Both the position numbers and the translations under genes were made by a program. Source: a virus (taxonomy: Duplodnaviria; Heunggongvirae; Uroviricota; Caudoviricetes). From it: 64,000 nucleotides of DNA. Positions 1 through 64,000 of this stretch are shown in pieces (within the stretch, counting starts at the first letter, position 1; the number at the start of each line of letters is the position of its first letter). The stretch covers positions 19,787 through 83,786 of the IMG/VR virus record IMGVR_UViG_3300027819_000007; one strand, written 5' to 3'. The notes below the pieces were generated by a model. The model saw only the letters and a program-made list of their open reading frames with translations. It was not told the origin of the DNA and did not search any database.

Positions 1-109
1 CACTCTTCCCCACCCCGCTCTTCCCCACCAAGACGGTAAGATGAGGATCAAACTCCACCCTGACATTGGAATGACACTGGAAGAACCGGAGGTGGAGCAA
101 TTCAAACAT
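1..109 (-). CDS. 5' fragment of an SbcC/Rad50 (gp46-like) ATPase, truncated by the window edge
   Basis: Manual translation from ATG at 109: MFELLHLRFFQCHSNVRVEFDPHLTVLVGKSGVGKS. This is a typical SMC-family N-terminus ending in Walker A. Not in the ORF track. Confidence 0.8.
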   Translation of the reverse strand, partial: MFELLHLRFFQCHSNVRVEFDPHLTVLVGKSGVGKS

Positions 110-345
110 TCTCAAGTTTCATTTCCGTTGGAACCAACAATTCATTCTACGATTTCAGTTCTATCATAGATTTCAATTCATTCTTGCTTCACACTTCTTT
201 CTTGTGCAACAATTCATTCAGCTATGCCATTTCCATCACACTCTTCAATTCATTCCGAGGGTACAATTCCATCGTTTACATCAACTCATTCGCATTTTAC
301 ATTTCTTTCGCTGTTAACAACTCATTCCAGTTCTGCATCTCCTTC
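102..345 (-). repeat. TIGR-like array 1 (36-nt period)
   Basis: Plus-strand CAAYTCATTC at 138, 174, 210, 246, 282, 318 (degenerate at 102). Alternating CAnTTYYWTC-like repeats at 120, 156, 192, 228, 264, 300, 336. 8-nt variable spacers. Confidence 0.9.
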
Positions 346-585
346 GTCGTACTCAACTTCACACTGGTCCACCAATCCAATCTCCACCCAACCACACAGG
401 AAGCACGACCACACCGGACCTTGCTCATTCCGAAGGGTATCCTGTTCACAGTTGGGGCAAATATCATTGCCAATACTGTCTTGGAGTCGGGACCACTCCA
501 GATATTCTTTTCCTGTTACTTGCTGGTCCCATTCATCTGGCCCAGGAGGTTGTTGGTCTAAAGTAGAATCACTCATTTGGATCAT
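322..585 (-). CDS. Small Zn-ribbon protein
   Basis: CPNC...CFLC motif with an acidic tail; flanked by arrays 1 and 2. Confidence 0.6.
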   Translation of the reverse strand: MIQMSDSTLDQQPPGPDEWDQQVTGKEYLEWSRLQDSIGNDICPNCEQDTLRNEQGPVWSCFLCGWVEIGLVDQCEVEYDEGDAELE

Positions 586-757
586 TTCCTTCTATGGGAA
601 CAATTCGTTCTTATGGATCACTTCCATCATTCCTGTCAACAATTCATTCACATCACTCAATTCATTCAATCCTATCACTTTCGTCCTACATCACAATTCA
701 TTCGGACTTCGCATTTCCCTCCGCGTCTTCAATTCATTCTGCGAGGTCACTTCCTTC
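583..757 (-). repeat. TIGR-like array 2
   Basis: Repeats at 583(B), 601(A), 619(B), 640(A), 658(A), 676(B), 694(A), 712(B), 730(A), 748(B). Confidence 0.85.
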
Positions 758-1396
758 TTGAACCTCAACTCTAACCTCACCTTGCTCCTCATACCACTTC
801 CTCATGATGTCGGGGCTAGTCCCATCCAAGAAATCCTTCAGTAGGAACCCATCTACCCATTGATCCTTCCCCAACCGCACGGTAAGTGAAGCATTCCCGT
901 CGAAGGGGAAAGTGGCTCCCCTACCAATCAGCTCTGCCGACAACTCTTCGGGAATGAATACCACAGCTTGTCGATGGTCTCGCTTCACAATCAGAATCCA
1001 TGAGAAACTTCCCGACTGCTGCTTGGCTTCCTCCTGCTTCTCAAACCATTCCTCGTAAAGAGTTTGCTTGGGTCTTGGTTTGTCAAGGATGTCAAAGGGG
1101 GTCTTGGAGGAGTAGCCCCTTTTTAACTCGATAGTGACAAACTTGGTAAGGGCAACGGCCTCTTTATCGGTAGCGGTAATATCCCCGTGATGACCTGTAG
1201 TAGCCTTACCCTTCCTTCCTCTTACTCTAGCCCTGGCCCCACTACCCGAACTACGCCACAGAAGGTCGTCCCGTAGTCCTCCAGACCACCATTTGGACAA
1301 GGTGCCACAAATGATTCTCTCAAAAGAGGAACCCTTACGTGGACCTTTACCCTTACCCTTACTCTTACTCTTCTTCTTAACGTCCTGTTTCACCAA
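734..1396 (-). CDS. Holliday junction resolvase-like PD-(D/E)XK nuclease
   Basis: KGSSFER...WRSSGSGA...GDI...IELKRGY motifs, typical of phage Hjc-like resolvases. Confidence 0.75.
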   Translation of the reverse strand: MVKQDVKKKSKSKGKGKGPRKGSSFERIICGTLSKWWSGGLRDDLLWRSSGSGARARVRGRKGKATTGHHGDITATDKEAVALTKFVTIELKRGYSSKTPFDILDKPRPKQTLYEEWFEKQEEAKQQSGSFSWILIVKRDHRQAVVFIPEELSAELIGRGATFPFDGNASLTVRLGKDQWVDGFLLKDFLDGTSPDIMRKWYEEQGEVRVEVQEGSDLAE

Positions 1397-1410
1397 TCAC
1401 TCCTTTGGAT

Positions 1411-1492
1411 TAATTCATTCCTGGTTCACACTTCCCTCACATACATCAATTCATTCACGGGCAACATTTCCATCGGAACAAGCAACTAAAAA
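1411..1492 (-). repeat. TIGR-like array 3 (short)
   Basis: Repeats at 1411(A), 1429(B), 1447(A), 1465(B), 1483(degenerate A); exact 18-nt spacing. Confidence 0.8.
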
Positions 1493-1585
1493 AGTGGGTG
1501 GGTGGAATCGCACCACCTCACGTCCTCTTCCTCTGCAATGAATTCCGAAATAACCCTGTGAACGTGAGCATCCTTGCCACCCACT
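1493..1585 (-). ncRNA. tRNA-like structured RNA (atypical)
   Basis: Minus strand: acceptor-like stem GTGGGTG/CACCCAC, T-arm GGTGG-TGCGATT-CCACC, central helix TCACGT/ACGTGA enclosing about 38 nt. No D-stem and no CCA. Confidence 0.5.
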
Positions 1586-1589
1586 CTTA

Positions 1590-2027
1590 CTATTTACCAT
1601 CCTTCTTAGAAGAGAAGGTCTCAGCCCACACCTGCAAGGCTTCAGCATGAAATTGACAAGTACGTGGGAAGGCTAAGGCTCCCCAAGTCCCGTCCCGTCT
1701 CTTTCGTCTAACTCCCGTATTCCAGCCAACCTTGATTTCGTCAATCTCCTCTCCGAAGTCATTGCTCCGTTGCACACAGAGCCAACAGCATCCAGGAGAG
1801 TCGAACCTTACGGAAGGCTGGGTGTTGGTATTGGGAATGACATGGGCGTCCTGTCGGGTCTCCACCAGAATCTGTTGAATGTAACTGGACTCCCTCACCA
1901 GACGTTGCTGTCGTAGTTCCTTGGTGGAAGTGGACTTGATTTGGTCTCCCAACTCAGCGAGTAACTGCTCGCATCGTTCCCTCATTTGCTGAAGGAACTG
2001 TTGGACTTTCTCACGCATCTCATTCAT
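1590..2027 (-). CDS. Hypothetical protein (N-terminal coiled coil)
   Basis: 145-aa ORF with an AGGA SD, co-directional with the operon. Confidence 0.6.
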   Translation of the reverse strand: MNEMREKVQQFLQQMRERCEQLLAELGDQIKSTSTKELRQQRLVRESSYIQQILVETRQDAHVIPNTNTQPSVRFDSPGCCWLCVQRSNDFGEEIDEIKVGWNTGVRRKRRDGTWGALAFPRTCQFHAEALQVWAETFSSKKDGK

Positions 2028-2048
2028 CGTAGAGGTTTCCTAAAAAGA

Positions 2049-2447
2049 GAACTCATTCAACCTTCACATTTCCATCCTACATCACAATTCATTCCAACGG
2101 GTCACTTCTATCAGGTATTTCACTTCATTCTTAACCTACGGTTCCATCGCGGTACACAATTCATTCAGAAGTAACAATTCCATCTGATGTTTGAACTCAT
2201 TATCATTTGTCATTTCCATCAACGAATTCAACTCCTTCTATAGAGACAATTCCATCATTCTTGACAAGTTGAAAAGGAGAGCAGAAGTTGTTCCCCATCC
2301 TTGCTCCTGCTCTCCCAACCGTTGCAATCCATTTCATTTTCCTCTGTCAGTTCCATCACAATTTACAATTCATTCGCCTTCGTCACTTCCATCAAAATTC
2401 TCAATTCATTCTTGGGAGTCACTTCCATCCAAAACCTCAACACACTT
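2049..2447 (-). repeat. TIGR-like array 4, two sub-arrays (2049-2256 and 2330-2447) split by a hairpin insert; directly downstream of the tas-like gene
   Basis: 12 half-units at exact 18-nt steps from 2049 to 2247, then 7 from 2330 to 2438. Confidence 0.9.
2276..2315 (-). terminator. Hairpin inside array 4 (terminator or processing stem)
   Basis: GGAGAGCAG (2276-2284) pairs with CTGCTCTCC (2307-2315); TTTT follows on the minus strand. The loop is large (22 nt). Confidence 0.45.
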
Positions 2448-3675
2448 TCCCTTCCTTCACCAGATTGAAAAAGGGTGGGCTTATGTAACCCGTGTGACCT
2501 CCGTGAGCCATGATGTAAGGAACCACTTCCGGAAGACCCAACAGATGTCTTCCGACAGTGTGCCAATGCGAAAAGAATATCTTGACAGCGTATCGAATGG
2601 CTCTACGGTCCAACCCCACATCCTGCAACTTGCCACTCTCCCAACATGCTTTCTGCTCAGGGCTAATCTTCGCTCTCCGTTGGAGACATTCCTCCAACAA
2701 CTCCTTGGCGGCAAACCGAAGTTTACCCGTGTTGTTCATCTCCGTCTCCAAGACTTTTCGTTGCTGGTACAGTCGGACGTACAAGCCACCCTCTCCACTA
2801 ATGGAAACCAGGTCATCCTGAATGGACTTCTTCTCCACAGGAATTCTCGTTTCCACCTGCTCGTCCGTCAACACTTTCTTGGAACGGGACTTGATGTAAT
2901 TACGGAAGTCATCGTCAGTCACCAAGGCAAGTCGTTCCTTACCCACGGTGGAACGTTTCCAGCAGCAACCCATTCTGTACCACTGAACTTTGAGGCGAAG
3001 GTTGTAGGGGCGTCTCATACCCTTCTCCCAAATCAGTTCCTTTTTGGGGAGCAGTCCCGCAAACTTGTAGATACGTCCTGCCGTTCTCAGTCCCAAACAA
3101 TCATGAGGAGGAATCTCCTTTCGATCACCACCCTTGAGATGGATCCAATTGGGACAACAACATCTTTGAAGGTCGATGTGAGCCAGGAACGCTGCCGTAC
3201 AGATGGGACCGACTCCCAGATTCATCATAGCCCAACGTCCCAAAGGTTGGGACTTGGCAAACTCCTTGAGACCTCGTTCGGCCTGCCCTTCCACCTTCTC
3301 CAGTTCGTTCTTGAGTGACGTAATGAGAACAGGATCCGACAGAATGTCCACATTCCGTTCGTGAGCACTCTCACGGTTTCTGGCTCCCATTCTCACCTTC
3401 TGAATACTTTCGTACAACCCTACCAATGCCAGGGCTTGTTCCCGTGTATACTGCTGAGCAGACTGGACCACATCACGGGGGAGAGACTTGACAGCAAGGC
3501 TAATCACCTCCGTCACTTCCCCGTTCTCATCCCCCTTACAGGAACCATTCGTGTGGACGGGAGGTTGTTCCTTCTTGGGACGTCCCCTCTTTTTGGCAGG
3601 GGGGACAGCTTCACCATTCCGTTTAGAAATGATAGACTTGGCGATTTCTTTGGCAACTTCGCGGGACTCGGACAT
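2437..3675 (-). CDS. Nop-domain / IS110-C-terminal-like protein, TasA-like (no evident nuclease)
   Basis: GVGPICTAAFLAHID, TAGRIYKFAGLLP, RRPYNLRLK, LYVRLYQQRK and RAIRYAVKIFFSH blocks resemble the Nop/IS110 Tnp fold, preceded by a coiled coil. No DEDD RuvC N-terminus. Flanked by 36-nt dual-repeat arrays. Confidence 0.8.
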   Translation of the reverse strand: MSESREVAKEIAKSIISKRNGEAVPPAKKRGRPKKEQPPVHTNGSCKGDENGEVTEVISLAVKSLPRDVVQSAQQYTREQALALVGLYESIQKVRMGARNRESAHERNVDILSDPVLITSLKNELEKVEGQAERGLKEFAKSQPLGRWAMMNLGVGPICTAAFLAHIDLQRCCCPNWIHLKGGDRKEIPPHDCLGLRTAGRIYKFAGLLPKKELIWEKGMRRPYNLRLKVQWYRMGCCWKRSTVGKERLALVTDDDFRNYIKSRSKKVLTDEQVETRIPVEKKSIQDDLVSISGEGGLYVRLYQQRKVLETEMNNTGKLRFAAKELLEECLQRRAKISPEQKACWESGKLQDVGLDRRAIRYAVKIFFSHWHTVGRHLLGLPEVVPYIMAHGGHTGYISPPFFNLVKEGKVC

Positions 3676-3735
3676 GGGATTCTCCTTGTGTTGGGATTCA
3701 CCGTTCGTCTAAACTACCACTACAGTCAAGTATTA

Positions 3736-3962
3736 GAATTCATTCTTGGTTCGAAATTCATTCTCCACGTACAATTCATTCTCAGCATACGCTTCCTTCA
3801 CACTTCTCAATTCATTCGGACCGTTCATTTCCAACTGGCAGGATCAACTCATTCGTAGGCCACACTTCTATCAGATGATTCAACTCATTCCAAGGAAACA
3901 CTTTTATCGCGTGCTTCAATTCACTCGCAACCCACACTTCCATCAACGACCTCAACTCATCC
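3736..3962 (-). repeat. TIGR-like array 5 (upstream of the tas-like gene)
   Basis: Repeats at 3736, 3754, 3772, 3790, 3808, 3826, 3845, 3863, 3881, 3899, 3917, 3935, 3953. Confidence 0.9.
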
Positions 3963-4466
3963 AACATACTTGAACTCCTCTCCCACCAGTAGATCGATCC
4001 TGGCTTGGTTGTGGATCTGGTGGAAGACTTCCTCACGCAGACTTCCACCCTTTTCTCCCTCTTTGAGTTTGGAAGCCACCAGTCTCATGAAACGCTCCTT
4101 CATGGCATTTCCTTCCTTGAAGGAACGGTAACGGTCAGCTTCCTGGAGAATTTGTTCACGAGTAGCGTCTTTCAAGAATCCTCCCGTCATCATGGGCCAG
4201 TAGAGATAGGTGAAACACTTCTCCACCACCACAGCTTGTTGTTCTTTGGGGAATGTCTTGGGAGTGATTGGCTGGTTGGCAATCTTCACACGGGCTTGAC
4301 GTTGTACTTCTCGAAGGGCTTCCGAAGCAGCCCAATGAAGGGCTTCAGACAAGAGACTTTCATCATCCATGATCAGAGTGAGGAGTTCGGAAGTGGCCTC
4401 CTCGCTGTAACCATCGTAGTTCTTGTAACAGTCCGTAGCCACTTTCATCAACTGCTCGTGAGACAT
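3957..4466 (-). CDS. Hypothetical helical protein, candidate Tas accessory
   Basis: 169-aa ORF between arrays 5 and 6, with a CACAAGGAGA leader. Confidence 0.6.
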   Translation of the reverse strand: MSHEQLMKVATDCYKNYDGYSEEATSELLTLIMDDESLLSEALHWAASEALREVQRQARVKIANQPITPKTFPKEQQAVVVEKCFTYLYWPMMTGGFLKDATREQILQEADRYRSFKEGNAMKERFMRLVASKLKEGEKGGSLREEVFHQIHNQARIDLLVGEEFKYVG

Positions 4467-4513
4467 GTGGTTCTCCTTGTGTTAAGTTTTGTTCACCCAG
4501 AACAGTATTACAT

Positions 4514-4631
4514 CAATTCATTCCAAAGAGTCACTTCCATCTCATGCATCAATTCATTCGTCTCCGTCAATTCTCTCATACCAGACAATTCATTCAGTCT
4601 TTTCACTTCCATCTCCATCGTCAACTCAACA
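4514..4631 (-). repeat. TIGR-like array 6
   Basis: Repeats at 4514, 4532, 4550, 4568, 4586, 4604, 4622. Confidence 0.85.
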
Positions 4632-5135
4632 CGAACACCCAAAAGGTACACTCTCTTTATCCTCAGAAGAGGCTTTGTGTCCTGTTACCAGTTCCCAACA
4701 TTCCCAGAACTTTTCTAAATTCACCTGATCCCCTTCTCTCTCATCTCGATAAGAAGAAAACAAATCCCTTGCTCGCTCCGATCCATGCTGAGTTAACCCA
4801 TACCCCTCTTTGATTACATGCCACCCTGCCTCGATCACCATTTCATAGGTGATGGGTTCCCACCGTTCTTCTCCTTCGTGATAGGTTCCTCCTTCATCAT
4901 AATAGTCTGTTCCATATCCCTCCACGCAGGTATCTCCACACCGAGAAGCAAACTCACGGAGCCAGTCCTCTGCTTCCTGCTTTTCCTTTGTCCATTTTCT
5001 TTGTGTGAGAGCCTCATCGTCTAGCCCACGTTCTTCCAGCCAATCCGAGTAGACCAAACGAAGTTCCCCATCATAACGATTGTCCTTAATCGCATCCAGA
5101 AACTTTTGTTTATCTTTCTCTTGATCGTGGTTCAT
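4626..5135 (-). CDS. TIGR02996-like domain protein
   Basis: FLDAIKDNRYDGELRLVYSDWLEERG; paralog of 5149-5577. Confidence 0.7.
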   Translation of the reverse strand: MNHDQEKDKQKFLDAIKDNRYDGELRLVYSDWLEERGLDDEALTQRKWTKEKQEAEDWLREFASRCGDTCVEGYGTDYYDEGGTYHEGEERWEPITYEMVIEAGWHVIKEGYGLTQHGSERARDLFSSYRDEREGDQVNLEKFWECWELVTGHKASSEDKESVPFGCSC

Positions 5136-5148
5136 AGTAACTTCTCAC

Positions 5149-5577
5149 TTAAATACAACACCCGAAAGGACTCTCCCGGTCCTCAACCTCACATCCTTCC
5201 AGAATGCTATAACATTGCCACAATTTCTCACGGAGGGGAGGATCATTAAATAAAGCATTGTCGGGACCAAACCCCATTCCCCGAAGACAAAACAACCTTC
5301 CATCTTTCTGATATTGACGGAGAGCATCCATGAGTTCGTCCACCGTAACATAACCTGTTCCATAAAAATCCCTATCTTCACTCACCACTACCCTGGCAAA
5401 GTTCTCCATCCAGTCAAAAGCTTCTTGCCATTCTTTACTCCATTTACGATGGAAGGCAGAGAGACTGTCCTGTCCCTGCTCCTCCAGGAAGTCGGCATAG
5501 ACACGATGAAGACATTCATCGTACCGATCTTCCTGGATGGCTTTCTCAAACTGTTTTTGGTCTTCCTCTTTACTCAT
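5149..5577 (-). CDS. TIGR02996-like domain protein
   Basis: FEKAIQEDRYDECLHRVYADFLEEQG; ends in PFGCC, like the neighbour's PFGCSC. Confidence 0.7.
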   Translation of the reverse strand: MSKEEDQKQFEKAIQEDRYDECLHRVYADFLEEQGQDSLSAFHRKWSKEWQEAFDWMENFARVVVSEDRDFYGTGYVTVDELMDALRQYQKDGRLFCLRGMGFGPDNALFNDPPLREKLWQCYSILEGCEVEDRESPFGCCI

Positions 5578-5891
5578 TTTGGATCACTTACAGGAACTTT
5601 AGCTTTGAATGCAGGATGCTGCCAAACGTGTCTTAGGTTAGTAACTGTATTTGGATACAGAAAAAGCCAAACCCTGGTTCCCTTTTCAGCCAAATCCTCC
5701 AAAAAGGGATCCACCACTCCAATCATGTCATTGGTATATTGTGTAGCCTCTCCATTCTCATTAAGTCCCACATGCTGTCCAGGACGTAAATGATAGTCGG
5801 CTACTAACACTGGAGCACATGCTATATGCACGGCATCTCTTCTGGCATCATGTTCTGGATGTTCTCCCAAGTTAGGGCGGTACTGCTCCAT
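5574..5891 (-). CDS. Hypothetical protein
   Basis: 105-aa ORF with a CAACACAAGGAGA leader. Confidence 0.6.
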   Translation of the reverse strand: MEQYRPNLGEHPEHDARRDAVHIACAPVLVADYHLRPGQHVGLNENGEATQYTNDMIGVVDPFLEDLAEKGTRVWLFLYPNTVTNLRHVWQHPAFKAKVPVSDPK

Positions 5892-5908
5892 TGGTTCTCC
5901 TTGTGTTG

Positions 5909-6134
5909 AAATTCATTCATGCAGGTCACTTCACTATGATCTCGCAATTCATTCTAAAGAAACACTTCCATCCCTATCATCAATCCACTCATCTTCAACA
6001 TTTCCCTCGTGCCACTCAACTCATTCGGCAACTTCACTTCTATCGCAGTAAACAATTCATTCGTAATGAACACTTATTTCTACCAGTTCAATTCATTCAC
6101 TTTCTACATTTCCATCGAGGGACACAACTAATAC
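5909..6134 (-). repeat. TIGR-like array 7
   Basis: 13 half-units at exact 18-nt steps from 5909 to 6125. Confidence 0.9.
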
Positions 6135-7315
6135 CTGCACTTCCGGTCTACCACACACGCTTCTTCGATTTCATTCCAAGTGGTGGCTACCAATTCTCGT
6201 AATATCCATTCAGTATTCCCCTCCTCGATCTTACCTACCAAGTTCTCTAACGTGCCGTTGTGGTCGAACTCCGGAGCATGAATCTTACTCCCATCCTTCT
6301 TCCAGTATTTGACATCGAGGAGATATTGGATGTTGCCACCAATGTCATCGATGCCAAACTTACGGTAAAAGGTGAGGGGGACATCTCCTACCCAACCCGT
6401 GAAGTGGTTCTTCACTACCTTGGCATTAAGGTTGGCTCCAATTTGGTAGTCCTGTCCCTTGACCGTTTTCTTGATCTTGCCACACACAGACATCCAGAAC
6501 TCAAGGCGTGAGTAAAACTTCAGTGCTCTTCCCCCACTCCGCGTCTTGGGATTGAACTTGGCTCCGAACCCTATGCTGTCCCGTGTTTGACTAATGGTCA
6601 CGAGGATGGACTTGGTCTCGTCCAGCAGGTTGCTAACTACTCTGATCTTGGAGGAGTTGAGCTTAGCTTTGGCCGTACCGTAAGAACCTGTGGACTCCTT
6701 ACCCTTCTCCCGTGCTGCTCGTTCCTCTTCCATCTTGTCTTCGTCTGCTTCTGGAATGAGAGAGTCCATACTGTCCAGGATGTAGACACACGACTTCTTC
6801 TTGAGTCTATCCTCAATGTATTCATAAAAGGATTCCAAGGATGAGGAGGAGGGGTCTTGTCCTTCCTCTCCAAGCAACTCAATCCTGTCCTCCAAACAAG
6901 AAAAGTAAGGGAGACATCCCGAAATGTTCCCATGCTCCACATTGTCATAAATAAGGTCATAGTCATCAAAGAACTTGTTCCGACACGCTTCGGCCAAGAA
7001 GGAGAGACAGCACCACGACTTGCCACTATCACTATCTCCTACCATGAGGACATACTTCCCTACAGGAAAGCCTACCTCCGGTCGTCCACTACAGGCTAGG
7101 TTCAGTAGGGTACTCCCCGTGGAAAGTCCCGGTCCTGTTACCAAGTCCTTTTTCTTCACCCCCAACTCTTTCACTTCCCGCTTCAAGGCTTCAAAGGCTT
7201 CACTCACAATCAATCCTCGAAAGAAAACCGGGGAGGAGCTTCCCCACCAGAGGTCACCCGCTCCCCGGCCACAAAGAGATTCAAAAAACTCCTGGCTGGT
7301 GTCTTCCATTACCAT
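6128..7315 (-). CDS. recA: RecA/UvsX-like recombinase
   Basis: LSTGSTLLNLA, GDSDSGKS Walker A, YILDSMDSL Walker B, GGRALKFYS. Confidence 0.9.
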   Translation of the reverse strand: MVMEDTSQEFFESLCGRGAGDLWWGSSSPVFFRGLIVSEAFEALKREVKELGVKKKDLVTGPGLSTGSTLLNLACSGRPEVGFPVGKYVLMVGDSDSGKSWCCLSFLAEACRNKFFDDYDLIYDNVEHGNISGCLPYFSCLEDRIELLGEEGQDPSSSSLESFYEYIEDRLKKKSCVYILDSMDSLIPEADEDKMEEERAAREKGKESTGSYGTAKAKLNSSKIRVVSNLLDETKSILVTISQTRDSIGFGAKFNPKTRSGGRALKFYSRLEFWMSVCGKIKKTVKGQDYQIGANLNAKVVKNHFTGWVGDVPLTFYRKFGIDDIGGNIQYLLDVKYWKKDGSKIHAPEFDHNGTLENLVGKIEEGNTEWILRELVATTWNEIEEACVVDRKCRY

Positions 7316-7364
7316 AGGAATAAGACTCCTTCATCCTTCCAGCCAGGAGCTATTCCAGCTAGGG

Positions 7365-7931
7365 TCAGGCAATCAACTTCCTTGCCCCGTCCTTGATGTC
7401 TCGAATCCTGGCCTTGAGGGTTTTGTTCTCCTCACGCAAAGCGGAGTTCTCCTGCTCCAGTCTCTCAATCTTTTGGATATCGGTCTCAATCCGATTGAGG
7501 ACTCGTTCGTAAGTCCTCTTCTGGGTATTGGGAGAGAACTGCTCAAACTCCGCCACGGTAGGGAGTTCGGCAACCTTCCTGGGAGTGGAATCCTTCTTCT
7601 TGGTTCCCTTGGTCTTCTGACTGTACTCAACCCACATCCGGGAAGGATTGAACTTGTGCCGTTGCCAGTCCTCCAACTTGGGAAAGTGATGAAGGAGTTC
7701 CAGGAGGTTGGTTAAAGAAACCAACCCACACAGGTCTCCAAAGCATTCCACCTCCAGTCGGTCTAAGGCTCGGTTCTCGTCACCCCCACCTCCAGCAGGG
7801 GATTCCACCCAGTCCTTGTCTTTGAGGAGGTTAGCGGCCAACTTCACTCGTTGATAGTGCTTCTCCCCTGCTTCGTTGCGAAGGGAAATCAATTCTGCAA
7901 ACATCTCAGTCCCGGTTGCTTTCTCACTCAT
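7365..7931 (-). CDS. Hypothetical protein with C-terminal coiled coil
   Basis: 188-aa ORF with heptads at the C-terminus. Confidence 0.6.
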   Translation of the reverse strand: MSEKATGTEMFAELISLRNEAGEKHYQRVKLAANLLKDKDWVESPAGGGGDENRALDRLEVECFGDLCGLVSLTNLLELLHHFPKLEDWQRHKFNPSRMWVEYSQKTKGTKKKDSTPRKVAELPTVAEFEQFSPNTQKRTYERVLNRIETDIQKIERLEQENSALREENKTLKARIRDIKDGARKLIA

Positions 7932-8347
7932 CTTCGGACCTTCTTTCTCTTTGTTGAAGTCTTGGTTCTGGGTTTACGTTTTGCCACAGGTTTTGATGGG
8001 GTTCCCTTACGGATCTTACGGGAAGGGGACAATAGTTGTATTTGCTTCTTCCCTTTGGGAGTAATTCGATATACTTCCGCAGAGTGGTTGGCCAAGGTTC
8101 TCCGTGTGATCTTGGCGTCTTCCACATATCCCATCCACTCAAGTTCCCACCGACTTCGAGTAGCATGAGTAGAACCACACCGCACTTTCATGGCTAACTC
8201 CTGGTGAGTTAGCCCTTGTCTTCCTGACTTGTGGAAAGCCTTCAGGAACTTGTGATGGTACTTGTAGAAGACAATCGGTCTCCGTACTGCTCCCCTGGTT
8301 GTAGAGGGATGGTACAGCTTCAAGGCTGAAGTTCCCACGATGCTCAT
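7928..8347 (-). CDS. Putative winged-helix DNA-binding protein
   Basis: GLTHQELAMKV...RSRWELEWMGYVED...YRIT pattern with a basic tail. Confidence 0.45.
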   Translation of the reverse strand: MSIVGTSALKLYHPSTTRGAVRRPIVFYKYHHKFLKAFHKSGRQGLTHQELAMKVRCGSTHATRSRWELEWMGYVEDAKITRRTLANHSAEVYRITPKGKKQIQLLSPSRKIRKGTPSKPVAKRKPRTKTSTKRKKVRR

Positions 8348-9429
8348 GATTGGAGTCCTTTCAACTTGTGAAGGACCATGATGGCATTGTCCACTCCCCC
8401 CACACTGGAAGCAAAGGCATGGGCATCATGCAGAGAAGTGATCAAGTTGTCCATGTCCAACGGGGGAGCTACCACGGGAAGAGTAGGAACAGGACTCTTC
8501 ACCTTCGTTCGTGTAGGAGTATGGGCAGAAGTTCTGGGAGCTTGGGGCTGCTTCCTGTAGTCCTGCATGTGGTCTTCGTAGTATTGAATCTTCTCGGACG
8601 TGAGAGGTCCTTCGATCCTGGCACGCAGGTCGGCCAGATGTTCCCTCACACTTCTTATGGTAAGTATCACTTTGAGCTTGTGACGATTGACCAACGTGCG
8701 GACCAGGACCAGGATTCGTTCATAGTCAATGGGTTTCTGGAGCTGTTCTGGAGTCATCTGCTTGAGAACTTGTCGAATCAGTTGGCTCATAGAAGGTTTC
8801 TTGCTCTTGACCTTCTTACGATGGGGGGCAGTAGCATTGATGGTATGAGCCTTGGTATTGTTCAGAAGCTGCTCATACTGCTCTACCTTCTCCCTAGTGA
8901 CTGGGGGGCCGAATCTCGACTTGATCTCGTGCCGTACCACACTCACATTCATGTGGCTCACAGAGAGAGGATTGTTGCAGTCCCGCAGGAGCTGCCGTGC
9001 CTCACACACCACTTTTTCCAAGTCGTCTTTGTTGCTACTGGTGAGGTCCAGTTCTCCTTGGTTGCTCAAGTTCTTCATGGCCTGACGCACGGCCTCAGAC
9101 CGAGTCTTGAGGAAAGGTACAGTTGGTTGAGGAACTTCCGTGTGAGGGGCTGCCTCTCCGTTCTTCCTTTGAACGATCACTTCCTGCTGCACCACTCCAG
9201 GGAGACGTTCGTATTGCTCCAGCTTGACACGGGTAATGGGAGTCCCGAACTTGGCTCGGATGTTTCCCAACACCGTACCGACAGAGGAATTGGTGATACT
9301 TTCTGCATCACCACCAGACTGCCTCATCCGTTCACGGGCAATCCGAACCACCTCATCGTGATCCAATCCATTGTCGATGTCCAATTCCTTGAGGGCTTCC
9401 CTGATCGCTTTGCTCTTCGTCAAACTCAT
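8344..9429 (-). CDS. Protein with three tandem ~80-aa helical repeats
   Basis: Repeated IR[EQ]ALK...KFG.PIT..KxEQYE blocks. Likely start at ATG 9429, after the leader motif. Confidence 0.65.
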   Translation of the reverse strand: MSLTKSKAIREALKELDIDNGLDHDEVVRIARERMRQSGGDAESITNSSVGTVLGNIRAKFGTPITRVKLEQYERLPGVVQQEVIVQRKNGEAAPHTEVPQPTVPFLKTRSEAVRQAMKNLSNQGELDLTSSNKDDLEKVVCEARQLLRDCNNPLSVSHMNVSVVRHEIKSRFGPPVTREKVEQYEQLLNNTKAHTINATAPHRKKVKSKKPSMSQLIRQVLKQMTPEQLQKPIDYERILVLVRTLVNRHKLKVILTIRSVREHLADLRARIEGPLTSEKIQYYEDHMQDYRKQPQAPRTSAHTPTRTKVKSPVPTLPVVAPPLDMDNLITSLHDAHAFASSVGGVDNAIMVLHKLKGLQS

Positions 9430-9518
9430 CGTTCTTCTCCTTGTGTTGAAGTTGGGTTGTGGTTTGTACCTCACTTATGGTATTACGTCAGTCTTCTTCT
9501 TCACTTCACATCCTGCAC

Positions 9519-9589
9519 TACGGGTAAGGAGAATCGAACTCCTGTTTTCTGGTTGGAGGCCAGATGTTCTACCATTGAACCATACCCGC
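9519..9589 (-). tRNA. tRNA-Gly (TCC)
   Basis: GCGGGTA acceptor, D-arm GTTCAATGGTAGAAC, anticodon arm TCTGG-CCTCCAA-CCAGA, T-arm GGAGTTCGATTCTCC. CCA is not encoded. Confidence 0.9.
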
Positions 9590-9683
9590 AAATCCTGGAG
9601 GGGAAGTGTTAGAACAGCCACTTCCAGACTTACCCAGAACGAGTCTTCATCCCATCCTGTAAGATGATCCTCCAGGAGAGAAA

Positions 9684-10823
9684 TCACTTCTTCTTCTTGG
9701 GTGGCACATCCAAGAAGTCATCATCCTCTTCTTCCATACCCTTCTTAGCTAACACTGATCCACTCGCCTTGGAATGAGTGGGAAGAGCAGGGAAGTCATC
9801 GTCCTCTTCATCCTTGACCACAGGTTTGATGGAAGGTCGAGCCATCTCCCGTGTAATGACCAACGTACATTCCACAGGGTTGATCGCACGATGGACGTTC
9901 TTATCCTGGTCTTCCAATACCAAAGCCTTGCCGTCCCCAGAGATCCGTTTCACTTCACATTCACCCAACTTAGGATGGGTGACAATCTGTCCTTCCTTGA
10001 ACTTTTGTGGCGGGATGGTTGGAGTAATCGACTTGGCACTACCATTGCCATTGCTATCACTGTGGGAAGGAGGAGCTTCTTCTTTCTCTTCTTTCTTGGA
10101 GATAACCTTGCCCCCCTCCAACAGTGCTTTCAGTTCATCGTAGGAGAGGTACTTAGGCAGGTCATCCAAACAGTGAGTTTCCTCAAGGGTGGACTCCGGA
10201 TAGTCCTCCCGTGACTCGAAGGTAATGTCCACAGGTTTGAGGACCGGACGTCCCTGGTAGCTCTCTTCCTCTACCACTACCTCCACCGTGAACCCATCTT
10301 CCAAGGCATAGAAGGTAGCATACCGCTCCTTGTTCTTGGACTTGACATCCAAGGTTTTTCCGAACTGGAACCAGTTGAACTCGAAGATCTGGATACCATC
10401 CGCCGTGTTGTCCAGATCACGGAGATTGAACAGCTGTCGTTCCTTCCATCCCAACTCCTTGATGGACTTCTGGTCCAGGGTCTTCTCCCTGCGAGCTTTG
10501 TCCAGGTACTCGCACACCGGACAGTCTTCATGGAAGGTTTTCTTGAGACAGCAGTATCGATTACTACCGTCAGGAGTGGGAATGGCGTGGGTGAAGTAAG
10601 TCCTCTCGTAGTGGAGGAACCCCTCATCCGCAAAGGGATTCCCCTTACCCACCCGATACGGAAGGATATCTAGTCGGTAGGTTCCTTCCTTGCGGAATCG
10701 GAACATCTTCACTCCCTCCGGGAGAGTGATAGCTGTTGGCTCGAAGCCACGGTCGTGCTTCTCGGCACGGTCCTTGGCTGAGGCATACTGATGCTTCTGT
10801 CGTTCTTTCTCTCTACGGTCCAC
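9684..10823 (-). CDS. Single-stranded DNA-binding protein (gp32-like)
   Basis: RLDILPY...YFTH...CCLK...CPVCEY Zn motif and an acidic C-terminal tail. Confidence 0.7.
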   Translation of the reverse strand: MDRREKERQKHQYASAKDRAEKHDRGFEPTAITLPEGVKMFRFRKEGTYRLDILPYRVGKGNPFADEGFLHYERTYFTHAIPTPDGSNRYCCLKKTFHEDCPVCEYLDKARREKTLDQKSIKELGWKERQLFNLRDLDNTADGIQIFEFNWFQFGKTLDVKSKNKERYATFYALEDGFTVEVVVEEESYQGRPVLKPVDITFESREDYPESTLEETHCLDDLPKYLSYDELKALLEGGKVISKKEEKEEAPPSHSDSNGNGSAKSITPTIPPQKFKEGQIVTHPKLGECEVKRISGDGKALVLEDQDKNVHRAINPVECTLVITREMARPSIKPVVKDEEDDDFPALPTHSKASGSVLAKKGMEEEDDDFLDVPPKKKK

Positions 10824-11355
10824 TTGGAACCTCCTCTTTAATGTGGGAATTGAGCTGTTGCTGGCCCTTACGCCTTATCAGCTGCTTCTCCCGTTCTTGC
10901 CAGTCCTGAGAATCACTTGGTTCCCTCGGCTGGCGTGGTTCACTATAATAATTTGCTAGGAACAAGTCTACCAACTTCTCCAGAGCTTTCTTTTTATGGT
11001 CCAAGGCTCTCACAACACTCTGAGCTTTGTTGTAATTGTGCTTGGCGGTAAGCATACTATCATTAGCTAACTGCCAACGAGGTTGTAGGAAGATGGTTCG
11101 TTCAACCATGTTTTCTGTCAGGCGGGTATTCTTATCGATGCCGAAAGAAGTGGGTTCTTTACGAATGGATTTGTCAAGCTCGGCAGTCACAATATCCAAG
11201 TCAGTCATAGCACGGTCATACTCCAATTGAGCATCAGCTAACTTTTCAGCATAGGTGTAGTACAAAGACGACTGGTTAACCCACTCTTCATCCAACTTGT
11301 GGAGATTGGTGGCAAAGAACTCACTCACGATATTCTCCGCAAGAGGAAGTTCCAC
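10813..11355 (-). CDS. Coiled-coil protein, possibly a UvsY-like recombination mediator
   Basis: Helical protein next to the SSB gene; function inferred from context only. Confidence 0.4.
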   Translation of the reverse strand: MELPLAENIVSEFFATNLHKLDEEWVNQSSLYYTYAEKLADAQLEYDRAMTDLDIVTAELDKSIRKEPTSFGIDKNTRLTENMVERTIFLQPRWQLANDSMLTAKHNYNKAQSVVRALDHKKKALEKLVDLFLANYYSEPRQPREPSDSQDWQEREKQLIRRKGQQQLNSHIKEEVPSGP

Positions 11356-11507
11356 ATTAAGTAGAACAGTACCACTCCCAATAATGCACCCAGGAAAGTA
11401 GCTCCCAGGTAGTGAAGTGGAATAGTCAAAGCATACACATTACTAATGAGGATCCCACCCATGATACCAACAAGACATGAACGGTCAGGCGAATGAAAAA
11501 TTGTCAT
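11325..11507 (-). CDS. Small membrane protein
   Basis: Two hydrophobic segments in 60 aa. Confidence 0.4.
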   Translation of the reverse strand: MTIFHSPDRSCLVGIMGGILISNVYALTIPLHYLGATFLGALLGVVLFYLMWNFLLRRIS

Positions 11508-11509
11508 AG

Positions 11510-12469
11510 TTAACTCTGGTCAACACACACTTCGTAACAGGCTCGGATTAGACCATTCCTCTTGGTAGAGAACCAATCATACTGGAATACACTGAGAACA
11601 AGGTAAGCTCGATGTTTGTGCTTACCATCCTTGAGGAGTTCTTTCCCAGCTAACCCTAGTATTAGTTGTCTCAATCCTTCCCAATTGCCCTCTTCGGGAA
11701 GATCAGTAATAAGTTGAGAAAGCTCTTTCCATGTGCCACGTTCCCAGATCAACTTCCTGACTATCTCAGAAGCAGCTCTCTCCGTTGCCGGAGGTTGGAT
11801 AGATTGGAGTTGGGCTTCCTCACTTTGAAGATCCAACACGGTGTTCAAACATACAATGGCTTCCCGTGCCGACCCATTGGCACACTCCACTATCTTGTCA
11901 AATACCTTATCGGTAATGGTCTTTTGTTCTTGAGTTAGAATGCGATCAATTGCTGCCTTGAGATGGTCCCTCGTAAGAGGTTGCAACTCAATCTTGGTAC
12001 AACGGGTAAGGATAGCCGGGAGGAGTTTGTCCTTGTCAGTAGTAGCTAAGATGAAGTAAACATGAGGAGGAGTATCTTCTAACATACCGAGCATGGATTG
12101 TTGGGATTGGACAGATTTTACGAGGGCTTGACTCTCCTCAAAAAGCCATATTCGGCAATCCCCATTCATAGGAGATAATTCCATTCGTTCTTTGATTTCC
12201 CTCATCCTATCAATAGGAGCGGATACGGAAGCACAGTTCACTTCCTCAAAGTCCACATCGCTGCACTTCAACTTCTCCTTGAGGATTCTGGCAATGGTAC
12301 TCTTGCCTGTCCCGCTAGGCCCATTAATCAGAAGAGTATGAGGGAAGCCATTTTGGAGCAAGGTGTACAAGACTTGCAAGGCAGCATCTTGTCCTACTAC
12401 ATGCTTGAACAACTTAGGTCGAAATCTCTTGTACAGTTCGTTCATGCTACTTTCCTTTGTTCCAACCAC
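11510..12469 (-). CDS. dnaX: DNA polymerase III gamma/tau-like clamp loader
   Basis: LYKRFRP..F..VVGQ, GPSGTGKST, and an ILTRC arginine-finger (SRC-like) motif. Confidence 0.85.
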   Translation of the reverse strand: MVGTKESSMNELYKRFRPKLFKHVVGQDAALQVLYTLLQNGFPHTLLINGPSGTGKSTIARILKEKLKCSDVDFEEVNCASVSAPIDRMREIKERMELSPMNGDCRIWLFEESQALVKSVQSQQSMLGMLEDTPPHVYFILATTDKDKLLPAILTRCTKIELQPLTRDHLKAAIDRILTQEQKTITDKVFDKIVECANGSAREAIVCLNTVLDLQSEEAQLQSIQPPATERAASEIVRKLIWERGTWKELSQLITDLPEEGNWEGLRQLILGLAGKELLKDGKHKHRAYLVLSVFQYDWFSTKRNGLIRACYEVCVDQS

Positions 12470-13881
12470 TCGTCATAAGGGACTTGGTCAAACCAGTTCT
12501 GCTCCCCAATTTCAATTTCTACCTGAAGGGGAACAATGAGCCAGGTCCACTCTTGGGACAACCTCTGGGTGGTGATTTCCCGTACCACGGCTACCACTTC
12601 TTCCACTTCCTCTAAGGGGCAGTCCAACAACATGGAGTCATGGATTTGACCTACGATCTTGACCTGTTTTTTGTTCTTGGTAATCCACCGCTGTAGTTGT
12701 ATTAGGGACCACAAGAGACAATGAAAGGCTGCCCCTTGAATGGGCATGTTGATAACTTGGTTCTTGGCAAACTCTCCTTCCACATAGAAACCCGTAAGGA
12801 AAGAAAAGCCCCCCTTCTTGAGGTATTCGTTATACCATTTCCTCTTCCACTCTGCATAAACTTTGAACCGCTTACCCCAGAAGTCTTCCTCAATCGTTTT
12901 AATGTGGTACTCATAGGTTCCCTTACGGGGTTTGCCCTTGGGATCACACTTACCGAGTTCTCTCATCCCTTTCTTTTGGAGATGTTCGATTACCTTGATA
13001 TCTCCCAGAGAAGCTTTACTAGCCGTTTCCCACAAGTTCGGAGCACACTGGAAATACACCGACCCATAGAACTGTGGGAAAACGAATTGGTTCTTACCAG
13101 CATACCGAAGGTCCTTCTTCTCCGTCTTGGTTAACTCCAAACCCTCAAGACAGAAACACTCCACAGCCACATCCCAATGCATGTCCTTCTTGGGATTTAG
13201 AAGGTACTCTTTCATTACCGGATCGCCATGATAGGCCAAGGCTGTGGTAACTTCAGCTCCCTTGAAGTCCACCTCAATAAACAGATTGCCATGACGAGGA
13301 ATAAAACACCGACGTGTTACCTTTCCTCGGATTGGATCACGTTTGGGATAGTTCTGAAAATTCGGTCCAGAAGATGAACTGCGATAGCTCTTGGCTCCCC
13401 CTCCACCACCTTCTCCTCCACCTCCTGCCAAGTTGAAAAAAGGATGCAAGTACCCATCCACTACCTCACGACGAATACCTGTGAGGTAAGGAGTACGATC
13501 CTTCTTGAGTTTTTCCAGTTTGAGATACTTCACCAAGAAGGGACAGTTGACACGGGAAAGAACATCCTCATCAGTTTTGAATCGTCCTGTAGGAGTGAGG
13601 TCTCCCTCATAGGGATACTTCAAATCTCCGAAGATGACCTGAGCCAGTTGCTCTCTACTTCCTAGAGTGGTCTTGGCTCCATAACGATTGGACCAAACCT
13701 TGTAGACCTCATCTTGTTGTAACTCACCTTGAAGGACCGTAATACGTTGTCCGATCTTCTCAATGGCGTCATCCAGATAGTCTACGTCAATCCGTATGCC
13801 ATTGTTCTCAATCTCGGCAAATACGAGGGATCCCTGGTGGAAAAGATTGTATGCATCAGGAGTGGAACAACGGATGGTCAT
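12442..13881 (-). CDS. polA: Family A DNA polymerase, polymerase domain only
   Basis: SSSGPNFQNYP, motif A EVDFKGAEV, motif B RYAGKNQFVFPQFYG, motif C QIHDS. No exonuclease domain. Confidence 0.9.
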   Translation of the reverse strand: MTIRCSTPDAYNLFHQGSLVFAEIENNGIRIDVDYLDDAIEKIGQRITVLQGELQQDEVYKVWSNRYGAKTTLGSREQLAQVIFGDLKYPYEGDLTPTGRFKTDEDVLSRVNCPFLVKYLKLEKLKKDRTPYLTGIRREVVDGYLHPFFNLAGGGGEGGGGGAKSYRSSSSGPNFQNYPKRDPIRGKVTRRCFIPRHGNLFIEVDFKGAEVTTALAYHGDPVMKEYLLNPKKDMHWDVAVECFCLEGLELTKTEKKDLRYAGKNQFVFPQFYGSVYFQCAPNLWETASKASLGDIKVIEHLQKKGMRELGKCDPKGKPRKGTYEYHIKTIEEDFWGKRFKVYAEWKRKWYNEYLKKGGFSFLTGFYVEGEFAKNQVINMPIQGAAFHCLLWSLIQLQRWITKNKKQVKIVGQIHDSMLLDCPLEEVEEVVAVVREITTQRLSQEWTWLIVPLQVEIEIGEQNWFDQVPYDEWLEQRKVA

Positions 13882-14489
13882 TCTTTCACGCGTGCAGGAG
13901 TCACTCCAAGTTGTCCCTGATAAATTCCACCCTTGCCTGCATAGTCAACTTCTGGCTCCCCACTTAGCATCTCAAACTCCATCTGGGCAATACCCTGACC
14001 AACGAAAATCACGGCAGGCAAGGGGGAAAGATTTCCAATTTCTAAGGTGAGATGTCCTTCCCATAATGGCTCTGCGGGTGTTGTATTAATTAATATTGCA
14101 CACCTCGCCAGGGTACTTTTTCCTACTACTCTTGCCTTGATATTTCTAGGAATACAAAAATATTCCAAAGTCACACCAAGTACATAAGAATGTGGATCAA
14201 GTACAACGGGATAACCATCCTCCTTACCAAAAGGAATATTGATACGGGTCAATACTTTATCACGATAAGAAACATCCTTGAATCTTCGTGGATCAATCAC
14301 TTCATCAACATTAGTTTTGAACATCCATATCTCCGGTCCCAGACGAATGTCGTACCCAGCATGAGTCAAACCATACGAGATGATTCCTTTCCCCGAAACC
14401 GGCTCACTGAAAGGCTCCACCATAGGTTTACCATTACTCCAAGTAGGAGCCTGGCACAGCTTGCGAATATCCTTATCATTGAGAAGCAT
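13878..14489 (-). CDS. dcd: dCTP deaminase
   Basis: ISYGLTHAGYDIRL, GKSTLARC, PLWEGHLTLEIGN. Confidence 0.9.
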   Translation of the reverse strand: MLLNDKDIRKLCQAPTWSNGKPMVEPFSEPVSGKGIISYGLTHAGYDIRLGPEIWMFKTNVDEVIDPRRFKDVSYRDKVLTRINIPFGKEDGYPVVLDPHSYVLGVTLEYFCIPRNIKARVVGKSTLARCAILINTTPAEPLWEGHLTLEIGNLSPLPAVIFVGQGIAQMEFEMLSGEPEVDYAGKGGIYQGQLGVTPARVKE

Positions 14490-14517
14490 AGTTACCTCAT
14501 TAAAAAGGAGTTGTCAT

Positions 14518-16791
14518 TCACAGGTCACACTGCCCTCCCACACAAGCATACTCTTGGGCCGAAGTAGTCATATCTTCCTGTTCGTACCGTCTTAGCTTAG
14601 ACCAATTGATGGAAGGGAATGACTTCACCAATCGTTCATAAGTATCCTTGTCGATTTCCTGGTAAGGAGCTAATTGGTAAGTCCCTCCATCACGGGGGAG
14701 AAAAGAAAGTCCTGTCACATCATCCCAATGATCATACACCCAATTTCCCACCCGGAACCACTCGTCATCATCCACACTGACTGTACAAGAAATAGTATGC
14801 TCTGCCCAATTTCGTTTCCACACTAACCAATTTTCCAGTTGTTCCAATGCTGACATATCATTCCGAGTCACACATCCTTCTGGTGCTTTGATCGGGAAGT
14901 CGAAAACAATAAGGGAAGAATTCATGGGATCCACATGCCAAGGAACTCCTTCATCCTTCATGAGAATTGCCACTGGATCAAACACGCTACATCGTACCCG
15001 ACGAAGGTAGTAAGGAGCATGACGAGCATGAATGCCTGCCGAGCAGTCCAACAAGACGGAAGAATTCCCACTAGGCTTTCCACAGGTATCCGCTGCGGAT
15101 CTGTTAATCCCTAACCGAGAAGACCATTCTTCATTCGTCCTTCCTACAATATTCCTCAAATGAACTAACAATTCTTCCCTTCCGTTGGAACCAGGACGGA
15201 GGAAAGGACAGTCCATCTGTCCCGTAATATCCACCCCAATTAACCGCTCCTCCTCACTGTGGACACGCCATTCATCACGCAAATATCTGAAATCCGTCAT
15301 GGTGGCTTGCATTGTACCGAAGATAGCCGCCCATCGGACCTTCTTTTCCAACGAAGTAACATCGTCCTGCCTTCGAGCAGGAACGATGCTAAGATTACAG
15401 AACTGCTTGTTCCTAAGAAGGATTTCCAAACAAGGATTGCCGCGAAGGTAAACTCGCTTCCTTCTTTTCGGGATGTTCTTTGTTACTCCATGAAAATTGA
15501 ATATCCCTCGTTCCCCGGAGCCACTCTTCGCCAAAGACAACCACTCCTCCATGAAATCCGTTGCGGAAGGTTTCTCCTCATACACTCCACTATTATTCGC
15601 CATATCCAACCAATTCGAGGAATCCCACCAATTGCCATTCTTGGCATTCCTCATTTCCAAATCATCCAAATCGGAAAAACTAATCAAACTCGCTCTACGC
15701 ACTCCTCCTACTTGCACTATCTTTCCCGTCATACACATCATATCATGAGCAATTCTTGGAGTTATGAAACTACCTTGTCGGGAAAGGATCCTATTCCGAA
15801 CGAAGGAAAACAAATGTTTAAGTGGTTCAGGTCCACTTGCTTTGCCACCTTTGGTTTTCAGCCTTGCTCCTTGGGGACGAATCAAGGAGTAGTCAAAATT
15901 CACATCCAAACCATTCCACCAATGTTCCAATCCTAAACGATACGCTTTACACCATCCTTCGGTGGAGTCTTCAATAACATGGTGTAGGGGAGAAGACTTC
16001 TTTTGCTTCTTGACTTTAGGAAGTTTATTGATGAATTCCGATTCCACGGAGAATCCATAACCAGTTCCTTGCATCAAAATGTACAAGGATTCATCAAAAG
16101 CCTCCAACGAATCCACACAGGAGAAGCTACAATTATATCCCCCCACATTACACCGTTCCAAAGCAGGACCAGCCATCTGAACAATCCGAAGTGCTGGCAG
16201 TGCCTGTAACTCAAAAAAGGATTGATCCAGTTCCTGCCACTCTTCCTCCCTTACCTTATCCTTGAGTTGTGGTCGAGTACGGAAGAAGTTCATCACCCGA
16301 TCACAGCACTCTCTCCACGTTTCCCGCCTTCCCTTGGAATCATTCCACCTTGCGTACTTAGAAACAAATTGAAAATATTGTAAAGGGGTAGGAAAATGTC
16401 TGGCATCTTCCAGAACCGCCGCTTCATCTTCGGGATTGATAGGATGTTCAACCCTTTCTTTCTTGTGCTTTTCCTTCCACAAGGTATACTGCTCAGCGGC
16501 TTCATGAAAGTTGTTGGCCCATAACTGCTGGATCACCAAACGCTGCACCTCCTCCACCGAGATCGGTTCCTGCTTTTGAGCAATGATATTCACCACGGAA
16601 GAAGCAATCACCTCTGCAATGGAAATTCCCTCTGCATCCGTCTTACCTAATGAATTGACAAAACAACGTCTTATGGCACTAGTGATCTTTTGATACTTTA
16701 GTTGTTCAAATTGACCATTCCTTTTGATGACCTGACGAAGAGGATGTCCATTCAAGCGATGAGAAGTCCCCTGGACAATAGCCTCAGTCAT
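14518..16791 (-). CDS. nrdJ: Class II (B12-dependent) ribonucleotide reductase with N-terminal ATP cone
   Basis: VIKRNG ATP cone, SKYARW...RRETW, YNCSF, GNPCLEI, KPSGN, C-terminal CVGGQCDL. Confidence 0.9.
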   Translation of the reverse strand: MTEAIVQGTSHRLNGHPLRQVIKRNGQFEQLKYQKITSAIRRCFVNSLGKTDAEGISIAEVIASSVVNIIAQKQEPISVEEVQRLVIQQLWANNFHEAAEQYTLWKEKHKKERVEHPINPEDEAAVLEDARHFPTPLQYFQFVSKYARWNDSKGRRETWRECCDRVMNFFRTRPQLKDKVREEEWQELDQSFFELQALPALRIVQMAGPALERCNVGGYNCSFSCVDSLEAFDESLYILMQGTGYGFSVESEFINKLPKVKKQKKSSPLHHVIEDSTEGWCKAYRLGLEHWWNGLDVNFDYSLIRPQGARLKTKGGKASGPEPLKHLFSFVRNRILSRQGSFITPRIAHDMMCMTGKIVQVGGVRRASLISFSDLDDLEMRNAKNGNWWDSSNWLDMANNSGVYEEKPSATDFMEEWLSLAKSGSGERGIFNFHGVTKNIPKRRKRVYLRGNPCLEILLRNKQFCNLSIVPARRQDDVTSLEKKVRWAAIFGTMQATMTDFRYLRDEWRVHSEEERLIGVDITGQMDCPFLRPGSNGREELLVHLRNIVGRTNEEWSSRLGINRSAADTCGKPSGNSSVLLDCSAGIHARHAPYYLRRVRCSVFDPVAILMKDEGVPWHVDPMNSSLIVFDFPIKAPEGCVTRNDMSALEQLENWLVWKRNWAEHTISCTVSVDDDEWFRVGNWVYDHWDDVTGLSFLPRDGGTYQLAPYQEIDKDTYERLVKSFPSINWSKLRRYEQEDMTTSAQEYACVGGQCDL

Positions 16792-16823
16792 AAGTCAATT
16801 CCTTATTTTAGAATCAGAAAGAA

Positions 16824-17648
16824 TCAAACTACCATTTCAGCTTTGTCGGTCAAGACAGGTGCGTAAGGACCATCCAAAGAAAAGTGATCCGCTCGGTAAG
16901 TATTGTCATCTCCAGGAGGAGAGTAAACAAGAGAGGGAGTGAAATAATCATCCGGAACTTTGGTGTCCAACATACACTGAGCCAACTCCCGATGAGAATC
17001 ATAGATATGCACATCTCCCCCCATCCAGGACAACATCCCCACCTTCCGCTTACCCCAATGAGCCAGCCATAGTAAGAAGGAATACATTTGGAAGATATTG
17101 TGGGGGAAGCCACAAATCAAATCCACACTCCGTTGGTAGGTGAAAAGATCAAGCGAATTATCTTCCGGGTTCACAAAGGTTTGGATGATGGTGGAGTGGC
17201 AGTTAGTTAATGGACATAAAGAGTCCGTCATATCTGCTGTATTCCAGGTAGTAATAACATTTCGTCGAGAGAAGGGATGATCTTTCACCCCATCCAACAA
17301 ATACTGAATTTGATCTACCGAACCACGATCTCCCACGAAATGACGAAATTGACGAGAGTAGTTGAAGTGAATTTCTCCATTATCCTTATCCGCCCAAGGC
17401 TCCCACCAGGAGCGGACAGAAGGATGGAGGTCTTGAATATTATTACTACCACTCATAAAGAACTCCCACTCACGAAGACAATTTCGCCATGCTGTCTTAC
17501 GAATGGAAATGAGAGGAGTATAAAAAGCAACGAGGGGTTGAATAGATAGTCTCAACACATCAGAATTTCTTGTGTGGACCTTCTGCCCATGTACCAAAAC
17601 CGCTTCGATCAAATCCTTATAGTCCGTATCAATGCTGGTCATACTCAC
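16824..17648 (-). CDS. thyA: Thymidylate synthase
   Basis: PFSRRNVITTWN, catalytic NCH, YQRSVDLICGFPHN, GDVHIY. Confidence 0.9.
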   Translation of the reverse strand: MSMTSIDTDYKDLIEAVLVHGQKVHTRNSDVLRLSIQPLVAFYTPLISIRKTAWRNCLREWEFFMSGSNNIQDLHPSVRSWWEPWADKDNGEIHFNYSRQFRHFVGDRGSVDQIQYLLDGVKDHPFSRRNVITTWNTADMTDSLCPLTNCHSTIIQTFVNPEDNSLDLFTYQRSVDLICGFPHNIFQMYSFLLWLAHWGKRKVGMLSWMGGDVHIYDSHRELAQCMLDTKVPDDYFTPSLVYSPPGDDNTYRADHFSLDGPYAPVLTDKAEMVV

Positions 17649-17974
17649 TCCTTGGACTTATTCAATTCTTTGAGTCCATTTTTCAACATCCACTTAACAG
17701 GAACAGGTAGAAGGTCGAATGCTCCGGGATACTTCATGATTTCATCCCTTGGGTATCTAGCCTGAATTTCCAACATGATCTCATAGAGGTCCATGAGAAT
17801 AGGGATCATCACGCTCCAATACACAATCTTATCACACTCCCAGAATCCTTTTGGATCGAGTTGGACTTTGGAGGCTCTGTGATTGAAGAGCAATTGAAGT
17901 TCTTCGTTCGTCAGATTAACATAAAATCGATCTTTAAGACGAAAAGGAGCATGTGTTGTTTCTCTTGGAACCAT
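17645..17974 (-). CDS. Hypothetical protein
   Basis: 109-aa ORF within the operon. Confidence 0.5.
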   Translation of the reverse strand: MVPRETTHAPFRLKDRFYVNLTNEELQLLFNHRASKVQLDPKGFWECDKIVYWSVMIPILMDLYEIMLEIQARYPRDEIMKYPGAFDLLPVPVKWMLKNGLKELNKSKE

Positions 17975-17977
17975 CTC

Positions 17978-18370
17978 TTACTCCCAGGTCGCTATGATTC
18001 TTTGGATTGCCAGCACACAATTCTCCGGAGAGAGAATCGTAAGAACGGGAACTCCAGAAGGCATCCGCAAGGTGGAATGGATATCCACCAAATAATCAGC
18101 AGGAGTGGCAAAAATAGGACAAGCAATAACAAGGTGATCCGTGTTCGCCGACACTACTCCCGATAAAGCATTCGATAGTCCAGCCAACGTAATAAAAATC
18201 ACATTGGTTAAAGTGTTCTGGCTCGTTATGATTTCCAAAAGTCTAGCCGTCTCACGATGAGCAGAGCAATAGAAAACTTCGTAAGGAATCTTATTCACCA
18301 ACAATCCATCAACAATCCTCTGTACAACTCCAGTATCGGAAAACGATCCAGCTAGAACCACCACTTTCAT
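17978..18370 (-). CDS. purE: N5-CAIR mutase / AIR carboxylase
   Basis: CSAHR, AGLSNALSGVV, VIACP, STLRMPSGVPV. Confidence 0.9.
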   Translation of the reverse strand: MKVVVLAGSFSDTGVVQRIVDGLLVNKIPYEVFYCSAHRETARLLEIITSQNTLTNVIFITLAGLSNALSGVVSANTDHLVIACPIFATPADYLVDIHSTLRMPSGVPVLTILSPENCVLAIQRIIATWE

Positions 18371-18516
18371 TTCTGACATAACTTCCTCCAACTCCACTTC
18401 TTCTTTTTCAGTCTACATTCTTTGCACGTCTTGAAAGGAGTGACACACTTGATTTCACAACCACATCTGCGGCAAAGTCCAGGATCTTGATAGCCCTTCC
18501 GTGTATCTTTCATCAT
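18367..18516 (-). CDS. Small Cys-rich (Zn-finger) protein
   Basis: Manual translation of 49 aa, CRRCGC...CKEC. Its stop overlaps the purE ATG (ATGA). Confidence 0.45.
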   Translation of the reverse strand: MMKDTRKGYQDPGLCRRCGCEIKCVTPFKTCKECRLKKKKWSWRKLCQK

Positions 18517-18531
18517 GAATCCGTTCTAGAG

Positions 18532-19779
18532 TTACAACTCAATTCCTAATTGCTTGGCTTGGATCTGGGCAACTTTTGACTCTAGGAGAGAATCCAGGCC
18601 GTTGTACACAAGTACACGCCCCAGGTTGGCTTCTTTGAGACGGTTAGGTTCGTTACTTCCTTTTGATCTCATGTAAGGTTTGACATGAGAATCATAATCT
18701 TCCTGACCCAACAACACAAAGGATTGAAACTTGATAGAAGTAATTTCGGCACGGTTGTCCAACACATGGGCCGCCACCATTGTATCCCACACCCAATTTT
18801 TGATTCTCCGTCCAATCCTGGCCAGAGATACTCGTTGCTCGAACTTCATGTTGCTAGCAACCTTACCTACACCACTTGCCAAAAACTCTAAGGAGGCAGG
18901 GATAGCTTCCCCCACCCACGGGTAAGCAATGGTCTTCTTTCCATCTGACAAAGCACACGTAAGGATGGCTGCTTCATCTCGGTCTGGTTTTAACCTATCC
19001 GTCTCAAAGTCAATGGCTACTGGAACAAGAGAAGTATTAAACTCCCTTACCTTGCTAGCAGCTATATTGGGGTCCAGGATAACGTCCACTCCCTTGTCCC
19101 AATGGGGAACAGTCTTCCAAGGTCTTCCTTGCAATTCAGCTACCTTAGCAATCCGTTTGCGATACAACATCTCTCGTAAGGCTTGTTGCCGTTGGAGGAA
19201 GTGACCATCCTCTTCTTGTGCATCCTTTCCTCTTACCACATAAGAGGGATGCCACAGAGGACATATCCAGGCATTGAGTTTTTGACAAGGAATGGTCCAT
19301 CCTTCCCAACGGGAAATACTTCCTAGGTCATCTTTCCACAACCAAGAGAGAACACTACTTACTGCCTTGCTGCCCAGAAGGAGAATGATTTCCGGATCTA
19401 GATCTTGGATAACCTTGATCACATTGGGACGACAGTAGGAGATTTCCTTATCGGTAGGAGGTCGGTTCTTCCCATCCTTATCATGTGGCCAACAAATAAG
19501 AGAGTTGGTCATCCAACAATCTTCTCGTAAATCAATTCCTACCTTGAGGAATTCGTCCCGAAAGTATCGTCCCGTTTTCCCGACAAAGGGTTTACCTTCC
19601 TTGTCCTCATTTCGTCCAGGAGCTTCTCCGATTACGAGAATCCTCCTCTTACCCCTACCATCTACCGGCATCTTGGGAGAGGAGCAATGTTGGTACAAGC
19701 CACAGGAACCACAACGAGGAACGAGAGAGGGAGGAGCTTTGGTGGGAATTACATCAAGAATATCAAAGAAGCCAGCCAT
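18532..19779 (-). CDS. Family 4 uracil-DNA glycosylase fused to a PolA-type 3'-5' exonuclease
   Basis: C..C.L, IGEAPG..ED..G.PFVG, HPSY; then AIDFET (ExoI), NMKFE (ExoII), DTM, YNGLD (ExoIII). Confidence 0.85.
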   Translation of the reverse strand: MAGFFDILDVIPTKAPPSLVPRCGSCGLYQHCSSPKMPVDGRGKRRILVIGEAPGRNEDKEGKPFVGKTGRYFRDEFLKVGIDLREDCWMTNSLICWPHDKDGKNRPPTDKEISYCRPNVIKVIQDLDPEIILLLGSKAVSSVLSWLWKDDLGSISRWEGWTIPCQKLNAWICPLWHPSYVVRGKDAQEEDGHFLQRQQALREMLYRKRIAKVAELQGRPWKTVPHWDKGVDVILDPNIAASKVREFNTSLVPVAIDFETDRLKPDRDEAAILTCALSDGKKTIAYPWVGEAIPASLEFLASGVGKVASNMKFEQRVSLARIGRRIKNWVWDTMVAAHVLDNRAEITSIKFQSFVLLGQEDYDSHVKPYMRSKGSNEPNRLKEANLGRVLVYNGLDSLLESKVAQIQAKQLGIEL

Positions 19780-19782
19780 AGC

Positions 19783-20097
19783 TCAGAACTCATTCATAAG
19801 ATCAAGTAACAATCGCCAAATCTGCTCGGTTACTCTTACTTTGGGAGAACGCAATTTCGTTAAAATTCTTTTGTCAGTGTACCCAGATTCTTCCAAAGCA
19901 TCTGCTAACATCTGCATGCCAGTTCTGGCATCTTCTTGGATTGAGGAATCGTCTCTCCGTAATCCCAACTCCCAAATTCTAGAAGCCAGATTACGAATGT
20001 TTTGATTGTCTTTACCAAACTTTCTTCTGTATTCGCGTTCCTCTTCAGAGGGGATTTTGGCTTTGTATTTTATCCTAAGCGACTTTATCTTGTCCAT
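19783..20097 (-). CDS. IKSLRxKY-family protein with LADALEESG motif
   Basis: Starts MDKIKSLRIKYKAK. Confidence 0.6.
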   Translation of the reverse strand: MDKIKSLRIKYKAKIPSEEEREYRRKFGKDNQNIRNLASRIWELGLRRDDSSIQEDARTGMQMLADALEESGYTDKRILTKLRSPKVRVTEQIWRLLLDLMNEF

Positions 20098-20098
20098 C

Positions 20099-20266
20099 TC
20101 ATCCTCCCTTGGTTTCTTGGTCAATCAAAAACTGATCCACTTCATTATAATCATCTAACGACAAGTACAACCACTCTTCCACTTCCTGTCCTTGGAGGAA
20201 TTGACTTCCTTCACATCCATCATCCCACAAGGAAGAGATAAGGACTTTCCACTGTTCTAGTTTCAT
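20099..20266 (-). CDS. Small acidic hypothetical protein
   Basis: Manual translation of 55 aa (MKLEQWKVLISSLWDD...); fills the gap between genes. Confidence 0.4.
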   Translation of the reverse strand: MKLEQWKVLISSLWDDGCEGSQFLQGQEVEEWLYLSLDDYNEVDQFLIDQETKGG

Positions 20267-20284
20267 GGAGATACTTCCATTCCA

Positions 20285-21292
20285 TCACTTCACCAAGTAC
20301 ACCACATAGGTGTAGCTGTCATAGTGCATTTGCAACTTCTGGGAAGTAATGGTACATTCCGAAGGTTCCTTCAAAATGGACTGTAAAATCGAAGGATGGA
20401 TAAAGAACTTCAAAGGAGGACCGTCGTATTTTACCCTCTTGGGGACAATATGTCTGCCAGAAATCCCTTCACCCGTCAAGGTTAATTTTCCTGGAATAAG
20501 TTCCACCTTGACTCTATTAGATTCTTGTTGTTCCGAAGAGAAAATCTTTGCCACTTCCGCAGCTTGATCCAACGAACGAGGAAACTGGATTAAAGTACCT
20601 TCTCGTTGCACTGCCTTGGAAAGATCAGGATACGCTTGTTGATACCGACAACAAGACAGGATTATCCCTGCTTCATTCCGAAAATGGATCCAATGATTAG
20701 CTTCGGAGAACTCCGTGAAGGAAAGAGTAGGAAAACTCTTCAACGAAGAATTCCGGATCAACACAGACTTCTCTAAGGGTAAGTCCATCCCATACCGACA
20801 AATCTGATAGTTGTCAAAACCTTCCACCCAATGAGGATGGAAATGGATACAAGTGGTCTCGAATACGGTTGCATCCGGATTGACGCAACTTTGGACCTTT
20901 TCAATTGCTAGATCAAATTCTTTAGGAAGAGATTTCCACTCCTGGAAAGTAGGGAACGTAGGAACGGCACTACTTAACTTCCCTGACAACAAGGTTGTTT
21001 CCCCTTGCTTTTCTGCCCGCAGGATAAGGTTTTCCTGTTCGGTTGTAACCGATACCTCTTCTCCTTGGAGCTTCCGCAACACTTCCAATAGAGGGTTAGC
21101 CCGAACCGATCCTTCGAACACTCCTCGCAACGGATTAGCGACCCTACAAACGACCTCCCCATTGAAGGTCACAATCTCCTGAGAAGTAAAATGGAAACAA
21201 TGGCTAGATTCGGTCGTTTCCTTGTGGGGGGAAGTCAACCCAGGAGACAAGGACTCCAATAGACGCAACAAAGGTTGTATCTTGATCTGCAT
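20285..21292 (-). CDS. DNA polymerase III beta-like sliding clamp
   Basis: About 335 aa with beta-clamp-like patterns (YPDL..., LTLTGEG...). A clamp loader lies nearby. Confidence 0.65.
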   Translation of the reverse strand: MQIKIQPLLRLLESLSPGLTSPHKETTESSHCFHFTSQEIVTFNGEVVCRVANPLRGVFEGSVRANPLLEVLRKLQGEEVSVTTEQENLILRAEKQGETTLLSGKLSSAVPTFPTFQEWKSLPKEFDLAIEKVQSCVNPDATVFETTCIHFHPHWVEGFDNYQICRYGMDLPLEKSVLIRNSSLKSFPTLSFTEFSEANHWIHFRNEAGIILSCCRYQQAYPDLSKAVQREGTLIQFPRSLDQAAEVAKIFSSEQQESNRVKVELIPGKLTLTGEGISGRHIVPKRVKYDGPPLKFFIHPSILQSILKEPSECTITSQKLQMHYDSYTYVVYLVK

Positions 21293-21296
21293 AGGA

Positions 21297-21980
21297 TCAG
21301 CACGGTTCTTGAACAGGAAGAAAGGGATAACTACAAACACCATTGAGGAATTGGAATTTCCTCAACTTACTAACAACTGGAGGAGATTCATCTTCTAACG
21401 GAAGAACTGCCAAAGCACCTAACAAGGTTCCTTCCATGAAACCATCCCTCTCCAAAAGGACAACGGGTTTCTTTCGTCCCGTCTTGCCTCCTGCAAAATA
21501 CCACTGAGCATTTGGATGTCTATCTTGTAGAGTAACGAACTGCCGGGCTTCTACGAATCTTCTTTCTTCTTCACTTGACAAGAAGACAAGATGAGGACTA
21601 TTGTCTCCTCCAACATACTTTGCCTGGGAGATTGCCTCCCCCACATACAAGGGGAGAATTTCCCTCAAATCAACAGGAAGGCACGAAGCATAACCCCGAT
21701 CTGCTGCGATAGTATCCCAATGTAGTTGCTCTACTCGATCTCGTTCTGTGGGAGTTAAACGACTTAACAGTTGACCATCCGTCATGTAACCTGTTTCGAA
21801 GATCGTTTTGAAAATTCGATGACGAAGACTTTCCGGAATGGAAAGTAACTGTTTCAACAAACCCTCGAAGGAAAGTACCTTCTTGGGTATATTTCCGGAA
21901 ACTCTCATAGAAATAGTATTAGGACCGAGGGTATTGTCGATCAACCCATCGAGGAGCATTGGGAACAATATCACTGGCAA
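21297..21980 (-). CDS. Hypothetical protein
   Basis: 227-aa ORF within the operon. Confidence 0.5.
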   Translation of the reverse strand: MPVILFPMLLDGLIDNTLGPNTISMRVSGNIPKKVLSFEGLLKQLLSIPESLRHRIFKTIFETGYMTDGQLLSRLTPTERDRVEQLHWDTIAADRGYASCLPVDLREILPLYVGEAISQAKYVGGDNSPHLVFLSSEEERRFVEARQFVTLQDRHPNAQWYFAGGKTGRKKPVVLLERDGFMEGTLLGALAVLPLEDESPPVVSKLRKFQFLNGVCSYPFLPVQEPC

Positions 21981-22635
21981 TCCTCCCAGAATGCCACTTG
22001 CCTCTCAAACCTGATAAAACTTCCCACACCATGCGAGATTCTCTAGCATTAGTAGGTTTACTTCGCAATCTGGATAGAATTCTCTGATCTACACCATATT
22101 CCTCTAATACATCCGCTAAAACAAGAAGAGTATCCCCAAATTCCTTCTCCGCAAATATTTGGTCAATCAACTGGAGGACTCTTCCTTGATCCCTTTCGCG
22201 GACTGAATTGTCAATCGTTGGTCTATCCTCATGCCACTTTTGCCAATCTTCTTGAGTTACTCCTTCCCCACTAGGATGTGGTTCCACCACAAAGCTTCCC
22301 ATCGGTCTTAGACCAGAAGAAGTACCAATAATGCTTACTCCACGAGTAGTCCTTCCTTGCCACACTACCTCAATTCCAGAATCCAATTCTTGTAATGCAG
22401 TACGGAGTTCTTGGAGTAGTTCTTCAGTGAAGAATGGTTCCCCATCCTCTGTGAGTCTTTCACTGGCTCGAACATAGGTAAGGACAGGTCTACCGTCCGA
22501 TTTGTGAGCTTGTACTTTGGGTAGGAAACCAACCACTTCCTTGCACACCTTCTTGATTGCTTCCATCTCCTCGCTCGGAGTCATCCCCTGGGTCTTCTTG
22601 CGATACTTCATTCGCAAAGATTTGATGTCTTTCAT
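21919..22635 (-). CDS. IKSLRxKY-family protein with LADVLEEYG motif
   Basis: Starts MKDIKSLRMKYRKK. Confidence 0.6.
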   Translation of the reverse strand: MKDIKSLRMKYRKKTQGMTPSEEMEAIKKVCKEVVGFLPKVQAHKSDGRPVLTYVRASERLTEDGEPFFTEELLQELRTALQELDSGIEVVWQGRTTRGVSIIGTSSGLRPMGSFVVEPHPSGEGVTQEDWQKWHEDRPTIDNSVRERDQGRVLQLIDQIFAEKEFGDTLLVLADVLEEYGVDQRILSRLRSKPTNARESRMVWEVLSGLRGKWHSGRIASDIVPNAPRWVDRQYPRS

Positions 22636-22639
22636 AGCC

Positions 22640-23692
22640 TTAACTCCCTCCTGCATACAAGGCACGCAGTGTTCCCTCATTCTCCCGTGCCCACCGTAGA
22701 ATATCTTCCACTCCTTGTCTTACACTGATCGTCGGAGACCAACCGAATCGTTCCTTCACCTTGCGAATATCACTCACATAAATCCGATGGTCGGCTCGAC
22801 GAACTGCTTCACTGACGGTATAAGTCATCGGAGAACCAATAAGTTCTTCCACCAACTTCACTAATTCCAACGGGGAAGACTGGAATCCCACAGAAGGACC
22901 ACCCCCCACATTGAATACTTGTCCCTTGGCAGAACTCATCTGTTGGAGTTGTTTTTCCACCAGGAGGGCAAGGTCATCCACAAACAAGACATCACGCAGT
23001 TGACATCCTTGCCATCCAAACAACTCTACCGGAAGATTGAACAAGCCTGCAATGACGAACCAAGCTACCCATCCCTGTTCCGGCTTCCCCCATTGGTATT
23101 TTCCTGCCAAGCAAGAGCAGCGATTGATCCACACGGGAAGGTTAAAAGCACTGGCGTACTCTTGGCACAGTAAATCACCCGCCACCTTACTTACTCCATA
23201 GACGGACTTGTCTCCCCCATCCAAAGGGAAATCCTCATTGAGTCCATAGGTACGGTGGGGTTCCGTCCACCACTGCCATCGATCTCCTTTTCGCTCGGAC
23301 TCTACCTTGTTAACCTTATCCCCACTGTAGACCTTGTTGGTAGACCAAAAGACTACTCCTAGTCCACATTGTCTGGCTAACTCCAAGACGTGAAATGTTC
23401 CCAAGATGTTGTGTTGGAAATCTGCTTCTGGATCAGCATCGCCGGCAATGGCGGAAGGTTGAGCCGCACAGTCCAGGATTACCTCACAATTCCGTAGTTG
23501 GAATACATCTCCCTTGAGTCGCACATCCCCTCGCAAGAATGGAATTCCCATCCTCCGCAAAGAAGGAATATTGGTCTCGCTCCCTGCACGGACCAAAGAA
23601 TCCAACACGGTTACGGAATGACCTCGTTGACGAAAATACCTCGCCAAGTTGTATCCCACGAAACCACAACCACCTGTAATTCCAATCTTCAT
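22640..23692 (-). CDS. NAD-dependent sugar epimerase/dehydratase (CDP-paratose/tyvelose epimerase-like)
   Basis: ITGGCGFVG, STNKVY, YGVSK (YxxxK), GKPEQGWVAWF, QLRDVLFVDD. Confidence 0.9.
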   Translation of the reverse strand: MKIGITGGCGFVGYNLARYFRQRGHSVTVLDSLVRAGSETNIPSLRRMGIPFLRGDVRLKGDVFQLRNCEVILDCAAQPSAIAGDADPEADFQHNILGTFHVLELARQCGLGVVFWSTNKVYSGDKVNKVESERKGDRWQWWTEPHRTYGLNEDFPLDGGDKSVYGVSKVAGDLLCQEYASAFNLPVWINRCSCLAGKYQWGKPEQGWVAWFVIAGLFNLPVELFGWQGCQLRDVLFVDDLALLVEKQLQQMSSAKGQVFNVGGGPSVGFQSSPLELVKLVEELIGSPMTYTVSEAVRRADHRIYVSDIRKVKERFGWSPTISVRQGVEDILRWARENEGTLRALYAGGS

Positions 23693-23700
23693 GGATTCCC

Positions 23701-24300
23701 CTAAATGTGCAACAAGTTCTTGGTCGCTTTCAGAACCTTGGAAGGAGCATTCTGCAACACGGTGAACCAATCTTCCTGATGGACGGGCTGGAGTCGTTCT
23801 CGTAAGAACCAATAGCGATAAGCCCATCCTTTACGCAAGAAGTCTGGATTGAGAACAAACAGTCTTGTAGTCTCCGCAAAGGACTCCTCGATATTAGGCT
23901 CATAACCACTCACAGCACGAGTCTCTTTAATTGCTTCCTTCCACTCCTTGAGAGAGTTGCGTAACTTCAGTACATACCACAAGTGGTGTCCCAACTCATG
24001 ACAAACTACTCCTGCCGGAGTACGATCTGCTTTATAGCCTGGGAAAGACCAACTCCGCCAATTGTCTTGAGTGGGTCGAGAACAACGAGCAATATCAATG
24101 GCAACATAGGAAGGACGGTAGTAGGCACAACAATGCAATTTTGGAATGTATGGATCATTGAGTCGCAAGGAAGGTGTAGAGAGGTTATTCTTTGAACAGA
24201 AATGTTGAACTTCTTCCCATCCTTGCCGCAGGAGAACTTCTCGCGTGGAATCAATAGTTGCTTGGATCATGGTTGAACTCCAGAAGCAAGTTGAGAACAA
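23701..24300 (-). CDS. Zincin-like (HExxH) protein
   Basis: VVCHELGHH and a downstream EESFAE. Confidence 0.55.
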   Translation of the reverse strand: MFSTCFWSSTMIQATIDSTREVLLRQGWEEVQHFCSKNNLSTPSLRLNDPYIPKLHCCAYYRPSYVAIDIARCSRPTQDNWRSWSFPGYKADRTPAGVVCHELGHHLWYVLKLRNSLKEWKEAIKETRAVSGYEPNIEESFAETTRLFVLNPDFLRKGWAYRYWFLRERLQPVHQEDWFTVLQNAPSKVLKATKNLLHI

Positions 24301-24899
24301 AATTTGCGAACACTTTTGTAGGTATACACATAATGTGTCTTTTCCCGCATTCTATCCAACATCACAACATTCGTGTAACCAGATTCCTCCAAGGCATCCG
24401 AGAGAACTCCCAAAGTATCCCACAATTTTACCATCAACGCCTCTAAACCAATTTCCTTCCTCCGTTTCATGTAGTCTTCGTAAAGACCACCACGAGGTAC
24501 TTCCTTTTCTTTCTGATCCATCTCGGACCACAACTCCAAACACTGAGTTGCCAATTCGGGAATGTTATTCTTGGAAGCCAAATCTTGAGTAGTCGTCTGA
24601 GAAAGCGGCACCCAAACATTCACCATACTTCCTCTGTAACTTTGGACATCACTTGCCCCTAACCGAATTGCCTCTTTTCGGATATTGTTGAAATCTTCAT
24701 CACCAATCGTACTGTAAAAGTCCCATTTCATTTTCACTGCATGGGTAGAAACATCCGTAAAGGCAGGTGTATGACCAATGAACTCTGTCAAACCTCGACG
24801 AACCTTGGCCACTAAAGGACCATAGTCCGTGTCCCACTTAGAGGCACGAATCTTTGCCTTGTACTTGGCTCGCAGAGATTTGATCTTTTCAGAGTCCAC
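24267..24899 (-). CDS. IKSLRxKY-family protein with LSDALEESG motif
   Basis: Starts MDSEKIKSLRAKYKAK. Confidence 0.6.
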   Translation of the reverse strand: MDSEKIKSLRAKYKAKIRASKWDTDYGPLVAKVRRGLTEFIGHTPAFTDVSTHAVKMKWDFYSTIGDEDFNNIRKEAIRLGASDVQSYRGSMVNVWVPLSQTTTQDLASKNNIPELATQCLELWSEMDQKEKEVPRGGLYEDYMKRRKEIGLEALMVKLWDTLGVLSDALEESGYTNVVMLDRMREKTHYVYTYKSVRKFCSQLASGVQP

Positions 24900-26138
24900 C
24901 TAGTTCTCCAAAAAATATTGTTGGAACAACTTGTAAGGATCACACTTCTCCTGTAACCATTCCGTAGCACGGTTACTTACCTTATCAAGTTCAGTATTAC
25001 GTTCCAACCACTTACGAATTTGTCCCGCAAAGTCTCCCTTAGCAATGTCCAACAAGCCTACTGCTTCTTTGGGAATGACGCTATGGGGAGCTACGGTCGA
25101 GTCCATCTTGAGGACCACTGTGCCCATACACATCGCTTCCAACGTAGCACACTGATAATTGCCCACATAGGAATTAGGTACTTGCTTCTTCTTGCTCACT
25201 CCCGTCAAATCAGGAACACATTGATGTTCCTGATAAGAAGCTAACACTTCTGCCGAAGGACGGAATCCTAGTAGTTCTAAACATCCTTGCGGATTCCTTT
25301 GGGTAGGATTGTGAACATCACTGCTGACATATTTCTTGTATTCTGGAGTTCGAGCAAAACCCGCATACTCAAAACCTGCTCCACTGGCGAACATCTTGAT
25401 CCTCTCCCCTTCCGCCACCAAGGAAGGAGCCATCTCCAAGAACATCTCGATATTCTTCCATCCTCGCCATTGATGGGGCCAGAATATCTTTTTCTTCCTT
25501 TGCGAAGGGGGAGTGTTCTTGCCCACATAAGGCCACGTATCCAATGGAGCAATGGGAACTACTTCCACAGGGACGTAAGGGTCTAAGGTCGCAGCATAGG
25601 CATCTGCAAAGGACAATACCTTGTGGAACTTGGACAAATACTTCTTGATCCAAGGATACAAGTCATCCACGTAACGATCGGTAGCAAAAGCAATATCCTT
25701 CCCCGGTAGAGCGGTAAGGATATTGGAGTAGAAGGACTGCTCCCCGCTTTGCTCCTCCTTGAGATGTGGAGCAACACCAATCCAGATTCGCACATCGAAC
25801 TGGGACAGATACTCCATCGAATGAGCGACACACGTGGGATGAGTCGAAAGCAAACAATCCTTGAGTTCCAACTCTTTGCCATTCTTGGTGGGACCAAAAG
25901 AAGCAGTGAATTTATTCAGAGGATGAACTCGAATTTTCTTGGCAGAAGTGAAACCAATGATCTTGGAAGGAATTCCTTGCTGGTGAGCAAGTCTTGCAAA
26001 GTCATATGCTTGGGTTCCTATTCCCCCCAGAAGATGATCAATGAAAACCAAAGTGGCAACTTTACTTGCCATGAAGTGGATCCCCTTTCTTCCGATTCTT
26101 GGCTCGATCTCGTTCTTCGGAAGCACTACCACACTCAA
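24900..26138 (-). CDS. GT-B fold glycosyltransferase
   Basis: GGIGT near the N-terminus, WKNIEMF, ATLEAMCMGTVVL. Confidence 0.7.
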   Translation of the reverse strand: MSVVVLPKNEIEPRIGRKGIHFMASKVATLVFIDHLLGGIGTQAYDFARLAHQQGIPSKIIGFTSAKKIRVHPLNKFTASFGPTKNGKELELKDCLLSTHPTCVAHSMEYLSQFDVRIWIGVAPHLKEEQSGEQSFYSNILTALPGKDIAFATDRYVDDLYPWIKKYLSKFHKVLSFADAYAATLDPYVPVEVVPIAPLDTWPYVGKNTPPSQRKKKIFWPHQWRGWKNIEMFLEMAPSLVAEGERIKMFASGAGFEYAGFARTPEYKKYVSSDVHNPTQRNPQGCLELLGFRPSAEVLASYQEHQCVPDLTGVSKKKQVPNSYVGNYQCATLEAMCMGTVVLKMDSTVAPHSVIPKEAVGLLDIAKGDFAGQIRKWLERNTELDKVSNRATEWLQEKCDPYKLFQQYFLEN

Positions 26139-27003
26139 TCATATTCTCGCGATAGTACATCACGAGACTTAGTCGCTCATAGGCACCCTTCACTCCTACC
26201 AAAGCAGTATTACCGTGCCAACAGTGAACGTCTGCCAATATGAGATCTCGTGTATGGAGGTCTACCGCAACTCGATACTGTGGGAATACCAAGTATCCAC
26301 CGTGATACTTTCCGGCACGGAAGGCACACATCACTCCAAAACCTTCCTTGAGATCTCCCACATCCTGATGAACTGCAGTTTGCCAGTTTCGATTGATGGT
26401 AATGGTAGTGAAACACGTATCGTGTATCACGAAATCTTGGGAAGTGGCACGAACTTTCTCCATCTGAGCTTGCCACCGTTCCGGTAGTTCCTGACGGAAT
26501 ACTTCACTAGCTTTTTGGAACAGGGGCAGTGCCTTGGCAAACTTTTCGGGATGGTTGAGATTGAAAGCCGTGGTACGACAATAAGGAAAACGGGAAACTC
26601 GATCATAGTAACCAATGATGCCGCTCGGAACATTCACCAAGGCATAGTTGGTATTGCTTAATGTTCCGTCTTCCTTGATGGGTTTCACACGAACTTGAGA
26701 ACCGGGTTGGCTAGGAAGAACTGGACGATTCCCCCTCTTGGTGACGGGAACAATTCCTGCGGCAATACCTCTGTTCCCTGCACTGGTAGCAGCCTTCCTT
26801 AATGCTGGCCATGCCTCTTTGCAAGCCGAAGCAGGAAGAACTCCTGTCCGCAAGAAGAGGAGGGGTTCCCCATTGGGTTTATACACATTGACATCCTCCT
26901 GTTGCAAGAGGATGTCATAGTGAGAATCGTTCAGAAAGGTGGCCATCAACGCATCGGCTTCTTCATCGGGAAGACTTTGCGTGAGACGGATTTCCCTTAC
27001 CAT
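26062..27003 (-). CDS. TET/JBP-family 2OG-Fe(II) dioxygenase
   Basis: HQD (HxD), GGYLVFPQY, DVHCWHGNT, ERLSLVMYYRE. Confidence 0.85.
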   Translation of the reverse strand: MVREIRLTQSLPDEEADALMATFLNDSHYDILLQQEDVNVYKPNGEPLLFLRTGVLPASACKEAWPALRKAATSAGNRGIAAGIVPVTKRGNRPVLPSQPGSQVRVKPIKEDGTLSNTNYALVNVPSGIIGYYDRVSRFPYCRTTAFNLNHPEKFAKALPLFQKASEVFRQELPERWQAQMEKVRATSQDFVIHDTCFTTITINRNWQTAVHQDVGDLKEGFGVMCAFRAGKYHGGYLVFPQYRVAVDLHTRDLILADVHCWHGNTALVGVKGAYERLSLVMYYRENMIECGSASEERDRAKNRKKGDPLHGK

Positions 27004-27667
27004 TCGTTGCTTCTTTCTTTTGACAATGTTTCCGTAACGAAGTCATCACTGTATCTGTGAAGTTTTCGGTCCCCCATAGTTCCGCCAGGACAGACATCAT
27101 CTCCTCAAACTCTGGAAGAGTAGTCGTATCCAAGAATAGTTGTACCATTCTTACATGACTGGGTTCAACGGTGTAATCCGTACTAAGAACTTCTTCCCCA
27201 TCCTCTTCCACTTCCAACGACAGAGAACTTGGATCCAACTTGACTTCGTTCTCTTCCATCAAGTGGGAAAACAAGGAAGCCAAGGCACCATTCCTGGTTT
27301 CCACTTCTTGCAATAGTTTGCCCAAAAGTTGTTGGTCTGTTTCCGCCAGGGCACCAATTGGATCGTAACAGGCAAGAAGTTTCTTAGCCTCCTCCTCGTC
27401 CAGATCCACCACCAACACCGGAACTTTCTGTTCGGGAGGATACTCCTCTTTTCGCAAGTGTCCATCGATGAGGATGTAATCCCCCTCATCATTCTGACGA
27501 GCGATCTGGACCCCTGCAATCCCCACTTCGCCCAAGATTCCTCGCAGGACTTGCTTCTGCTTGTCGGGATGAACTCGCCAATTCCATGGAGAAGGAATTA
27601 ACTTCCCTGCTTTGACTCGAATTAGTTTCACTACCCGATCACGGAGTTCCATCGCTGATTCTCCCAA
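26963..27667 (-). CDS. ParB/Srx-like domain protein
   Basis: LIPSPWNWRVHP...ILIDGHLRKE. Confidence 0.8.
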   Translation of the reverse strand: MGESAMELRDRVVKLIRVKAGKLIPSPWNWRVHPDKQKQVLRGILGEVGIAGVQIARQNDEGDYILIDGHLRKEEYPPEQKVPVLVVDLDEEEAKKLLACYDPIGALAETDQQLLGKLLQEVETRNGALASLFSHLMEENEVKLDPSSLSLEVEEDGEEVLSTDYTVEPSHVRMVQLFLDTTTLPEFEEMMSVLAELWGTENFTDTVMTSLRKHCQKKEATNGKGNPSHAKSSR

Positions 27668-27685
27668 TCCAATGGTCAGTAAATC

Positions 27686-28549
27686 TCACTTATTCAACGG
27701 AACATCTACGGTCACTATTGTGATTACACCTTCGGCCCAGGCCGCATAGATATTTCCATCTACATCAACCCAACTTCGTTTAGCATCCCGCCATAGTTCT
27801 CCAGAAACGTCTTTCCCTCTTCCAGTCGAAGGATAGAACAAATACTCGAAATCGTCAACAAATGCAGATCCACCTTCTTCGGGATCTAACTCTTGAAGGG
27901 AAGAAAATTTGAAATGGTCGATCCTTCCAATTTCTCCCATCAAGAACCCAGAATTGTGTTTGGCAAACAACTTCTCCCCAGCTTGGAGGGCCGCTTTGGT
28001 AATCTGTCCCGCGTTGTAATCAGTTCCAATCACATCGTCTTGCTGGGAAAGAATGAACTGACAACTACCTTCCGCTACTTCGTCCCTCTCTTGACCCAAC
28101 AATTGTCCTGCCTTGTATCCTTTTGGGGGATTTGTCTGATTCCAAGAACGGGGAGGTTTATCTCGAAAACCAGTTAAGTCCTCCCACTCTTTCAATGCCA
28201 TTGCGTATACCGCTGAAATGAAATCTCCTGTCTTATCTTCGTTCTTTAACAAACCCTGTTGTCCCAACTTCTTGATGATTGCCCATGCATAATCATCCCC
28301 CACTTTGTATTCATTTGGATCAATTCCCCAATCCTCACTGTAACTTCCACTTCGTGGGAATGGTGCTTGCCCATACTTTTCCGAAAGACTCCTCCTTGTC
28401 ACGGGCTTGTATTTATCGTCTTCCGCAATCTGTTCATCCATTCTATCGTCAACGACTTCCTGCGACAATGGCTTCTTCTCCTGTTCCGAATCTGAATTCT
28501 TAGTGCGATACTTCTGTCGCAAAGATTTAATCCTACTCTTGTTAGACAT
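27686..28549 (-). CDS. IKSLRxKY-family hypothetical protein
   Basis: Starts MSNKSRIKSLRQKYRTK. Confidence 0.6.
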   Translation of the reverse strand: MSNKSRIKSLRQKYRTKNSDSEQEKKPLSQEVVDDRMDEQIAEDDKYKPVTRRSLSEKYGQAPFPRSGSYSEDWGIDPNEYKVGDDYAWAIIKKLGQQGLLKNEDKTGDFISAVYAMALKEWEDLTGFRDKPPRSWNQTNPPKGYKAGQLLGQERDEVAEGSCQFILSQQDDVIGTDYNAGQITKAALQAGEKLFAKHNSGFLMGEIGRIDHFKFSSLQELDPEEGGSAFVDDFEYLFYPSTGRGKDVSGELWRDAKRSWVDVDGNIYAAWAEGVITIVTVDVPLNK

Positions 28550-28621
28550 AAATCACTCAAAATTGAAAAATGGGAAGTAAGAGATTGTCTATCCCCTACT
28601 TCCCATTATTACAAGAGTCCC

Positions 28622-29182
28622 TTATTTCTTCAAGGCGAAACCATCTTCCGTCTTGATCAGACGGCGACGTTCCTTGCCCGACCAGTATCGACAGTGAGCT
28701 TTGACCTTGGCCACGGGAACTCGGATTCTCTTGGCGATCTCTTCCGGAGTCTGTGGTCGATTGGTTAAGACCGCATTGATCTTGGCCGGAACTCCACCAA
28801 TCCGACAACCGAAGTCATCCTTGGTGGCTTCTTTCTTTTCCTTGCTCTTCTTGTTCTTCTTGCGACCATTGGAAGACTTCCGAGAAGAACGGCTAGACCC
28901 ATTTCCGTTGCCATTGGACTCTTCTGCTTCTGCCTCCTCCTCTTCCTCCACCTCCGCACCATGAGAAGATTCCAGATGAATCTCCTCGCCGGACTTGAGA
29001 GAATTGACTATACTCTCGAACAGAGTGAAGTCTTCCCCTTTGGGTTCTTCCGCACGGTCCAGAGTTTCGTCGTTGCTCAGATCATTGAGCTTGACAACCA
29101 GTTGGGTGCGACTCACACCGTCTCCGGATTCGATTCCCATGGAAGTGAGCATCCTCCGAGCAGACTGTTCATTGACGTACAT
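28622..29182 (-). CDS. Protein with C-terminal winged-HTH
   Basis: GGVPAKINAVL...EEIAKRIRVPVAKVKAHCRYW, shared with 46960-48099. Confidence 0.6.
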   Translation of the reverse strand: MYVNEQSARRMLTSMGIESGDGVSRTQLVVKLNDLSNDETLDRAEEPKGEDFTLFESIVNSLKSGEEIHLESSHGAEVEEEEEAEAEESNGNGNGSSRSSRKSSNGRKKNKKSKEKKEATKDDFGCRIGGVPAKINAVLTNRPQTPEEIAKRIRVPVAKVKAHCRYWSGKERRRLIKTEDGFALKK

Positions 29183-29234
29183 GGAATTGTACTCCTAAGT
29201 TAGGGTTATGAAATTGTTTCGCATTCCTTAGTTC

Positions 29235-29263
29235 ATAATATACCACGCAGTAGAAATTGTCAC
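29235..29263 (-). promoter_or_regulatory. Sigma70-like promoter
   Basis: GTGACA-N17-TATTAT. Confidence 0.4.
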
Positions 29264-29309
29264 TAGAATTTCGATGCGATTCCGAAAAATTTTTATTGAC
29301 GTTATGGAA

Positions 29310-30785
29310 TTAATCATCATCGTCGTGAGCTGTTACATTAGGGAGTGGGAACGTCGAAATCATGGCTGGATTGCAAAGACCAAGATGTCCGGCACAATGA
29401 ATTACCCAACGGTGAGAAAATTCTCCATATCGCTTCACAATCCAATTGTATCTCGTAACCCCCCGTTCCTTCTCCGGAGACGAGGTGTTGATTCCCACCA
29501 GACCCGTAACCTCACTTAGTTTCCGATTGTCCTCGCTGAAATTACTCCTGTCCAGAAGACGCTTTTTGAATCCATCTGCATTAATCTGAGTGGCCGACAT
29601 GATGAGACAATGCCGCTCTTCTGTCATGGCCTTGGTCAACTTCCAGGTAGTGTTGACTTGATCGTTCCTCTTCTCCGTCTTGTCCTCATGAAGAAGGTTA
29701 TCCATGTAATCGATAATCACTACCTGAGGAACAAATCCCTGCTGTATTTCCCATCTTTCCAAAACTCCCTTGATACCAGCAATCGATATGCCCCTGCTAG
29801 GATGACATGACAAACAAAAGTAAGAATCCCAAGACTTGATCTTGTTGTTGATCAAACGGTCCCTTGCTTCTACTGCTGCCTCTTCCGTGAGAGGTTCATT
29901 GAACGTAACCTCCCGGAAACTTACCTCAGCAGGATCTCTCCAGTGACCCGGAGGTTCTATCCTAATTGGAATTTTGATCGTTAGGGGCCACTTACCCCGA
30001 CCACTCCGAGTAGGATGACAAGCAATCCGACAAGTAATCCTCTCCTTCATTTGCCGCTCTGACATATCCCCCACCGAGAAGAAGGCAACCTTACGTCTCT
30101 GAGCTATGGCTCGGTAAGCCATGTCAACAAGACAAATCGACTTACCACTTTTCTGAGCACCAGCAAACACCAGGAACCCGGTCTGCTCCATTTCGTTTGC
30201 ATAGAACTCTCCCAAGTCTCCGGGAAAGGTGAGTAGCTGTTGGGTATTCTCTTCGTAGAAAGTTGACCGAAACGCATAATCATCGTTGAGAAGATGCAGT
30301 CCACTTTCCTGGCCCAACTCAACACGAGAATGCTTGGTCACCAAGGTTTCACAACCTTCTACATCCCCTACTCGCAAAGCTTGCTGCAAGCTGTCGGCTA
30401 GCTTGGCAAGTTTATTCTTACGGAAACACTTGCCCGCCATGTCAGCAATCCGTTGGGGATTGATAGGCTCATGCTTGTCTTTGTTGTAAACACTTTTGTC
30501 CGAGATGATGGAAAGGTAACGATGAATGTTTTCCACCAGAGACTCATCAGATGACTTCTCGGCCCATTGGGAGAAATAAGTCTCCACTGCCCGGCAGGGA
30601 GCTTCACTATGTTCTTGAAAATGTTTTACACACCACGAAGCAATCATATTCATCCAATTGACGGAAAACATATCCCCTTCCCACCGAGAGGCGATCAACC
30701 CCAATGCTTGATTGTCCGTGATCATGGAAGTAATGATCTCATTCTCCACCGCTCCGCTATAGGTTTCTTTTTTCATGATTAGCAA
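29310..30785 (-). CDS. dnaB: DnaB-like replicative helicase
   Basis: GAQKSGKS, VIIDYMD, MSATQINADG. Confidence 0.85.
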   Translation of the reverse strand: MLIMKKETYSGAVENEIITSMITDNQALGLIASRWEGDMFSVNWMNMIASWCVKHFQEHSEAPCRAVETYFSQWAEKSSDESLVENIHRYLSIISDKSVYNKDKHEPINPQRIADMAGKCFRKNKLAKLADSLQQALRVGDVEGCETLVTKHSRVELGQESGLHLLNDDYAFRSTFYEENTQQLLTFPGDLGEFYANEMEQTGFLVFAGAQKSGKSICLVDMAYRAIAQRRKVAFFSVGDMSERQMKERITCRIACHPTRSGRGKWPLTIKIPIRIEPPGHWRDPAEVSFREVTFNEPLTEEAAVEARDRLINNKIKSWDSYFCLSCHPSRGISIAGIKGVLERWEIQQGFVPQVVIIDYMDNLLHEDKTEKRNDQVNTTWKLTKAMTEERHCLIMSATQINADGFKKRLLDRSNFSEDNRKLSEVTGLVGINTSSPEKERGVTRYNWIVKRYGEFSHRWVIHCAGHLGLCNPAMISTFPLPNVTAHDDDD

Positions 30786-31882
30786 ATCTCATCGTCACTA
30801 AGATACTCACCGGAGGAATATCCGGATTGGTCATTACGACTGTTTTGTTCCCTTTGCAAACCACGCAACTGCCTCATCCGTTTTATAGCCCCGTACTTTC
30901 GACGGAATGATTCTCCGGAGAAAGCATGGGGCTGCCTGAGATCTTTACCGAGATAACGAAGATGATACTGTAACTCACTTAGAATTGATTTCTCCGCCGA
31001 AGGACGGTCGAGTTGTTCATTATCGACAACCCATTCAGCTAACTCTTCAAATTCTTTGGCCCATGAGTGAAGTGAAGTTTCACGTACTCTGGGTTCAGTC
31101 TTCCGTGAAACTTCGAAGAGGATGGTAGCACATTTCATTCCGAAGGAGGTTTGGACGTATCCACGATGGGGGGTTGAGGATGAATTCTTTCTATCAGAAC
31201 CAGTACCGTTTTTCCCGCAGGGAATATGTGTATTTCTTTCTGTGTATTTAGTTATATATATGGAAGGGGTCGAATCATACCCCTTCCCATCGGTCGAATC
31301 AGACCCCTCTAGAGGGGTCGAATCACACCCCTTTGACCCAGCGATAGCTGATTCTGATTGTTGCGTGTTTCTCCATTTATCTACCATCTTTTCTACCTCC
31401 CACACGTTAAGCCATATGTACCGTCTGGGTGGAGATCCAAACCTTTTTACATGGAGAAATCCACACTTCTGAAGTTTACGGAACAAGGTTTTTTGGGAGG
31501 ACTTGTCCCAATGAAGTGAATTTTCCAGGAATTTCACCGTACACAAATGATACACACGGGTCTTTTCTTCTACCTTTACCACCTTCCGTTTCGACTTTTT
31601 CATGGTAGCCAGGTTGATGTTATCTTGATAGAACAGTGCTTCGATTTTGGACATCACCCCAGATTTCACATAGTCTCGTCGAAACGAGAAGTGATTCCTA
31701 CTGGATTGAGCCTGGATGAGTATCTCGTTGTACTCATTTTCTGGTGACATGGTGGATTCCTCAGACATAGTATCTTTTCCTTTCGTAGTAACCACACCTC
31801 CCATCCCTTTCCATGGAAAGGTGGTGAATGTACTGAGGGGGGTTTTGCCCCTCAGTACATTGGGGGAAGGGAAATTTTGCAC
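30779..31882 (-). CDS. Putative replication initiator protein
   Basis: Upstream of dnaB; HTH-like N-half; internal xDST peptide repeats like the lambda O iteron region. Confidence 0.55.
   Translation of the reverse strand: MQNFPSPNVLRGKTPLSTFTTFPWKGMGGVVTTKGKDTMSEESTMSPENEYNEILIQAQSSRNHFSFRRDYVKSGVMSKIEALFYQDNINLATMKKSKRKVVKVEEKTRVYHLCTVKFLENSLHWDKSSQKTLFRKLQKCGFLHVKRFGSPPRRYIWLNVWEVEKMVDKWRNTQQSESAIAGSKGCDSTPLEGSDSTDGKGYDSTPSIYITKYTERNTHIPCGKNGTGSDRKNSSSTPHRGYVQTSFGMKCATILFEVSRKTEPRVRETSLHSWAKEFEELAEWVVDNEQLDRPSAEKSILSELQYHLRYLGKDLRQPHAFSGESFRRKYGAIKRMRQLRGLQREQNSRNDQSGYSSGEYLSDDEIC
31241..31332. repeat. Iteron-like repeats with AT-rich tract (candidate origin)
   Basis: GTCGAATCAnACCCCT at 31269, 31293 and 31317 (24-bp period), next to GTGTATTTAGTTATATATA. 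Confidence 0.6.
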
Positions 31883-32018
31883 CTAGACGTTTTAATGGCT
31901 GCGGGCAGGGATCAGCTACCAGTGCAACTAATAAGATGAGCAATTGCACCTTGCAACCCGTCGTTAGGGATTAGTCTAACGATTATCTATGACTTTTACA
32001 AGGGATTTCTGGGTAGAA

Positions 32019-32381
32019 TCAAAAACTTTCGGGGTCTTCTTCCAACGTGTCTTTAGGGAATCTTAGATGAACTTCTCCATCATCGTCGGTTCCAAATTGG
32101 ACTTGAGCTTGGAGTGCCCACTGAACGAAGGACTCCAATGCCTGTCGAGGGGTATGCTTCCGGTGAGTCCAGAACTCTTTGAAGAAGATACCCTCTTCCT
32201 CGGCCCAGTCCAACAACTTATCAATGGGTATCCAAGGGGAGAAGTTCTTAGCCTTGGTCCCACTATAGGTAGAATTAGGCTTGTTTCCGAAGGCTTTGAA
32301 GTGGTTTTGATGGTTCGGGTACATGGCTGCATTTCCTTTTCTTGGGTGGCCTTCCACGCTTTCTCGTGGGGGGTAATCCAA
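32019..32381 (-). CDS. Hypothetical protein
   Basis: ORF track; true start uncertain. Confidence 0.4.
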   Translation of the reverse strand: MDYPPRESVEGHPRKGNAAMYPNHQNHFKAFGNKPNSTYSGTKAKNFSPWIPIDKLLDWAEEEGIFFKEFWTHRKHTPRQALESFVQWALQAQVQFGTDDDGEVHLRFPKDTLEEDPESF

Positions 32382-32505
32382 AATGTTTTCTCAGTGAAGC
32401 TCGGAAAGTCTCGAAGCTAGGATCACAGGTTCTGATGGCTTGGGCAATGTCTTCATCCAGACGCACCAGCTTGGTTTTCGTCTTCATGCAATTACTCCAT
32501 TTCAA
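32275..32505 (-). CDS. Small DNA-binding protein with AT-hook
   Basis: KLVRLDEDIA... and RKRGRPPKK. Confidence 0.45.
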   Translation of the reverse strand: MKWSNCMKTKTKLVRLDEDIAQAIRTCDPSFETFRASLRKHFGLPPTRKRGRPPKKRKCSHVPEPSKPLQSLRKQA

Positions 32506-32645
32506 AGAGATAATGGGATGGGAATCTTTCTTAACTTCCCAGAGAATGAAGGCTCACTCCGTCACTGGATATGAATTCCTTCTCTCAATAATGTCTCACA
32601 GATCGTAGGACTACTGAATTAAGTTTACTATTAAGAATCACAAAG

Positions 32646-33131
32646 TCAAGTCTGGTTGGCTAAAAATTGTTCCGCTAACCTTGTACATTCCTGGTCACAC
32701 CACTGATTCCACTTACTCACGGGAAGGTTATTTCTCTTGCGATAACCTTGTTTTAGCTCAGCTTTTGTGGGATGTCCTCCTAGTAAAATTACCTTCCAGA
32801 ACTTGCCTGCCCTTAGTTCTAACACTTTATCCCGTATGAAGATAGGGACGTTGTTGAAACTATTACTTGTCGTAATCCTCCATAAGGTCACTTCACTGTC
32901 TATGTGAATAGTCCCATTCCACTCTGTGGGTAGAAAAGAAAGTCCCCTCATGGCTGCATACAGCTCACTCACGTTGTTGGATATTTTTTCCAGCCCTAAG
33001 TCGATTGGCTGGATTATCCCGCTATCCTGATGGATGATAGAGTTGTCTTCTACCAAGCACCATGCCCACGTCCCTCCATAAGGAGAAGGATTCTTTTGGA
33101 TTACGCCACCGTCCGTATAGAGTTCAGTCAT
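32646..33131 (-). CDS. rnhA: Ribonuclease H
   Basis: LYTDGG, NNVSELYAA, IHIDS, WNQWCD. Confidence 0.85.
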   Translation of the reverse strand: MTELYTDGGVIQKNPSPYGGTWAWCLVEDNSIIHQDSGIIQPIDLGLEKISNNVSELYAAMRGLSFLPTEWNGTIHIDSEVTLWRITTSNSFNNVPIFIRDKVLELRAGKFWKVILLGGHPTKAELKQGYRKRNNLPVSKWNQWCDQECTRLAEQFLANQT

Positions 33132-33133
33132 AG

Positions 33134-33391
33134 CTAACCCTCTATCTCTCTCGTTCCAATTTTTTCTATCTCATCCCATTTTTGCCAATTGATGAGAAAG
33201 GTAATGTGACAACTAGAACCTGGAGGACAAACCATGTCTGTTCGTTTACGGTCAAAGTGAATTCTCGCTATGAGAGAATAGCCACACTCACAAAATAAGT
33301 CATGGAGTTCGTCCAGTACATCCTCACCGTCAATATGTGCTTTGGCCAAGATGGTAAGGAGTTCTTTGTTTTTGGTAGTTATTTCAACCAC
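33134..33391 (-). CDS. Hypothetical protein (ELHDLFCECG motif)
   Basis: Probable GTG start at 33391 with a GGAGG SD; degenerate TIGR02996-like motif. Confidence 0.45.
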   Translation of the reverse strand: MVEITTKNKELLTILAKAHIDGEDVLDELHDLFCECGYSLIARIHFDRKRTDMVCPPGSSCHITFLINWQKWDEIEKIGTREIEG

Positions 33392-34104
33392 AACCGTATT
33401 CCTTCCTCCAAGGATTTCCAAGCATACTTCTCTTCTTTGAATCCTATAGCTACTTTTCCATAGGTGACCTGCTGTTTGGACCAAATATAGATGCCATAAT
33501 GACTGTGGATGTTTCCTTCTCCCATGCGGAAAAACAAGTCTTCTGGGAGAAGGTGTTCCCCTACGGGGTTGCAACTAACTACCCAACCACAATTCAAAAA
33601 ATCCGATGTTCTTTTCCTAAACCAGATGGTGGCTAGGAATGGTTCTCCATAGCAAGTTGAATTGATCCAATGGCGTTCATTTGATTTTGAAACGAACTGA
33701 TGAGTATAAGGTTTCCATCCACCTTCCACAATCTTGCGTTGCACAAAGGCTTCTTTCAAATCTCCCTGTTCTTCCAGCCAGTCAGAAAACACTAACCGCA
33801 AGTCCATGTCTGAGGGAGTAGCGTCAATACTTTCCCTCCAGTGGCTATCATGTTGCGAATGAGGATGATCTACTTCATACCCTTGTTGGAGGAGATGCTC
33901 CCGCATTTTGTCCCACACTACCTTTTCCACAAACCACACTTTCTTGGCAGGATACCAGCCACCTACGTTGCGGATTCTTGTGGTAAGTCGTAGTTCCGAC
34001 AACTTATCCTTGATGATGTTGATAAGGAGCTGGTCATAGTCAAACTTCAATGTGACCACGGGTTCACTATCAGGAAACAACTTGTCAATCCTTACTCGTA
34101 TCAT
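33379..34104 (-). CDS. HARP-like N-terminus plus TIGR02996-like domain
   Basis: WYPAKKVWFV, and DLRLVFSDWLEEQG. Confidence 0.6.
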   Translation of the reverse strand: MIRVRIDKLFPDSEPVVTLKFDYDQLLINIIKDKLSELRLTTRIRNVGGWYPAKKVWFVEKVVWDKMREHLLQQGYEVDHPHSQHDSHWRESIDATPSDMDLRLVFSDWLEEQGDLKEAFVQRKIVEGGWKPYTHQFVSKSNERHWINSTCYGEPFLATIWFRKRTSDFLNCGWVVSCNPVGEHLLPEDLFFRMGEGNIHSHYGIYIWSKQQVTYGKVAIGFKEEKYAWKSLEEGIRLWLK

Positions 34105-34979
34105 GTGAGAAAACTCCTTAGTTGGTTCAGTTCAGTTTCCGTGGCTTCTCCAGGGTCTTTACCACTTTCTAGAATTATGTTATGCGTAGTTCCTGGAAAC
34201 ATACTGAGGGATTGACATAACTTCCTGGCTCTACGTTGAGCTTCCTCCTCTGCGTCCAGACAAACCACTCTCACGGGGATAAGGGACAACTTACGAAGTT
34301 GCTCGGAAGAAGCTTTCATTCCCATCAGGGAAACTGCACCATAACCTACTTTGAAAACGTCCAATGGTCCTTCACATACTACCACGGCAAATCTAACATG
34401 ATCCTCTCCGAAGAGGAGTTGCTTGGGGGAGATTCTTTCTTCTTCTGGCTTAGCATTTAGATAACGAGGTTTGTTCCCACCAATTGTCCTCGTAGTCCAA
34501 CTCACCAATTCCTGTCGATAGTGAACCGGGATCCAAATCCTCCAACTTAGTCTGGAGGATATGCCAATCCCTTTCAAGCCCCACTTGGCCACTAACTCAA
34601 TGGGATCAAATCCTCTTTGAGATAGGTAGTCGTAGTGGCAGGGTTTAAGGTCTCCCACCTCAGGGGGAATTACTACCTTGGTTCGTTTAAGGTTCTTGTC
34701 GTCGGGAAGGGAGTAGTTACGGTCAGTTTGGTCCAGGAACCGTTTAACGACGAACCATGACTGTTGGGTAAGTAGTTGGAGAACTTGACCAATGGGATGT
34801 CCTCCACATTTCCAACAACTGCATTTCAAGGAGGAGAGATGAATGCCGAGATGAAATTTTCCTACTTCGCTACAGTATGGACAATCGGCACCAGCCCATC
34901 CGTGGGAAACGTGATGGTGAGTACCTCCCACACGGTATGGAACTCCATGTTCCTCTAAGAACGAAAGTAGAGAACTCAT
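34101..34979 (-). CDS. DNA primase (Zn finger + TOPRIM)
   Basis: CPYC...CSCWKC, VCEGPLD, CLDAEEEA, KDPGE. Confidence 0.85.
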   Translation of the reverse strand: MSSLLSFLEEHGVPYRVGGTHHHVSHGWAGADCPYCSEVGKFHLGIHLSSLKCSCWKCGGHPIGQVLQLLTQQSWFVVKRFLDQTDRNYSLPDDKNLKRTKVVIPPEVGDLKPCHYDYLSQRGFDPIELVAKWGLKGIGISSRLSWRIWIPVHYRQELVSWTTRTIGGNKPRYLNAKPEEERISPKQLLFGEDHVRFAVVVCEGPLDVFKVGYGAVSLMGMKASSEQLRKLSLIPVRVVCLDAEEEAQRRARKLCQSLSMFPGTTHNIILESGKDPGEATETELNQLRSFLT

Positions 34980-34997
34980 GGAGTTCCTTGCCCTTTC

Positions 34998-35192
34998 TTA
35001 GATCCTCCGAGTTTTATCTCTCATCAGTTTGATCACTTCTTGAGTCATGGTGGTGTTATTCCTTATGCACCAGATCTTGAACAGGTCTTTGAGTTGTCGA
35101 TCAATCTTTCTTATCAGGATAGCTGTTTCGTTTTTGTCTTTTTCTTTAATTACTTCAGTCATGGTTAGTCCCAATAGGGTATATTCGATCAC
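34998..35192 (-). CDS. Small ribbon-helix-helix-like protein
   Basis: ILIRKIDRQLKDLFKIWC...TMTQEVIKLM. Confidence 0.45.
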   Translation of the reverse strand: MIEYTLLGLTMTEVIKEKDKNETAILIRKIDRQLKDLFKIWCIRNNTTMTQEVIKLMRDKTRRI

Positions 35193-35394
35193 CGTTGTAC
35201 GAACTTTGGGAGATCTCCACTCCTGCTAAGGGATAGCAGGAGTTGCATACATAATGTTCTGGAAGGAGTCCCTTTCCCTCAGCAGTCCATATTTTTTGTA
35301 AGCACCTTACACAAGTGATGTGAACATGGCGTTGACCACAGATTTCCTTCACGGGGTAGAGTGAAGGTTTCTTTACAGTCTTCTTTCTTGCCAT
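35155..35394 (-). CDS. Small Zn-finger protein
   Basis: CVRC...CNSC. Confidence 0.45.
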   Translation of the reverse strand: MARKKTVKKPSLYPVKEICGQRHVHITCVRCLQKIWTAEGKGLLPEHYVCNSCYPLAGVEISQSSYNGDRIYPIGTNHD

Positions 35395-35412
35395 TGAAAG
35401 TGCTCCTTGGAA

Positions 35413-37899
35413 TTACGCAGGAAGTAGCCCTCCTGCAAGTAGTTGTTCACACAGCAAGTCATACACTTCCCAGGTTCCGTTGACTGCACCTCCATCTAAC
35501 ACTGCATCAGCAATTTGCTGCTTGGTTTGGTTCATTTCCAGTAGTCGTTCTTCAATAGTATCTTTCGCAATGAGATACCATGAGTTGATCCCATGAATGT
35601 CACTAAGCCGTGCATAGGCACGGTCTTCTGCTTGGATCATGTCGGCTGGTCGCCAAGCTAATTCCGCAAAGGCTACATCATGAGCAGCGGTAAGGTTTAA
35701 CCCTACCCCCGCAGCTTGCATTTGACCGATGCAAATCCTCTTCTTGGGGTTTGTTTGAAAGTCGTCTACTGCCTTCTGTCGATGTTTTCCTGTTATACCT
35801 CCATGAATAAGGACAGCGTGTTTCTTGAACTCCTGATGTAAGGGTTCCATCACATCGTGGTGCATAGCAAAGAGGAGTAACTTCCCTTCACTATTCTCCA
35901 GGTAAGAGTTAACCCACTCTATGATACAGGGGAGTTTAGCTAGTCCTGCAAGATGTTTCAGACGGAACAAACCTCCTTGCTTGTCCATCTTGGACATCTT
36001 ACCCTTCTTGAGGTCTTTGATGAAAGCCTTTAGCTCCGCATTGTACTCTTTTCGTGAAGGGAGGGCAAAAGGCACCACACATCGTTGCTTATCTGGAAGT
36101 TGATCGATGACGTCACACTTCCGATAACGGATCATGACGTTTTTGAGGAGTTGCTCATGGAGTTCTTCCAGGTTAGAGGTTCCTGTGAAGTCCCATCCCC
36201 ACTTGTTTCTATGACCATTGCAATACCTCAATCCAAACTTGAAGAAGTTGGGGTAGAGATCTGGACGGAGTAAGTTGAGGATTTGCCATAGCTCCATTGG
36301 TCTGTTGGCTAATGGAGTGCCAGACAGACACAGTACCGAAGGGGCATACTGACACAATTCTTTAACCGATACTGACCTTTTCGCTTTGCGGGAAGAGATA
36401 TACTGACAGTTAGAAACTAGAATCCTATCAGCAAAGAAATTGTGAGTGTGTTCTACTTCGATACAATAAACGAAAGTATCTCTTGTGCTATTGCAGATAC
36501 TTCCTTGTCTATCCTCTGGTTGGAGAATCTCAACACTTTCCACTGTAGATGGTTTTCCAGGAACTCTTGTTTCTTCTTGTCCTTTTCTCTGGCTCTTTTT
36601 ACTCTGTGTCCTCTTCCGTCGATTTCTATTGCTATTTTCTTCTCGCGATTCCCCACATCCACTTTGTAATTTGTTGGATATCCAGATCCTCTTTTCATTA
36701 AGGTCGCTATTGGTAACTCCTTCTCCCACCCATCCATCCAACAACACAATTCCCCCCACAGAGATTCCTGCTGGGAAGTATACTTCCCGTTCCCACCACG
36801 TTCTCCTTTCCAAATATGTAGCGTCCCATTCTTCCTTCTGGTATTCTTCATCTTTTCGACCACTTCTGGTCTTGATCCTGGATTGTTTTCCGACATTCTC
36901 TTGCTGGTTTTTCTTCTTTGTTCCACCCATGCTGGAGTATTCCGATATGCTGTGATTGTTTGTTTGAGTTGTTCCAACCTCTCTTTGGTGAATCTTTTTT
37001 TGAAATCTGGTTGTTTGACATGCCATCTTGTAACGCAAGCCCGACTGCAAAAGATCCTTTTTTTCTTTCCTTTGGAAAGGTAAAGAGAAACGAAGAACAC
37101 CTTCTGGCAATTTTGACATTCTATTCCTACTTTTTCTTTCTTTGGCCCTCTGTTTCCTATATTGGTACAAGGTACTGAACAGTATTTCCTGGTTTTCACT
37201 GATGGAAGAAAACTCTTTTTGCACGTCAGACAAATCTTGTAACTGGTCACCAATTCGGAGGTTGATTGCTTCAACATATCCTCGATTCCTCGTCCATATT
37301 TTGTGATTTTCTGTACAGTGAAGAACCCCCTTTCTGTGCTTCACTACCACCATTTTAGTATTTCTTCTGATTTTGAAATAGTTCTTGATTGGTGATAAAA
37401 CGAATTGGTGATTTGCAATATCGTAACTAGCAACCTTTGTTGCTATCTTCTCCTCTACTATTTTCCCAATCGGGATCATTCCATGTTCTGTTTGGACCAT
37501 TGTTTCGTATGGGAAGCATTCATCAACTATGACCAGTTGTGGATTGATGGACTTGAGATAGTTGAGCCATCCTTCCCCTGCAAAACCTTCTCGTTGGATG
37601 AGGATGTCGTAGTTGACAATAGTGACGATAGGAACTTCCCCCTCATGGGGGAAGGGGGTAGTTCCATCTAAGATTCTTGCATCCCAATCGAAGTGGAGTT
37701 TACATTCCCGCTTCCACTGCTCTTTAATGGAAGCGGGACACACTACCACGATGGGACACAGGTGGGGGTTGCGATAAGCATAGAGAAGGGAAGAGGGCGT
37801 CTTGCCCAGGCCCATCTCAAACGACAGGAGAGCATTGCCACCGAACTCGTGAACTTTCCTCACGGAGTGTAGTTGGAACAGGTAGGGGATGAAGGTCAT
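35413..37899 (-). CDS. SNF2-family helicase containing an intein
   Basis: EMGLGKT, VIVDE|C, LSGTPLAN, QAAGVGLNLTAA, QAEDRA. Confidence 0.9.
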   Translation of the reverse strand: MTFIPYLFQLHSVRKVHEFGGNALLSFEMGLGKTPSSLLYAYRNPHLCPIVVVCPASIKEQWKRECKLHFDWDARILDGTTPFPHEGEVPIVTIVNYDILIQREGFAGEGWLNYLKSINPQLVIVDECFPYETMVQTEHGMIPIGKIVEEKIATKVASYDIANHQFVLSPIKNYFKIRRNTKMVVVKHRKGVLHCTENHKIWTRNRGYVEAINLRIGDQLQDLSDVQKEFSSISENQEILFSTLYQYRKQRAKERKSRNRMSKLPEGVLRFSLPFQRKEKKDLLQSGLRYKMACQTTRFQKKIHQREVGTTQTNNHSISEYSSMGGTKKKNQQENVGKQSRIKTRSGRKDEEYQKEEWDATYLERRTWWEREVYFPAGISVGGIVLLDGWVGEGVTNSDLNEKRIWISNKLQSGCGESREENSNRNRRKRTQSKKSQRKGQEETRVPGKPSTVESVEILQPEDRQGSICNSTRDTFVYCIEVEHTHNFFADRILVSNCQYISSRKAKRSVSVKELCQYAPSVLCLSGTPLANRPMELWQILNLLRPDLYPNFFKFGLRYCNGHRNKWGWDFTGTSNLEELHEQLLKNVMIRYRKCDVIDQLPDKQRCVVPFALPSRKEYNAELKAFIKDLKKGKMSKMDKQGGLFRLKHLAGLAKLPCIIEWVNSYLENSEGKLLLFAMHHDVMEPLHQEFKKHAVLIHGGITGKHRQKAVDDFQTNPKKRICIGQMQAAGVGLNLTAAHDVAFAELAWRPADMIQAEDRAYARLSDIHGINSWYLIAKDTIEERLLEMNQTKQQIADAVLDGGAVNGTWEVYDLLCEQLLAGGLLPA
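36409..37518 (-). mobile_element. Intein (370 aa) inserted in Walker B of SNF2
   Basis: Starts CFPYET; block B CTENHKIW; ends VYCIEVEHTHNFFADRILVSN, followed by a +1 Cys. Confidence 0.9.
36453..37277 (-). CDS. Zn-finger / NUMOD-like / DUF559 (Vsr-like) endonuclease nested out of frame in the intein
   Basis: CLTC...YCSVPC and CQNC...FCSRAC fingers; YKVD...IAIEIDGRGH...KD...WKVLRFSN; GAGGA SD upstream of ATG 37277. Confidence 0.8.
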   Translation of the reverse strand: MLKQSTSELVTSYKICLTCKKSFLPSVKTRKYCSVPCTNIGNRGPKKEKVGIECQNCQKVFFVSLYLSKGKKKRIFCSRACVTRWHVKQPDFKKRFTKERLEQLKQTITAYRNTPAWVEQRRKTSKRMSENNPGSRPEVVEKMKNTRRKNGTLHIWKGERGGNGKYTSQQESLWGELCCWMDGWEKELPIATLMKRGSGYPTNYKVDVGNREKKIAIEIDGRGHRVKRAREKDKKKQEFLENHLQWKVLRFSNQRIDKEVSAIAQEILSFIVSK

Positions 37900-38423
37900 C
37901 GGTTAAGTGCCTCCCGTATTTCCCACCACAAGTCCAGCACTCTTTGTCCGGCCCAGCCTCTTCCCACAAGGTGTCGGGCTAGTCCTTCACGGGACCGGAG
38001 GTGGGGAACTGCTCCAGCGTCCAGAACCAACTTCACAGCATTCTGGGCATCCTCACTTAGTTGTTCCAGGAAGTTCTGCAAGTTGAACTCGCGATACGAA
38101 TCGGGTAATGTCCCTTCTTCATTGTCTTCACAGGGGAGCCTCTCCTGTCGTTGCCAGTCCCTCATCCTCGACTGGAGGAGCATATTCCAGACGATGTAGG
38201 TGACTCTCTTCTCCACCTTGCCTTTTGAAGGGTTGAATGTCTGCAGTGCTTTGACGTAGTGAGGGTATGCCTCACTCAAGATCTCACAGAACTCTCCGCC
38301 ATACTTTTTGCGGAAAGTATGGCAGACCTTGTAGACCAGTCTCTCAAACTTCTCCCATTGCTCCTCTGGTCTGGGGCTGGGGAGAGTTGCTTCACTTTTG
38401 TTGGAGGTAGGGGCAGTGGTCAT
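37896..38423 (-). CDS. Sigma70 region-2-like protein
   Basis: FERLVYKVC...EAY..YVKALQTFNPSKG...YIVWN. Confidence 0.6.
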   Translation of the reverse strand: MTTAPTSNKSEATLPSPRPEEQWEKFERLVYKVCHTFRKKYGGEFCEILSEAYPHYVKALQTFNPSKGKVEKRVTYIVWNMLLQSRMRDWQRQERLPCEDNEEGTLPDSYREFNLQNFLEQLSEDAQNAVKLVLDAGAVPHLRSREGLARHLVGRGWAGQRVLDLWWEIREALNR

Positions 38424-38701
38424 GGGTAATCTCCTTTGTGTGTTGGTGGTGGTAGATAGTAGTGGACCTTAGTCCTGTTCTGAGTTCACCTCTCTGTTGT
38501 TCCGGTTCCATTCCTCTTCATGGTGGTTACTCAACAGTTGTATACTATAGTTGTTGCTTCCCTCCTTTCTAAAGGTTGGTTTAGCGTCCGTTTTAAGCCC
38601 CATAGCATCGTCTAGGTCGCGTCCGGAGCCTTTTCTTGTAGTACGGGGCTAGGAATAGGCTCGGCAACGATGTGGAACAGGATTCTTGTAATCCATAAGG
38701 T

Positions 38702-39037
38702 CTAGAGCCATGGGCCATTCTCCGGTTCTCGTAAGGGCATTTCCCCGGTAGCCAGGTAGTATAGTGACAACTGTCGTGCTCGGTACAGACCGAAGATGTA
38801 ATCTTCTAAGTGGTTGAGATGGCTGTCGTTGTAGTAAGCCATGCACAGTGGTGCAGAACCATAGTCCCCATCTCCAATTCCATGTCGTGCCGTGGGGGAC
38901 CAGCCGCCATCGGCTTCACTGGTCTTGACGAGCCAGTAGTCATAGATCATCTTGCTCCTGGGATTTCTCTCTGTCCCCAGGTAGACGTATCTTTCCTCAT
39001 CATGTTCCCATTCGGGATAGGGGTAGTGTGGATGCAT
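38702..39037 (-). CDS. Hypothetical early protein
   Basis: ORF in the early operon. Confidence 0.5.
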   Translation of the reverse strand: MHPHYPYPEWEHDEERYVYLGTERNPRSKMIYDYWLVKTSEADGGWSPTARHGIGDGDYGSAPLCMAYYNDSHLNHLEDYIFGLYRARQLSLYYLATGEMPLREPENGPWL

Positions 39038-39039
39038 TC

Positions 39040-39474
39040 CTACACCTCCCTCATGTACTTGGTGGGCTTGGAGACATGGACCAACGTGAATACCTTCAAC
39101 ACATCCTCACTGTTGAACACCACTCGCTCCACCTGCTGCACTTGCTGTGTGTGCCGTAAGTAGATGTTGGTGGTGTGCATGATGTGAGGAAGTCCTTCCT
39201 TTAAGGCTTCGTGTTGCTTCTGGGAAGCGTACACCAAGTAACATGCCTTGGCATGATCACATACCCTTCTCACTCTTCTTCCCCCACGGGGACCGAAAGA
39301 GGTATTCTTGCACTTCTCAGTGTGTGGGATAGGAGTGTTAACTCCCCCACCCTGCACCTTGACCTCGTCAGTCAAGGCAAGCAGTAAGTCTGGTTCGATG
39401 TCCTTGAGAAGGACACCACGCCTTTTCTGGGCAAGTTCCTTCATCCTCTCCTTCGTTGCTTCAGTCCAGGCCAT
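39040..39474 (-). CDS. Hypothetical early protein
   Basis: Has the CAACACAAGGAGA leader. Confidence 0.6.
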   Translation of the reverse strand: MAWTEATKERMKELAQKRRGVLLKDIEPDLLLALTDEVKVQGGGVNTPIPHTEKCKNTSFGPRGGRRVRRVCDHAKACYLVYASQKQHEALKEGLPHIMHTTNIYLRHTQQVQQVERVVFNSEDVLKVFTLVHVSKPTKYMREV

Positions 39475-39530
39475 TGTCTTCTCCTTGTGTTGGGGTTGTG
39501 GAAGGTTACTACGCCACAGGTTGACACTGA

Positions 39531-40190
39531 TCAGTCATTGATGATGAGCAAACATGAGGACCATGCTCCTTCAAGGCGGTAGTACACTCCCCCAATGTCT
39601 TCCCCGTCGGTATCCGTCTCGGCCTGGTGGAATGTGTAAGTAACTCCTTCCAGGGTAGTCCGCAAAGTGCGTGGCCAGCCGGGGAGTTGAAGGGTACTCA
39701 TTTCCTGGGTAAACAGCCCCGGAGTGTTAGTAGACTTCTCGAACAGGCTCCCGTCCACATCGTCCTTTGGCTTACGGATCACCACTTCTTCGATGTAGTC
39801 CAGAACCACCTTGGGGGCAGGAGCGTTTTCACTACCCGTGATGGTGTCGATGAGCATCTTGACCAAGGTACTACTCCGGGGATCGCTAACGTCAACCCGT
39901 TTGCCCTTGCCGTTGTAGGTGCCGTGCCGGAAGAAGAGGATTTTCTTCCCGTCGTCAAACACACCTGTGATGGTAACTTGCTTGCGTACCATACTGGACC
40001 GCCTCATGGAATCTAAGGCGTCCTGGCACTGCTCCAACATCTCATACAACAGATGGCTGTCAACACTGCGGTTCCAGTGTCTGTTGATATTACCCAGCCC
40101 ATCCCGGCTGATGGTAACACTGGTGGTTTTGTGGTCCTTGTCTCCGTTCCAGTCTTCTTGGGCTTGGGTCAGTGCGATGGTAACTTTCAT
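39531..40190 (-). CDS. Hypothetical early protein
   Basis: Leader at 40198-40210 and a promoter upstream. Confidence 0.6.
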   Translation of the reverse strand: MKVTIALTQAQEDWNGDKDHKTTSVTISRDGLGNINRHWNRSVDSHLLYEMLEQCQDALDSMRRSSMVRKQVTITGVFDDGKKILFFRHGTYNGKGKRVDVSDPRSSTLVKMLIDTITGSENAPAPKVVLDYIEEVVIRKPKDDVDGSLFEKSTNTPGLFTQEMSTLQLPGWPRTLRTTLEGVTYTFHQAETDTDGEDIGGVYYRLEGAWSSCLLIIND

Positions 40191-40243
40191 CTTTGCGTCT
40201 CCTTGTGTTGAAGGCAAATTCTAGTAATCTTCCCCACAATTGA

Positions 40244-40272
40244 AGTATAACTCAGGTTAACTGGTTTGTCAA
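40244..40272 (-). promoter_or_regulatory. Sigma70-like early promoter
   Basis: TTGACA-AACCAGTTAACCTGAGT-TATACT (17-nt spacer). Confidence 0.75.
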
Positions 40273-40280
40273 ATGGATTT

Positions 40281-40598
40281 TCACATTTTCTTGGTTTCTT
40301 CGACCTCGGCTGAGGGAAGGTCTTCGTAGAAAGACATGGGGATATCCACGATGAGGTGCTTACACGTTGCCAACACGTCCAAATCCTTGAAGATAGCTAC
40401 CACACACCGCTTGTGAAGTTCACATTCTACCCCGACACGGTAATGGTGATCCATCTCAAACACCACGGGAAAATTGAAGTCAGGAAGTGCTCCAACATAC
40501 TCTTGGCTCAGTTGACGGTTGAAATTCCATCCATCATCGTGTGCTTTGGTTGCACATTGGATGAGGAGCGCCTTCGTGAAATACTTGACTGTCTTCAT
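40281..40598 (-). CDS. Hypothetical protein
   Basis: ORF track. Confidence 0.5.
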   Translation of the reverse strand: MKTVKYFTKALLIQCATKAHDDGWNFNRQLSQEYVGALPDFNFPVVFEMDHHYRVGVECELHKRCVVAIFKDLDVLATCKHLIVDIPMSFYEDLPSAEVEETKKM

Positions 40599-40628
40599 AG
40601 TTGGGTTCCTTTCTGGTTGAAGTAGTGG

Positions 40629-40856
40629 TTAGTTGTCCTTGGTGGACATTCTTATTCTGAAATAGTCTAGGAAGAACTCTCCGTGGGGAATACGATTGAG
40701 ACGGAACAGTTCTTCCATCCAGGGGTAAATCTGCTCCCGTGGGTACTTGTCAACGTCTTGCCATTCTTTGTAGCCACCTTCGCCACTGGTGATAAGGGCC
40801 ACGGAAAGGGCAAAGTCTTCAGGGATGTCATTGGGAACTAAAACTTGGATGTTCAT
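40629..40856 (-). CDS. Hypothetical protein
   Basis: Start MNIQV follows the leader motif. Confidence 0.5.
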   Translation of the reverse strand: MNIQVLVPNDIPEDFALSVALITSGEGGYKEWQDVDKYPREQIYPWMEELFRLNRIPHGEFFLDYFRIRMSTKDN

Positions 40857-40876
40857 AGGTCTCCTTGTGTTGAGGG

Positions 40877-41761
40877 TTACAGGTTTGGAAATTCTCTCAC
40901 TTGCAGGTCGATAGGAAATTCGGTGATGTCCCCTCCTTTTGCATCTTCCAGAGTCCATTCACTTTCATCGTTGATCATAGCCACCGATCCAAATTGCTTG
41001 TTGAAGAAAGCACACTTGGCATCCTGACATTGATACATGATACTCCACACCCAATCCAGGTAGATCGGTCGAGCGTTGCCTCCACTTTCTCCACCGGAAA
41101 TGAGCCACTGAATTCCTTGGAGGGTGTTGCCGAAGTCAATGGGACCGAGGAGTGGCTCTGCACTTACGAACAGAACTGGAACCTGGATAACCTCTCTTAC
41201 TTCTTGGAGGGCATCTACTCTCCAGGTATATTCCTGGTTCTCAATAGAGGTTCCTAGCCATACGTTCTTCCACTCCCCATGTGACATCATGGAACAAATG
41301 TTCTCCGGCCTCTTGGTAAGCAGTTGCCAATCCAACCAGGGAGTCTCTCGGATCAAATCCCACAGTCGTTCTCTTGCATGATGAAGAGTTAATTCCTCAT
41401 CATGAGCATCATCTTGGACAGAACTGATCTCATTTGTTAATGGATTGATCCACAATCTATTCTCCTGAGAGTCCATCATCTGACCACTCCATGATTCAAA
41501 TACGTCAGCTAGGGATGCGCAGAATACCTTGTGACGTTTCTGGTTTCTTTGAGCTTGAGCATTCCATTTGTAGGGTTCGTTCCATTGGTTGTCAGAAGCC
41601 AAGACACGAGTCCCTTCCGGTCCCCACTCTCCCAGCACTTTAGGATTTCGTTTGGACAGAGTGAGAGCATAACAGTTAGCACACCCTGGAGAAATCTTGG
41701 TACATCCCCTCCACGGGTTGAAGGTGCTGTCTGTCCATTGAATTTTGGTTTTGGTAGCCAT
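40877..41761 (-). CDS. Gp37Gp68 / DUF5131 family radical-SAM-like protein
   Basis: IQWTDSTFNPWRGCTKISPGCANCYA, WQLLTKRP, VSAEPLLG, GGESG. Confidence 0.9.
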   Translation of the reverse strand: MATKTKIQWTDSTFNPWRGCTKISPGCANCYALTLSKRNPKVLGEWGPEGTRVLASDNQWNEPYKWNAQAQRNQKRHKVFCASLADVFESWSGQMMDSQENRLWINPLTNEISSVQDDAHDEELTLHHARERLWDLIRETPWLDWQLLTKRPENICSMMSHGEWKNVWLGTSIENQEYTWRVDALQEVREVIQVPVLFVSAEPLLGPIDFGNTLQGIQWLISGGESGGNARPIYLDWVWSIMYQCQDAKCAFFNKQFGSVAMINDESEWTLEDAKGGDITEFPIDLQVREFPNL

Positions 41762-41767
41762 ATTGAT

Positions 41768-41953
41768 TTATCCTTGTGTTGAGGTTTTCTTGTACTCCAC
41801 CCACGCTTCAAACTTCTCTTCCAGTGTAGGAAGATGATCAAAAGTATGGAACGAACCACCCTCTCGGTACATGATGGCATTGGCAGCCTCCTGAGAGGGT
41901 GCTAAGAAGATTGTGTTCAACAACGGCTGATAGATCCAAACGGTCACTTCCAC
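41768..41953 (-). CDS. Small hypothetical protein
   Basis: ORF track. Confidence 0.4.
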   Translation of the reverse strand: MEVTVWIYQPLLNTIFLAPSQEAANAIMYREGGSFHTFDHLPTLEEKFEAWVEYKKTSTQG

Positions 41954-42306
41954 TCCTCTCTGGTCTCATAGTAAAAGTTGAAGCTGGTGTAGGTGTAAAC
42001 CACACCGTCCATCCAGAAGAATTCATCATCTACCATGTCATATTCCACACCATCAAGAAAAGAATCATCCCATTGATGGATGTGACAACGACGAGTGATG
42101 CCATTGCACAGTTGCAAGCAAATTTCATCACTGATATTCACTGCTTGTGGGATGATAAGATTCACGGGAACGCTACAGTATAATCCCCTCATGGTCTTCC
42201 ATCGTTGAACCAATTCCTCCCACTCAACAGGAGTAAGAAAAGCTACCCACTCCCGGTAGCCGTACTCTTCTTCAATCATCAGGATGATAGTTTCTTGAGG
42301 TTGCAT
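41944..42306 (-). CDS. Hypothetical protein
   Basis: ORF with a leader-like motif; start approximate. Confidence 0.45.
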   Translation of the reverse strand: MQPQETIILMIEEEYGYREWVAFLTPVEWEELVQRWKTMRGLYCSVPVNLIIPQAVNISDEICLQLCNGITRRCHIHQWDDSFLDGVEYDMVDDEFFWMDGVVYTYTSFNFYYETREEWK

Positions 42307-42329
42307 AGGTTTCCTTGTGTTTGTCATAC

Positions 42330-42403
42330 CACTCCCACCAGGAGTCGAACCTGGAACCTACAGGATAGAAGCCTGTTGCTCTGTCCAGTTGAGCTATGGG
42401 AGC
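42330..42403 (-). tRNA. tRNA-Arg (TCT)
   Basis: GCTCCCA acceptor, D-arm GCTCAACTGGACAGAGC, anticodon arm ACAGG-CTTCTAT-CCTGT, T-arm CCAGGTTCGACTCCTGG. Confidence 0.92.
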
Positions 42404-42411
42404 AGGGATTG

Positions 42412-42594
42412 TCAGCCATCGTAGCAGTCGAATCTTTCATTCATGTAGTAATCAAAATCCACCCTGGATTCCATGTCCTGGATGGCTGCCAGGTCTCTTG
42501 CATCCTGACATGCTTCACACAAACCCTCCTCATTCAGGTCAATGGTCCCAGAGAGACTTTCTTGCGGCTCCAAACAGCTAATACAGTGGTCCAT
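42412..42594 (-). CDS. Small Cys-rich protein
   Basis: MDHCISC...LCEAC. Confidence 0.45.
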   Translation of the reverse strand: MDHCISCLEPQESLSGTIDLNEEGLCEACQDARDLAAIQDMESRVDFDYYMNERFDCYDG

Positions 42595-42631
42595 GTGTGA
42601 CTCCTTATGGTTGAGGTTGGGGTGATAGAAA

Positions 42632-43339
42632 CTACACCTTATTGATAGCCACGAATGCGGTGATCCCATACTTGGCCAGGACACCACGAATGGCATCGGC
42701 GCTCTTCTTTTGGCTCTCCGTGCTACTGTCTCGGAAACCAGACCAGTCGTAACCCTGCTCCGGGACAAAGCCTACCGATCCGTAAGCATCGGTGTACTTC
42801 CACGCTTCCTCATAGGCTTCCTTGGCAACTTTGGGGTCCAGGACTGTTTGGTGGGACCAGTGGCACACCTTCACAATCAAGTCCCAATCCCCTTCCTTCG
42901 TAGGGTCAACTACACGGAGGTTTCCTTTGGGTGTGGGTTGGGACTGAGGAGTGGGAGAACCTCCCAAAGCTCTTTGAACCCGGTCAGCCGGGAATTTGAA
43001 CATCTTCCCATCCTTCCTTCGGCACACGACCGGATACCGATGGCTACGGGGCTTGAGTCCCACAACTGTGAAGGTGTACCCTCCCTCGGAGAAGGACTTG
43101 TCCAAGTCTGTGGGTTGAAGTCCAAAACTCCTGGCGTGCATCATGAAGTCGTCCGACTCCTTGGTGACAGGGGGAGATCCGTCACTGTTGAGGGGGGCCA
43201 CTTCCAACTTGAAGGTGGCATTGGCCATTCCGTAGGTGCAATTTCCCAACTTGAGAGACAGTCCCAACTCGTTACCAAGGGCTGCCAGTTTGGCATTGAG
43301 ATTCTCGCGAAGGTTCCTCACAGTTTCACGGGTCAACAT
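42632..43339 (-). CDS. Hypothetical early protein
   Basis: Start MLTRET follows the leader at 43346-43358. Confidence 0.6.
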   Translation of the reverse strand: MLTRETVRNLRENLNAKLAALGNELGLSLKLGNCTYGMANATFKLEVAPLNSDGSPPVTKESDDFMMHARSFGLQPTDLDKSFSEGGYTFTVVGLKPRSHRYPVVCRRKDGKMFKFPADRVQRALGGSPTPQSQPTPKGNLRVVDPTKEGDWDLIVKVCHWSHQTVLDPKVAKEAYEEAWKYTDAYGSVGFVPEQGYDWSGFRDSSTESQKKSADAIRGVLAKYGITAFVAINKV

Positions 43340-43427
43340 AGTCGTTCTCCTTGTGTTGTGGTTGAGGTTAAAGTTCCAATCCAAAAGGGTAGGGGAACAA
43401 CCCCTACCCTTAACATACTTTCCCTGC

Positions 43428-44090
43428 TCAGAAGGCGGCTCGAACCGCACTGACATCGTGTCCCCGTTCTTCCAACCAGTCGGCAAGCACACCAGCGGGG
43501 ATCTCGTCTTCCCGTGCTGCCAACTCCATCTCTGTCCCCTTGACCTGCTGCACCATGTCGGCGAACAGTTCGGCACGTCGGTGAGCACTCATCTGCAAGG
43601 CATCAGCCTTGGCCTTGGCTTCCACCAGGGGCAAGGAAGCAGGGTCGATGGCGAACACCTTGGCCGCACTTTCGATGTCCTTGAGCAGGTTATTGATCCG
43701 CTTCATGGTGGTTTTGATGTGCTTGTCGTGCTTGTCCTTGGCCCGTTCCAAGTCACTACCGTCACAGTCCGGGTCTTCCTTGACACTGACGAACTTCTCC
43801 CCACTGAGGTCCAGTGACTTCTCGGTCCGCTTCACTGCAGAACGAATTTCTTGACGAAGGCTATCTAGGGCCATCTCCGTCAATTTTTCGCTACCTTCTT
43901 CCGACTGGGGAACCAGGTGCCACCGCACTCCCTCTTCCCGCAACTCGTTCAGGTAGTTCCACGGCACCCGGTCTGTGGGGAGTACCCAGCAGGAGAGGTT
44001 GATCCTAATGGCTACCCTCCTAAGACGTGGGCTGGGGTTGGGAATTTGGCTTTTGGTGGGGACGTCGTAAATCAGCAGGTCAGTCTTCAT
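43428..44090 (-). CDS. Hypothetical early protein with C-terminal LADWLEERG motif
   Basis: Leader and promoter upstream. Confidence 0.65.
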   Translation of the reverse strand: MKTDLLIYDVPTKSQIPNPSPRLRRVAIRINLSCWVLPTDRVPWNYLNELREEGVRWHLVPQSEEGSEKLTEMALDSLRQEIRSAVKRTEKSLDLSGEKFVSVKEDPDCDGSDLERAKDKHDKHIKTTMKRINNLLKDIESAAKVFAIDPASLPLVEAKAKADALQMSAHRRAELFADMVQQVKGTEMELAAREDEIPAGVLADWLEERGHDVSAVRAAF

Positions 44091-44143
44091 CTTGGTTCTC
44101 CTTGTGTTTGGTTTTAAGTTCTTGGTTTCCTCCACACGTTATA

Positions 44144-44172
44144 AGTATATACTACGTTAACTGTCCTGTCAA
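44144..44172 (-). promoter_or_regulatory. Sigma70-like early promoter
   Basis: TTGACA-GGACAGTTAACGTAGTA-TATACT (17-nt spacer). Confidence 0.75.
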
Positions 44173-44200
44173 ATGAAATTGACCAGAATTGTGGAATATT

Positions 44201-44815
44201 TTACCCCTCGTTTTGATCCTTGTCTCGAGGAGACAGCACCTTCTGGTCAATGACCACGAACGGAGGTTCCATCCAACACCTGCCAGCCAGAAGGTGGAGA
44301 GCCTCCCTCATGCCCCCCAGAGAGGGGAAAGTAGGGTTCTCTTCCTTCTTCTGTCGGATGGTTTGAGCTAACACTTCCAACAGGGTAGCCAACTCAGCAG
44401 GAACAATTGACGTGTAGGAGAACTCCTCCGGAGCTTGGGGGGAGTAGGTGGACAGGGAGGTGACTCTTACCCTCAGTGCCTGGAGGATCTTGTCCACTAC
44501 GATCCGATTCTTCCGGATCCGACCAAAGCCTTCCGGAGCCATCAGGTAACCAGTATTGTCCGGATCGCCATTCTCGCTACGGTCCAACCATCCGTCACTC
44601 ACCATGCCCAGAAGGTATCTTCTAGCTATGTCCTTCCTGCCCCTTCTCATGGCATAGTCCAGGGACACTACCGTGCCGGACTGCCGTCTCCGAATCCGGT
44701 TGTAGTGACGAATTGCTTCCTCCGGGGTTACCAACTCGTTCATGTAGGAGGCCGCTTCCTCCAGGGTATGAATCCCTCCCCTGGAGAAGAGGGGGAGGAG
44801 TTGGTAACGAACCAT
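44201..44815 (-). CDS. Hypothetical protein
   Basis: Likely start MVRYQLL at 44815; the longer ORF-track call overlaps the ParB-like gene. Confidence 0.45.
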   Translation of the reverse strand: MVRYQLLPLFSRGGIHTLEEAASYMNELVTPEEAIRHYNRIRRRQSGTVVSLDYAMRRGRKDIARRYLLGMVSDGWLDRSENGDPDNTGYLMAPEGFGRIRKNRIVVDKILQALRVRVTSLSTYSPQAPEEFSYTSIVPAELATLLEVLAQTIRQKKEENPTFPSLGGMREALHLLAGRCWMEPPFVVIDQKVLSPRDKDQNEG

Positions 44816-44826
44816 CTTTTGATCGT

Positions 44827-45783
44827 TCACTTGGAGTCCCCCTTCCCTCGAAGGATCTTGGTCATCTGACGATCGATGACCGTCCAATACTCCACCACCT
44901 TCTCCACCTCTTCTGGGGGAATCTGCAACTGAGAGAAGGAAGTAGCTTCTTCCAACACTTTGCGGAGGGAGGTCATGTACGACAGGAACTTCCTTCTCAC
45001 CGAAGTGTTGAACGGAACCTTGACCGTTTCCTGGGGTTCGTGTCGGTCCTGGAAGATCTTCTCCCACCGTTCCACTTCGGCAATCCGTTGGGCTTCGGTT
45101 TCCTTCCGCTTCACGTCATTGATCACTGCTTTCGCATCGTCCCCCACCACTTCGTACTTCTTCAGGAAGCGGGTAATCTCCCGTAGGACGTTGACACTCT
45201 CTTGTAAGGGGGAGAGCATGACCAGGGTGGTTCGAGTAAACCCATTGGGATTGACTCCCTGCTCCTGGATCTTCTTGGACACCAAAACGGCTCGCATGTG
45301 TTGGCTGATCCACTCATACTTCAACCCCAACAACTTCCCCGCGTCCTTCACATCCATGCGGTGGGTTTCAATCAAATGCTGAGCATTGAGGAGCAGTTCC
45401 TCACGGGTCGGTCTGTGTCCTTCCCAAGCATTGACGATACGTGGGAGAATGTCACTGAGCCGAGGGTCGGTGATGGAAACCGCATAGGCTTCCAAGGTGG
45501 TCTCCCCCACGAGGTGAGCCGCCCTCACCCGATGGTTCCCCGACCAGATGAACACGAAGTTCTTGAGCTTGTTGAGGATGGGCATGGGAAACGCAGCTCC
45601 TGGTTGCTGCATCCCCTCAGCATACTCCAGTACCCAATCATCGTTGATCTTCTTGCCTAGCCGCACTTGTCGGTTGGCACTTTCCTCCAGATCGATGTTC
45701 TTGATCTCGAAGGTGAGCACCTCGAAGGTGATACCCAACCGCTTGAGGTGATGCTCAACCCTTTGATCTTTGATCCACTTCAT
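44827..45783 (-). CDS. ParB-like N-terminal domain protein
   Basis: FPMPIL...IWSGNHRVRAA, followed by an HTH-like DAGKLLGLKYEWISQH. Confidence 0.7.
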   Translation of the reverse strand: MKWIKDQRVEHHLKRLGITFEVLTFEIKNIDLEESANRQVRLGKKINDDWVLEYAEGMQQPGAAFPMPILNKLKNFVFIWSGNHRVRAAHLVGETTLEAYAVSITDPRLSDILPRIVNAWEGHRPTREELLLNAQHLIETHRMDVKDAGKLLGLKYEWISQHMRAVLVSKKIQEQGVNPNGFTRTTLVMLSPLQESVNVLREITRFLKKYEVVGDDAKAVINDVKRKETEAQRIAEVERWEKIFQDRHEPQETVKVPFNTSVRRKFLSYMTSLRKVLEEATSFSQLQIPPEEVEKVVEYWTVIDRQMTKILRGKGDSK

Positions 45784-45816
45784 CTTGGTTCTCCTTGTGT
45801 TGAAGTAACGGTTGCT

Positions 45817-46269
45817 CTACCAGTTGCCACCTTGACAACTGAGTTCTCCGAACTGACACACGCCACACAACCTGGTCTGCTTCACCACGGGCTTGTCCCC
45901 GCAGGACGTACACTCACAATCCCAATCCTGCACTGCCTCCTCAACCTTCTTGGTGGTGGTATTGAAGAAGGTTCTGTGCTTAACCTGCTTCTTGGTCACG
46001 ACGGATTGGGGAATGAATACCATACAACCATTCGGATAGTAGGTTGCGAAATACACATCCTTCCTTTTGAATAGCTGGTAATGCCCCTTGACGAGGTAAA
46101 CCTCTTTGCTTTCAACTCTGAATTGGTTTTTGACCACCTTCATGGCATTGCCTGTGGTAGCAGAAGGGAACTGCCTGACTGGAACATACCCTACTGGGGC
46201 ATGTTTCATACAAGCCTCCACGAGCAGAGGATGGTCTAGCTTGCCTGCGGTAACTGCATGGTTCTGCAT
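45817..46269 (-). CDS. Hypothetical protein with C-terminal Zn ribbon
   Basis: CTSC...CGVC; leader motif upstream. Confidence 0.55.
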   Translation of the reverse strand: MQNHAVTAGKLDHPLLVEACMKHAPVGYVPVRQFPSATTGNAMKVVKNQFRVESKEVYLVKGHYQLFKRKDVYFATYYPNGCMVFIPQSVVTKKQVKHRTFFNTTTKKVEEAVQDWDCECTSCGDKPVVKQTRLCGVCQFGELSCQGGNW

Positions 46270-46320
46270 GGGTGGTTCTCCTTGTGTTGGAAACGGATAG
46301 GCTACCACAATAGTATTATT

Positions 46321-46560
46321 CTACATCCTGCGAATTTGCAGGGGACTCACCAATTCTTCCAAGGGAGCAATCCCTTGCAGGGAAGCCAACTGGACCTTAT
46401 CCTTGACGTAACGGTAAAAGCGTAATGCTTCCCCGTGGATGTCAGACCAGACTGCTTCCCCCTTGCGATAAGGACACCACTGCAAAGACTCGTCGTTGGC
46501 TAGCTCTTCTACAGTGAACTGACGTTTTTTCTCCTTGAGGGGTTTCTTCTTTTTCTTCAT
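46321..46560 (-). CDS. Small basic hypothetical protein
   Basis: ORF track. Confidence 0.45.
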   Translation of the reverse strand: MKKKKKPLKEKKRQFTVEELANDESLQWCPYRKGEAVWSDIHGEALRFYRYVKDKVQLASLQGIAPLEELVSPLQIRRM

Positions 46561-46571
46561 GAGTAGTTCTC

Positions 46572-46880
46572 CTAGAATGGTAGGAAGAAGTTGTCGTACA
46601 ACGGCCCATCGAAAATGGCATCGAGGAAGTTATACAAATCGAGGACTCCTCCCCCACGTTCAGTGGCCAAATCCTCGGCTTCTGATCCTGAAACGAGTTC
46701 ACTCTGTTCCATATCATTTAGGGAAGCAGCAGCCTGCTCAAGAAGGGGAGCATTACTGGGCCACACCCATTGTGAACGAGGCCTCATTCTTATGTCGCTG
46801 TCAAAAGCCAAGTCTTCGATCATGGTTGTCAAGATCGGGTAGTGAACAAGCTTCCGACCTCTTTCGTCAAATTTCACCAT
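46572..46880 (-). CDS. Hypothetical protein
   Basis: ORF track, GGAG SD. Confidence 0.5.
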   Translation of the reverse strand: MVKFDERGRKLVHYPILTTMIEDLAFDSDIRMRPRSQWVWPSNAPLLEQAAASLNDMEQSELVSGSEAEDLATERGGGVLDLYNFLDAIFDGPLYDNFFLPF

Positions 46881-46906
46881 TAGAATGCTCCTTTAGAGTA
46901 AGAGAA

Positions 46907-46929
46907 GGGAGGGGAATAGTTCCCCTCCC
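46907..46929 (-). terminator. Hairpin terminator candidate
   Basis: GGGAGGGGAA-TAG-TTCCCCTCCC, a perfect 10-bp stem downstream of 46960-48099. Confidence 0.55.
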
Positions 46930-46959
46930 ATGTAAACTACCCAATTCCTCCACGGAAGA

Positions 46960-48099
46960 CTAGCCCACCACGGAGAAGTTCCCTTCCGCGTCCTTGACGA
47001 ACTTCCCCTTCTTCACCCAGTAGTTGCAGTGGGTCCGCACGCGGGCTTCATCCACTCCACAAGCCGTTGCGATGGTGACCACGGACTGAGGAGTGGAGGA
47101 GAGAATGGCATTGATCTTGGCAGGAACTCCACCTTCGCGAGAACCGGAACTCTGACGAACCTTCTTTTCTTTCATCTCGCGAGGTTGACTCATCGAATCC
47201 GTTTTCACCTGCAACAGATGCAGTTTAGCTCGTTCGGCTTCCTTGAGTCGCTTGACAGCGTTGGTCTCAACCCCCTTGCGGCGGTGATACTTCACCACAC
47301 TGTCGAAAGCCACTTCGAGGGACTTCATGTCATTCTGGATGATCTGGTCTTCAGAAGCTTCGGCGGCAATCTTGGCGATGGACACGAACCGGGCATTCTC
47401 CCCCTTGATGCGAACCACGGTATACGTACCACAGGCGGTCCGCCACACTTCATGTTCTGCACCATCACCCAGACTGGACTTCTCAGTGACCGAAGCCAAC
47501 CACACCAGTTCCCGTGCTACCGTGTTGGTATCCACCCGTTCCAGGGATGCCTGCTGGGCTTCGGCAATCCGTTGGGGAGTGGCATCTTCCGGGACCAAAC
47601 CCTGCTCGGCCAGGAACTTGGCCCAGTCTTCCTGACCGTTGAGATCCATGGCCTGGCGACCGTGCCGCCACAACACCTCATTCAGCCGTTGCTGGATCTC
47701 CTCTTCACTCTGAGGGATGGTAGGGGCCAAAATTCCGTGTTTCTGTTTCCTGGCTTCCTCCAGCTTCTTGTCATAGTCGGCCAGTTGACCCTTCATAGAA
47801 GGAGTGACCTGCATCTCCCGTTCCAACTTGGGGTGCAGGGACAGGAAGTGGTCGAACACCGTGCCTTCGATACGGATGGAAGAAGCGTACTGCTCCAGGG
47901 TTTCCACGTCACTCGGTTGGGTGGGGGCTTCGTCCTGCTGGATGGCTTCGGTCTGGGTAGGGGTTTCGTCCTGCACTTCCTGTTGGGGCTTTGGCTCTTC
48001 AACCAAAGGGGTCTCGGTGATCGGAACTAGCTTACCGTTGACCTTGGACTTGCTCTTCTGGGCTTTTCGCTGGGTCTTCTTGGTCTTGGTAGTGCTCAT
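46960..48099 (-). CDS. Early protein with C-terminal winged-HTH
   Basis: GGVPAKINAIL...VTIATACGVDEARVRTHCNYW; leader and promoter upstream. Confidence 0.65.
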   Translation of the reverse strand: MSTTKTKKTQRKAQKSKSKVNGKLVPITETPLVEEPKPQQEVQDETPTQTEAIQQDEAPTQPSDVETLEQYASSIRIEGTVFDHFLSLHPKLEREMQVTPSMKGQLADYDKKLEEARKQKHGILAPTIPQSEEEIQQRLNEVLWRHGRQAMDLNGQEDWAKFLAEQGLVPEDATPQRIAEAQQASLERVDTNTVARELVWLASVTEKSSLGDGAEHEVWRTACGTYTVVRIKGENARFVSIAKIAAEASEDQIIQNDMKSLEVAFDSVVKYHRRKGVETNAVKRLKEAERAKLHLLQVKTDSMSQPREMKEKKVRQSSGSREGGVPAKINAILSSTPQSVVTIATACGVDEARVRTHCNYWVKKGKFVKDAEGNFSVVG

Positions 48100-48172
48100 A
48101 CTTTCGTTCTCCTTGTGTTGGGTTGAGATTTCTTTGGCTCAGGGACCAGTTCCCCTCGCCTCGTACATATTA

Positions 48173-48201
48173 ACTATATAACGCGGATAAGCTTTTGTCA
48201 A
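48173..48201 (-). promoter_or_regulatory. Sigma70-like promoter
   Basis: TTGACA-N17-TATAGT. Confidence 0.65.
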
Positions 48202-48309
48202 GTCAAATTGACAGAATTCCACGAAAGTTTTTCTCTCCTTGTTTGGAGCGACTAATTCTCTATAGAGTATAGGGAAGTGCTCCGAGATAAATATTACGAG
48301 GTATGAAAA

Positions 48310-48735
48310 ATGGATACCACACAATGTCAACACTGCAAAATCCGCAAAGTGAAGAGGAGGGTTCTCCAACTCTGCTTCACTTGTTACTATACTCCTGAAC
48401 TACGAACTCGGTATGAACAGGAGGTGTACGACGACCAGGGCATTCCTTCTCTTAGAGGAGGAACGAGAAAACAAAGTGAAGCCGAAAAGTTACGGAAGAG
48501 GAAACTTCGACGCTACCTTCGCTCTTCTTGTGAAGATAATGAAGAAGTAGTTGCCTATCAACCTAAATCGAAACCTGTTCCTACTCCTTATCTTCCAGGT
48601 TCCCTTGAAAAGATTGAAGTTCTTCAAGAACGCATTGCTAACCGCGAAGAATTATTCCATCCGGAAGATAAGCAATATGAGTGGCAGGAAGAAAGTCCTA
48701 CTGAGGAAATAAGGCTAGCGAGTGAGGCATCATGA
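48310..48735 (+). CDS. Hypothetical protein (CxxC...CxxC; PTPYLPGSLEKIEVL motif)
   Basis: First gene of the divergent plus-strand unit. Confidence 0.6.
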   Translation: MDTTQCQHCKIRKVKRRVLQLCFTCYYTPELRTRYEQEVYDDQGIPSLRGGTRKQSEAEKLRKRKLRRYLRSSCEDNEEVVAYQPKSKPVPTPYLPGSLEKIEVLQERIANREELFHPEDKQYEWQEESPTEEIRLASEAS

Positions 48736-49232
48736 AAAATAAAAGACGAGTTCCCTACTGTCCTTCCAACGGATGTTTCATGCTTAATGGAGCAGCCTCC
48801 ATGAAAGTTAGGGAAAGTCCCGTTATCTGTCCTCATTGTGGGAAAAGTTACCGGAATCTATACAAACTGTGTCCCATATGCGCTCACTGCCGAGAGTGTG
48901 GTCGGATGGGGAAGAGAGTTTATCTTACCTTAAAGATCATGAGTGAGGAGCAACTCACCACGTTAAGAGGAATCTCCTTGGCGGTCGAGGAAGGGGATCA
49001 GGGAGCAAAGGATGCCTGGCATGACTTTCTGTGCGAATTGGGCTATCCTCTTGCTGCCAATACTCATCGTTATGATTGTCTTAGTCGAGGGGAGTCCTGT
49101 ATCCTGATCTATGGGTGGATTTTAGGGAAGAAGTTTCCTGGTGAGAACTGGAATTATGATCGGGTTTCCCTATCGCTATTATTCCAACAAGAAGAAAAGA
49201 TGAGGGCGGACAATGTCGAAAAAGAACCTTAA
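48732..49232 (+). CDS. Zn-finger plus WHDFLCELG-motif protein
   Basis: CPHC, CPIC/CREC; C-half paralogous to 50973-51254. Confidence 0.55.
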   Translation: MKNKRRVPYCPSNGCFMLNGAASMKVRESPVICPHCGKSYRNLYKLCPICAHCRECGRMGKRVYLTLKIMSEEQLTTLRGISLAVEEGDQGAKDAWHDFLCELGYPLAANTHRYDCLSRGESCILIYGWILGKKFPGENWNYDRVSLSLLFQQEEKMRADNVEKEP

Positions 49233-49803
49233 TCAACAAGAATTTGGCTTCTTACACTCCATCGTCAAGGGAGATACCTTAGCCCGTTTCCCTTACTCTG
49301 ATTGGCTCGAAGAGCAAGGAAGGGTTGACGAAGCAATAGAACAACGAAAACTTGCAGGGTTGGTAAGGAAGATATTCTTTCATCCTGCTTGGGATAGGAC
49401 GAGTGAGGATCCTAACAAGAACTATGGCATTCATGGGGTAGAGATCAAGATGGGTGTGGTGGGTTCAAAAGGTGCCGTGGTCTTTACTCTGTTCACCAAC
49501 TGGATGCTGTCTTTTTTGGAAGAGGGAGATCATGCCTTGGCCCCCATGCTTCCTCGTCATGGGGAACGGATGTTACTTCCCTATCCTGCTGATCTTGGAT
49601 TTCATGAAGCAGTTTCTCAAGAAACAGAGGGAGTAGAGGAGTGTGAATGGCTCGGAGGAAGAAAGTGTTCCTATGATGGTTCTGGTCTTGCAGCCAATCA
49701 AGTGTGGATCTTGTTAGTGAAGCAAGGCCATGAAGCGGTATGGAAGGACTTGGAAGAACGGTATAGGAAGCAATGGGGAGACGTGATTATTCCGCACCAC
49801 TAA
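49213..49803 (+). CDS. TIGR02996-like domain protein
   Basis: ARFPYSDWLEEQG; last codons are supplied by the IS right end. Confidence 0.6.
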   Translation: MSKKNLNQQEFGFLHSIVKGDTLARFPYSDWLEEQGRVDEAIEQRKLAGLVRKIFFHPAWDRTSEDPNKNYGIHGVEIKMGVVGSKGAVVFTLFTNWMLSFLEEGDHALAPMLPRHGERMLLPYPADLGFHEAVSQETEGVEECEWLGGRKCSYDGSGLAANQVWILLVKQGHEAVWKDLEERYRKQWGDVIIPHH

Positions 49804-49846
49804 AGTGATGTAGCTTCTTGAGACCGAAGTCCCTGACCATGTAATC
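49783..49846 (-). mobile_element. IS605-like right end (copy 1)
   Basis: GAAGCTACATCAC-TTTA-GTGGTG hairpin followed by ...AATCAC end. Confidence 0.75.
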
Positions 49847-50936
49847 CCAGGGTCAAAATGTTACGAGCAGCATTGAGATCACGGTTCAGAACAAGTTGAC
49901 AACATGGACATCGGTAAACTCGCTCTTGCAGATCGAGTTTCTGTCGGTGTCCACATCCCGAACAGGTCTGACTTGTGTAAGCCGGATTTACCTTAACAAT
50001 TGTTCGACCAGCATTTGCAGCTTTGAAGAACAACAAGGTAAAGAATAGTGACCATGCTGCATCACTAATTGACTTTGCAAGACATGAATTATGAACCATA
50101 TGGTTCACTTCTAAGTCTTCTACTGCAATGAATCCAAACTTGTTGATGGTCTTGTTAGCTGTTTGATAGGCAAAGTTCTTCCTTCTAAAAGCAATACGTT
50201 CATGAATACGAGCGACAGGCTTCCGTCTTTTCTGTCGTTCGGGAGTTCCTTTTTCTGTTTTGGAGAATTTACGTTGGACCTTAGCCAGCTCTTTTTCGTC
50301 GGTACGGAAGAATCTTGGATTGTCAACGGCCTCTCCTGTAGAAAGAGTAGCAAAGGTAGTTAGCCCAACATCGATTCCAACTTGTGTTTTGTTTTCCCTT
50401 AGTGGCTTGGGTTGTTTGACTTCGCAGGAAACCGAAGCATACCACTTATGGGTTGGAGTTCTTCTTATGGTGCAAGTTTTGATTTTACCCTCTATAGGCC
50501 GATGGAGAACTATTTTGACAGCACCGACTTTCGATATTCGTAAAAATCCATCACTTAGTTTGAAACCATTTGGGACTTGTGGAAACGTCATACTATCATA
50601 ACGATACTTTCCTCTAAATCGTGGGTATCCTGGTTTCTCTCCTGCTTTGCAACGGCGGAAAAATGCCTTGAAAGATAGATCGATCCTAACAGCAACATTT
50701 TGTAATACTTGAGAGTAGACAACTTTTAGAGAAGGACGGTCTTTTTTGAGATTTGGAATAGTGTTTTGTTGGTCATATAGACCTGGAGACTGTTTCGTTT
50801 TCTCATAAGTTGTCTTTCGTTCTTCCAGAAAATGATTGTACAACCAACGACATTCCTCTAGTTGGCTTTCAAGGATTGTTTCTTGTGCCTTGGTTGGAAA
50901 TAATCGGTACTGGAAGGTTTTACGCATTCCAGTCAT
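49800..50936 (-). CDS. tnpB: IS200/IS605-family RNA-guided endonuclease TnpB
   Basis: KTFQYRLFPT HTH, GIDVG (RuvC-I), AVEDL (RuvC-II), TSQTCSGCG/CPCC, NRDLNAARNI (RuvC-III). Confidence 0.95.
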   Translation of the reverse strand: MTGMRKTFQYRLFPTKAQETILESQLEECRWLYNHFLEERKTTYEKTKQSPGLYDQQNTIPNLKKDRPSLKVVYSQVLQNVAVRIDLSFKAFFRRCKAGEKPGYPRFRGKYRYDSMTFPQVPNGFKLSDGFLRISKVGAVKIVLHRPIEGKIKTCTIRRTPTHKWYASVSCEVKQPKPLRENKTQVGIDVGLTTFATLSTGEAVDNPRFFRTDEKELAKVQRKFSKTEKGTPERQKRRKPVARIHERIAFRRKNFAYQTANKTINKFGFIAVEDLEVNHMVHNSCLAKSISDAAWSLFFTLLFFKAANAGRTIVKVNPAYTSQTCSGCGHRQKLDLQERVYRCPCCQLVLNRDLNAARNILTLGLHGQGLRSQEATSL

Positions 50937-50972
50937 TTTAACTTAAATTAACGAGAAGGCAAGGGGAGACGT

Positions 50973-51254
50973 ATGACGAAAGAACAGTATGCTACCTTGA
51001 ATATACTTTCTCAAGCCATCGTGGACAAGGATGAAAGTGCCAAGGCTCCCTGGCATGACCTTCTCTGTGAGTGTGGCTATCCCACTCTGGCAGGGAAACA
51101 CTTAGAAGGTTGTCTGCAAATAGGGAACTCTACCTGTGCCATAGTAGCTGAGTTGTTGAACTTCAGCAACAAGAGATTGGGAGAGATTAAGGCAAAGTTT
51201 CATAAGGAAGAGAGAGAATGGATTGAAAGTATCAGGAAGAAATCATCAAGTTGA
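50973..51254 (+). CDS. Hypothetical protein, paralog of the C-half of 48732-49232
   Basis: AKAPWHDLLCECGYP aligns with AKDAWHDFLCELGYP. Confidence 0.6.
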   Translation: MTKEQYATLNILSQAIVDKDESAKAPWHDLLCECGYPTLAGKHLEGCLQIGNSTCAIVAELLNFSNKRLGEIKAKFHKEEREWIESIRKKSSS

Positions 51255-51421
51255 CACACTTTTCGCAACATACCCATTATCTTCTTAGAGATATTGCCAC
51301 AGGAACAGGATTTCTTGGATACTCACAATGTAAGTGGGGATGGGAATGAGAATATGAGAAATTTCTTACAGGAGGAAGAACTTTATTGTTCAATGGGAGG
51401 AACTACCACTCCTGATTGAAA

Positions 51422-51485
51422 GATTACATGGTCAGGGACTTCGGTCTCAAGAAGCTACATCACTTTAGTGGTGTGGAGTAATCAC
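51422..51485 (+). mobile_element. Second IS605-like right end (inverted copy)
   Basis: 51422-51473 is the exact reverse complement of 49795-49846 (52 bp); similarity extends to TCAC with 2 mismatches. Confidence 0.85.
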
Positions 51486-52033
51486 CCGATCTTAACGTAA
51501 TTTTTCTTGTGAGCCTTGTCACTTCCTCTTACCCGCAAGATGTCCCAACAAGCTCCTCCGTGTGAACCTGCTGTAGCAAGAGCCTCGGCTTCTTGTTCAC
51601 TGACGCCGAAATACTTGTAAAGTCCAGATTTGTACTTCACTACCAACTCATGACTTTTGATACTGTACTGGAAACTCACCACGTTGGAGCTTGTAACAGG
51701 GAGAACTATCCCGGCAAAGAGATAGTCGGCAACAATTCTATTCGGGTAGTGCTCCCACCGATCCAGGTACTCAGGAGGCAAAGATGGGCGTCCTACGCTT
51801 GCAGGGGACTTGGGTAGGGGGTAAGGGCTACCTTCCCCTTCCGGACGCGACCTGGACGATTCTGTAGGGGTTCCCTGGGGTGGTAATCCTGGAGGTAGAG
51901 ATAGTGGTGGAGCACTGATCCCCATATCAGGAGTAAACGAAGGTATACTACCACCTGGACTTGGAGCACTTGGAGCTTGAGGTGCGGAAGGAGGACTTGG
52001 TGCAGAGGGGGCAGCAGGAGGAGTATCAGCCAT
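51482..52033 (-). CDS. KTSC-domain protein with Pro/Ser-rich N-terminus
   Basis: SSNVVSFQYS...ELVVKYKSGLYKYFGV...L..AGSHG. Confidence 0.75.
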   Translation of the reverse strand: MADTPPAAPSAPSPPSAPQAPSAPSPGGSIPSFTPDMGISAPPLSLPPGLPPQGTPTESSRSRPEGEGSPYPLPKSPASVGRPSLPPEYLDRWEHYPNRIVADYLFAGIVLPVTSSNVVSFQYSIKSHELVVKYKSGLYKYFGVSEQEAEALATAGSHGGACWDILRVRGSDKAHKKNYVKIG

Positions 52034-52047
52034 GTTTCTTCACCTCA

Positions 52048-52404
52048 TTATGTAACGCCAACTCTAGGTAAGATATTGAGGAAGCCATAGTTCGTAATGG
52101 TTCTGAATCCAGAATCGGTTCTTTCAAGTTGGTAGACGTAAGGGGTAAAATCCAATCCTGAAGTGTCCACTGCATTAATGGCAATACTCAATATACCTTG
52201 TCCGCTATTCGTGATGGTAATTCCACTCACTCCACCACCATATCCTGAAGCAGTGTACTTCGTCATGAACCCACTAATCCCTCCGTATCGATGTTGAGCT
52301 TGGAATTTGAGGGACCATCCTCCAATAGCGGTGGGAGGAGCTAGAGATATGGTAAGGGAGGTGTCTTCTAGGGATTGCAGGGAAAGGGTATTTTCAACTG
52401 ACAT
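52048..52404 (-). CDS. Putative structural protein (BppU-N-like)
   Basis: Beta-rich, YVYQLERTDSG..T...G motif; tail context. Confidence 0.4.
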   Translation of the reverse strand: MSVENTLSLQSLEDTSLTISLAPPTAIGGWSLKFQAQHRYGGISGFMTKYTASGYGGGVSGITITNSGQGILSIAINAVDTSGLDFTPYVYQLERTDSGFRTITNYGFLNILPRVGVT

Positions 52405-52419
52405 TTTTCAGCTCCTTGG

Positions 52420-52806
52420 CTAATTCGTAACTTGCTGGACTGCTTTGGTAGCAGCATCATCAATGACAGCCATGATCTTGGTTTTTTGTTGTGCAGTAAG
52501 AGAACCATCTGTCCACTTGGAAGAAGCTCTTATTAGGAGAGCAGTCTTTACTTTATTAGACTCAATAATACCGTCCATCTTTTCTTCGATAGTAGGAGTT
52601 GCATCAAAGGACAAGATGATGGAAGCAGCTTGATCCTTTTGAGTTTGAGTGGGAGTGGTAGTCCACTGGACCATGATACATCCATCACTACGTGGATACC
52701 ATCCCTCTTCCCTCGTGGATTTGGAAAAAGCCAGTTCCTTAACAGGAAGTCCTGCTGCAATCAAAGTATCTTTCAATCTTCCAAGATCCATGAAATTACA
52801 TTCCAA
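52420..52806 (-). CDS. Hypothetical protein (tail fiber-associated)
   Basis: ORF downstream of the fiber genes. Confidence 0.5.
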   Translation of the reverse strand: MECNFMDLGRLKDTLIAAGLPVKELAFSKSTREEGWYPRSDGCIMVQWTTTPTQTQKDQAASIILSFDATPTIEEKMDGIIESNKVKTALLIRASSKWTDGSLTAQQKTKIMAVIDDAATKAVQQVTN

Positions 52807-53419
52807 AAAAGGTTGTAATCATACCTGCTCCGTAAGCATAAACTCCACCCGTGGCAATAGCTCCACCAGCATCTCCATAGTAAGTTGTGGTTCCTGTACT
52901 GGCAGTAGTTTCTACTCCGGTAATGACATGATAGCCTTGAGGAGAAGTATAAGCTGATTCTGCGGCAAGGTATTGAAACTGCCCGACCACGGTGTTTGCT
53001 ACAGTTGTTCTGGACCAATTAATACTCAAGGGGTCTGTGTCAAAAGAGATTGCTGCATGAGCAAAGGAAGAGTTAGCCCCGATCCCATTGATTGAAGATT
53101 TTACTGCCATTCCTGCAATGCCACAAATGTATTCATGCTTCCAACAAGAACAAGCAGCAGAGTTGATTTCCGTTACCGTTGCCCCTGCATGAGTCCAACT
53201 GTCAGTAGGATCGTAACGAATGATTTGTCGGATTGTTTGAGCATAAAGATTCCATAGGAATTTCCTACTAGTAATTCCCATATTGGAACTGGAAGTAGGA
53301 GATGGACCACCAGAATCCTCACAACTCCCCCCTCTTGCCGAAGCAGCATCCGTACTGGCAACGGTGCTAAGAGTTCCCAAATATCTACCTTGTTTCTCAG
53401 CAATTTGGTTGTATCCCAT
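52796..53419 (-). CDS. Putative tail fiber-associated protein
   Basis: G/T/S-rich, with a WNLYAQ...TDSWT..AT motif. Confidence 0.5.
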   Translation of the reverse strand: MGYNQIAEKQGRYLGTLSTVASTDAASARGGSCEDSGGPSPTSSSNMGITSRKFLWNLYAQTIRQIIRYDPTDSWTHAGATVTEINSAACSCWKHEYICGIAGMAVKSSINGIGANSSFAHAAISFDTDPLSINWSRTTVANTVVGQFQYLAAESAYTSPQGYHVITGVETTASTGTTTYYGDAGGAIATGGVYAYGAGMITTFFGM

Positions 53420-55599
53420 TAGTTAATCGCTCCACTATTAACCAAAACTCCATTCTGCTTAATGAGGGGATCTGTTCTATTATTTCCACTGAGCCACCGA
53501 TTGCTGAATTGTAGCCAGGGAACCCCACTTCTTAATGTAGCAAAAATATCCCAGACTGATCCACTGTTGATCCCTCCTGCGGTTCCGGAAGTAGTGGAAG
53601 GAAGCATGAAAATGGTTGGGGTGCCACTTGCTAATGGTCCACCACTAGTGTTGTTGGCACTTACGGTGATATTGGTAGCTCCATCAATAGTAGAAACAAG
53701 AGTTCCACTAGCGAAGTAACCACTCATTACTACAACCATTCCAGGGACAAGTTGGAAGGTGTCGGTAAGTCCGCTGATCTTGGCGTTGAAGTTTCCTGCT
53801 CCACTCGGAGGGAAGAGCGGAACTTGTCGGTTGTCATAAAGAAGAATTCTGGAGTTCGGTCCACTGGTGAATTCGTAGGGAACCCAATTGGTTCCATTGT
53901 AAAGACCAATACGTTGTCCTCTTCCATCCCCTAATGCGTATACTGCTCCTGCAATGAATTGAATAGATGCTCCTGATGTAGACTCCGTAGCTGCTTTGTT
54001 GAGTTCTATGCTTGTATGTCCGCTAGTACTGACAATAAAATACCCACCCCCTGATGAAATACCACTTCCCACAACGATCATTCCTACAGTGATCCCACTA
54101 AAGGCAACAATTCCACTGGTCATGAACAAAATAGTTGAACCTGATGTGGTTCTTCCACTGCTGTTGGATTGGGAAACAATGTCTCCTGAGATGGGAACAC
54201 TCATTTCACTGTTGAGGGAGAGTCGTATATCACAAACACCCTCTGCCCAACTACCACTGATTGTTCCTGCTCCCCCACCACCTCCACTGGTGTTCGCTAC
54301 GGTGATTCCCGAAGCATAGATCGTAACACTGATTCCATCTCCAGCGAAAATAGTCCCACTTTGCATGTGGAGAGAGAATAAAGAACCACTTTGAATAGTT
54401 CCACTCTGTACACTTGCATTAGCAAGATGTCCGAAACCTACCTGACCACTTGCAATCCGACCACTTACTATAGCTCCGCTTCCTAGTTCAAATCCAGCAA
54501 ACTGACCTGAAGCAACATGAAATCTTCCGATAACTCCACTACCAAGGAGGCCACTAAGGATAGAACCACTTCCAATATCGTTGGTGGAAATGGTCCCACT
54601 AGCGATATTGAAAAATCCTCCACCTGCTTGTCCTACTACTGCTCCACTTCCTATATGACCACTTAGTACCGCAGGGGAGAATAAATGAAAGGGACTAATT
54701 ACTCCACTACTGATGTTACCACTGTTAATTGCAGTAGCAGCAACATTCCCACTCCTTACTGCTCCGCTCGCAAAGTGAACCCAGGAGAGTTGTCCGCTGC
54801 TGATATTCCCACTATTGACGGAGTTATCTCCTAGATGACCACTGAGAGAGGTTCCACTAGAAAGGAAAAATCCAAAAATACTTCCACTACTGTAAGAACC
54901 ACTCACTATTGCAGTATTTCCTATATGACCACTTCTTACCGCTCCGCTAGCAAGGTGGGGCCAGCCTACCTGTCCACTTCCAATATTTCCACTATAGACT
55001 GTAGAAGTAGATCCTCCTCCTGTAATAGCAGGAGCAAAATAATTGGTTCCATCACTGAATATGATTGCCCCTTGATTGGTAAGTAAAGTAAGGGTTGCTG
55101 CTCCATTAATAGTAGATGTAGTAGGAGTGACAGTGACGGTTCCTGCTCCTAGATTCAAAGCAGTGAACCAAAAATGTGGTCCAAAATTACTTACATCTCC
55201 TGTAGTAGCTTGAGGAAGAGTGACTGCAATTGCACTTCCATTGGAGAAAGTGACTAATGCTCTTGCGTCCGTGGTTCCTATGGAGTAAGAAGTTCCTGTC
55301 TGAGCATTAACGCTTCCTGTAGTGTTAAGAACTCCTTGAGGGGTGATAACGTGCATGGCAGCAGCCCAATCATTATGGGCTGCTATGGTACTACCCTCCA
55401 TTCCTTCTGTGACGATATTGTAAGTTGGCCCTGTCCCACCTTGAAGTAGTAGAATTTCACTATCAATTTGTACTCTAAATAATCCACTTGTGTTGGTAGG
55501 CCATCCTGGAGAGGAACGAATGCAAAGTACTGTCGCTCCAGAGACAATAGCTCCTGAGAGAAAAGCTGAATTTGCCAGTTTTAGTTGTTCTGAATTCAT
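53419..55599 (-). CDS. Tail fiber-like protein with Ser-Gly repeats
   Basis: Many (V/I)xSGx(I/L) repeats in the central region. Confidence 0.65.
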   Translation of the reverse strand: MNSEQLKLANSAFLSGAIVSGATVLCIRSSPGWPTNTSGLFRVQIDSEILLLQGGTGPTYNIVTEGMEGSTIAAHNDWAAAMHVITPQGVLNTTGSVNAQTGTSYSIGTTDARALVTFSNGSAIAVTLPQATTGDVSNFGPHFWFTALNLGAGTVTVTPTTSTINGAATLTLLTNQGAIIFSDGTNYFAPAITGGGSTSTVYSGNIGSGQVGWPHLASGAVRSGHIGNTAIVSGSYSSGSIFGFFLSSGTSLSGHLGDNSVNSGNISSGQLSWVHFASGAVRSGNVAATAINSGNISSGVISPFHLFSPAVLSGHIGSGAVVGQAGGGFFNIASGTISTNDIGSGSILSGLLGSGVIGRFHVASGQFAGFELGSGAIVSGRIASGQVGFGHLANASVQSGTIQSGSLFSLHMQSGTIFAGDGISVTIYASGITVANTSGGGGGAGTISGSWAEGVCDIRLSLNSEMSVPISGDIVSQSNSSGRTTSGSTILFMTSGIVAFSGITVGMIVVGSGISSGGGYFIVSTSGHTSIELNKAATESTSGASIQFIAGAVYALGDGRGQRIGLYNGTNWVPYEFTSGPNSRILLYDNRQVPLFPPSGAGNFNAKISGLTDTFQLVPGMVVVMSGYFASGTLVSTIDGATNITVSANNTSGGPLASGTPTIFMLPSTTSGTAGGINSGSVWDIFATLRSGVPWLQFSNRWLSGNNRTDPLIKQNGVLVNSGAIN

Positions 55600-55602
55600 A
55601 AT

Positions 55603-58600
55603 TTATGTGAGTGTTGGGATAGTATACCATTGAGTTGAAGTTACTCTGTATAACAAAGCACCTGTACTCGCCCCTAAAGTCACAGCAGCATTAGCGGAAG
55701 AGGTATTGATTGCTGCTCCCGTGGGTGGATAAATTTTTAGTAGCTTACCAACACCAGCATTATTGAATATTAAAATTCTAGCCCCTACTGTATTAGGAAG
55801 AATGACACCTTCTGCTGAACCGTTGGTAATAGATGTTACTTCATTATTATCTGATGTAATAGCTGTTGCTGTTCCTTGTGTGCTACCAGCAGCAGCAATG
55901 GCGGCTGCCTCACTCCAGGATTGAGTGGTAGCAGAACCACCTTGATTGGCGATAGAAGATAAAGTAGTAGTGGTCCCCCCTGCATCTCTAACAGTTAATT
56001 CTCCCCCTGTTGAATAAAGTAGAACCCCTGCCGATGGGTTAGTAGAAGGAGCCGTTGTAGCATCAGGAACAAACAAAGCTCCTACTGCACCCCCATAACT
56101 TCCTGCTCCAAACAAACTGATATTAGCTCCACCTGTAGCTGCATCCAATCGTAATGCTTCCCGTGCTGTAGCATTATCATAAACTGATTTCGTAAATCTT
56201 GCGAGTTGACTTCCTTCTGTAGCAACACTCCATGTGAGGGTATCGGTCATGGCAGGACGGTTAGCTGTTGTAGATGATTCCAATTGATAAGCTATACTGG
56301 TTCCAAATCCTGCTCCCGGTGTCCCTGTACTATTATGACCAATAGTAAGTTCTGTAGTTGTTGTTGTGGTAGCAGCATCATTTACGATAATGCTTTCTGG
56401 AGTAGTTAAGGCAATAGTAGACCCATCATCTGTAATCGAACCGTTTCCAATTGTTGTGGCTGCTGTGTATTTTGGGATTATGTTAACAGTTCCAGTGCTG
56501 ATGGTGCCAGTGCTAGAATTTCCAGGACCGCCTCCTCCCGCAGTGGTTGTATAGGGAGGGGTGGGGGGTTTCTCAGCAGGATACCAAAATGGTGTAGTGG
56601 AGTCTCCTGTATATTTGAATTTAACTATCTCCCCTGGAGAAATAATAACAGGATTCCCATCTGGTGTTTTGAATCTATTAGTAGAAGAACTTCCGGTGTC
56701 TTGATTAAGCATAGAAATTGTTTTAGGAGCTTCTCCTGCTGCGGGAGCAGAAGCAGCATTTACAATTTCTACCTGTCTTCCTATGAGGGGGACTGTTCCG
56801 ATATGAACAGGAGGGATCATACCTGTTATCACTACGGGAGCAGTAGGAGTGATAACTAGAATACTTACTTGCGGGATGATGTAATTGTTATAAGTTCCTG
56901 TAAGACTTACATAAGCAACCGTGAGATCAAAATCATCTCTTACGGCATTAACCTGATAAATAGGTGCTATTTGTCCTGAAGCACTGTAAGCTGATAATTG
57001 CCCATCATAAAACCTCCCTGATTGGAGAATTCTTCCATTTCTTTCTGTCACCCAAACAAATTCTTTCCCAACCATTTGACTGCCACTATTGGCATTTGGG
57101 TCATAATCCATGACCCTACCTGACCAATGTTCGATTACTTTGGTAGGAAAAGAAAGTCCACTCATGGAAAGAACCTGAACGGTTCTTAAAGGACAATTTA
57201 CTATTCCTTCTGTAATCCCCCCACTAGTATAGATTCCAGGGTTAATGAAGTAACCTGGACCAAAAGTTCCTAGATTTACTCCATGTACCTTATCTACCAA
57301 ATCCCAATTTAATCCTGCTCCATTATTATGAGCTTGTTGGAGAGATCCATCTATTCCTCGTAGAGCAATGTCTACAACTTTATTGTCTACCCCACTAGTT
57401 CCTTCAAAAAGAATGATTTCTTGATCTGTTGCTCCACTACTAACAACCCCCTTCCAGCGATTATAAGTGGGAAGATATTCAATTTGGTTAAGAGTAGCTG
57501 TGGTTGCCCCACTTGTCATGGCAGCAGCGAGAGTATAGCTATTGGCAGCGGTTAGGATGCCACTATACTGATCTCTCCAGGTTTGTGGGACAGTATGACC
57601 ACCTACCCCAGCAGGAGATGAATCTACTCCACTTATCCCAACACTGTGCTGTACTTCTTGTAGTACCCAATTCCAGGCAGTTTTGACAACTCTGGTAGTG
57701 ACTTGTCTTTTATGAGAGGAAAAAGTCCAGATGATGTCATGCAGCCCTTCCGGAGTCCAGTTATAGAGTCCTGGGTAAGTTTCATCCAATGCTCTTGCTG
57801 CTAGATGGGACCAGTGATCTACACCAACCTGCATGGCTAGAGCAGTAAGACCACTTTGATTAAGGGGATTTCCTGTAGCTGCTGCTTCCGTAGCATAAAG
57901 TGCTTTAGACGTAGACTGTATGGTGTGTTCACCAACTCCAGTTACTCCACTGACGTAAGAACCACCACTTGCTATTCCGATAGCTATGGTGTGGACATCC
58001 CCATAACTTCCTTCAAACCATGAAGACGGATGAGGGGGAATGTTCCTGGGATTGACAAAGTGTGGAACAGGGTCATTTCCATTGACGTATTTTGGGAATG
58101 TGAGATTGAGGGTAGCAGGACATATGGCAGCTTTATTCTTGAACAAATCTCCTGTGGGGAGTTTTGTCCCACTGTAGAAGATATCTCCCCCAATGGTACG
58201 AACTACATCAACTACACTTCCTCGATTGGTATCAACAATGGCTTGAGATTCCGCTGCTGTCCTAAGAATGTAGTTACCATTCATTAACCGACAAACAGTT
58301 CTTCCCAAATTATTAGCAACTGCATCCAAAAGAACAGCTGCATTCTCCTGGGATGCCCATAGTTGGGAGTCAGGTTCCGGTACGCCATAGACCGAGGAAA
58401 TGGTACTGTAGGTAAGTGTAATTCCTAAATCAGTAGCAAGTTGGGTGAGTAAAGTTGCCCATGTAGTTCCTCTGGTAATATGAAGGGTAGTAGGAGTTCC
58501 CTGAAGTCGAAACCGATCATCTACCAAAGTGACAAGATGAAGTCCATCGAAGGTTCCCCCCATCTCTCCCAGAGATCGAGAAGGGAGCATGTACATATTT

Positions 58601-59064
58601 GTGGAGATGGTGTAATTGGAATCGGAAGAAGTTCTGCTCTCAGGAGAGATGGGGATTGATTTGATACTGAAAGTTTGAGCAGTATTGCCTGCTGTGACAG
58701 ACAGCATCTCCTTCAACATGGCTGAAGTAACCAAACCACGGAATATGCTCCATCTACTGCATGTAGTGGGATAAAACCAAGTATTGAGTTGGAAGGGAAA
58801 GGGAGTAATCTTGGGAGCCTTGATAGCTATGGCATCAAGGTTATGTCCCATGAAGTTGGAGGGGGATGAAATATCTCTGATGAATGAAGTAGGAGCAAGT
58901 CTTTCTATCTCATCCCAAAGGCTACTTTCTGGCTGATGCTTTTCTGGAGCCTGTCCCTGGTCCGTTTCTTGTTCATTGTGGGGTTGGTGAATACGAACTA
59001 CACGAGCAGCATCCGTGAGAAATGGCACTCCCGCAAACAGGATTTCATATGATAGTTCTGCCAT
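55603..59064 (-). CDS. Large tail/baseplate structural protein
   Basis: 1153 aa, T/G/S-rich C-terminal half. Confidence 0.6.
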   Translation of the reverse strand: MAELSYEILFAGVPFLTDAARVVRIHQPHNEQETDQGQAPEKHQPESSLWDEIERLAPTSFIRDISSPSNFMGHNLDAIAIKAPKITPFPFQLNTWFYPTTCSRWSIFRGLVTSAMLKEMLSVTAGNTAQTFSIKSIPISPESRTSSDSNYTISTNMYMLPSRSLGEMGGTFDGLHLVTLVDDRFRLQGTPTTLHITRGTTWATLLTQLATDLGITLTYSTISSVYGVPEPDSQLWASQENAAVLLDAVANNLGRTVCRLMNGNYILRTAAESQAIVDTNRGSVVDVVRTIGGDIFYSGTKLPTGDLFKNKAAICPATLNLTFPKYVNGNDPVPHFVNPRNIPPHPSSWFEGSYGDVHTIAIGIASGGSYVSGVTGVGEHTIQSTSKALYATEAAATGNPLNQSGLTALAMQVGVDHWSHLAARALDETYPGLYNWTPEGLHDIIWTFSSHKRQVTTRVVKTAWNWVLQEVQHSVGISGVDSSPAGVGGHTVPQTWRDQYSGILTAANSYTLAAAMTSGATTATLNQIEYLPTYNRWKGVVSSGATDQEIILFEGTSGVDNKVVDIALRGIDGSLQQAHNNGAGLNWDLVDKVHGVNLGTFGPGYFINPGIYTSGGITEGIVNCPLRTVQVLSMSGLSFPTKVIEHWSGRVMDYDPNANSGSQMVGKEFVWVTERNGRILQSGRFYDGQLSAYSASGQIAPIYQVNAVRDDFDLTVAYVSLTGTYNNYIIPQVSILVITPTAPVVITGMIPPVHIGTVPLIGRQVEIVNAASAPAAGEAPKTISMLNQDTGSSSTNRFKTPDGNPVIISPGEIVKFKYTGDSTTPFWYPAEKPPTPPYTTTAGGGGPGNSSTGTISTGTVNIIPKYTAATTIGNGSITDDGSTIALTTPESIIVNDAATTTTTTELTIGHNSTGTPGAGFGTSIAYQLESSTTANRPAMTDTLTWSVATEGSQLARFTKSVYDNATAREALRLDAATGGANISLFGAGSYGGAVGALFVPDATTAPSTNPSAGVLLYSTGGELTVRDAGGTTTTLSSIANQGGSATTQSWSEAAAIAAAGSTQGTATAITSDNNEVTSITNGSAEGVILPNTVGARILIFNNAGVGKLLKIYPPTGAAINTSSANAAVTLGASTGALLYRVTSTQWYTIPTLT

Positions 59065-59095
59065 AGGAACAACTCATTTGTGAAGCCACTACTAA

Positions 59096-60499
59096 TTAAG
59101 CAATCAGAGCCGAATCGGAAATGGTGGGGGTAGCCGATGAAGGAAGAAGAAATTCATTCCCTATCATATCCGAAGTGAACAACTGTGCCCACAAGGTTTG
59201 GAAAGTAGACAAGGTTCCTCCAGATCCTCTTGAGTTGGTAATAGCTACAGTTCCATAGTCACTGGCCAAAAAGGGAGTAGACCCTGAGTGGACTGTAAAG
59301 AAGGGAAAACTGGTTCCTAGTTGTGTCATCTTTCCCATACTCAATTTATCAAGATAAACGGTTCTCCCTGTAGTAAGTGCCGTTCCCGTAAGTCGTAGTC
59401 TCAGGTATTGTGCTGCGGGTAAGATAGCAGGTGTTCGGAATACTCCAGTGTAGGAAGCATAAGTAGTAGTTAAGGCAGTCAGGTCTATGTTGAAAGTGTT
59501 GGCTACTGCATTGGCATCATTAATCACCGTATTGGTTCCATCAATCAAATCAATGGTCAGAGTTCCGTTGGCAGGAGCAACTCCATCCCTTCTCATGAAA
59601 AGGTTGATGCTGTACTGTGTTTGAGGAGTAAGAGTTCCAAGAGTTCCTGTGCTAACATCAAACCGTTGGGTGATATTGGTCAGAGTGGCTCCATCCCCAA
59701 TGATACGAAGAGCAGCTGCTCCATCGTAGATGAGGGAGTTTTCGCTAGCTATAGTTGTTCCGGCAGTTCCAGTGATCAGGGACCAGTTATCGGGGATATT
59801 CGCTGTGAAGGCATTGAACCCAGAATTTGTAAGGAGGTTCCCATTGGTGTTGTTACTATTACCATCAATAGCACTCAACGTAGTAGTAGCATTACTTCCT
59901 AATGGCCAGTTGAAGGCAAAGAAATCATTTTGGGCACCTGTTCCCGTTAGGGTAAAAGGTTCATTTCCCGCAGTAGCATTTCCCCCATAGGAATCATCGG
60001 TACAAGTAAACTTCACTGTTTCGGCAAACGAATTCTCCAAGACCAATCCATCAAAGGGACGACGGACACTGGCATTAATTACTCCATTCCCTGTCCCGGT
60101 AAAGGAAGAAGGAGTAGCCCCTATGGTCATGGCTAGAACTGTAGCTCCCTGAAGTTTCATCTGACGGATGACTTCATTAATCGAGGCAGTAGTATTCAGA
60201 GAAGTAAGAGTTTGTCCAATCTGGGGATTGTCCCGAAAGACCATTCGATTGATCGTCTGTACGGCTACGGATTTAGCTAATGATCCTGCCGTGCTTACGT
60301 TGTTGAGAATTCCAATGTAGGCACTTCCAATAAGAGCCTGGAGGTCGGATTCCCCATCATATTGAGCTACAGCCCCATTGGTGGTATCAATAAGGTTGGG
60401 TTGTTGGGACGTTTGATAAGACTTGGCCTGCTTGATGATAAGACCAAGTTTTCCTAGTCTGTTGAACAAGTTTCCAGGAGCACTACCGAAGGACAGCAT
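59096..60499 (-). CDS. Structural protein with a carbohydrate-binding-like domain
   Basis: NLLTNSGF...PDNW and YSINLFM patterns, CBM4/9-like. Confidence 0.5.
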   Translation of the reverse strand: MLSFGSAPGNLFNRLGKLGLIIKQAKSYQTSQQPNLIDTTNGAVAQYDGESDLQALIGSAYIGILNNVSTAGSLAKSVAVQTINRMVFRDNPQIGQTLTSLNTTASINEVIRQMKLQGATVLAMTIGATPSSFTGTGNGVINASVRRPFDGLVLENSFAETVKFTCTDDSYGGNATAGNEPFTLTGTGAQNDFFAFNWPLGSNATTTLSAIDGNSNNTNGNLLTNSGFNAFTANIPDNWSLITGTAGTTIASENSLIYDGAAALRIIGDGATLTNITQRFDVSTGTLGTLTPQTQYSINLFMRRDGVAPANGTLTIDLIDGTNTVINDANAVANTFNIDLTALTTTYASYTGVFRTPAILPAAQYLRLRLTGTALTTGRTVYLDKLSMGKMTQLGTSFPFFTVHSGSTPFLASDYGTVAITNSRGSGGTLSTFQTLWAQLFTSDMIGNEFLLPSSATPTISDSALIA

Positions 60500-60517
60500 G
60501 GTTCCGACCTCCTTTCT

Positions 60518-61099
60518 TTATCCTAAAATTTTCTTGATATTCAAATTCAAAGTAGGAGTATTGGAACTTGCCGGGACACTTCCAGTTGAGCCAGGAGAGG
60601 AGATTCCTCCTTCCAAAGAAGCCAACGAGATGGTCCTCAAGAAAGCATCTTGGAAGTGTGGGGGTTTGGGGTAACTTACATTCAACACGGGTTTGGAATT
60701 TGGAGTTTTGTGTCCATAGACGTAAGTTCCGTTCATACGATAGAGGGGAGACTCCCCATTGGGAGCAATTCCAATAATGAAAGTTTCATAATGGTCATCA
60801 AGCAAAACCCATCCCCCATCCACTTTTTCTGGATCTGGGATAGGAGGGGTCTTCCCAAACCAACTGGCAGTCCAATCAATAATCCACAGGAGAGTAGGAG
60901 CCGCTAGTCTAACAAAGGCCACATTGTTTCCCTGAAATCCATTGGGGGAGGTAATCCCCATCATGTAAGTATGACGATCACTTTCATAACGACTTATTGC
61001 TTTGTAGTCATTAAGTCCTACCGATTCTGATGCCTTGAATTTGGCATCTTGGGAATCGATCTCTACTTGTCCGATTATAACTTGGGTTGGAGTAGTCAT
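60518..61099 (-). CDS. Hypothetical tail protein
   Basis: ORF in the tail module. Confidence 0.5.
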   Translation of the reverse strand: MTTPTQVIIGQVEIDSQDAKFKASESVGLNDYKAISRYESDRHTYMMGITSPNGFQGNNVAFVRLAAPTLLWIIDWTASWFGKTPPIPDPEKVDGGWVLLDDHYETFIIGIAPNGESPLYRMNGTYVYGHKTPNSKPVLNVSYPKPPHFQDAFLRTISLASLEGGISSPGSTGSVPASSNTPTLNLNIKKILG

Positions 61100-61101
61100 T
61101 G

Positions 61102-62397
61102 TTATTGAGTCCCGTTACTGACTCCCCCCTTTCCGACTTCGAGGTTGGTTCCTTGTCTGATCTGGAACTTCTCTTGGTTGGTGGTGGTAAACGCATTCTC
61201 AGGACTAATTTCATTCCCCACTCCCAGACCCGCATTTTTGATACTAGGATCATTGTAAACGGCTGCTTGGAGCAGGATACTGGCAGTTCCTCGGTCCAGG
61301 TAGGGAGGAACATAGTCTGGATCATCCTCACTTCCAGGAACATCCGTGGTGTATCCTGCAAAGGCGTTAATAGGAATACCTCCTGCGTTGAGTTGAGGGT
61401 TACTTGGAAATAGCAAAACTTTCATGTTGAAGGAAACATTGTTCTCGTAAAGGTTTACATCCAGTTCGGCATTCTGAATAACCAAACCACCTGCTAGTAC
61501 AGTAGGATTAACGTCAATGGCTCGGTTAACTAATTTCTGGGTAACGATCCTTACTGCTTGTTCAATGAGGTGATTTTGTGGAGTGGCCTTATCTCCATGA
61601 AGTGTGACGCTACAAACCGCATACCGTTTTCCTAAAGCAGTAGTGGCTGATTCTTTGTAAGACCCCTTCGCCTCAAAACTAGGCGAAGGGGGATGACGAA
61701 AAACCTCTTTATCGATGATGGTATATTGTAAACTCAATCCATCAGGATTCAAAACATATTGAGAACTCTCTCGGTTGAATCCCTGAGGAACACTTAATAC
61801 TGCCATCTGGGTTCTTAGTTGGTCAGCGATCTTTCCCTCTGCATTATCACTCCGAATAGCAAAGACGCCACTTCTTGTCTTGGTGGAGAAGTTGTGTTTA
61901 TCAATGACTACGGTTTCAGACCAACGGTTGTAGAGCACTGGACTTCCTGGTTGATTGGTAACGAAAGGACTACTTCCTGTGGCTACGTTATTTTCCCAAT
62001 AGTGAGCGATGATATGATAGGTACACAAAAAGGTTGTGTTGGTCATCATGGTGTAGGAAAAACTTTGGGGAATTGGACCATTCTTTGCATCGACCGTTCC
62101 TACTCCTGCTGTATCAGGAGGGATTAGTTCCACCCCATTGAATTTGAAGGAAAGGGTCTTCCGATGTTTCATTAAGGAAGCACGAATGGACCTTACGATA
62201 TCCGTAGGGTTGCTAGTCTTCCCTACCAAAGTAGGAGCCACGACACTCAGATAATTGGTGTTAAGAACAAAGTTGAGTTTAATGTCAAACTTGGTAAGGA
62301 TCCAGTCCGTGTCACTACTTTCTCGAACCGTGGTTTGGTCAAAAGTTTGCACCGTGACATAAGGGAGCGTAACAGAATTGTAAGAGAAGACACTCAT
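61102..62397 (-). CDS. Putative tail (distal/hub-like) protein
   Basis: Follows the tape-measure-like gene; call from synteny only. Confidence 0.4.
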   Translation of the reverse strand: MSVFSYNSVTLPYVTVQTFDQTTVRESSDTDWILTKFDIKLNFVLNTNYLSVVAPTLVGKTSNPTDIVRSIRASLMKHRKTLSFKFNGVELIPPDTAGVGTVDAKNGPIPQSFSYTMMTNTTFLCTYHIIAHYWENNVATGSSPFVTNQPGSPVLYNRWSETVVIDKHNFSTKTRSGVFAIRSDNAEGKIADQLRTQMAVLSVPQGFNRESSQYVLNPDGLSLQYTIIDKEVFRHPPSPSFEAKGSYKESATTALGKRYAVCSVTLHGDKATPQNHLIEQAVRIVTQKLVNRAIDVNPTVLAGGLVIQNAELDVNLYENNVSFNMKVLLFPSNPQLNAGGIPINAFAGYTTDVPGSEDDPDYVPPYLDRGTASILLQAAVYNDPSIKNAGLGVGNEISPENAFTTTNQEKFQIRQGTNLEVGKGGVSNGTQ

Positions 62398-62412
62398 TTA
62401 TCCACCCATCTT

Positions 62413-63399
62413 TCACTTGAACCTTCTGGGTGCTCCATAATCTTCCCATCCCTGACCTGTCATTTGTTTCAGGTCTTCAAATCCACCTGTATCTCCACTA
62501 CCATCTCCCTTTAGCCAATCTGCAATTCCTGGCACTACCGAAACGACCTTTTTGATGTCTTCCAAAACAAGAGCAATAGCGGTAAGAGAAAACCCTCCAA
62601 GTTTGTTCATGAAGTTGGCAAACAAATCCTCAAATGGAGCAGCACCCCGATCAAGTCTATTTTTGGCCTGGGCAAGATACTCTGCACTCCCCGCTCGACG
62701 ATCTCCTCGTTCTTGAGAGAGCCAAATGTCTCGTACTTCTTGTCGAGCTTGGACTCCTGCCATCCCGGCACTGTACTCTGCAAATTGCATGTTGGCTTTG
62801 TGTAGTCCATCTCCCCAATCTCGAATCCATCCAACGGTCTGTCCTATGACATTGATCAGTTTTCCATAATATTCTACTAATGGCATACCTGTCACTTTTC
62901 CCAGGTTCTCAGCGAATCCTCCAAGATGTTTACTAATATCCTCAAACTTCTGACTTTGGAGAAGAGCAGTACCTTCGGTTCCCATTCCCTGAAGACCTTG
63001 TATCTTGTCCGTGATAGCAATTTGAATTCCTTCGGCTATTGCAGTAGGATCTCCCATCGCGGCTCTTCCAGCCACTCCTATTTTCTGCATCAATCCTGTG
63101 CCTTGAGATGCAGTATTGAACATTTGGAAGTTTGGGTTGCTTTGAAGCTTTGCCATTTGTAAGTCATGGCTTTGTTGTTGCTCCATCAAATCAAGTTGTT
63201 GTGTTGGTTTCCGAGAAAAGTATTGTGCAGAGGGAGATAAAAATTTAGCGAATGGGGTATTTCCATATTGTTGAGCATCGTGCATTGCCTGGAGAGATTC
63301 GCTAGCTCTCATAGCAGACAATTGTGACTTTATGAGGGAATCATGTCCTCCCCCTGCTAGTTGGGCAGAAAGTTTGCCTAAAACATCTGCAAGTCCCAT
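62413..63399 (-). CDS. Short tape-measure-like protein
   Basis: Helical and A/G/Q-rich; directly after the frameshifting chaperone gene. Confidence 0.45.
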   Translation of the reverse strand: MGLADVLGKLSAQLAGGGHDSLIKSQLSAMRASESLQAMHDAQQYGNTPFAKFLSPSAQYFSRKPTQQLDLMEQQQSHDLQMAKLQSNPNFQMFNTASQGTGLMQKIGVAGRAAMGDPTAIAEGIQIAITDKIQGLQGMGTEGTALLQSQKFEDISKHLGGFAENLGKVTGMPLVEYYGKLINVIGQTVGWIRDWGDGLHKANMQFAEYSAGMAGVQARQEVRDIWLSQERGDRRAGSAEYLAQAKNRLDRGAAPFEDLFANFMNKLGGFSLTAIALVLEDIKKVVSVVPGIADWLKGDGSGDTGGFEDLKQMTGQGWEDYGAPRRFK

Positions 63400-63872
63400 T
63401 TAATCACGCTTCCTTCCCAACTCGTAACCCGCCTTTGCACACATCGCTTCCCCTTTACCATCGGTGATGGATTCCCAATACTCTTCTGGAGGAGTTACTA
63501 TTCCTAATCCTATTCCTACTCCGTAGGCAACAGCTTCTGCTCTTCGGTACATTGACCGTTTTCGGTTGAGCCAGAAGGAGAAGTATTCTCCATAGCTTGG
63601 CTTCCGTCTGAGGAGGGTGGCGTAGGCGGTGAAGTTTCCGTCTGCGAGGTCGGAGGCTGATTCCCCCCTTTTTTTTTATACTCACAGAAAATCAAAAAAT
63701 GCTCTAACAGAGCAATGGTTTCCACTTCGGTCAATCCCCCTTCGTCAAAGGATTTGAGAGTGAAAATCTTTCTGATTTTCCCTATTGCTTTATCATGGGC
63801 GATGGGAGCATCTTTGAGTTGGGAATTTGATACTTGCAAATCAACCTTCAGTTCTGGACCGACTTCCATCAT
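63400..63872 (-). CDS. Tail assembly chaperone with probable -1 frameshift extension (0-frame stop at 63516, -1-frame stop at 63400)
   Basis: A9-G6 run at 63663-63677; the -1 frame is open to a TAA that abuts the next ATG. Confidence 0.65.
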
Positions 63873-64000
63873 CTTCTTGTAGAGAGGAAGGGGGTCTGCA
63901 TCAATGACTTTTTCTCCATTCCAATAGTGAAATATGGTTCTTTCTTTAGGATGGTATATATCAAATGGTTCAGTTGATGATTGTACAAACCAGGACTTGA

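Follow-up and report, generated by a model that had tools for sequence, protein, structure and literature searches.

A probable TasA effector with two insertions and an AT-hook among dual-repeat TIGR mini-arrays of a phage genome

The recently described TIGR-Tas proteins bind DNA under RNA guidance, are compact and PAM-free, and are already under development as tools. Among them the TasA proteins are nuclease-free, consisting only of a coiled coil and a Nop domain; the described examples (FpTasA from Flavonifractor plautii, with dual-repeat guides, and MbTasA and PlTasA, with stem-loop guides) have in common dual-spacer guide arrays and a disordered N-terminus. TasA binds 36-nt RNAs (PMC12045711), the structure of one TasA is known (bioRxiv 10.64898/2026.08.11.744272), and TasA ribonucleoproteins bind their target DNA without cleaving it and repress transcription (bioRxiv 10.64898/2026.09.09.750476). 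Other Tas proteins add a nuclease to the N-terminus: SpTasH from Salicola phage CGphi29 (PDB 9W03, 9W04 and 21KL) has an HNH domain (residues 1-65) and cuts DNA, and TaTasR (PDB 9MTY) has a RuvC domain (residues 1-110) on the same coiled-coil/Nop core. The IS110 recombinases IS621 and ISCro4 are homologous to the protein described here in the RNA-binding domain, where both the G-x-G-P helix-hairpin and the FAGL motif recur, but differ from it in having a DEDD RuvC domain, a catalytic serine and a single bridge RNA. Nop5, Nop56 and Nop58 of the box C/D snoRNPs share the Nop fold, coiled-coil dimerisation and dual-guide logic (PMC12045711).

The window analysed here (64,000 nucleotides; positions 19,787 to 83,786 of IMG/VR virus record IMGVR_UViG_3300027819_000007) contains a 412-aa ORF at 2437..3675 in its ORF list, with a strong ribosome-binding site (AAGGAG) 7 nt 5′ of the start. 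Coordinates are those of the window, and this gene, the arrays and the 169-aa gene discussed below all lie on the minus strand. We consider it quite likely that the gene, tasA, encodes a TasA protein that serves a dual-repeat TIGR-Tas system of the 163.6-kb phage genome as its effector. The product runs from a disordered tail through a coiled coil to a Nop-type C-terminal domain, and its AF2 model is of good quality (pLDDT, 89; pTM, 0.82). A Foldseek search with the model returned TasH or TasR as each of the best ten matches (probability 1.00 in every case), and with VIA-align the best structural match was SpTasH (Z, 19.8; 221 residues aligned; rmsd, 2.6), with TasR at Z 18.1; residues 75-406 of the model are the part that matches the coiled coil and Nop domain of both. 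The coiled-coil hairpin (residues 67-142; 3250..3477), with helices at 78-106 and 116-142 aligned to the TasH/TasR coiled coil, is a putative dimerisation element, as in Tas proteins. A profile built from 60 relatives and searched against the PDB matched TasR (9mty; E, 1.5e-36), TasH (E, 2.5e-23), IS621 (E, 5.7e-6) and ISCro4 (E, 3.4e-5) and nothing else. No Nop5 chain was among the best 50 matches listed of either structure search (Foldseek, VIA-align); the likeness to Nop5/Nop56/Nop58 is taken from the literature, and the present protein differs from them in its phage location, its DNA target (by homology) and the absence of a fibrillarin-binding N-terminal domain. The fold, the adjoining 36-nt dual-repeat arrays and the nuclease-free N-terminus all fit the TasA-like family call of the first-pass annotation.

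Homologues of the product number 1498 cluster representatives at E<=0.001, with strongly conserved residues, and together with the conserved Cys/His ligands described below this shows that the ORF is not a chance one. The gene is single-copy, no second tas gene being found across the 163.6-kb phage genome, and a tblastn search with TasA found zero matches at E 1e-5 among 50,697 isolated phage genomes. The product also matches PHROG 4285 (E, 1e-20), which is labelled transposase, and some relatives match Pfam PF02371, the IS110 C-terminal domain; with IS621 and ISCro4 as the next-best structural matches (Z, 12.8-12.9), the gene might be read as a degenerate remnant of an IS110-family transposase without guide-RNA function. 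We regard this as highly improbable, given how far stronger the TasH and TasR matches are, the single genomic copy, the embedding of the gene in TIGR arrays and the strong residue conservation over the 1498 representatives. The remnant reading is moreover contradicted by the missing catalytic domains: the IS110-type N-terminal DEDD RuvC-like domain is absent, IS621 aligning over chain residues 125-320 only (VIA-align), and the catalytic serine is absent too. The 60-relative profile alignment to IS621 stops at FAGLTPR (chain residue 239), just short of the catalytic serine, Ser241; the query stretch, FAGLLPKKELIWEKGMRRPYN, has no Ser, nor is there one within 15 residues after FAGLLP. An earlier remark that the IS110 serine is missing after FAGLLP is therefore correct, with the profile homology itself ending before the site.

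Nor does the TasA assigned here carry a nuclease domain of the TasH or TasR kind, which confirms the earlier remark that no HNH or RuvC motif is visible. A Pfam scan of the 412-aa protein found no nuclease domain, and the structural alignments begin at TasH chain residue 65-66, i.e. after the HNH domain, and at TasR chain residue 111, i.e. after the RuvC domain. Where SpTasH has its HNH domain, the present protein has a mostly disordered N-terminal tail (residues 1-66; 3478..3675). Its block-mean pLDDT is 43-62 across residues 1-60, its sole helix (2-17) is short and of low confidence, no Pfam domain is found in it, and it contains only one His and one Cys; the tail is too featureless for an HNH or RuvC domain.

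The term 'nuclease-less' used in the first-pass annotation stands for DNA but probably not for RNA, since the Tyr/His pair that cuts pre-tigRNA is kept. In SpTasH, Y289 and H296 form the dyad that cleaves the guide-RNA precursor (PMC13421893). A gap-free alignment to SpTasH places the corresponding residues, Y387 and H394, in an extended C-terminal loop of the present protein (2473..2529), as in the dual-repeat Tas clade, and the unwinding pair of SpTasH, W203 and K211 of helix alpha4, which stabilises the DNA-unwinding junction (bioRxiv 10.64898/2026.08.11.744272), corresponds to Y233 and R241. TaTasR has the same C-terminal motif, HGGH-x-x-YI-x-PP, but differs in having Trp at the Y387 position and 9-nt spacers. 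H394 is invariant among the 60 relatives, and many close relatives have Trp rather than Tyr at the Y387 position, so that self-processing may not hold clade-wide. Judged from these residues, the tasA product probably acts as a ribonuclease on its own guides and not as a DNA nuclease.

The guides are spread over eight small arrays between genes, as against one or two long arrays in known TasA systems, and their dual-repeat type separates them from the stem-loop guides of the experimentally characterised repressors MbTasA and PlTasA. TIGR arrays alternate edge and loop repeats, each of 8-12 nt, with two short spacers, the dual-repeat type having units of 36 nt. The dual-repeat pattern has 31 matches where 0.01 would be expected, and the arrays add up to 35 units, each built as 10+8+10+8 nt, that keep strictly to a 36-nt register. 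All lie inside 102-6128 of the window, with none in the rest of the phage genome. The SpTasH arrays likewise lie on the sense strand, with 36-nt units and spacers of 8+8 nt, although their repeats end in CCA and those here in UG. The mini-arrays at 102-357, 601-769 and 1411-1486 form a run interleaved with an 87-aa ORF (322-585) and a PDDEXK gene (734-1396). Next come an array of six units (2049..2268) and one of three (2330..2441), the latter beginning at the tasA stop codon (2437-2439), which its truncated edge repeat overlaps. Directly upstream of tasA an array at 3736..3960 begins where the preceding gene has its stop codon; the last two are at 4514-4625 and, directly after a RecA/UvsX-like gene, at 5909-6128. 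The arrays thus adjoin tasA on both sides, and they end in truncated edge repeats, as described for TIGR arrays by Faure et al. (PMC12045711). The edge repeat, GAATGAAYTG, is found on the tasA sense strand both here and in four related loci.

This placement in the gaps between successive minus-strand genes raises the question of whether RNA processing could be the main role, the arrays serving as TasA cleavage sites that split a polycistronic mRNA and DNA targeting being secondary or absent. Two arrays begin right at the upstream gene's stop codon, and three finish a few bases short of a downstream RBS leader; a promoter/terminator scan of 1-9600 gave counts the same as shuffles, the Y/H ribonuclease dyad is retained, and the interleaved layout is kept in relatives. 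On the other hand the repeats are conserved and the spacers carry only about 0-0.2 bits per position; such high variability is the signature of guides whose use diversifies and is not what plain cleavage sites would show. Cleavage would need only one edge repeat, and the DNA-prying residues are conserved. A candidate TIGR-specific leader, AACACAAGGAGAAYC, was rejected on finding that it also precedes five array-free genes at 43-48 kb, which likewise weighs against array-linked RNA processing as the principal function. We judge that reading very unlikely.

For the preferred reading, a guided DNA binder, what is observed here (the fold, the domains present, the conserved residues, and the arrays with their orientation) can be combined with the behaviour of homologous systems, from which we infer a dimer that processes RNA and binds zinc and DNA, and with it a biological role. 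Two TasA protomers would dimerise via the coiled coil, and the mini-arrays would be carried on a long minus-strand transcript. TasA would hold each unit by its conserved repeat ends (GA...UG), and Y387/H394 would cut the precursor within the edge repeat (GAAUGAAUUG), giving 36-nt tigRNAs. The two 8-nt spacers of each tigRNA would then base-pair with a 16-bp site in host or rival-element DNA, each with a different strand, and the complex would bind and bend the DNA, leaving it uncut because the HNH and RuvC domains are absent, and so keep the target from being transcribed or replicated. The earlier proposal of a binder or silencer rather than a cutter is supported in that it agrees with experiments on other TasA proteins (bioRxiv 10.64898/2026.09.09.750476 and 10.64898/2026.08.11.744272), the case here being one of homology. 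Several observations weigh against the preferred reading: MbTasA and PlTasA, the characterised repressors, have stem-loop guides, many close relatives have Trp at the Y387 position, the scan of 1-9600 gave no promoter or terminator signal above background to delimit the transcript, and the target searches gave no excess over controls.

Searches for self-targets were made with both opposite-strand layouts, gaps of 0-8 nt and <=3 mismatches, using direct-orientation and shuffled pairs as controls. The 35 spacer pairs gave counts no higher than the controls against their own 163.6-kb genome. A lone perfect self-match (unit at 174; genome position 8657) was set aside: about 0.05 such matches are expected over all tests, and its 3-nt gap corresponds to no geometry known to us. 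Cross-targeting was likewise at control level, both for 97 spacer pairs of four related loci against this genome and for the spacers of this phage against six loci (four related and two more distant). In a public collection of 596 Gb, by our estimate, chance alone would give hundreds of occurrences of any 16-mer.

At 412 aa the protein is well above the size of compact TasA relatives (about 265-300 aa) and, unlike described TasA, it carries two inserts, one of the CCHC type and one helical and 55 aa long, together with an AT-hook. All three had been picked out in the first-pass annotation and are present. The Cys/His-rich insert, which had been flagged as a possible Zn site, is a probable CCHC zinc knuckle (C172, C174, H191 and C193) at residues 172-196 (3088..3162), confidently modelled (pLDDT, ~92-94) and standing in place of an 8-residue loop of the compact relatives; SpTasH has neither insert. 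Among 186 sampled relatives, 29 carry an insert of the pattern C-x-C-x2-[YWF]-x(8-28)-H-x(1,3)-C-x-G-[LIV]; all of these keep the ligands C-x-C...H-x(1,3)-C, although the linkers vary from 8 to 28 residues. Immediately after the insert comes R197; its counterpart in the alignment to SpTasH, K167, lies close to the tigRNA ends (PMC13421893). The second insert, claimed to be ~55 aa and in fact exactly 55 aa (residues 243-297; 2785..2949), replaces about 10 residues in the compact relatives. It follows directly on helix alpha4, with Y233 and R241 just before it, and is helical in the AF2 model (246-249, 254-264 and 271-293). Both inserts are restricted to a single well-supported TasA clade.

The AT-hook, KKRGRPKK at residues 28-35 (3571..3594), was read directly from the sequence of the disordered tail, in a segment with pLDDT <50. 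It fits the R-G-R-P consensus, and its score against Pfam AT_hook (PF02178; 10.1 bits against a cut-off of 17.4; E, 0.84) is below threshold, as expected of a motif of only 13 residues. The knuckle would sit in a loop beside the guide-RNA ends, the 55-aa insertion beside the DNA-unwinding helix and the AT-hook on the flexible tail, and most likely the three add-ons bring extra contacts to guide RNA or flanking DNA. TIGR papers searched by full text yielded no mention of the AT-hook, the CCHC insert or the 55-aa insert, and a broader literature search for TasA or tigRNA with zinc returned only a general review. The protein is a real and largely expected TasA, binding and silencing having already been shown for other TasA proteins, and the add-ons are the new part. 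A sizeable dual-repeat TasA clade departs from the compact picture through a probable zinc module and a 55-aa arm, with an AT-hook in this member; should these modules make contacts to DNA or RNA stronger, they would be natural examples for tuning the affinity of a nuclease-free Tas binder.

Between the arrays upstream of tasA lies a gene for a conserved helical protein of 169 aa (3957..4466). In four related loci its homologues (27-33% identity) are likewise found between RecA and tasA, beside arrays, even though the Tas proteins of the five loci are only 40-50% identical; RecA_N and PDDEXK_15 genes are close by in each of the five. Such constancy would suit a role for TasA as a targeting adaptor, the guided dimer recruiting a separate effector (the 169-aa protein, the RecA/UvsX-like protein or the PDDEXK nuclease) that would cleave or recombine the DNA or act on it in another way. 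Partners could dock on the extra surfaces that the tail and both inserts provide, and conserved TasA-ParB operons provide a precedent (Faure et al., PMC12045711). However, the phage backbones may simply be related, which would produce such synteny; neither RecA nor the 170-aa family is present at TasA loci that are more distant, and the SpTasH gene sits among head genes. Neither family nor fold points to an enzyme in the 169-aa protein, which had no Pfam or PHROG match and whose profile had no PDB match; its atlas neighbours are unnamed viral clusters and its best structural Z, 5.8, is at noise level for a helical protein. We hold the adaptor role, which the first-pass annotation offered as an alternative in the form of recruiting other enzymes, to be decidedly unlikely.

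Returning to TasA as a guided binder, it is unlikely that the insert-bearing clade is a distinct TIGR subtype doing more than steric blocking of its target. The marks of such a subtype would be the knuckle, the helical arm and occasional AT-hooks and, in the five loci examined (this one and four relatives), the split intergenic arrays near RecA and PDDEXK genes, with the 170-aa protein enclosed. Possible extra functions are recruitment of the 170-aa partner or of recombination machinery to guided sites, or a coupling of guide processing to maturation of the operon mRNA. Clean RGRP hooks occur in 3 of the 186 relatives, being N-terminal in P0001 and P0076 and C-terminal in P0014.

The tasA gene (2437..3675, minus strand; 412 aa) carries AAGGAG 7 nt 5′ of its ATG. 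A Pfam search with the protein gave nothing significant (AT_hook at residues 28-37 was sub-threshold, E 0.84), and among PHROGs residues 67-401 matched phrog_4285, labelled 'transposase' (E 1.1e-20). Against PDB sequences, the single sequence found 9mty_A (TIGR-TasR, 3.7e-9) and TasH (3.5e-5), and a profile of 60 relatives found TasR (1.5e-36), TasH (2.5e-23), IS621 (5.7e-6) and ISCro4 (3.4e-5), with no matches beyond these four. The AlphaFold2 model, built with the 60 relatives, reaches a mean pLDDT of 89 and a pTM of 0.82, residues 1-60 being of low confidence and largely disordered. Its best ten Foldseek matches were all TasH or TasR chains. VIA-align gave Z 19.8 for TasH (221 residues, rmsd 2.6, chain 66-309), 18.1 for TasR (chain 111-322) and about 12.8 for IS621 and ISCro4 (chain 125-320). 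These alignments span model residues 75-406 and leave out the nuclease domains, HNH in TasH and RuvC in TasR; what is structured is hence a coiled coil and Nop domain only, which is how TasA is defined (PMC12045711), and the window protein is a bona fide TasA.

The first-pass annotation had described a Tas-like protein lacking both a nuclease and the IS110 catalytic serine. The Tas core is borne out by profile and fold, and the serine is indeed missing: no Ser follows FAGLLP, and IS621 homology in the 60-relative profile alignment stops at residue 239. The nuclease-less label holds for HNH and RuvC, but not for RNA if the protein is, as seems probable, a guide ribonuclease. SpTasH, the TasH of Salicola phage CGphi29, cuts its own guide precursor using Y289 and H296, according to PMC13421893, citing Yang et al., Mol Cell 2026. 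In a gap-free alignment these residues correspond to Y387 and H394 of the window TasA, and H394 is invariant across the 60 relatives; the match to this dyad suggests that window TasA probably acts as a ribonuclease on its own guides. At the Y387 position many relatives carry Trp instead, as TaTasR (PDB 9MTY) does.

The putative guides would come from TIGR arrays. With ≤3 mismatches allowed, CAATTCATTC-N8-CACTTCCATC has 31 matches where 0.01 would be expected, and 35 in-register units of 10+8+10+8 nt, with conserved repeats and variable 8-nt spacers, make up eight intergenic mini-arrays at 102-6128. Each holds 2-7 units and ends in a truncated edge repeat; no TIGR units were found elsewhere in the 163,635-bp genome. 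The gene-sense repeats are edge GAAUGAAUUG and loop GAUGGAAGUG. In four related loci the tasA sense strand has a near-identical edge repeat and a loop repeat that differs per locus; all these repeats begin with GA and nearly all finish with UG. In CGphi29, too, the array follows the sense strand of the TasH gene.

The mini-arrays occupy consecutive intergenic gaps in one run of minus-strand genes, from RecA to an 87-aa ORF (322-585), a layout conserved in relatives. Two begin where the gene upstream of them stops, and three finish just before the downstream ribosome-binding site. Around tasA, one array starts at its stop codon, and that 5′ of tasA extends from the preceding gene's stop codon to ~60 nt before the tasA start. 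If TasA cuts at edge repeats, the operon mRNA would be cut too. Units starting at 658 and 2049, in different mini-arrays, share the 8-nt spacer CTACATCA (686-693 and 2077-2084), and their partner spacers, AATCCTAT and AACCTTCA, are similar, not identical, which hints at unit duplication between mini-arrays.

TasA binds 36-nt RNAs (PMC12045711). MbTasA binds its target, leaves it uncleaved and represses transcription in a reversible way (bioRxiv 10.64898/2026.09.09.750476), and PlTasA has been solved with DNA bound (bioRxiv 10.64898/2026.08.11.744272). By homology, window TasA is predicted to bind DNA through an RNA guide and to leave it uncut, in agreement with the programmable binder first proposed. 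Self-target matches of array spacers in the phage genome equalled controls, and no cross-targeting was found between this phage and its relatives.

The three additions noted at first pass are all present. The AT-hook KKRGRPKK (residues 28-35) lies in the disordered tail. Of 186 relatives, just three have a clean RGRP hook, P0001 and P0076 at the N-terminus and P0014 at the C-terminus; the hook is a sporadic yet recurrent appendage. The Cys/His insert (residues 172-196) stands in place of an 8-residue loop. Its signature, C-x-C-x2-[YWF]-x(8-28)-H-x(1,3)-C-x-G-[LIV], is found in 29/186 relatives with four constant ligands and variable linker lengths, the hallmark of a zinc knuckle, and zinc binding is probable. 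R197, directly after it, aligns with SpTasH K167, placed near the tigRNA termini (PMC13421893). The second, 55-aa insert (residues 243-297) is helical in the model and is preceded by Y233 and R241, which align with SpTasH W203 and K211, a pair stabilising the DNA-unwinding junction (bioRxiv 10.64898/2026.08.11.744272). It is placed similarly to PlTasA 'hairpin C', which projects from helix alpha4 toward that junction and is probably equivalent to 'insertion 1' of Xu et al.

In a quick maximum-likelihood tree, all insert-bearing sequences fall in one 34-member clade (SH-aLRT 99), apart from 26 compact TasAs; within this clade, where resolution is poor, 21 members have both inserts, four only the helical insert, two only the Cys/His insert and seven neither. 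The words 'zinc' and 'AT-hook' are absent from the text of two Zhang-laboratory TIGR papers, and 'zinc' from that of the SpTasH paper; a literature search joining TasA, tigRNA and zinc returned only a general review. New features for a dual-repeat TasA may be its AT-hook and the two clade-specific inserts, the helical one and the probable zinc knuckle. In P0077, a compact TasA outside the clade, the loop that takes the Cys/His insert has an unrelated Cys-rich insertion of 38 residues; P0014 has RKRGRPKK at the C-terminus, and P0076 has KRRGRPPK at the N-terminus. These look like independent gains of similar add-ons.

Among the genes near tasA are those for a RecA/UvsX-like recombinase and for a PDDEXK nuclease. 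The order RecA, array, ~170-aa gene, array, tasA, array is kept in the four related loci, sometimes interrupted by a few small genes. Distant TasA loci lack the RecA/~170-aa-gene context, which may therefore reflect only related phage backbones. The ~170-aa protein (window 3957-4466, minus strand, 169 aa; L001:9041-9562, L003:4294-4800, L006:4053-4571 and L007:5603-6115 in the related loci), encoded between RecA and tasA, is all-helical, 27-33% identical and adjoins TIGR arrays in 5/5 loci; searches of Pfam, PHROG and PDB and a fold comparison gave no match for the window copy. The protein may serve Tas as a lineage-specific accessory, or the gene may simply be syntenic.

Two small minus-strand genes between arrays (4626-5135 and 5149-5577), with a (R)LVY-x-DWLEE-x-G module, sit between RecA and the 169-aa gene in the window and not in relatives. 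The L007 RecA-like gene (3118-5277; 719 aa) has a LAGLIDADG match that suggests an intein. A tRNA-Val gene (L001:8673-8744) lies between two TIGR mini-arrays on the 187-kb L001 contig, and in the window a tRNA-Gly gene (9518-9590, minus strand) precedes the first array, on that array's strand, by ~3.4 kb. Eight start codons on the minus strand have the 15-nt leader AACACAAGGAGAAYC before them (3678-3692, 4469-4483, 5893-5907 and within 43343-48119; 8 matches where 0.06 would be expected). Genes away from arrays have it too, which suggests a translation-initiation or late-promoter-proximal motif used throughout the phage.

Follow-up and report, generated by a model that had tools for sequence, protein, structure and literature searches.

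The helicase gene analysed here carries a mini-intein on whose linker a homing endonuclease is most probably overprinted in another frame and translated as a separate protein, the two forming a composite selfish element at the Walker-B site. We assign this reading a probability of about 0.85. That an endonuclease ORF lies nested and out of frame within the intein is an observation. The interpretation given to it in an earlier note, namely a separately translated endonuclease inside an intein whose own frame is kept stop-free, is supported. Coordinates refer to the window, i.e. the whole analysed stretch of 64,000 nucleotides from a virus of the Caudoviricetes, and all features described lie on its minus strand, which the earlier note had left unnamed.

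The SNF2 helicase intein and its nested reading frame

The SNF2-family helicase gene (35413-37899) is one uninterrupted ORF for an 828-aa precursor that includes the intein (P0001), as seen from the ORF list and the translation, and it has Pfam matches to SNF2-rel_dom (1.8e-18) and Helicase_C (2.7e-12). Of 105 relatives retrieved at the DNA level, 104 likewise have an uninterrupted host ORF. According to the translation and the homologue alignment, the N-extein (37519-37899, 127 aa) ends at the Walker-B motif with ...VIVDE, and the C-extein, which is also covered by Pfam, runs from CQYISSRKAK to the end of the helicase (35413-36408, stop included). The insertion point is the Walker-B DE|C site, where a relative without an intein (L002) reads DESH. 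A search of the 163.6-kb genome returned a single intein and a single DUF559 match (43.7 bits), both at the SNF2 helicase locus. A distant-mode blastn search of the whole gene against phage GenBank DNA gave no match.

The intein (36409-37518) comprises 370 aa from Cys1 to a terminal Ser-Asn and is followed by a +1 Cys, as delimited by the sequence, an alignment of nine homologues and Pfam. The Cys1 codon (TGC, 37518-37516; Cys128) directly follows DE, the terminal Asn codon (AAC, 36411-36409; N497) stands next to that of the +1 Cys (C498), and the TxxH motif of block B is present as C-T-E-N-H (T196, H199); all of these residues are invariant in the nine homologues. In the AF2 model, the N-terminal splicing (HINT) domain with blocks A and B (37234-37518; CFPYETMV ... 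CTENHKIW) has a pLDDT of about 85-94 over residues 1-100. The C-terminal splicing domain (36409-36558), with strand TVESVEIL and blocks F and G (...VYCIEVEHTHNFFADRILVSN), is delimited by this model and the alignments and reaches 80-87 over residues 329-337 and 354-374. The linker (36559-37233) consists of about 225 charged, stop-free helicase-frame codons, a 'shadow' sequence recognised by its pLDDT, identity and stop avoidance. Here, the model is of low confidence (residues 101-325, pLDDT 31-55) and contains no recognisable structure. The best PDB match of the intein model with Foldseek is the Npu DnaE intein (4kl5, E = 1e-6, rmsd 1.8 A over 100 columns), and the 58 PDB matches at E <= 1e-3 are mainly inteins and other Hint-fold domains. 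On the basis of sequence and model, the insertion is classified as a class 1, HINT-fold intein with intact splicing residues, and splicing itself is predicted. The coordinates that the earlier note had given for the intein and the nested ORF are exact, and its description of intact splicing blocks around a non-domain-like centre agrees with these results.

Two observations count against the intein reading. The Pfam Intein_splicing match on the helicase precursor (E = 6.9e-8, 32.9 bits) remains below the gathering score of 35.8. The long linker splits the match, and several relatives pass the gathering score. In addition, the penultimate intein residue is Ser496 (VSN|C) in all nine aligned SNF2-type inteins and not the usual His, which is present in the clamp-loader relatives (VHN|C). 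A penultimate His in intein block G is usual, not universal.

The nested homing-endonuclease ORF (36453-37277; P0002) encodes 274 aa followed by TAG in the +1 frame relative to the helicase (offset 622). Its ATG falls within the intein-frame codons G-Y-V and its stop within 'IEVE' of block F. Profile and structure comparisons place the product among the DUF559/EDxHD (Vsr-like) homing endonucleases, and cleavage is predicted. The nuclease domain (aa 181-274, 36456-36737) is matched by Pfam DUF559 over aa 203-271 (E = 7.6e-11, 42.3 bits against a cut-off of 20.6) and by the PDB profiles of 3hrl (1e-11) and 3r3p (7e-4). For the AF2 model (mean pLDDT 85.8), the best match is I-Bth0305I, and Foldseek gave target-normalised TM scores of 0.67 to 3r3p, 0.70 to 3hrl and 0.53 to Vsr (1cw0), with E-values from 4e-3 to 0.7. 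Residues D207, E218, D220, H224 and D233 are invariant in the family alignment, with the metal-binding Asp, the Glu, the general-base His and the second Asp of these enzymes all represented; D233 aligns with D222 of I-Bth0305I, and H224 lies one column off its H213, which is A in the crystal construct.

The nested ORF also encodes two copies of a conserved zinc ribbon with the pattern CxxC...CxxxC. The Cys columns of the first (C16, C19, C33, C37; 37167-37232) are near-invariant in the endonuclease alignment, and those of the second (C54, C57, C77, C81; 37035-37118), for which profile searches gave weak YacG/MYM-type zinc-finger matches, are invariant. Endonuclease residues 11-122 are matched by phrog_1271. 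The Zn fingers and the Vsr-like nuclease proposed earlier were thereby recovered. The NUMOD-like linker proposed with them was not: Pfam gave no NUMOD match in the endonuclease even at E <= 10, and two Cys4 zinc ribbons were found instead. Nine codons (36523-36549) are predicted by the two AF2 models to form a beta-strand in both proteins (TVESVEILQ in the intein, WKVLRFSN in the endonuclease), and both motifs are kept in homologues.

A GAGGA at 37287-37291 (-14..-10), 9 nt upstream of the nested ATG, is a likely Shine-Dalgarno site of usable spacing, as had been supposed from the letters; a second copy at 37279-37283 (-6..-2) is too close. The spacing is acceptable, not ideal, which counts against separate translation. 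Such sites recur in relatives, with AGGA, GGAG or GAGG at -16..-5 of the equivalent ATG in 48 of 66 distinct sequences compared with a background of 13 %. A scan of the minus strand from the start of the intein to the nested ATG, which covers no phage-specific promoters, found no sigma-70-like promoter. Therefore, expression of the nested ORF must use the helicase transcript or a promoter type outside the scan.

Selection in the two overlapping frames

Over the intein, the helicase frame contains no stops and the third frame 22, and the frame of the nested ORF has none over its 825 nt. Both frames are open far beyond chance. The junctions scored were those nested-ORF codons that are able to form a stop in the helicase frame (T before AA, AG or GA). 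None of the 102 nested-ORF codons that precede an AA, AG or GA codon ends in T, compared with 48 of 172 codons elsewhere (28 %, P~3e-15). Among 20,000 synonymous shuffles of the nested ORF, the mean number of helicase-frame stops was 13.5 and the minimum 4. The same pattern holds for 67 distinct relatives pooled, in which T3 occurs at 0 of 5339 risky junctions versus 31 % elsewhere, and in which the mean number of stops per locus is 0.01 in the host frame and 23 in the third frame.

Amino-acid identity among homologues is 38 % in the endonuclease frame versus 22 % in the helicase frame. At positions 1, 2 and 3 of the endonuclease codons, nucleotide identity is.52,.56 and.38. Four independent close pairs show 153, 127 and 270 differences at these positions, and 43 % of the changed codons are synonymous in the endonuclease frame versus 11 % in the host frame. 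The endonuclease frame is under purifying selection. In the helicase-frame linker, selection acts only against stops. The claims that both frames stay open throughout the nested region and that the intein frame is held free of stops are in line with these data.

Recurrence of the layout in relatives

Similar inteins with an out-of-frame DUF559 endonuclease, for which a search had been suggested in the earlier note, were found repeatedly. The same nested layout, with the +1 offset and the same boundaries, is present in all four SNF2 homologues (30-40 % identity). An alignment-based scan of IMG/VR identified 306 stretches encoding a relative of the endonuclease; 80 of these were examined for their layout, which is nested in 79. 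Single-sequence pattern scans of IMG/VR recovered no endonuclease and one distant helicase without an intein. Among loci from prokaryote genomes, the layout is present in 20 of 20, and the cellular genomes include that of the isolate Longilinea arvoryzae. The source assemblies of about 100 loci are independent (ENA, JGI, Logan, IMG/VR, GTDB).

The endonuclease family comprises 1458 library representatives at E <= 1e-3. The host genes of the layout are SNF2, clamp-loader and DExH ATPases, and most relatives of the endonuclease reside in DnaX-like clamp-loader genes. In the endonuclease tree, the host changes between clamp-loader and DExH genes, which implies recent mobility. Among the closest members of the zinc-ribbon/EDxHD endonuclease clade, none was found free-standing or in frame, and all were in the +1 frame inside an intein. 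In one relative (L066), the host frame is broken by a stop, and two (L089, L090) have a single frame switch, possibly an indel, with N-extein, intein-N and endonuclease in one frame.

A broader proposal, which we consider evenly balanced, is that the zinc-ribbon/EDxHD endonuclease clade is obligately overprinted and that intein and endonuclease move as one unit between the Walker-B (DE|xH) sites of unrelated P-loop ATPases (SNF2, clamp loader, DExH) in phage and cellular genomes. These elements would then be one of the commonest non-canonical intein classes, so far unannotated, and would represent another, contiguous outcome of endonuclease invasion besides the 'fractured gene'.

Competing explanations and known systems

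We infer the translation of both frames, splicing with the linker in place, the cleavage target and the origin of the arrangement. Ribosomes in the helicase frame would produce a precursor whose HINT halves are linked through a long, charged loop with no predicted structure, and the intein would fold and excise itself to leave an intact helicase. Other ribosomes would start at the internal GAGGA-ATG and produce the 274-aa endonuclease as a separate protein. This endonuclease may cut intein-less helicase alleles of co-infecting phages, and recombinational repair would copy the intein together with the endonuclease gene into the cut alleles. As to the origin, the data neither show nor refute the suggestion that a free-standing endonuclease invaded a mini-intein. 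For an incoming gene, the shuffles predict about 13 host-frame stops, and the stop-free arrival that would be required counts against the overprinting reading.

The locus lies on a single metagenome-derived virus contig with A-runs in the region, and together with the frame switch in L089 and L090 this could point to an assembly artefact, in which two compensating indels displaced the endonuclease domain of an ordinary intein from its reading frame. Such errors would not keep the helicase frame stop-free over 825 nt, as is evident from the junction statistics in this gene (P~3e-15) and the pooled relatives (T3 at 0/5339), nor would they place the same offset and boundaries in independently assembled loci. 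Because the layout recurs in about 100 independent assemblies, compensating indels, which the earlier note had named as a refutation of its reading, are excluded and the artefact has a negligible probability. Programmed ribosomal frameshifting, by which some ribosomes would join the endonuclease to the intein in a canonical fusion, is somewhat less remote and still very improbable. The two frames share a strand and an mRNA, and the one-frame arrangement of N-extein, intein-N and endonuclease in L089 and L090 makes a fusion product at least possible. However, ribosomes would have to shift twice, by +1 on entry and by -1 on exit, to yield a spliceable intein. A conserved ATG with an SD-like site opens the nested frame, which in all relatives ends at its own stop within block F, and a non-systematic look at the junction of this locus found no apparent slippery heptamer.

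Another possibility is that the arrangement survives as a relic. In that case, the intein would still splice or the gene would be dead, and the endonuclease would no longer home, having become inactive or domesticated for some different function, with the layout simply inherited. The homing-cycle model, as given in part of Gogarten and Hilario (2006, PMC1654191), has endonucleases decay after fixation, as this explanation expects. It is also favoured by the fact that no close intein-less allele of this helicase was found, the nearest (L002) being only 32 % identical, and decay does occur in the family, as in L066 with its host-frame stop and the frame-switched L089 and L090. Nevertheless, the nested ORF is not truncated and retains every catalytic and zinc-binding residue, the family is under purifying selection in the endonuclease frame, and the clamp-loader/DExH host switches in the endonuclease tree imply recent mobility. 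A relic is thus unlikely, although it is the least unlikely of these alternatives. The preferred reading remains a mini-intein with an overprinted, separately translated endonuclease.

Inteins with an overlapping out-of-frame endonuclease gene are a kind already published (Gorbalenya 1998 as cited; preprints 2025-26). As the earlier note stated, the endonuclease of an intein is normally in frame, but out-of-frame cases are already on record. Published phage inteins with an overlapping ORF share the structureless in-frame middle and an overlapping ORF that is a homing endonuclease, and one type is also Vsr-like/EDxHD and matched to 3R3P. However, their Vsr-like gene is antisense, whereas the gene here is on the same strand in the +1 frame, and their same-strand type is endonuclease VII-like in 'frame 3' in contrast to the zinc-ribbon and DUF559 protein described here. 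Their hosts also differ, being DNA polymerase, capsid, terminase and thymidylate synthase rather than the Walker-B site of SNF2, clamp-loader and DExH genes. No description of a same-strand EDxHD/DUF559 overlapping-endonuclease intein was found in the searched literature.

The cyanobacterial dnaX intein with an out-of-frame LAGLIDADG endonuclease (bioRxiv 10.64898/2026.09.14.751524), a type first proposed by Gorbalenya 1998 according to what that preprint cites of it, is similar in its same-strand overlapping ORF between the splicing domains, its disordered in-frame region and the SD before the nested start. It also shows purifying selection on the endonuclease frame with relaxed selection on the host frame, and most relatives of the SNF2-intein endonuclease likewise lie in DnaX-like clamp-loader genes. 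It differs by its LAGLIDADG family, a stated frame of +2 and a cellular host, compared with EDxHD/DUF559, +1 and mostly phage hosts here. Fractured genes (Dassa et al. 2009, PMC2677866) have in common the Vsr-like superfamily, the phage or metagenome origin, and an endonuclease gene at the endonuclease-domain position of the intein whose 3' end overlaps the C-terminal intein part. There, the host is split into two ORFs that need trans-splicing, whereas here the intein is contiguous and the host frame stop-free; a contiguous overprinted intein is absent from steps II/IIa/IIIa of their model.

I-Bth0305I, the prototype EDxHD homing endonuclease (Taylor et al. 2011, PMC3239194; PDB 3R3P), aligns in nuclease fold and catalytic residues, is of similar length (266 vs 274 aa) and likewise has its DNA-binding region at the N-terminus and its nuclease at the C-terminus. 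Unlike P0002, which has two zinc ribbons, no NUMOD match and an intein-overprinted gene, it is group I intron-encoded and binds DNA via NUMOD/HTH. The ShiLan insertion in a phage methylase (PMC11855218) is described as in-frame and stop-free with an endonuclease 'hidden' in it. Its nuclease is of the HNH type, and the abstract of that paper states that it could not be assigned to the inteins.

The locus adds a fourth endonuclease family and a new combination of frame and strand to the inteins with an overlapping homing-endonuclease gene, a kind recognised only lately, and the layout is common among the examined IMG/VR loci and also occurs in cellular genomes. Gene callers give only the long host ORF, which leaves the nested nucleases invisible in annotation, and inteins with a nested nuclease are likely misread as decaying or 'mini' inteins. 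The family provides a clean natural case in which one frame is under ordinary purifying selection and the other experiences selection against stop codons alone. Should splicing be confirmed, it would follow that HINT domains can accommodate an unstructured insert of roughly 225 residues, which is relevant for intein engineering. Finally, one selfish element apparently retargets between different ATPases that share the Walker-B motif.

Layout and predicted structures of the two products

The earlier note claimed that an endonuclease gene is nested out of frame inside the intein of an SNF2-family helicase, and this observation is confirmed. The helicase gene (P0001, 828 aa) is located at 35413-37899 on the minus strand, which according to the ORF list carries all genes in the helicase part of the window, and encodes SNF2-related and Helicase_C domains with a weak Intein_splicing match. 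Its 370-aa intein is inserted directly past Walker-B (...VIVDE / CFPYETMV ... ADRILVSN / CQYISS...) and spans exactly the claimed 36409-37518, running from Cys1 (37518-37516) to the terminal Asn (36411-36409). The nested ORF at 36453-37277, on the same minus strand as the helicase and shifted by +1 (gene offset 622), encodes the 274-aa endonuclease P0002, in which a C-terminal DUF559 domain (Pfam E=7.6e-11, over the gathering score) is preceded by two CxxC...CxxxC zinc ribbons and a helical middle. In a genome-wide search, this intein and this DUF559 gene were the sole copies in the source record, a 163,635-base IMG/VR virus record with a completeness rated at 100%.

As would be anticipated for mobile DNA, the inserted element differs from the flanking sequence in composition, with a G+C of ~0.39 within the intein/endonuclease region versus 0.53-0.55 for the upstream gene and the N-extein (37500-38100). 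The helicase-flanking part of the phage genome (32646-41761, minus strand) is essentially uncharacterised: nine of the ten ORFs scanned there had no Pfam match at E<=1e-3, and the only match was DUF5131 (1e-61) at 40877-41761.

The AlphaFold2 model of P0002, built from a 12-sequence alignment, has a mean pLDDT of 85.8. It best matches the DUF559 protein 3hrl (TM 0.70) and the catalytic domain of I-Bth0305I (3r3p, TM 0.67 on target), with E. coli Vsr as a weaker match, and a profile search of PDB sequences returned the same two entries (3hrl 1e-11, 3r3p 7e-4). The residues D207, E218, D220, H224 and D233 are invariant in the P0002 family alignment and align with I-Bth0305I residues mutated or discussed in PMC3239194. 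For the intein as encoded by the helicase frame, the model reaches a pLDDT of 80-94 in both HINT parts, N- and C-terminal (best solved match Npu DnaE intein, rmsd 1.8 A; 58 PDB matches at E<=1e-3), whereas the ~225 residues joining them reach only 31-55, in agreement with the earlier description of this middle part as non-domain-like. A beta-strand is predicted in both proteins for the nine codons at 36523-36549, so the overlap would extend into structured parts of both.

Open frames and selection

That both frames stay open throughout also proved correct. There are no stops in the helicase frame across the intein and none in the 825 nt of the nested ORF, compared to 22 in the third frame and eight elsewhere within the intein in the frame of the nested ORF. 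A stop in the helicase frame requires T as the third base of a nested-ORF codon whose successor starts with AA, AG or GA, so the use of T at junctions of this kind was counted. In P0002, T occurs at 0/102 of them, but at 48/172 other junctions (28%; P~3e-15), and 20,000 synonymous-codon shuffles of the nested ORF gave a mean of 13.5 helicase-frame stops and a minimum of 4. The dual open frame in the window therefore exceeds chance, and for an incoming foreign gene about 13 host-frame stops would be expected. Pooled over 67 distinct nested sequences, T was found at 0/5339 such junctions versus 3125/10105 elsewhere (31%), with an average of 23 third-frame stops per locus.

Selection acts on the endonuclease frame. 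When the two frames are compared across identical alignment columns, the mean amino acid identity is 38% in this frame versus 22% in the helicase frame. Positions 1/2/3 of the endonuclease codons show a nucleotide identity of 0.52/0.56/0.38, so it is the endonuclease wobble position that is free to vary. Among closer relatives (four independent pairs with 75-95% nucleotide identity), 153/127/270 differences fall on these positions; of the changed codons, 166/385 (43%) are synonymous for the endonuclease versus 43/395 (11%) in the host frame. The host-frame linker, the stretch between the HINT halves, is thus a shadow selected only against stops. NRNRW and RVESVEIL, the small conserved islands in it, are what the endonuclease motifs IEIDG and WKVLRFS look like when read in the helicase frame.

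Recurrence, host genes and exceptions

Searching proteins with the intein region as query returned 27 further intein-bearing proteins, mostly SNF2 helicases, at 25-37% identity, with most matches spanning the whole query including the linker; all eight aligned SNF2 helicases share the DE/C intein site. In 4/4 of these homologues that were also compared as DNA (ENA and Logan assemblies), the +1 frame is stop-free for 262-310 codons, encodes a P0002 homologue and ends within block F, 15-17 codons ahead of the intein terminal Asn. The nested ATG falls in the intein-frame codons G-Y-V in the window and in two of these four. An alignment-based scan of IMG/VR yielded 306 stretches encoding a P0002 relative; 80 loci were kept, and in 79 of them the endonuclease lies at +1 within a single long ORF of 650-1370 aa (shorter at contig ends), flanked by at least about 180 aa on each side where the contig permits. 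In prokaryote genome assemblies, 20/20 matches of at least half-length were nested likewise, including the isolate Longilinea arvoryzae KOME-1. Similar inteins with an out-of-frame DUF559 gene thus exist, and because the same layout recurs across so many independent assemblies, an assembly artefact is ruled out.

The host proteins of the relatives belong to three families, namely clamp-loader/DnaX-like AAA+ proteins (58 loci), SNF2 helicases (23, including the window) and DExH/ResIII helicases (3). In the examined relatives, the intein follows directly past the Walker-B DE, rarely past DEAH. A tree of 69 endonucleases clusters by host family, with 5 label changes versus about 20 in shuffles, and groups the endonuclease of the window with those of two other SNF2 loci. 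The DExH cases branch twice from within clamp-loader groups, both times strongly supported, indicating host switches between these genes.

The one non-conforming IMG/VR locus is a clamp-loader gene (L066, UViG_3300007537_000440, 2292-4436) with a single TAG at 3255 in the intein-frame linker and an intact nested ORF. Here a gene may be starting to become 'fractured' or an allele may be dying, or the TAG may be a base error. For the library proteins P0098 and P0179, the N-extein, the N-terminal intein part and the endonuclease share one frame, and the C-terminal intein part and the C-extein lie in a second, overlapping ORF. These layouts, on two JGI metagenome contigs, are each accounted for by one frame switch in an otherwise nested arrangement, inside the nested gene at about nt 1019 (L089, 102-2110) or at its start at about nt 1439 (L090, 588-2893); the switch is either a genuine mutation or an indel error.

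In one further SNF2 helicase with such an intein (L044, 966-4880), Pfam additionally matches HNH_3 at aa 388-430 and Intein_splicing in two stretches, so this protein may carry, upstream, either an HNH insertion or another intein. Moreover, the nested endonuclease was found in very long ORFs of unidentified function (about 1500-2100 aa stop-to-stop; L095, L099, L100, L101, L102) in Anaerolineae genomes, among them L. arvoryzae KOME-1 (L102, NZ_DF967972.1:1093468-1100223), and one Methylococcaceae MAG. The element is therefore not limited to phage replication genes.

Expression, proposed mechanism and known systems

The putative Shine-Dalgarno sequence reported for the nested ATG is present as GAGGA at -14..-10; a second GAGGA at -6..-2 is too near to serve. 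Among 66 distinct relatives, 48 have AGGA, GGAG or GAGG at -16..-5 of an ATG that shortly precedes the first zinc knuckle (background 13% per position), and many of these sites are strong, e.g. AAGGAGG. A promoter scan found no sigma-70-like promoter ahead of the nested ORF, and internal initiation on the helicase mRNA would be the simplest inference.

These results support the interpretation that an endonuclease gene resides in a mini-intein and is probably translated separately while the host frame is kept stop-free. The helicase frame would yield the precursor, from which the intein, folding despite a long unstructured loop, would splice out. The independently translated nested gene would provide a homing endonuclease that cuts intein-less alleles, e.g. 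at the DESH-type site of the intein-less relative L002, and recombinational repair would then copy the entire element into these alleles. All loci share one frame offset and nearly the same placement, which would be consistent with the element having arisen once, in a rare event, and then spread.

Out-of-frame and antisense intein endonuclease genes have already been published, and two preprints cite Gorbalenya 1998 for them. A survey of actinobacteriophages reported antisense LAGLIDADG, antisense VSR-like and frame-3 endonuclease VII-like genes (bioRxiv 10.1101/2025.01.02.630785). A cyanobacterial dnaX intein carries an out-of-frame LAGLIDADG gene and exhibits the same selection pattern as the family described here (bioRxiv 10.64898/2026.09.14.751524). 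In 'fractured genes', Vsr-like endonucleases lie between split-intein halves (PMC2677866). In the literature searched, no same-strand, +1-frame zinc-ribbon/DUF559 endonuclease was described in contiguous Walker-B-site inteins. The layout in the window is thus a variant within a kind that was described only recently. The main added value is that this layout is shown to be common, strictly frame-conserved and unannotated.
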